12,085 bases of DNA from Chitinivibrionales bacterium (GCA_038247415.1 JBBRUX010000072.1:1-12085); one strand, 5' to 3'; positions 1-12,085 are shown, counted from the first letter of the stretch. Translations and numbers: made by a program. The notes: generated by a model not told the origin, from the sequence alone.

Positions 1-66
1 CCCACGATGGATGGCGAGTTCGTGTGCGAAGACCACTTCGGCACCACCAAAGGCGTTGCCGGTGGC
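1..66 (+). other. fhcD: Internal fragment (22 codons) of a formylmethanofuran--tetrahydromethanopterin formyltransferase gene, probably foreign or chimeric sequence at the window end
   Basis: Frame +1 reads PTMDGEFVCEDHFGTTKGVAGG, matching the Ftr/FhcD segment as I recall it (P-x-M-[DE]-G-[ED]-F-x-x-E...G-[VI]-[AG]-G-G-N). Hand count gives 42/66 GC and 17/22 codons ending in G/C, unlike the rest of the window. Similarity stops where the conserved Asn is expected. Confidence 0.7.
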
Positions 67-392
67 ATTACAAGATTACAGCGCATAGGTTCAAGATTTA
101 CCACTTCAGAGCCAATTACAATATCGCACCGCCGAACCTTGGTTTGCCAGACATCAATATCTATAGGCAGAATATCGGTGATACCAGCATCTCGCAATGA
201 GGCCTCAATCGTTTTTTCGGCAGCAATTCCAAATGGAGTTCCAGACAGCCGATGAGGCGATACCGTAAGATTGGCAAAATCTTTTTCGTACAGCGATTGA
301 GCTACAGCTGGCGCAACCATGGGCTTTTCGGCCATAGCGGCGGTAAGTACAAATGCAAGTATACTAAGAGCAGTCCAATAGAAACGTTTCAC
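3..392 (-). CDS. 5' part of a secreted or membrane protein with an M28-peptidase-like N-terminus (probably a large peptidase-like/FtsX-permease fusion); runs off the window, and native sequence probably ends near nt 51-67
   Basis: Not in the ORF track. The GTG start at 392-390 overlaps the TGA stop of the ATPase (GTGA), with a GGAGG RBS 6 nt upstream. The frame is open to the window edge: MKRFYWTALSILAFVLTAAMA|EKPMVAPAVAQSLYEKDFANLTVSPHRLSGTPFGIAAEKTIEASLRDAGITDILPIDIDVWQTKVRRCDIVIGSEVVNLEPMRCNLVMPPATP... It has a Sec signal peptide (AMA cleavage site). HRLSGT-x-AAEKTIEASLRDAG resembles the R-x-x-G-[ST]...A-A-x-[YW]-I...G opening of M28/M20-fold peptidases. The family call is inference. Confidence 0.8.
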   Translation of the reverse strand, partial: MKRFYWTALSILAFVLTAAMAEKPMVAPAVAQSLYEKDFANLTVSPHRLSGTPFGIAAEKTIEASLRDAGITDILPIDIDVWQTKVRRCDIVIGSEVVNLEPMRCNLVMPPATPLVVPKWSSHTNSPSIV

Positions 393-1138
393 TTAGATCC
401 TCCTATGTGTCCCACTCTGATCTGAATGTTACCGCGTTCGTCAACCTTTTCAATTTGACCATCGCGAATCCAGAACATGCGATCACATACATTGAGAAGG
501 CGAAGATCATGCGTTGCGCAAATGACCGTCACGCCTTTTTCTTTGTTAATTTTTTGCATTACTTCTAGAATTTCGGCACCCGTTTTAAGATCGAGATTTC
601 CTGTTGGTTCATCGCAGAGCAAAACTTTAGGATTATTGCACAACGACCTTGCGATAGCAACACGCTGTTGTTGCCCCCCCGACATTTCCAGAGGCCGATG
701 TGACCAGCGTTCTTCTAAACCCACAAGCTTTAATAAATCCATGCCACGGCGATGCGCTTCTTCGGGAGGAACCCCCGCAAAAGACATTGGCACCGTAACA
801 TTTTCGAGCGCTGTCATATATTTAATGAGATTAAAACTTTGAAAAATATATCCGATTTTCCTGCACCGTAAAAATGCCAACTCATCTGCACTCAATTGCG
901 CAATATCTACTTCGTCAATAAGTACGCGCCCTTTTGTGGGAGCATCAAGCGCTCCAACCATATTAAAAAAAGTACTCTTGCCAGAACCAGACGGCCCCAA
1001 TATAGAGATAAATTCGCCACGATAAATGGTTGCATTAACGCCCCGCAACGCATAGGTTGTTGCATCATTCATACCATATTTTTTTTCGAGCCCAATGGTA
1101 CGAATAATAACCGGTTTCATAGTTTCTTGAGTGCTCAT
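389..1138 (-). CDS. ABC transporter ATP-binding protein, LolD/MacB/FtsE (type VII) family
   Basis: 249 aa with Walker A GPSGSGKST, Q-loop IGYIFQSFNL, signature MSGGQQQRVAIAR, Walker B/D-loop VLLCDEPTGNLD and H-loop ATHD. GGAG RBS upstream. Confidence 0.95.
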   Translation of the reverse strand: MSTQETMKPVIIRTIGLEKKYGMNDATTYALRGVNATIYRGEFISILGPSGSGKSTFFNMVGALDAPTKGRVLIDEVDIAQLSADELAFLRCRKIGYIFQSFNLIKYMTALENVTVPMSFAGVPPEEAHRRGMDLLKLVGLEERWSHRPLEMSGGQQQRVAIARSLCNNPKVLLCDEPTGNLDLKTGAEILEVMQKINKEKGVTVICATHDLRLLNVCDRMFWIRDGQIEKVDERGNIQIRVGHIGGSK

Positions 1139-1144
1139 AGCTCT

Positions 1145-2617
1145 TTACTCCACACGCATAGCTTCCATCGGTGCAAGTCGTGCAGCAGCCCACGAGGGTG
1201 CAATAGCTGCAAGTGCCGCGATGAGAATACCAATAAAAAACGAAGTGATTGAAACAAGGAGGATATCGGATGCAATAATATTTTCGAAGGCCAGTGCCCC
1301 ATAGGTTGACCATGCGCGAAACAAAGAAAGTGCAATGCCCAGAACAATTCCAATAAGGCTGCCTGCAACGGCTTGAAAGAACGCTTCAAAAACAAAGAGC
1401 GTCATGATAAACCCGTCCATGGCGCCAATACATTTCATGGTGGCAATTTCGCTGAACCTATCGGTTACCGACATGAACATAGTATTAGCAATTCCCACAA
1501 CGCACACTAAAAAAGAAACCAGCACGAGCCAACGAGTTTTCTCGGGCAGTTCAAAAATTGAGTTGCGCGGTTTTATTTCTTCGGTGAGTTCTAATTTTTG
1601 TAATTGCGCGTCGCGAGAATAAAACATTGACATCGTCGTAATACGATTTGTTGTAAGGTCTGTTGCAATGCCAAGCGATTTAAAGGCTTCGAGCATTGAT
1701 TCTGCCCTTCGTACTGTTTGCGGCCAACGAACAATAGTATCGGTTGTTAAATCACGAATGTTTTGGATTCCAATCATTCTGCTCAAACGACCACGAATTT
1801 CTGAGGTTTCGGTTACCTGCAAAAGCTTTTTCTTGTCTGCTTCTCTGGTAGCAAGCACAGAGAGTTGGCTATAGAGAGGTGCAGTAAGACTAAAACCATT
1901 GGCACCAAGGGCACTTTTAAAGGATTGAGATGGTGCAATAAATGCAGTATTGATAGCCTGCGAATCGAGTTCTAGTGCGATTGCAGCGATAGCAGTTTGT
2001 TGACCTTGTGCTATTTTATTCCAGACATCCACCGTGCGAGGGAGTTCGTCTGAAACAAATCGTTTAAAAACGGCCATGTCATTAAGTGGGGGCTTGAGTT
2101 TAAGGGAAACGATTTTTTCCTCAAAAACAGCATACCGCTGAGCCGATCCTAAATCAACCAACACCCCCAAAGGATCGGCATCACCAACAAGCATTGCACA
2201 CGAAGAACGAGGAATTTCAGAAAAATAGTGTATACTTTTCTGAATTTTCTCCGAAGAACTTTTGCACAATAGAACTTCTTCGTTTGTTAAGACACCAAAT
2301 GTGCGATACTCGTGTTGACGAAGTGTATCTAACCCCGCATACACCTGTGCAATTGACAGCTGCTGATCTGGTGTAGAGAGCCTCGAAACCCATTCGTTAA
2401 GAAGCCTGTTTGTAGATATTTCTTTTGAAATGGCATAATCGGTATCATGAGAAATGATTCCATAGCTGAGCATATAGGAAAGAAATGCAACTGCCAGCGA
2501 CAGAATAAGTACCGTGATCGCTGATCTGTTCATGCGGTAATACATGCCTGAGAGCGTAAGGACTAAAGCACGCACAGGGCTAAGCCGCGCCTGCTCTTTT
2601 ACTGTAATAGGCTTCAA
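1145..2617 (-). CDS. FtsX/MacB-like ABC permease (type VII) with a large extracytoplasmic domain
   Basis: 490 aa: N-terminal TM (ITVLILSLAVAFLSYML), ~300-aa soluble region, and a C-terminal FtsX domain (VSFLVCVVGIANTMFMSVTDRFSEIATMKCIGA...FVFEA...APSWAAARLAPMEAMRVE) with 3 TMs. The TTG start overlaps the upstream TGA stop (TTGA) and has an AGGAGG RBS. Confidence 0.93.
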   Translation of the reverse strand: MKPITVKEQARLSPVRALVLTLSGMYYRMNRSAITVLILSLAVAFLSYMLSYGIISHDTDYAISKEISTNRLLNEWVSRLSTPDQQLSIAQVYAGLDTLRQHEYRTFGVLTNEEVLLCKSSSEKIQKSIHYFSEIPRSSCAMLVGDADPLGVLVDLGSAQRYAVFEEKIVSLKLKPPLNDMAVFKRFVSDELPRTVDVWNKIAQGQQTAIAAIALELDSQAINTAFIAPSQSFKSALGANGFSLTAPLYSQLSVLATREADKKKLLQVTETSEIRGRLSRMIGIQNIRDLTTDTIVRWPQTVRRAESMLEAFKSLGIATDLTTNRITTMSMFYSRDAQLQKLELTEEIKPRNSIFELPEKTRWLVLVSFLVCVVGIANTMFMSVTDRFSEIATMKCIGAMDGFIMTLFVFEAFFQAVAGSLIGIVLGIALSLFRAWSTYGALAFENIIASDILLVSITSFFIGILIAALAAIAPSWAAARLAPMEAMRVE

Positions 2618-3009
2618 TGCAAGGCCTCCTGTGGGTTTGTCCCCACCAGAACAATGAGCCCGCGTCTGGTTATAAGACGCAGGAATTCCATGATACTTAA
2701 TCGAGACTCGTGAAATGTCAATTTATGCGCCTTAGCGAACGCTTCGACAATAATTTCGACTGATGTTTTTCCATCACACATATTCCAAACTTCGGTACCA
2801 AGAACGTCCAGCTCAACAGCACGTTCTCTGCTAAATTTAAAAAGCCACGAAAAAGGGGGACCCATAAACCACTTGGTGCGCAAAGGGACATACACACGTA
2901 TCGTTTTTATAGACTCTTTTTCCCACCGAACAGATTCATTGCGAACCGGCACTGCAGACAAGAGCGCACTCAGTGATAGCGAGCCTTCTGGATTGAGCTT
3001 GTTTTCCAT
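2614..3009 (-). CDS. PqqD family / RiPP recognition element (RRE)-fold protein, stand-alone
   Basis: The motif ELDVLGTEVWNMCDGKTSVEIIVEAF...LTFHESRLSIMEFLRLITRRGLI is the typical PqqD winged-helix pattern (L-[DN]-x-x-[GA]-x-x-[IV]-W-x-x-x-D-G-x-x-[TS]-V...FL-x-x-L-x-x-x-G-L-I). I moved the start from 3090 to the ATG at 3009 (131 aa), 4 nt after the upstream gene's stop, which avoids a 77-nt overlap. Confidence 0.88.
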   Translation of the reverse strand: MENKLNPEGSLSLSALLSAVPVRNESVRWEKESIKTIRVYVPLRTKWFMGPPFSWLFKFSRERAVELDVLGTEVWNMCDGKTSVEIIVEAFAKAHKLTFHESRLSIMEFLRLITRRGLIVLVGTNPQEALH

Positions 3010-3013
3010 AGTG

Positions 3014-3871
3014 CTAAGAACCCTGACAACATGCAATGGCAACATCCGTATGGTCAAACATCCGCTTTGGATACGCCATCGAATGCACATGATACAGCGA
3101 TTTTTCGGATGGACATATCATGATGCGATCGTTACGCACAATACGCTGCCCAACCATCCAGCGAGGATGAAAAACACGCTCTTTGCCACAGAACAGAGTA
3201 CATTCATGATTATTATGCCGCTCCCGGAAGAATCTTCCCCGGATAGCACCTATTTCTTTACGTAAAAACGACTCTTCATCACCATCAAACCAGGCATCCG
3301 TCATACCAATCCGGCGCACCACACACCTACTATTATCATAAGTAAATGTAAATGTTGCATCCGCTGGTTTAATATCTGTTTCTGTTAAAAGCCAGTCTTT
3401 ATTAACAGTAAAGGAACAATGAAACGCCTTGTACAAAACTGTGGTCTGATTCTTATTTCCAGCGCTGATCGATTCGAATATCTGGCGCTCGAGAGTTTGA
3501 TCGACGCCGTGTGGCCACATTATGATGCAATCGATCCAATAGTTATTTTTTGCATCAAAGAAACCACCTCGAGTTACCATTGCCGTACCCATGACACGCC
3601 GGTAAACTTGCCACTGCTTAATTTTAAAGAACGGTTCGAGCACTGCATCGGGGAATGACGTTGTATCCCGAGCTATAAAATCGTCGAATATTCTTTTGGT
3701 GTCGGGTTTTTTCGAACATTTCGTCCACCCCAGCTGCATTCGTTGCTGATACCGGTCCACAAATGTCAATGATCCTATCGCTGGCTTAATCCCATGCTTG
3801 CTGATTTCCCAATCGAGTGGGACTTCGCAATGAAATCCCAGCCAATCGATGTGAGTTGCGGTATTCTGCAT
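3014..3871 (-). CDS. Hypothetical soluble protein with an internal duplication (possibly two PsbP/Mog1/DcrB-like domains)
   Basis: 285-aa ORF filling the gap between neighbours with 5-nt and 4-nt spacers. No signal peptide or TM is evident. A repeat is visible at offset 139 aa (V17/V156, DW20-21/DW159-160, IKPA28-31/IKPA167-170, TF36-37/TF175-176). The fold is inference. Confidence 0.85.
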   Translation of the reverse strand: MQNTATHIDWLGFHCEVPLDWEISKHGIKPAIGSLTFVDRYQQRMQLGWTKCSKKPDTKRIFDDFIARDTTSFPDAVLEPFFKIKQWQVYRRVMGTAMVTRGGFFDAKNNYWIDCIIMWPHGVDQTLERQIFESISAGNKNQTTVLYKAFHCSFTVNKDWLLTETDIKPADATFTFTYDNSRCVVRRIGMTDAWFDGDEESFLRKEIGAIRGRFFRERHNNHECTLFCGKERVFHPRWMVGQRIVRNDRIMICPSEKSLYHVHSMAYPKRMFDHTDVAIACCQGS

Positions 3872-3876
3872 ACGTT

Positions 3877-6339
3877 CTACGGAAATACTTTATAGCTAAG
3901 AGGAACAAGACCGGTTGCCAAATGGTAAATGGTTCCCACCAATGCCCACGTCAATGCAGCCAGCAAATCACCTGCAATTAGTCCAAGCATCAGAGGTTTT
4001 GCTCCCCGATATCCCTTTACACCCGACATTTTGACAACTGCCGACTTAATAGCCCATCCGATTAGAAACGATGCAGCAAAAAACATTCCGGGGTTTGTTC
4101 CCCATACTAAAAAACAAACTGGATGCAAAGGCCACCAGGCAAATACCAAGCGCAAAAGTGTCATGCCTACAGACAATACAACCCCTGCAATTCCCCACCC
4201 TACATAGAGCATATTGGGATGAATTGCAGCAAATCTCTCGAGTCCCGAAACGGTCATCGATTTTCCGATTTCATTATAGGCAGACAATTCGGAAATTGCA
4301 GTTGATGCTGCATCAAAAGGATACTTTGGTAAATACTGCGTTACCCATCCATCAGAGAAATTAAGGCCATGGTTATACTGAAAGAAAAGTGTAGCCCCAA
4401 GTGCAATAAAAAAACCAACCACAAGAATAACACCTATTAAAAGCGCCATCCTCGTTGAGGCATGTTTTTGCTCGGTTGGAGTAGTCATGTAGAGTCCGTT
4501 GGTAAGAAAAGGCATAATCGCCTCTCTAGGGTCAACCACAAAGACCGTACTTACAAAAACAAGGATGAGATACGCTGTTGGACCAATAGCTGAAGTGCCA
4601 AAGAGTACTGTTATAACGCCTACCGGAACCCACATGGGCTGCAAAAAAAACATTCCGGTTTCAACATTAATACGAGACATAACAATAAAAAGGAGAAAAA
4701 CAAAAAGAACAAACGTTGTGCCCAGTACCCAATCGAGCCCAGCCTGCATGAGAAGAACCACGCACAATGCTCCGCAAATAGCAAGCAAGCGTGTTGCCCA
4801 GACTGCATTTGCAGGAACCTCAGATGACCTTTTAAAGCCAAGTGACGAAGAAAAAACCCGAAGATAGTAATGCCGACCGACATAAAACATCATGAATGCT
4901 GTACCAAGATACGCACCAAATCTGAGCATATTCCCTTCTCGCGCAGCAATAAATTCGTTACTGAAGGGAACACCTATTGAATTAACAAAAGAATACAACA
5001 CCAAAAAAAGTATGCCCGATAGACCAACACTCAGCGACACATCGACACTCAGAAAAAATGCAAACCCCACAATAGTAGGAACAATCGTTGGCACAAAAAC
5101 CATATACGAAAAAGCAAAAGTCTTTGCAACAGGAAAAAGTTTGGTTATGGGCCAAAAATCAAACGACAATGGGATTTGAATAAAATTAGGAAACCATACA
5201 TGCGTCCCATTAATGATATGAATAGCAAAGACCGCACCTAAACCATACCAAAACAACTTAGAACGAACCACGTTAGAAATACCACTGCCAGCATTAGTGA
5301 CCGTAATTTCCTGAACAAATCGCGCAATGGGAAATGCAAGCAATTCCCGCTTCCACTGGGGTTGCACAATAATGGCCATGCACAGCGAGGCAAGACCCAA
5401 AAGAATTGCAAGCCCTCCCCAAAACCAGAGTGTTGGCAACCATACCTTCCAAGGAATATCCTTGAGCCTCACCTGTTTTTTATCACTACCAGACATGAGG
5501 GCCATAAATGCTGGATTTTGCACATCACCATTTGCCAACATCATGTTGCTAGCAGGAGCAAGGGGAAGAATATCTCCTACAAAAATTGCGTCGATACATT
5601 GACGCTGTACATTTATGCGATCGTGCTCGGTAAGCGAATCGATTGAACGCGCGCTTTCTCGAACATGTGCTGCAAGCGGAAGCGATGCAAAAACATCTGC
5701 ATTATAGAATTGGGGATTTGCAATAATGTCATCGAGAGAATTGAGAAGATCTGCTTTATCTGCCTGCTCAAAACGCCCGACTGCCATTGCCTGCTTTAAT
5801 GTACCACGCGTTCTTTCGGGCAAAAATTCCCATACCCTCCGCACGGGAGTAACTGTTGAATCTTCGGAAACGGCGATAAGTTTTTTTCCAACATTTTCCC
5901 AATTTTGAATATGCCCTTCGCCAAGAAGACCCGAGACACCAGGTAGATAGGAAAGAACATGATTTGCTTGCCAACCAGCTTCGGTCTTGACCATATTAGC
6001 CGGTGTAGTAATGAGCGCCGAAAATGATCTGAAAAAATTGGAGCCAGGCCATCCACATACCACTAATCCTAAAGCAGCAATAAGAGCGAGCTCGGAAGGC
6101 TTAAGCAGCGGCCCTTTAAAGAGCTTGATAAGCGGATTTAAAACTATAAGAAGTACCAAGAGCGGAGCAAAAACTGCAACAGGGAAGTGGTTACCGATAA
6201 GAAACGTTTGCTGAATAATATGATCGTTAAAATAGGTAAAAATCGAAATGCCAACTGCCAGCAAGATTCCGAGTACTACTGCGCGTATAGTCATGGGTCG
6301 CACTGCGCCTTTCTTTAACAAATTCGAAAACAGTGGCAA
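3877..6339 (-). CDS. Multipass membrane protein, OPT/YSL-like putative peptide transporter (DUF6785/DUF6784 type)
   Basis: 820 aa with many hydrophobic segments. The N-terminal TIRAVVLGILL and PSELALI resemble OPT-family openings. Recalled DUF6785/6784-type motifs are present: IPWKVW, QWKRELLAFPIA, SRINVETG, WWPLHPV, SFLIGWAIKSAVVKMSGVKGYRGAKPLMLGLIAGD. The start is either TTG 6339 or ATG 6294. Confidence 0.85.
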   Translation of the reverse strand: MPLFSNLLKKGAVRPMTIRAVVLGILLAVGISIFTYFNDHIIQQTFLIGNHFPVAVFAPLLVLLIVLNPLIKLFKGPLLKPSELALIAALGLVVCGWPGSNFFRSFSALITTPANMVKTEAGWQANHVLSYLPGVSGLLGEGHIQNWENVGKKLIAVSEDSTVTPVRRVWEFLPERTRGTLKQAMAVGRFEQADKADLLNSLDDIIANPQFYNADVFASLPLAAHVRESARSIDSLTEHDRINVQRQCIDAIFVGDILPLAPASNMMLANGDVQNPAFMALMSGSDKKQVRLKDIPWKVWLPTLWFWGGLAILLGLASLCMAIIVQPQWKRELLAFPIARFVQEITVTNAGSGISNVVRSKLFWYGLGAVFAIHIINGTHVWFPNFIQIPLSFDFWPITKLFPVAKTFAFSYMVFVPTIVPTIVGFAFFLSVDVSLSVGLSGILFLVLYSFVNSIGVPFSNEFIAAREGNMLRFGAYLGTAFMMFYVGRHYYLRVFSSSLGFKRSSEVPANAVWATRLLAICGALCVVLLMQAGLDWVLGTTFVLFVFLLFIVMSRINVETGMFFLQPMWVPVGVITVLFGTSAIGPTAYLILVFVSTVFVVDPREAIMPFLTNGLYMTTPTEQKHASTRMALLIGVILVVGFFIALGATLFFQYNHGLNFSDGWVTQYLPKYPFDAASTAISELSAYNEIGKSMTVSGLERFAAIHPNMLYVGWGIAGVVLSVGMTLLRLVFAWWPLHPVCFLVWGTNPGMFFAASFLIGWAIKSAVVKMSGVKGYRGAKPLMLGLIAGDLLAALTWALVGTIYHLATGLVPLSYKVFP

Positions 6340-6381
6340 TACATATCACCAGATACTCTGCGGGTGTCTATACTGTTGCAA

Positions 6382-7467
6382 TTAGGCTCGTGTAAGCGCA
6401 GCCCCCGTTGCCCCGTCAAAAAGATGCAAAGCCGAATATGGAGCATATAATGTGATAGTATCACCAACTTTTGATGGTGATCCATTGAGGATTTTAGCTA
6501 TAATAGAGGCTCCACAGGTTGCAACATACAAAAGAACTTCAGATCCGAGCGGTTCACATAAATCAACGCTGCCAGGAAGCTCGATAGAATCCGGAGTAGC
6601 GCTCATCTGGAGGTCTTCGGGCCTAATTCCTAAACAAACACTTTTACCATCGAGTTTAGAAAGTTGCGATCGCAAATGCTCAGGAATGGGAATAGTTACT
6701 TCACCATTCTTCATTGAAGTTCCAGAAACGACATAATCGATAAAATTCATGGGTGGAGATCCAATAAAACCAGCAACGAATTTATTGGCGGGAGACCGGT
6801 AAATCTCCATGGGAGAGCCTATCTGCTGAATCTGGCCGTTTTCCATAACAACAATGCGATCACCCATGGTCATAGCTTCTACCTGATCGTGCGTAACGTA
6901 AATCATGGTGGCAGACAACCGCTTGTGCAACAAACAAATTTCTTTTCTCATTTGAACACGCATTTTAGCATCGAGATTTGAAAGCGGTTCATCAAAGAGA
7001 AAGACTTTGGGTCTTCGTACAATTGCTCTTCCAAGTGCAACACGCTGCCGTTGTCCACCGGATAATGCTTTGGGTTTTCTTTCGAGATAGGGCGTTAATC
7101 CGAGTGTTTCTGCAGTTTCACGTACCCGAGCTTCAATCTCTTTTTTAGGGTATTTACGCAACACGAGCCCAAAAGCCATGTTGTCGTACACACTCATGTG
7201 CGGATATAAAGCATAATTTTGAAATACCATAGCAATATCACGATCCTTGGGGGAGAGATCGTTCATACGGCTTCCACCAATATGTAAATCGCCTTCGGTG
7301 ATATCTTCGAGTCCGGCTACCATACGAAGTACTGTAGATTTCCCGCACCCGCTTGGTCCAACAAATACTACGAATTCCTTATCGGAAATCGAAAGCGAAA
7401 ATTTGGAGACTGCAGTTACTGCTCCGTCGTATATTTTTTTAACGCTCTTAAACGTTACGTCTGCCAT
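6382..7467 (-). CDS. ugpC: Carbohydrate (CUT1) ABC importer ATP-binding protein, MalK/UgpC/MsmX family
   Basis: 361 aa with Walker A GPSGCGKST, RDIAMVFQNYALYPHM, signature LSGGQRQRVALGR, VFLFDEPLSNLDAK, YVTHDQVEAMTMGDRI, FVAGFIGSPPMN, and a C-terminal TOBE/OB domain (GIRPEDL, EPLGSE). The symbol denotes the family only; the substrate is not determined. Confidence 0.95.
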   Translation of the reverse strand: MADVTFKSVKKIYDGAVTAVSKFSLSISDKEFVVFVGPSGCGKSTVLRMVAGLEDITEGDLHIGGSRMNDLSPKDRDIAMVFQNYALYPHMSVYDNMAFGLVLRKYPKKEIEARVRETAETLGLTPYLERKPKALSGGQRQRVALGRAIVRRPKVFLFDEPLSNLDAKMRVQMRKEICLLHKRLSATMIYVTHDQVEAMTMGDRIVVMENGQIQQIGSPMEIYRSPANKFVAGFIGSPPMNFIDYVVSGTSMKNGEVTIPIPEHLRSQLSKLDGKSVCLGIRPEDLQMSATPDSIELPGSVDLCEPLGSEVLLYVATCGASIIAKILNGSPSKVGDTITLYAPYSALHLFDGATGAALTRA

Positions 7468-7477
7468 ATCGGTCTAC

Positions 7478-8308
7478 TTACCCTTTCACGGCTCCGGATG
7501 AGAGGCCTTTGACAAAAAGACGCATGGTAAAAAGAAAAATGAGTACCAACGGAATACTTGAAATGGCATAGCCTGCCATCATTTGACCCCACAATTTAAC
7601 GTACTCGCCATCAAGCTTGACAAGACCGGCAGCAAGAGTGAGCAGCTTGTCGTCACGAATAAGAATCATGGGCATGATAAAATCGTTCCATACGCCAATA
7701 AATTGCAGAATGGCCAACGTAGAAACAATTGAACCAGACATTGGTAATACAATAGTAAGGATCTGCTTAATAGGACCCGCGCCGTCGATTTCTGCTGCAT
7801 CAAAGAGATCTTTGGGGATTTCTTCGATAAAATTACGCAAGATGTAAATTTGAACAACTTGCCCACCTGCAATACCCAGTACCACCAAGGCCATGAGTGA
7901 ATTGAGGAGATTCATGCTCTTGATAATCATGAATAGAGGAATAAGGTTAGCTACGCCGGGCATAAGCATGAGAACAAGGAAAAAGTACCAAAGGAACTTT
8001 GAAAAAGGCGCTTTATACCGAGCAAAGAAATAGGCAGCAGGAATGGTAAAGCAAAACGTTAGCACCACTGAAGTAATAGCAACAAAAATGGTATTAAAAA
8101 TATAATCTCGTACAATATTCCATCCTACAAGCCAATTTTCGAAATGCAGGGGCAACCCAAAGCCAAGAGGATTAACTGCAAACTGCGCATTTGTTTTAAA
8201 ACTTATGGCAAACATCACATACAAAGGAAAGAACGAAAAGAATAAAACAGCAAGTATGCAAATATGCTTGAATACTTCACGAACAGAAAATCTTTTACGT
8301 TCTATCAT
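7478..8308 (-). CDS. Carbohydrate ABC transporter permease (MalG/UgpE type)
   Basis: 276 aa, ~6 TMs, EAA loop IPKDLFDAAEIDGAG...IVLP, WNDFIMP, C-terminal FVKGLSSGAVKG. AAGGA RBS. Confidence 0.95.
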   Translation of the reverse strand: MIERKRFSVREVFKHICILAVLFFSFFPLYVMFAISFKTNAQFAVNPLGFGLPLHFENWLVGWNIVRDYIFNTIFVAITSVVLTFCFTIPAAYFFARYKAPFSKFLWYFFLVLMLMPGVANLIPLFMIIKSMNLLNSLMALVVLGIAGGQVVQIYILRNFIEEIPKDLFDAAEIDGAGPIKQILTIVLPMSGSIVSTLAILQFIGVWNDFIMPMILIRDDKLLTLAAGLVKLDGEYVKLWGQMMAGYAISSIPLVLIFLFTMRLFVKGLSSGAVKG

Positions 8309-8344
8309 CAGATGTCCTTGGGGTACCGGAACTTACCAAAAAAA

Positions 8345-9295
8345 TTATTTATCTACCGTAACCAGTCTGTTATTTATTTCGGTGAGAATGAGAATAAATG
8401 CAAACATGATAATTCCAATTGCACATGCATATCCAGCGCGCTGATTGACAAAAGCATTGATAAACATATAGAGTCCGGGAACCATGGCTTTTCCATTTGG
8501 TCCGGCCTCTTTGCCAAAAAGAACTAGAATAAGCGCATAATCCTGCAATGTACCAATAATCATCATGACTAAATTGATGCGAACCTGACTCATGATAAGC
8601 GGAAATTCTATTCTCAAAAGCTTCTGAAACGAAGAAATACCATCTAGATCGGCTGCCTCATAAATGCTTTGATCGATATTTTGGAGCCCAGCAAGATAAA
8701 TCAGCACACCCACAACACCAACCCAGGGAAAGCCCCAAAAAATAAGCGACGGGATGATGAGATTGGTATCACCAAGCCAGATCGGGTTTATGCCCGCAAC
8801 AAATATTCCCCAGTGAAAAAAAGAATCTACCGAACACAAAAGCTGCATGATGCCTGTTTTATGGAGCAATAAATTAAGCATGCCAGCGTTGGAATCGAAG
8901 AAAAATTTCCAGATAAGAAGCGAAACCATTCCGGGAATAATCATGGGTACAACAAAGAGCACCTTGTAAACATATGCAGCCTTCTCACTCTTAAGTCTAT
9001 TTATAACAACAGCAGTGAGAACAGAAGGAATCATTTTAAAAATGTTAAAGAGAACAAGAATGCCTATTAATCCGAACCCACCCCATAAAACTGGGTCCTG
9101 AAATGCCTCTGCAAAATTTGCCAACCCTACAAAATCGTTAATATAATCGCCATTCCAGCGAAAAAATGCGTGATAGATACCGCTTATGGCAGGCGCATAG
9201 GAAAAAAGAGACACAATCAAGATGCTGGGCAGCACCAAAAGATAGATATACCAATACGCAACCAGACGTTTACGGGTAATAATTCGTGCTATCAT
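8345..9295 (-). CDS. Carbohydrate ABC transporter permease (MalF/UgpA type)
   Basis: 316 aa, ~6 TMs, FVGLANF motif, EAA loop YLAGLQNIDQSIYEAADLDG...RIEFP, GYACAIG. ATGA overlap with the binding-protein stop. Confidence 0.95.
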   Translation of the reverse strand: MIARIITRKRLVAYWYIYLLVLPSILIVSLFSYAPAISGIYHAFFRWNGDYINDFVGLANFAEAFQDPVLWGGFGLIGILVLFNIFKMIPSVLTAVVINRLKSEKAAYVYKVLFVVPMIIPGMVSLLIWKFFFDSNAGMLNLLLHKTGIMQLLCSVDSFFHWGIFVAGINPIWLGDTNLIIPSLIFWGFPWVGVVGVLIYLAGLQNIDQSIYEAADLDGISSFQKLLRIEFPLIMSQVRINLVMMIIGTLQDYALILVLFGKEAGPNGKAMVPGLYMFINAFVNQRAGYACAIGIIMFAFILILTEINNRLVTVDK

Positions 9296-11025
9296 GGTTT
9301 GCCGCCTTGGGGCGCAGGTGGAACATTTACAAAATCATCACGAAACATTTTATATTGCAATTCATTTTTTATAGCACGGGTTCGTTCATTATCCTGCGTC
9401 ATTGCATTCATAAAGTCGTATGAAAACGCTTGCAAGCTAGCCCAATATCCAGCATACCCATCTACCGAATTCTGTAAGCGCAGCAGCACCTTGGCCTCTT
9501 GGGCGGTATCGGCGGAGATCTCATGCAGAAGCGACAAGTGAGAAATTGTCTGTGCGGCAGAGGGCAAACTATTACGCAATGTCATGAGTGAACTATTGCA
9601 ATCTTTAAGAGCTACCGGCAAAAATTTTGAAGAATAAGAATTTACATAAGAATCAAACGTTGTTTTTCCGCTAAAATATTCCCATCTTAGCTGAAAACTC
9701 AAGTTATCTGTTTCATTGCCGAAAGTCATCGAGCTGCCGACGTTAGGATATCCTTTATAGGAAGGTTCAAACCCTTGCATAAAATCTATGTTTTCTGTTC
9801 CACGCACCGTACACAGCCATCCGATTTTTTTACAAAAGGTTTCGGCCACTTTTTGAGAACTATAAAAGCGAAGAAAATCGATAGCAATATCGGGGTGCTG
9901 AGAAAATCTGCACACAGCAAAAGGCATATCAAAACTCTTTGATTCCGCAGCATAGCCTTCTACATATTTTCCGTAGACAGCATCGGTGCTATCGGGGAGC
10001 GGAAACCTCATAATACCAATGTCAAAACCAGATTCTTTTGCCTGCCCAACCTGACTATTCATGTCCCAAGACCATGTAGGAATAATCACTGCGCGCTGTT
10101 GCGCAAATGAGAACGCAGCATCTTGCCGATCACGCGCCATAAAGCCAGGCTCTAGGAAGGGAACGATTTCCTTGGAAAGTTCACTTGCGGCTTTAGCTCT
10201 CTCACTTGCAAAACTAAACTTTCCTTCGACCCAGCTCGTAAAGCCTTCGATCCCAGGATCGCCATCGGCATTATAATTTCGATCGATACTATCCAGGCCA
10301 ATAGTCCTGGTTAGTGCCCCACCAAGATCGCTTGCAATTCCTTCGAATTGATAACGAGCTGCAGCAATGGGATAAATTTTTTGTTTGGTGCTATCAGCAT
10401 AATGCTGAACGCCTTTGCAAAATGCAATAAATTCGCGAAATGTTTGTGGTGGAGTTTCTTTGCCTGTAATTGCTTTCATCAGCTGTTTGTTGTAGGCAAG
10501 GCGCTGCGAAACACCCGTTATTCCTATAGAATAATAATCGAGGTTATTGGGATCCCAATTGTATTCGAGCTCATGTTTAAACGTGTGAACCCAGGGAACT
10601 CCTTCGAGATTAGTCCCCACGTTATATTCATTGGGCTGTTTTAAATATTGTCCCAACGGATAGAAATACCGTGCCGTAACGTTATCGAGTGCACCATAGG
10701 CTCCAAGTTGGCCAAATTCGATAAGATCGGGTGCTGTTCCACCAATGAGCTGCGTTATAAGAAACTGACGGTAAGCTTTATCGGTAATGGGAATTTGAAT
10801 AATTTTCACATCGGGGTGCAATTTCTCATATGCTGCAATAGTTCCTGTGACCGCCTCTCGAAAACCACTCTCAAGCTGCCAATGACAGATCCGGATTACT
10901 TTTTTGTTAGTCCAGACGATTTCTTTACCAATCGTAAATGTATTGACAATCGCCCCAATATAGGATGCGACAACCAGGCCAATACCCAAATACGAAAGCC
11001 AATTGATTGGTTTTTCACGGGCCAT
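9292..11025 (-). CDS. Extracellular solute-binding protein family 1 (sugar ABC transporter), N-terminally membrane-anchored, with a C-terminal extension
   Basis: 577 aa with an N-terminal hydrophobic helix lacking a lipobox Cys. Family-1 SBP motifs are YEKLHPDVKI, GGTAPDL, LAYNKQL, FAQQRAVI, FDIGIMRFP and AIDFLRF. It is adjacent to two permeases and an ATPase. TAATG overlap with the upstream gene and AAGGAG RBS. Confidence 0.92.
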   Translation of the reverse strand: MAREKPINWLSYLGIGLVVASYIGAIVNTFTIGKEIVWTNKKVIRICHWQLESGFREAVTGTIAAYEKLHPDVKIIQIPITDKAYRQFLITQLIGGTAPDLIEFGQLGAYGALDNVTARYFYPLGQYLKQPNEYNVGTNLEGVPWVHTFKHELEYNWDPNNLDYYSIGITGVSQRLAYNKQLMKAITGKETPPQTFREFIAFCKGVQHYADSTKQKIYPIAAARYQFEGIASDLGGALTRTIGLDSIDRNYNADGDPGIEGFTSWVEGKFSFASERAKAASELSKEIVPFLEPGFMARDRQDAAFSFAQQRAVIIPTWSWDMNSQVGQAKESGFDIGIMRFPLPDSTDAVYGKYVEGYAAESKSFDMPFAVCRFSQHPDIAIDFLRFYSSQKVAETFCKKIGWLCTVRGTENIDFMQGFEPSYKGYPNVGSSMTFGNETDNLSFQLRWEYFSGKTTFDSYVNSYSSKFLPVALKDCNSSLMTLRNSLPSAAQTISHLSLLHEISADTAQEAKVLLRLQNSVDGYAGYWASLQAFSYDFMNAMTQDNERTRAIKNELQYKMFRDDFVNVPPAPQGGKP

Positions 11026-11831
11026 TATGGCTGCTCCTTAAGAGCATCAATACGCATCTGACAATAGGTAATGCGCTGATCGGTAGGATATGATTCAATT
11101 AATTTATTGTAATATTTGAGAGCGGAAGCTTTGTCGTGAAGGATCTTTTCTGAAATATACCCAATCTGGTACACCACAGTAGGTCTACGCCGAATATTAA
11201 TAACGCCAACACTATCGGCCATAATAAGCTGATCTCTGCCAAGCTCGTAATTTTTCATTCCCAAAGCAAGTGAAGAATTAAAGAGATACATGGTACTGGC
11301 AAAAGCATTTGAGGGATACTGAGCGCAATAGGCCTTAAGAAAATCTATTGAGGCAAGAAAATCTTTTTTTGTTTGTGTGTAAGAAAGTAAATAGGCCGTC
11401 TCCAGAGCAGCTTCATGCGCATAGAGAGAGCCAGGATAACGAGAAAGAATGTTTTTCAGCCAGAGCGAGGCAGAATCGAAGCCTGCCCTATTTTGAGATC
11501 TGTATGCCTTGGCGATATTTAAATAGAGTGCAGGCGAAAGGAGATTTGTGTCACCCACTTGAGCAAGTACTTGTTTGTAGAGCGGTAGAGCTTTTTTAGC
11601 ATCACCACCAGGAATACGATACTGTACAACAAGAGCCTGACCATACCGTGCCATTTGTATGTCTGGTTGGGAGGCGGTCTTTTGACTAATAACAGTGCCA
11701 AAAAGGCGATAGGCGCCAGAAAAATTCTGATAATCGTATTCGCGCCAGGCATCGCTAAGCATGGTGGCTTGCGGAGCTACGAAAGCACCAAAGCAGAGAA
11801 AACACAAAAGTATTTTAGCGCAAAAAGTCAT
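11025..11831 (-). CDS. Secreted tetratricopeptide-repeat (TPR) protein
   Basis: 268 aa with a signal peptide-like start (MTFCAKILLCFLCFGAFVAPQA). It has repeated helical units with small/aromatic TPR patterns (AKKALPLYKQVL, ALYLNIAKAY, VYQIGYI, ALKYYNKLI) and three BamD/CpoB-like turns (SRYPGS, AQYPSN, ESYPTD). Confidence 0.88.
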   Translation of the reverse strand: MTFCAKILLCFLCFGAFVAPQATMLSDAWREYDYQNFSGAYRLFGTVISQKTASQPDIQMARYGQALVVQYRIPGGDAKKALPLYKQVLAQVGDTNLLSPALYLNIAKAYRSQNRAGFDSASLWLKNILSRYPGSLYAHEAALETAYLLSYTQTKKDFLASIDFLKAYCAQYPSNAFASTMYLFNSSLALGMKNYELGRDQLIMADSVGVINIRRRPTVVYQIGYISEKILHDKASALKYYNKLIESYPTDQRITYCQMRIDALKEQP

Positions 11832-11876
11832 AGGTACTCGTGATGTAAATTAGCTAAAGCAACTTGAAACCAATTT

Positions 11877-11905
11877 AAAATATATCAACCAGGGAAGTCT
11901 GGCAA
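11877..11905 (-). promoter_or_regulatory. Putative sigma70-type promoter for the operon
   Basis: The minus strand reads TTGCCA (11905-11900), a 17-nt spacer, then TATTTT (11882-11877), ending 45 nt upstream of the TPR start codon. An overlapping extended -10 (TGaTATATT) is also possible. The region is AT-rich, so a chance match is possible. Confidence 0.45.
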
Positions 11906-12085
11906 CTTATAATCAACGATATTTGTTAAGCCACTTTCAAAGGTCCCCACCGTTTCTGAGTTCTTGTCCGTTTTCCCGTTCCAATTAAACTAATTTGTTG
12001 CTGTACAGGTAAGGGTCAGCAGCTCGGGCGGAGAAAAGGACACATCATGGACACTGGACAGTCTGTTCTCGGTGGGCAGCAAGCC

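Follow-up and report, generated by a model that had tools for sequence, protein, structure and literature searches.

The closest described relatives of the locus considered here are the type VII ABC systems, exemplified by MacB, LolCDE, FtsEX and YbbAP-TesA, in which an FtsX-type C-terminal permease region follows a large periplasmic domain and the ATPase belongs to the LolD/MacB/FtsE clade. To our knowledge, and as far as the partial accounts consulted extend, characterised systems of this type export, extract, activate or act on extracytoplasmic partners and none of them imports. The OPT family provides a second point of reference; its proteins are importers and the known ones are secondary carriers that work alone. 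Elements of both kinds are brought together in a conserved eight-gene operon for what is probably an inner-membrane machine. A literature search found no paper on the system or on its combination of components, in agreement with the first-pass annotation of this DNA, which knew of no experimental characterisation.

The window analysed is a stretch of 12,085 nucleotides that makes up one whole contig (C72) of a Chitinivibrionales assembly (G000). Six of its minus-strand ORFs, all co-oriented and tightly packed, represent genes 1-5 and the start of gene 6 (Table 1). The first and second lie 5 nt apart, the second and third 4 nt (taking 3009 as the start) and the fourth and fifth 6 nt, whereas the third overlaps the fourth, and the fifth the sixth, by 4 nt, so that the earlier description of six co-oriented genes no more than 6 nt apart or overlapping is borne out by the ORF coordinates. 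The lower boundary at position 67 is not the end of a gene; the last ORF has no stop codon and runs off the contig at base 3. The contig ends within the module, the remainder of which lies on a second contig of the same assembly (C77), where the rest of the giant gene is followed by genes for a 685-aa OPT-like permease and a second ATPase (ATPase 2). The join is documented by a single 1626-aa orthologue of the giant protein, residues 43-124 of which are matched by the window contig (48-293) and residues 136-1615 by C77:5243-9718. Since the last ORF is the N-terminus of a giant FtsX permease that continues on C77, the module has eight genes rather than six, with two predicted OPT-fold proteins and two ATPases. 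The operon encodes two type VII (MacB/FtsX-type) ABC units, each beside a polytopic permease of predicted OPT fold: the 490-aa FtsX permease and ATPase 1 beside the DUF6785/DUF6784 protein of 820 aa, and the ~1,630-aa FtsX permease and ATPase 2 beside the 685-aa distant OPT relative. Two soluble proteins, one of tandem PsbP/Mog1-like fold and one PqqD/RRE-like, have their genes between those of the 820-aa protein and the 490-aa permease. The family or fold originally assigned to each of the six window proteins holds in Pfam, NCBIfam, fold and profile matches.

Table 1. Genes of the module in the window
Product	Coordinates	Strand	Basis and remarks
820-aa DUF6785+DUF6784 polytopic membrane protein, predicted OPT fold	3877..6339	-	TTG start; Pfam, AF2 model, Foldseek
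285-aa soluble protein, tandem PsbP/Mog1-like	3014..3871	-	no Pfam/NCBIfam family; model and fold matches
131-aa PqqD/RRE-like protein	2614..3009	-	PF05402; ATG at 3009 as in orthologues
490-aa FtsX/MacB-type permease	1145..2617	-	TTG start; PF02687
249-aa ABC ATPase 1, LolD/MacB/FtsE clade	389..1138	-	NCBIfam LolD; motifs
First 130 codons of ~1,630-aa giant FtsX permease	3..392	-	no stop; continues G000:C77:9721..5231

The architecture of the operon and the co-inheritance of its genes are hardly in doubt, and the arrangement is far beyond what chance would produce. The same order was found in all seven loci from relatives and is kept in Chitinivibrionales, Phycisphaerae, other Planctomycetota and Polyangiaceae, with variant arrangements in Oligosphaera ethanolica DSM 24202 and Verrucomicrobia LW23. 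When loci were seeded with DUF6785 and limited to the 62 with at least 3.5 kb downstream, PqqD and FtsX genes were present in 26, in 23 of which the gene for the 285-aa protein was also found, and wherever a module locus extended 9.8 kb or more downstream (20 loci) the giant and OPT-like genes were there as well. Metagenome loci seeded with the PqqD-like gene gave a similar picture: an FtsX gene adjoins it downstream wherever there is room (17/17), the 285-aa gene lies upstream in 9/10, and a DUF6785 gene is found in five of the six with room upstream. In five out of five further genomes the PqqD-like and OPT-like genes lie 7-8 kb apart. Conserved co-occurrence, for which a neighbourhood analysis had been suggested, is therefore shown by relatives, DUF6785-seeded and PqqD-seeded loci alike. 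The suggestion that similar gene sets exist in the PVC superphylum proved correct (Phycisphaerae, Lentisphaerota and Verrucomicrobia); its extension to archaea gained no support, there being no archaeal carrier among the loci found.

Membership of the type VII ABC group is indicated by the FtsX domain, a TM1-loop-TM2-4 topology (from hydropathy) and an ATPase of the LolD/MacB/FtsE clade. PF02687 matches residues 365-482 of the 490-aa permease (E 4.7e-15, 56.1 bits against 25.5), and its hydropathy profile, with a transmembrane segment at 29-47 and a hydrophobic cluster at 364-472, points to TM1, a periplasmic domain of ~300 residues and then the C-terminal FtsX helices. ATPase 1 has, by eye in the translation and in an alignment with ATPase 2, to which it is 49% identical, intact Walker A, signature, Walker B and H-loop motifs, and matches LolD best in NCBIfam (7.7e-66), with DarD, FtsE and MacB also matched. 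Its LolD score of 221.7 bits is under the cut-off of 307.75 and the best NCBIfam match of the 490-aa permease, lolCE at 54.3 bits, is far below 362.45; LolCDE equivalog identity is not supported by these two scores, and the module falls far under the cut-offs of every type VII ABC equivalog. As with LolC and LolE, there are two different permeases per operon. Unlike the known systems, however, the module has two ATPases rather than one, encodes no MacA, LolA or EnvC-type partner, and has as its constant companions two predicted OPT-fold permeases and the RRE/PsbP-like pair; in addition, one of its permeases, ~1,630 aa long, carries a pseudo-M28/PA ectodomain as part of the same chain, together with an additional cluster of hydrophobic helices.

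The giant permease accounts for the protein that had been taken for a secreted M28-peptidase-like protein. The M28-like character is seen in the orthologues and in the C77 continuation, and the supposed secreted protein turns out to be the ectodomain of a second FtsX permease, the 130 codons in the window covering a signal peptide or anchor and the start of the PA/M28-like region. The FtsX domain (PF02687) lies near the C-terminus of the giant and its orthologues (34.8-43.6 bits), and in the giant of locus L017 hydropathy places a transmembrane segment at 1051-1069, a loop of ~270 residues and helices at 1338-1449, which correspond to the FtsX unit. Pfam Peptidase_M28 scores 20.2 against 21.3 bits in the giant itself and 28.1 and 37.6 bits in orthologues, where the match is confined to the first 77-84 positions of a 193-position profile. 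A profile of the ectodomain matched 2ek8_A, an M28 aminopeptidase with a PA domain, at 2.9e-5, nicalin at 0.007 and nicastrin at 0.2. When the consensus is aligned to 2ek8_A, at the positions which we take to be metal ligands and catalytic residues (H-x-D, the bridging D and E-E), the His of HHD is replaced by N, DD by P/G and EE by Q/A, the later ligands (D, H) falling outside the alignment; across 14 orthologues most have N, Y, P or A in the same columns and two have H. The ectodomain thus appears, by alignment, to be a degenerate PA/M28 domain in which metal and catalytic residues have been replaced, and the processing of a substrate by this peptidase-like domain, as first envisaged, is unlikely for that reason. 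The presumed metal and catalytic positions are also replaced in nicastrin and nicalin, from which the giant differs in being bacterial and fused to an FtsX permease. In having a hydrolase-like partner the module recalls YbbAP-TesA, as far as the part of the published account available shows (PMC12646458).

Pfam places the 820-aa protein in DUF6785 (PF20581, E 4.7e-73, 246.8 bits against a cut-off of 25) and DUF6784 (PF20580, E 3.8e-21, 75.6 bits against 26.4), and gives no match to OPT (PF03169). Its AF2 model (pLDDT 93.0, pTM 0.92) was matched by Foldseek to the Yellow-Stripe-like transporter barley YS1 (7wst_A, E 2.1e-6; 7wsr_A, E 7.8e-6; both with prob 1.00 and TMt 0.60-0.64), the next match reaching only E 0.079, and the predicted fold as that of HvYS1 holds. 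It differs from the OPT family in this lack of a sequence match, in its DUF6785/DUF6784 membership, in a helical insert of ~170 residues (about 120-290 in the model) and, unlike known OPT proteins, in being encoded inside an ABC operon. The 685-aa protein is probably a second, distant OPT-like permease; its Pfam OPT match (6.8e-5, 22.2 bits) spans most of the profile but is below the gathering score of 25.8, and two of nine orthologues match OPT at E<=0.01, the best at 1.6e-7. Profile similarity between the 685-aa family and DUF6785 was not significant (hhalign probability 12.6%).

The 285-aa protein, which has no family in Pfam or NCBIfam, is predicted to consist of two tandem PsbP/Mog1-like alpha/beta domains, an assignment that holds on its model (pLDDT 93.4, pTM 0.88). 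Residues 2-154 gave structural matches of Z 9.2-13.2 over 106-139 residues, including TplEi/Tli4 (13.2), BT_1490 (12.5), PsbP (12.4) and Mog1 (11.5), and residues 147-283 matched LpqN (10.1) and PA94 (9.6); Foldseek gave prob 1.00 to TplEi and PsbP. Both halves therefore share the fold common to TplEi/Tli4, DcrB, LpqN and the Eag/SciW chaperones, and TplEi/Tli4 also has two of these domains in tandem, but identity to these relatives is only 6-15% and the 285-aa protein has no signal peptide, whereas most of the relatives are extracytoplasmic. Its family numbers 1374 representatives at E<=0.001, and most orthologues carry a CC motif at the C-terminus. The third gene could be read from a longer ORF (3090..2614, 158 aa), which would overlap the 285-aa gene by 77 nt; 27 orthologues, with AVPVRN ... 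FHEAR motifs in common, start near the 3009 ATG. Its product resembles PqqD/RRE proteins by a Pfam match (PF05402, 29.0 bits against 23.4) and by a conserved helix-rich C-terminal half, and is unlike them in an N-terminal extension with invariant motifs of its own and in having as its partner the tandem PsbP/Mog1-like protein, with which it sometimes forms one chain. Of the top 150 representatives of the 285-aa family, four have a PqqD-like domain at the C-terminus, and one of these fusions, P0094, gave alignments with both window proteins (3e-54 and 5e-40). Because the two are fused in other organisms, the earlier suggestion that they are cytoplasmic adaptors gains support, and hydropathy revealed no hydrophobic segment in either. 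The complex modelling that had been proposed lends weak support to this pair: the prediction scored 0.58 against 0.25 for the best control, three runs agreeing in at least 95% of contacts with a partner pLDDT of at least 71. The mark applied to such scores is reached by 116 of 157 solved complexes and by 2 of 215 mismatches, and scores that reach it without exceeding 0.60 came from only 18 of those 157 complexes and from both mismatches.

Our own guess, to which we would attach a probability of about 0.4, is that the parts form one assembly for the ATP-assisted uptake of an oligomeric nutrient such as a peptide, glycopeptide or oligosaccharide. The pseudo-peptidase ectodomain of the giant would serve as periplasmic receptor, ATP-driven FtsX movements would pass cargo to the OPT-fold channels, these would supply the transmembrane path that is missing from FtsX proteins, and on the cytoplasmic side the RRE/PsbP-like pair might bind either the cargo or the tail of a membrane subunit. 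That the core assembles physically is rather probable; that transport is inward rather than outward is a tentative choice, at somewhat less than even odds. A cytoplasmic PqqD/RRE protein would be no less suited to a peptide on its way out than to one on its way in, and characterised type VII ABC systems, as generally known and in the partial accounts referred to, do not import. Word-based searches, which are weak evidence, turned up no fused OPT-FtsX or longer PqqD forms. A bolder proposal, which must be regarded as speculative and rather doubtful, is that of a hybrid transporter class in which OPT-fold channels are fed or gated by an ATP-driven FtsX motor whose pseudo-peptidase dome is receptor-like, and in which the RRE/PsbP-like module captures the translocated oligomer in the cytoplasm. 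If this were true, diderm bacteria would be able to use ATP to transport large oligomers of peptide or glycan and could do so with no classical binding-protein importer.

An important consideration is whether all eight proteins belong to one machine, since DUF6785 is the loosest member of the module and no fixed part of it, contrary to the original placing of the 820-aa protein. Module-linked and solo DUF6785 copies are intermingled in a tree of 71 homologues, where well-supported branches force at least 9-10 changes; the gene stands alone in 36 of the 62 loci with room, in carbohydrate contexts of its own; and it is absent from Oligosphaera locus L125, where the seven other genes are present, and at the other end or convergent in loci L126 and L127. 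These observations would fit a secondary transporter that works independently and whose gene has often simply settled next to a core of the 285-aa/PqqD-like pair, FtsX permease, ATPase, giant FtsX permease, OPT-like permease and second ATPase. This we consider somewhat unlikely, given that the gene is adjacent, co-oriented and separated by a few bases in the 26 module loci of that sample (from Fibrobacterota, Planctomycetota and Myxococcota), accompanies most PqqD-seeded loci with upstream room, and in LW23 and Oligosphaera copy 2 still lies within 3 kb of the core.

Export or extraction, which we regard as unlikely, would reverse the proposed uptake: the RRE/PsbP-like pair would bind an endogenous peptide or lipid-linked cargo, the OPT-fold protein would take it across the inner membrane, and the FtsX units would then remove it, by expulsion or extraction, from the outer leaflet or the periplasm in the direction of the giant ectodomain, after the manner of MacB, LolCDE and YbbAP-TesA. 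Such a route would conform to the outward or extracytoplasmic action of all the type VII ABC systems characterised in the accounts consulted, to the known binding of newly made peptides by the PqqD/RRE fold (from NCBIfam names) and to the presence of Eag/SciW-type chaperones and the envelope-biogenesis proteins DcrB and LpqN among PsbP/Mog1-like relatives. A single copy in the source assembly and in four of five further genomes, with two in Oligosphaera ethanolica, also resembles a housekeeping or envelope device, but the module is present in only 10 of the 41 genomes of the order sample and is therefore not core envelope machinery. The window and the scanned flanks revealed no gene for a precursor peptide, a modifying enzyme, a MacA-like adaptor or an outer-membrane duct, and OPT-family transporters are, as noted above, importers.

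A sensory or regulatory role is improbable. The FtsX-ABC units would then carry out no transport themselves but act as flux sensors of the BceAB type or activators of the FtsEX type, signalling to a histidine kinase or periplasmic enzyme what the ectodomain has bound, and an inactive M28-like ectodomain does resemble the receptor subunits nicastrin and nicalin. A hybrid histidine kinase is encoded directly downstream of the module on C77 and hybrid kinases lie divergently upstream in two relatives, but such neighbours were seen only in Chitinivibrionales loci and none in the scanned Phycisphaerae and Polyangiaceae flanks, and if nothing were transported, two conserved OPT-fold permeases would be difficult to account for. 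A RiPP or PQQ-type maturation and export cluster around the PqqD/RRE protein is highly improbable, for although its Pfam score exceeds the cut-off and weak NCBIfam matches are named as GeoRSP, lasso and PQQ chaperones, the three NCBIfam scores fall well short of their cut-offs (28.9 against 100, 20.4 against 80 and 18.5 against 46), no maturase or precursor partner occurs in the window, conserved module or scanned flanks, neither the window nor the conserved module showing a radical-SAM enzyme, a cyclase, a protease or a short ORF for a precursor, and gaps of no more than 6 nt are too small for a precursor ORF.

As to the genomic surroundings, the flanks of the complete module are not conserved and are only partly carbohydrate-related. 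Many solo DUF6785 paralogues adjoin carbohydrate genes, their neighbours including GH94, an MFS sugar transporter, a sulfatase, a GH63-like gene and GH2, GlcNAc 2-epimerase together with Asparaginase_2 and a DHDPS-family gene, and AraC/sugar-binding regulators and a sugar ABC importer; the hint of uptake that these give attaches to the solo paralogues and not to the module copy. In the window no terminator-like site was found in the 42 nt that separate the 820-aa gene from a preceding CUT1-type sugar ABC operon on the same strand, and this proximity, like the importing habit of OPT proteins, is a further hint of uptake.

The long ORFs of the window, identified by ORF calling and translation, lie without exception on the minus strand, and the spacing between consecutive module genes (+5, +4, -4, +6 and -4 nt) bears out the first-pass annotation's description of six tightly packed, co-oriented genes. 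That annotation had placed the lower bound of the region at position 67, but the window is an entire contig (C72) and so there is no gene end at 67, the sixth gene being truncated by the assembly. The same gene had been read as encoding a secreted M28-like protein; alignment to relatives indicates that it is actually the truncated N-terminus of a giant FtsX permease, the window's 130-residue fragment aligning with the N-terminus of a ~1,620-aa protein found after the ATPase in relatives. A search of the window's own assembly identified positions 5243-9718 of a second contig (C77) as residues 136-1615 of a 1626-aa orthologue (49% identity), the window fragment corresponding to residues 43-124 of the same orthologue. 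The ends of C72 and C77 face one another with no sequence overlap, and thus about ten residues of the giant are unassembled. The giant on C77 is followed by genes for a 685-aa membrane protein, a second ABC ATPase (269 aa, 49% identical to ATPase 1) and a hybrid histidine kinase. Since C77 carries this second part and the same order is found in relatives, the unit comprises eight genes. At one locus (L014:1073-5937, equivalent to L030) the giant is read as two ORFs with a 4-nt overlap, encoding 865 aa (the M28-like part) and 756 aa (the FtsX part), which is either a natural split or an assembly frameshift.

Module genes carried by the window
Feature	Coordinates	Strand	Basis
820-aa protein	6339..3877	-	ORF
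285-aa protein	3871..3014	-	ORF
PqqD-like protein, 131 aa	3009..2614	-	ATG at 3009 agrees with orthologues' starts; longest ORF from 3090
490-aa FtsX permease	2617..1145	-	ORF
249-aa ABC ATPase	1138..389	-	ORF
Start of giant gene	from 392, off base 3	-	ORF without stop

The loci of seven relatives have the order DUF6785 (the 820-aa protein), 285-aa protein, PqqD, FtsX and ATPase. The ~1,620-aa giant comes after the ATPase in each of the six loci long enough to show it (the contig of the seventh stops inside the FtsX gene), and in those six an OPT-like gene follows the giant, with the second ATPase next wherever the contig continues. Homologues of the 820-aa protein came from sources named as Chitinivibrionales (the closest matches), Phycisphaerae and Verrucomicrobia, and DUF6785 was present in 10 of 41 genomes sampled from the order, the window's own included, among them all six other genomes of its family. 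A single-protein pattern search of genome contigs with the 820-aa protein yielded no confirmed relatives among 51 pattern matches; narrower alignments (A2 and A6) served to collect loci. When species-representative genomes were scanned by pattern, 595 DUF6785 relatives were confirmed; the 78 loci kept are from Chitinivibrionales/Fibrobacterota, Phycisphaeraceae and other Planctomycetota, Lentisphaerota, Polyangiaceae/Myxococcota, one Brocadiaceae and one Verrucomicrobia. The first-pass suggestion of similar gene sets in the PVC superphylum is therefore matched by carriers in the Phycisphaerae, Lentisphaerota and Verrucomicrobia, but that of archaeal occurrence is not, archaea being absent from the 595-relative scan.

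Neighbours in the kept loci were called by ORF calling and jackhmmer with each module protein, and the conserved co-occurrence proposed for these genes was upheld. Among the 62 DUF6785 loci with at least 3.5 kb downstream, PqqD and FtsX lay directly downstream in 26 (23 of them with the 285-aa gene) and 36 were solo; where at least 9.8 kb was available (n=46) the module was present in 20, every one of which had the giant and the OPT-like gene. Metagenome contigs seeded with PqqD provided 19 loci (two of which, L109 and L110, are apparently one sequence filed twice), with FtsX downstream in 17/17 that had room, the 285-aa gene upstream in 9/10 and DUF6785 upstream in 5/6. The exception, L122, has a PqqD-FtsX pair within positions 854-4952; the 907-aa ORF and the two short ORFs ahead of it fit neither the DUF6785 nor the 285-aa profile. 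In a Brocadiaceae MAG (L069:2-9751) the contig opens with a DUF6785 fragment, and about 6 kb lie between this and p285-PqqD-FtsX-ATPase, reflecting either an insertion or a different arrangement.

The label "OPT-like" originally given to the 820-aa protein is supported at the level of fold, the sequence itself having no match to Pfam OPT. The protein belongs to Pfam DUF6785 (4.7e-73) and DUF6784 (3.8e-21), with no NCBIfam model, and an AlphaFold2 model built from a 34-sequence alignment (pLDDT 93.0, pTM 0.92) had as its sole significant Foldseek target in the PDB barley Yellow Stripe 1 (7wst_A, E 2.1e-6; 7wsr_A, E 7.8e-6; both with probability 1.00 and TM 0.60-0.64 on the target; next E 0.079). 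The 685-aa membrane protein on C77 matches positions 134-616 of the 623 in Pfam OPT, below the threshold (E 6.8e-5, 22.2 vs 25.8 bits), and its family profile found only a chance match in the PDB. Homology between this family and DUF6785 is not claimed, as hhalign gave a probability of 12.6% (E 0.0023) on nothing beyond a short E-(K/L)-L-P-(F/Y)-P motif. The 490-aa protein has the expected FtsX domain at its C-terminus, its best NCBIfam models (LolC/E, ADOP, MacB and FtsX) all falling far under their cut-offs, and the assignment of the 249-aa protein as a LolD/MacB-type ABC ATPase agrees with its nearest models, LolD, DarD, FtsE and MacB.

In relatives the giant has an FtsX domain near residues 1340-1455, and some of these proteins also match Peptidase_M28 near residues 230-330. 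Hydropathy of the orthologue at L017, a relative's locus, suggests that an N-terminal signal/anchor and an outside domain of ~900 residues are followed by clustered hydrophobic helices (about 925-1003) and a further helix (1051-1069); a loop of ~270 residues then leads to the FtsX helices (1338-1449), and the protein ends in a tail of ~170 residues. Of the membrane elements, the last four fit one MacB-like unit; a second FtsX unit was not supported, the region at about 925-1069 having no FtsX match even at E<=1. The N-terminal 600 aa of the window organism's own giant gave no matches to PDB sequences at E<=1, and an ectodomain profile matched the PA-domain M28 aminopeptidase 2ek8_A (E 2.9e-5), nicalin (0.007) and nicastrin (0.2). 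The HHD, DD and EE of 2ek8_A, which we take to be the M28 metal and catalytic residues, face N-Y-D, P/G and Q/A in the giant consensus, a pattern common to 14 orthologues, with His retained in two. Because these residues are replaced, the ectodomain is most likely a non-catalytic, receptor-like dome, and the suggestion that it processes a substrate is weakened.

The 285-aa protein has no family match in Pfam or NCBIfam. Its model (pLDDT 93.4, pTM 0.88) shows a pair of PsbP/Mog1-type alpha/beta domains in tandem, confirming the duplication noticed at first pass; the first half matches TplEi/Tli4 (Z 13.2), itself a tandem of such domains, BT_1490 (12.5), PsbP (12.4), Mog1 (11.5), SciW (10.1) and DcrB (9.9), and the second half LpqN (10.1) and PA94 (9.6). 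An exhaustive profile search of a library of 1.84 billion cluster representatives produced a family of 1374 representatives at E<=0.001, 801 at 1e-10 and 394 at 1e-30. The 131-aa protein exceeds the Pfam PqqD gathering score (29.0 vs 23.4 bits), in keeping with its designation as a stand-alone PqqD/RRE. The module was rejected as a RiPP or PQQ cluster, every PqqD-type NCBIfam equivalog cut-off being far above the score of this protein.

That these two proteins act together is best seen in fusions: among the best 150 representatives of the 285-aa family, four (422-445 aa) have a C-terminal PqqD-like domain (E about 1e-50). In one of these, P0094, residues 7-279 align to the window's 285-aa protein (3e-54) and residues 320-429 to its PqqD-like protein (5e-40). 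The fusions are predicted metagenome proteins, and a read-through artefact is unlikely because they fall in four separate 50%-identity clusters. Complex prediction with the window's two proteins is weaker evidence than the fusions, giving a score of 0.58 against 0.25 for the best control. Of 157 solved complexes 116 reach the mark, as do 2 of 215 mismatches, but only 18 of the 157, and both mismatches, do so at 0.60 or under; with contact agreement between runs of at least 95% and partner pLDDT of at least 71, the prediction lends weak support to a contact. Word-based searches, which constitute weak evidence, found no longer forms of either the PqqD-like or the 685-aa OPT-like protein. By hydropathy neither the 285-aa nor the PqqD-like protein has a hydrophobic segment, the aligned orthologues have no N-terminal signal-like stretch, and both proteins are probably cytoplasmic. 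Most 285-aa orthologues have a conserved Cys-Cys (or single Cys) near the C-terminus (window 3014-3030, alignment A3), and P0094 retains the motif immediately ahead of its linker. In two Phycisphaeraceae modules (L053:10022-13171 and L091:9962-13095) DUF6785 leads directly to PqqD and the 285-aa gene was not detected; those genomes therefore either do without the protein or encode it at another site.

DUF6785 is the member least firmly tied to the module, and that it works alone, apart from the other components, is a serious rival explanation. In a maximum-likelihood tree of 71 homologues the module-linked copies are interspersed with solo ones, the well-supported branches requiring at least 9-10 changes between the two states, and some metagenome-assembled genomes contain several solo copies. 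The neighbours of solo copies (42 proteins at 17 loci, many without a family) include GH94 with an MFS sugar transporter, a sulfatase, a GH63-like hydrolase, GH2, a GlcNAc 2-epimerase with Asparaginase_2 and a DHDPS-family gene, AraC/periplasmic-binding-type regulators and a sugar ABC importer. Solo DUF6785 does not imply a genome lacking the core, since PqqD-like and 685-aa-type genes were found 7-8 kb apart in 5/5 genomes tested. One locus of Oligosphaera ethanolica DSM 24202 has p285-PqqD-FtsX-ATPase-giant-OPT-like-ATPase and no DUF6785; another (L126, G041:C1:3334500-3353500) has ATPase, PqqD-like, giant, OPT-like and DUF6785 genes without those for the 285-aa protein and 490-aa FtsX; and Verrucomicrobia LW23 has the seven genes with a convergent DUF6785 2 kb off. 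These variants identify the conserved core as PqqD (usually with p285), the FtsX/ATPase units and the 685-aa OPT-like protein.

The region upstream of the module, 6382-11831 on the minus strand, encodes a sugar ABC importer of the CUT1 type, made up of a UgpC/MalK-like ATPase, a pair of BPD permeases and a binding protein of 577 aa. The binding protein is unusually long, with a weak match to NgcE (chitobiose), and a 268-aa TPR/YbgF-like protein is encoded alongside. The importer stops 42 nt ahead of the module and the gap (6340-6381) contains no terminator-like site, making co-transcription possible. Promoter-like sites in the window were not above chance (19 vs 23.2 +/- 5.7 in shuffles) and terminator-like sites numbered 20 (12.6 +/- 4.0 in shuffles). 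No such importer was found beside the module in the seven relatives' loci, and the 37 proteins encoded ahead of 13 complete modules were heterogeneous and pointed to no common function.

The module has a defined set of parts that are inherited together, and the preferred interpretation is that they take up, with the help of ATP, an oligomer of the peptide, glycopeptide or oligosaccharide type. The pseudo-peptidase dome of the giant would serve as a periplasmic receptor, cargo would be handed to the OPT-fold channels through FtsX mechanotransmission and the RRE/PsbP-like pair would work on the cytoplasmic face. This direction is favoured, on indirect evidence, because OPT proteins are importers, because DUF6785 paralogues occur in carbohydrate contexts and because of the sugar ABC operon 42 nt upstream. 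A role in export or extraction is a serious rival, since a cytoplasmic RRE and all type VII ABC systems so far characterised would agree better with it.

No published account of the system was found in full-text literature searches, subscription journals lying outside their coverage, an outcome that agrees with the earlier statement that no experimental characterisation was known. No paper on DUF6785 or DUF6784 appeared in full text by name or by Pfam/InterPro accession, the PqqD/FtsX/M28 combination retrieved only an unrelated paper from the text covered, and among the matches listed none paired OPT with type VII ABC systems, or FtsX/MacB with the yellow stripe/OPT superfamily. The general view is that ABC systems of the FtsX/MacB type lack a route for substrate across the membrane and that OPT-type carriers act singly; the two are always encoded together here across phyla, and both assumptions would be challenged if the parts assemble. 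The module also includes a peptide-recognition (RRE) domain away from any RiPP pathway and a probably dead peptidase dome, and its elucidation would assign a function to DUF6785/DUF6784 and to the unnamed 285-aa family. As the carriers include polymer-degrading Chitinivibrionales, Phycisphaerae and Lentisphaerota, it may bear on the uptake or handling of large substrates. The system is accessible at the bench since there are cultured carriers, namely O. ethanolica DSM 24202 and, by record names, Verrucomicrobia bacterium LW23 and Phycisphaerales bacterium AB-hyl4.

Hybrid histidine kinases (HisKA-HATPase-receiver) flank the Chitinivibrionales modules, none being seen in the flanks scanned from other phyla. 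On C77 (L027) the kinase gene is downstream of the module at 427-2007 on the minus strand; the copies in two relatives, which have PAS domains, are divergent and upstream, at L017:4515-6641 and L018:1358-3475.
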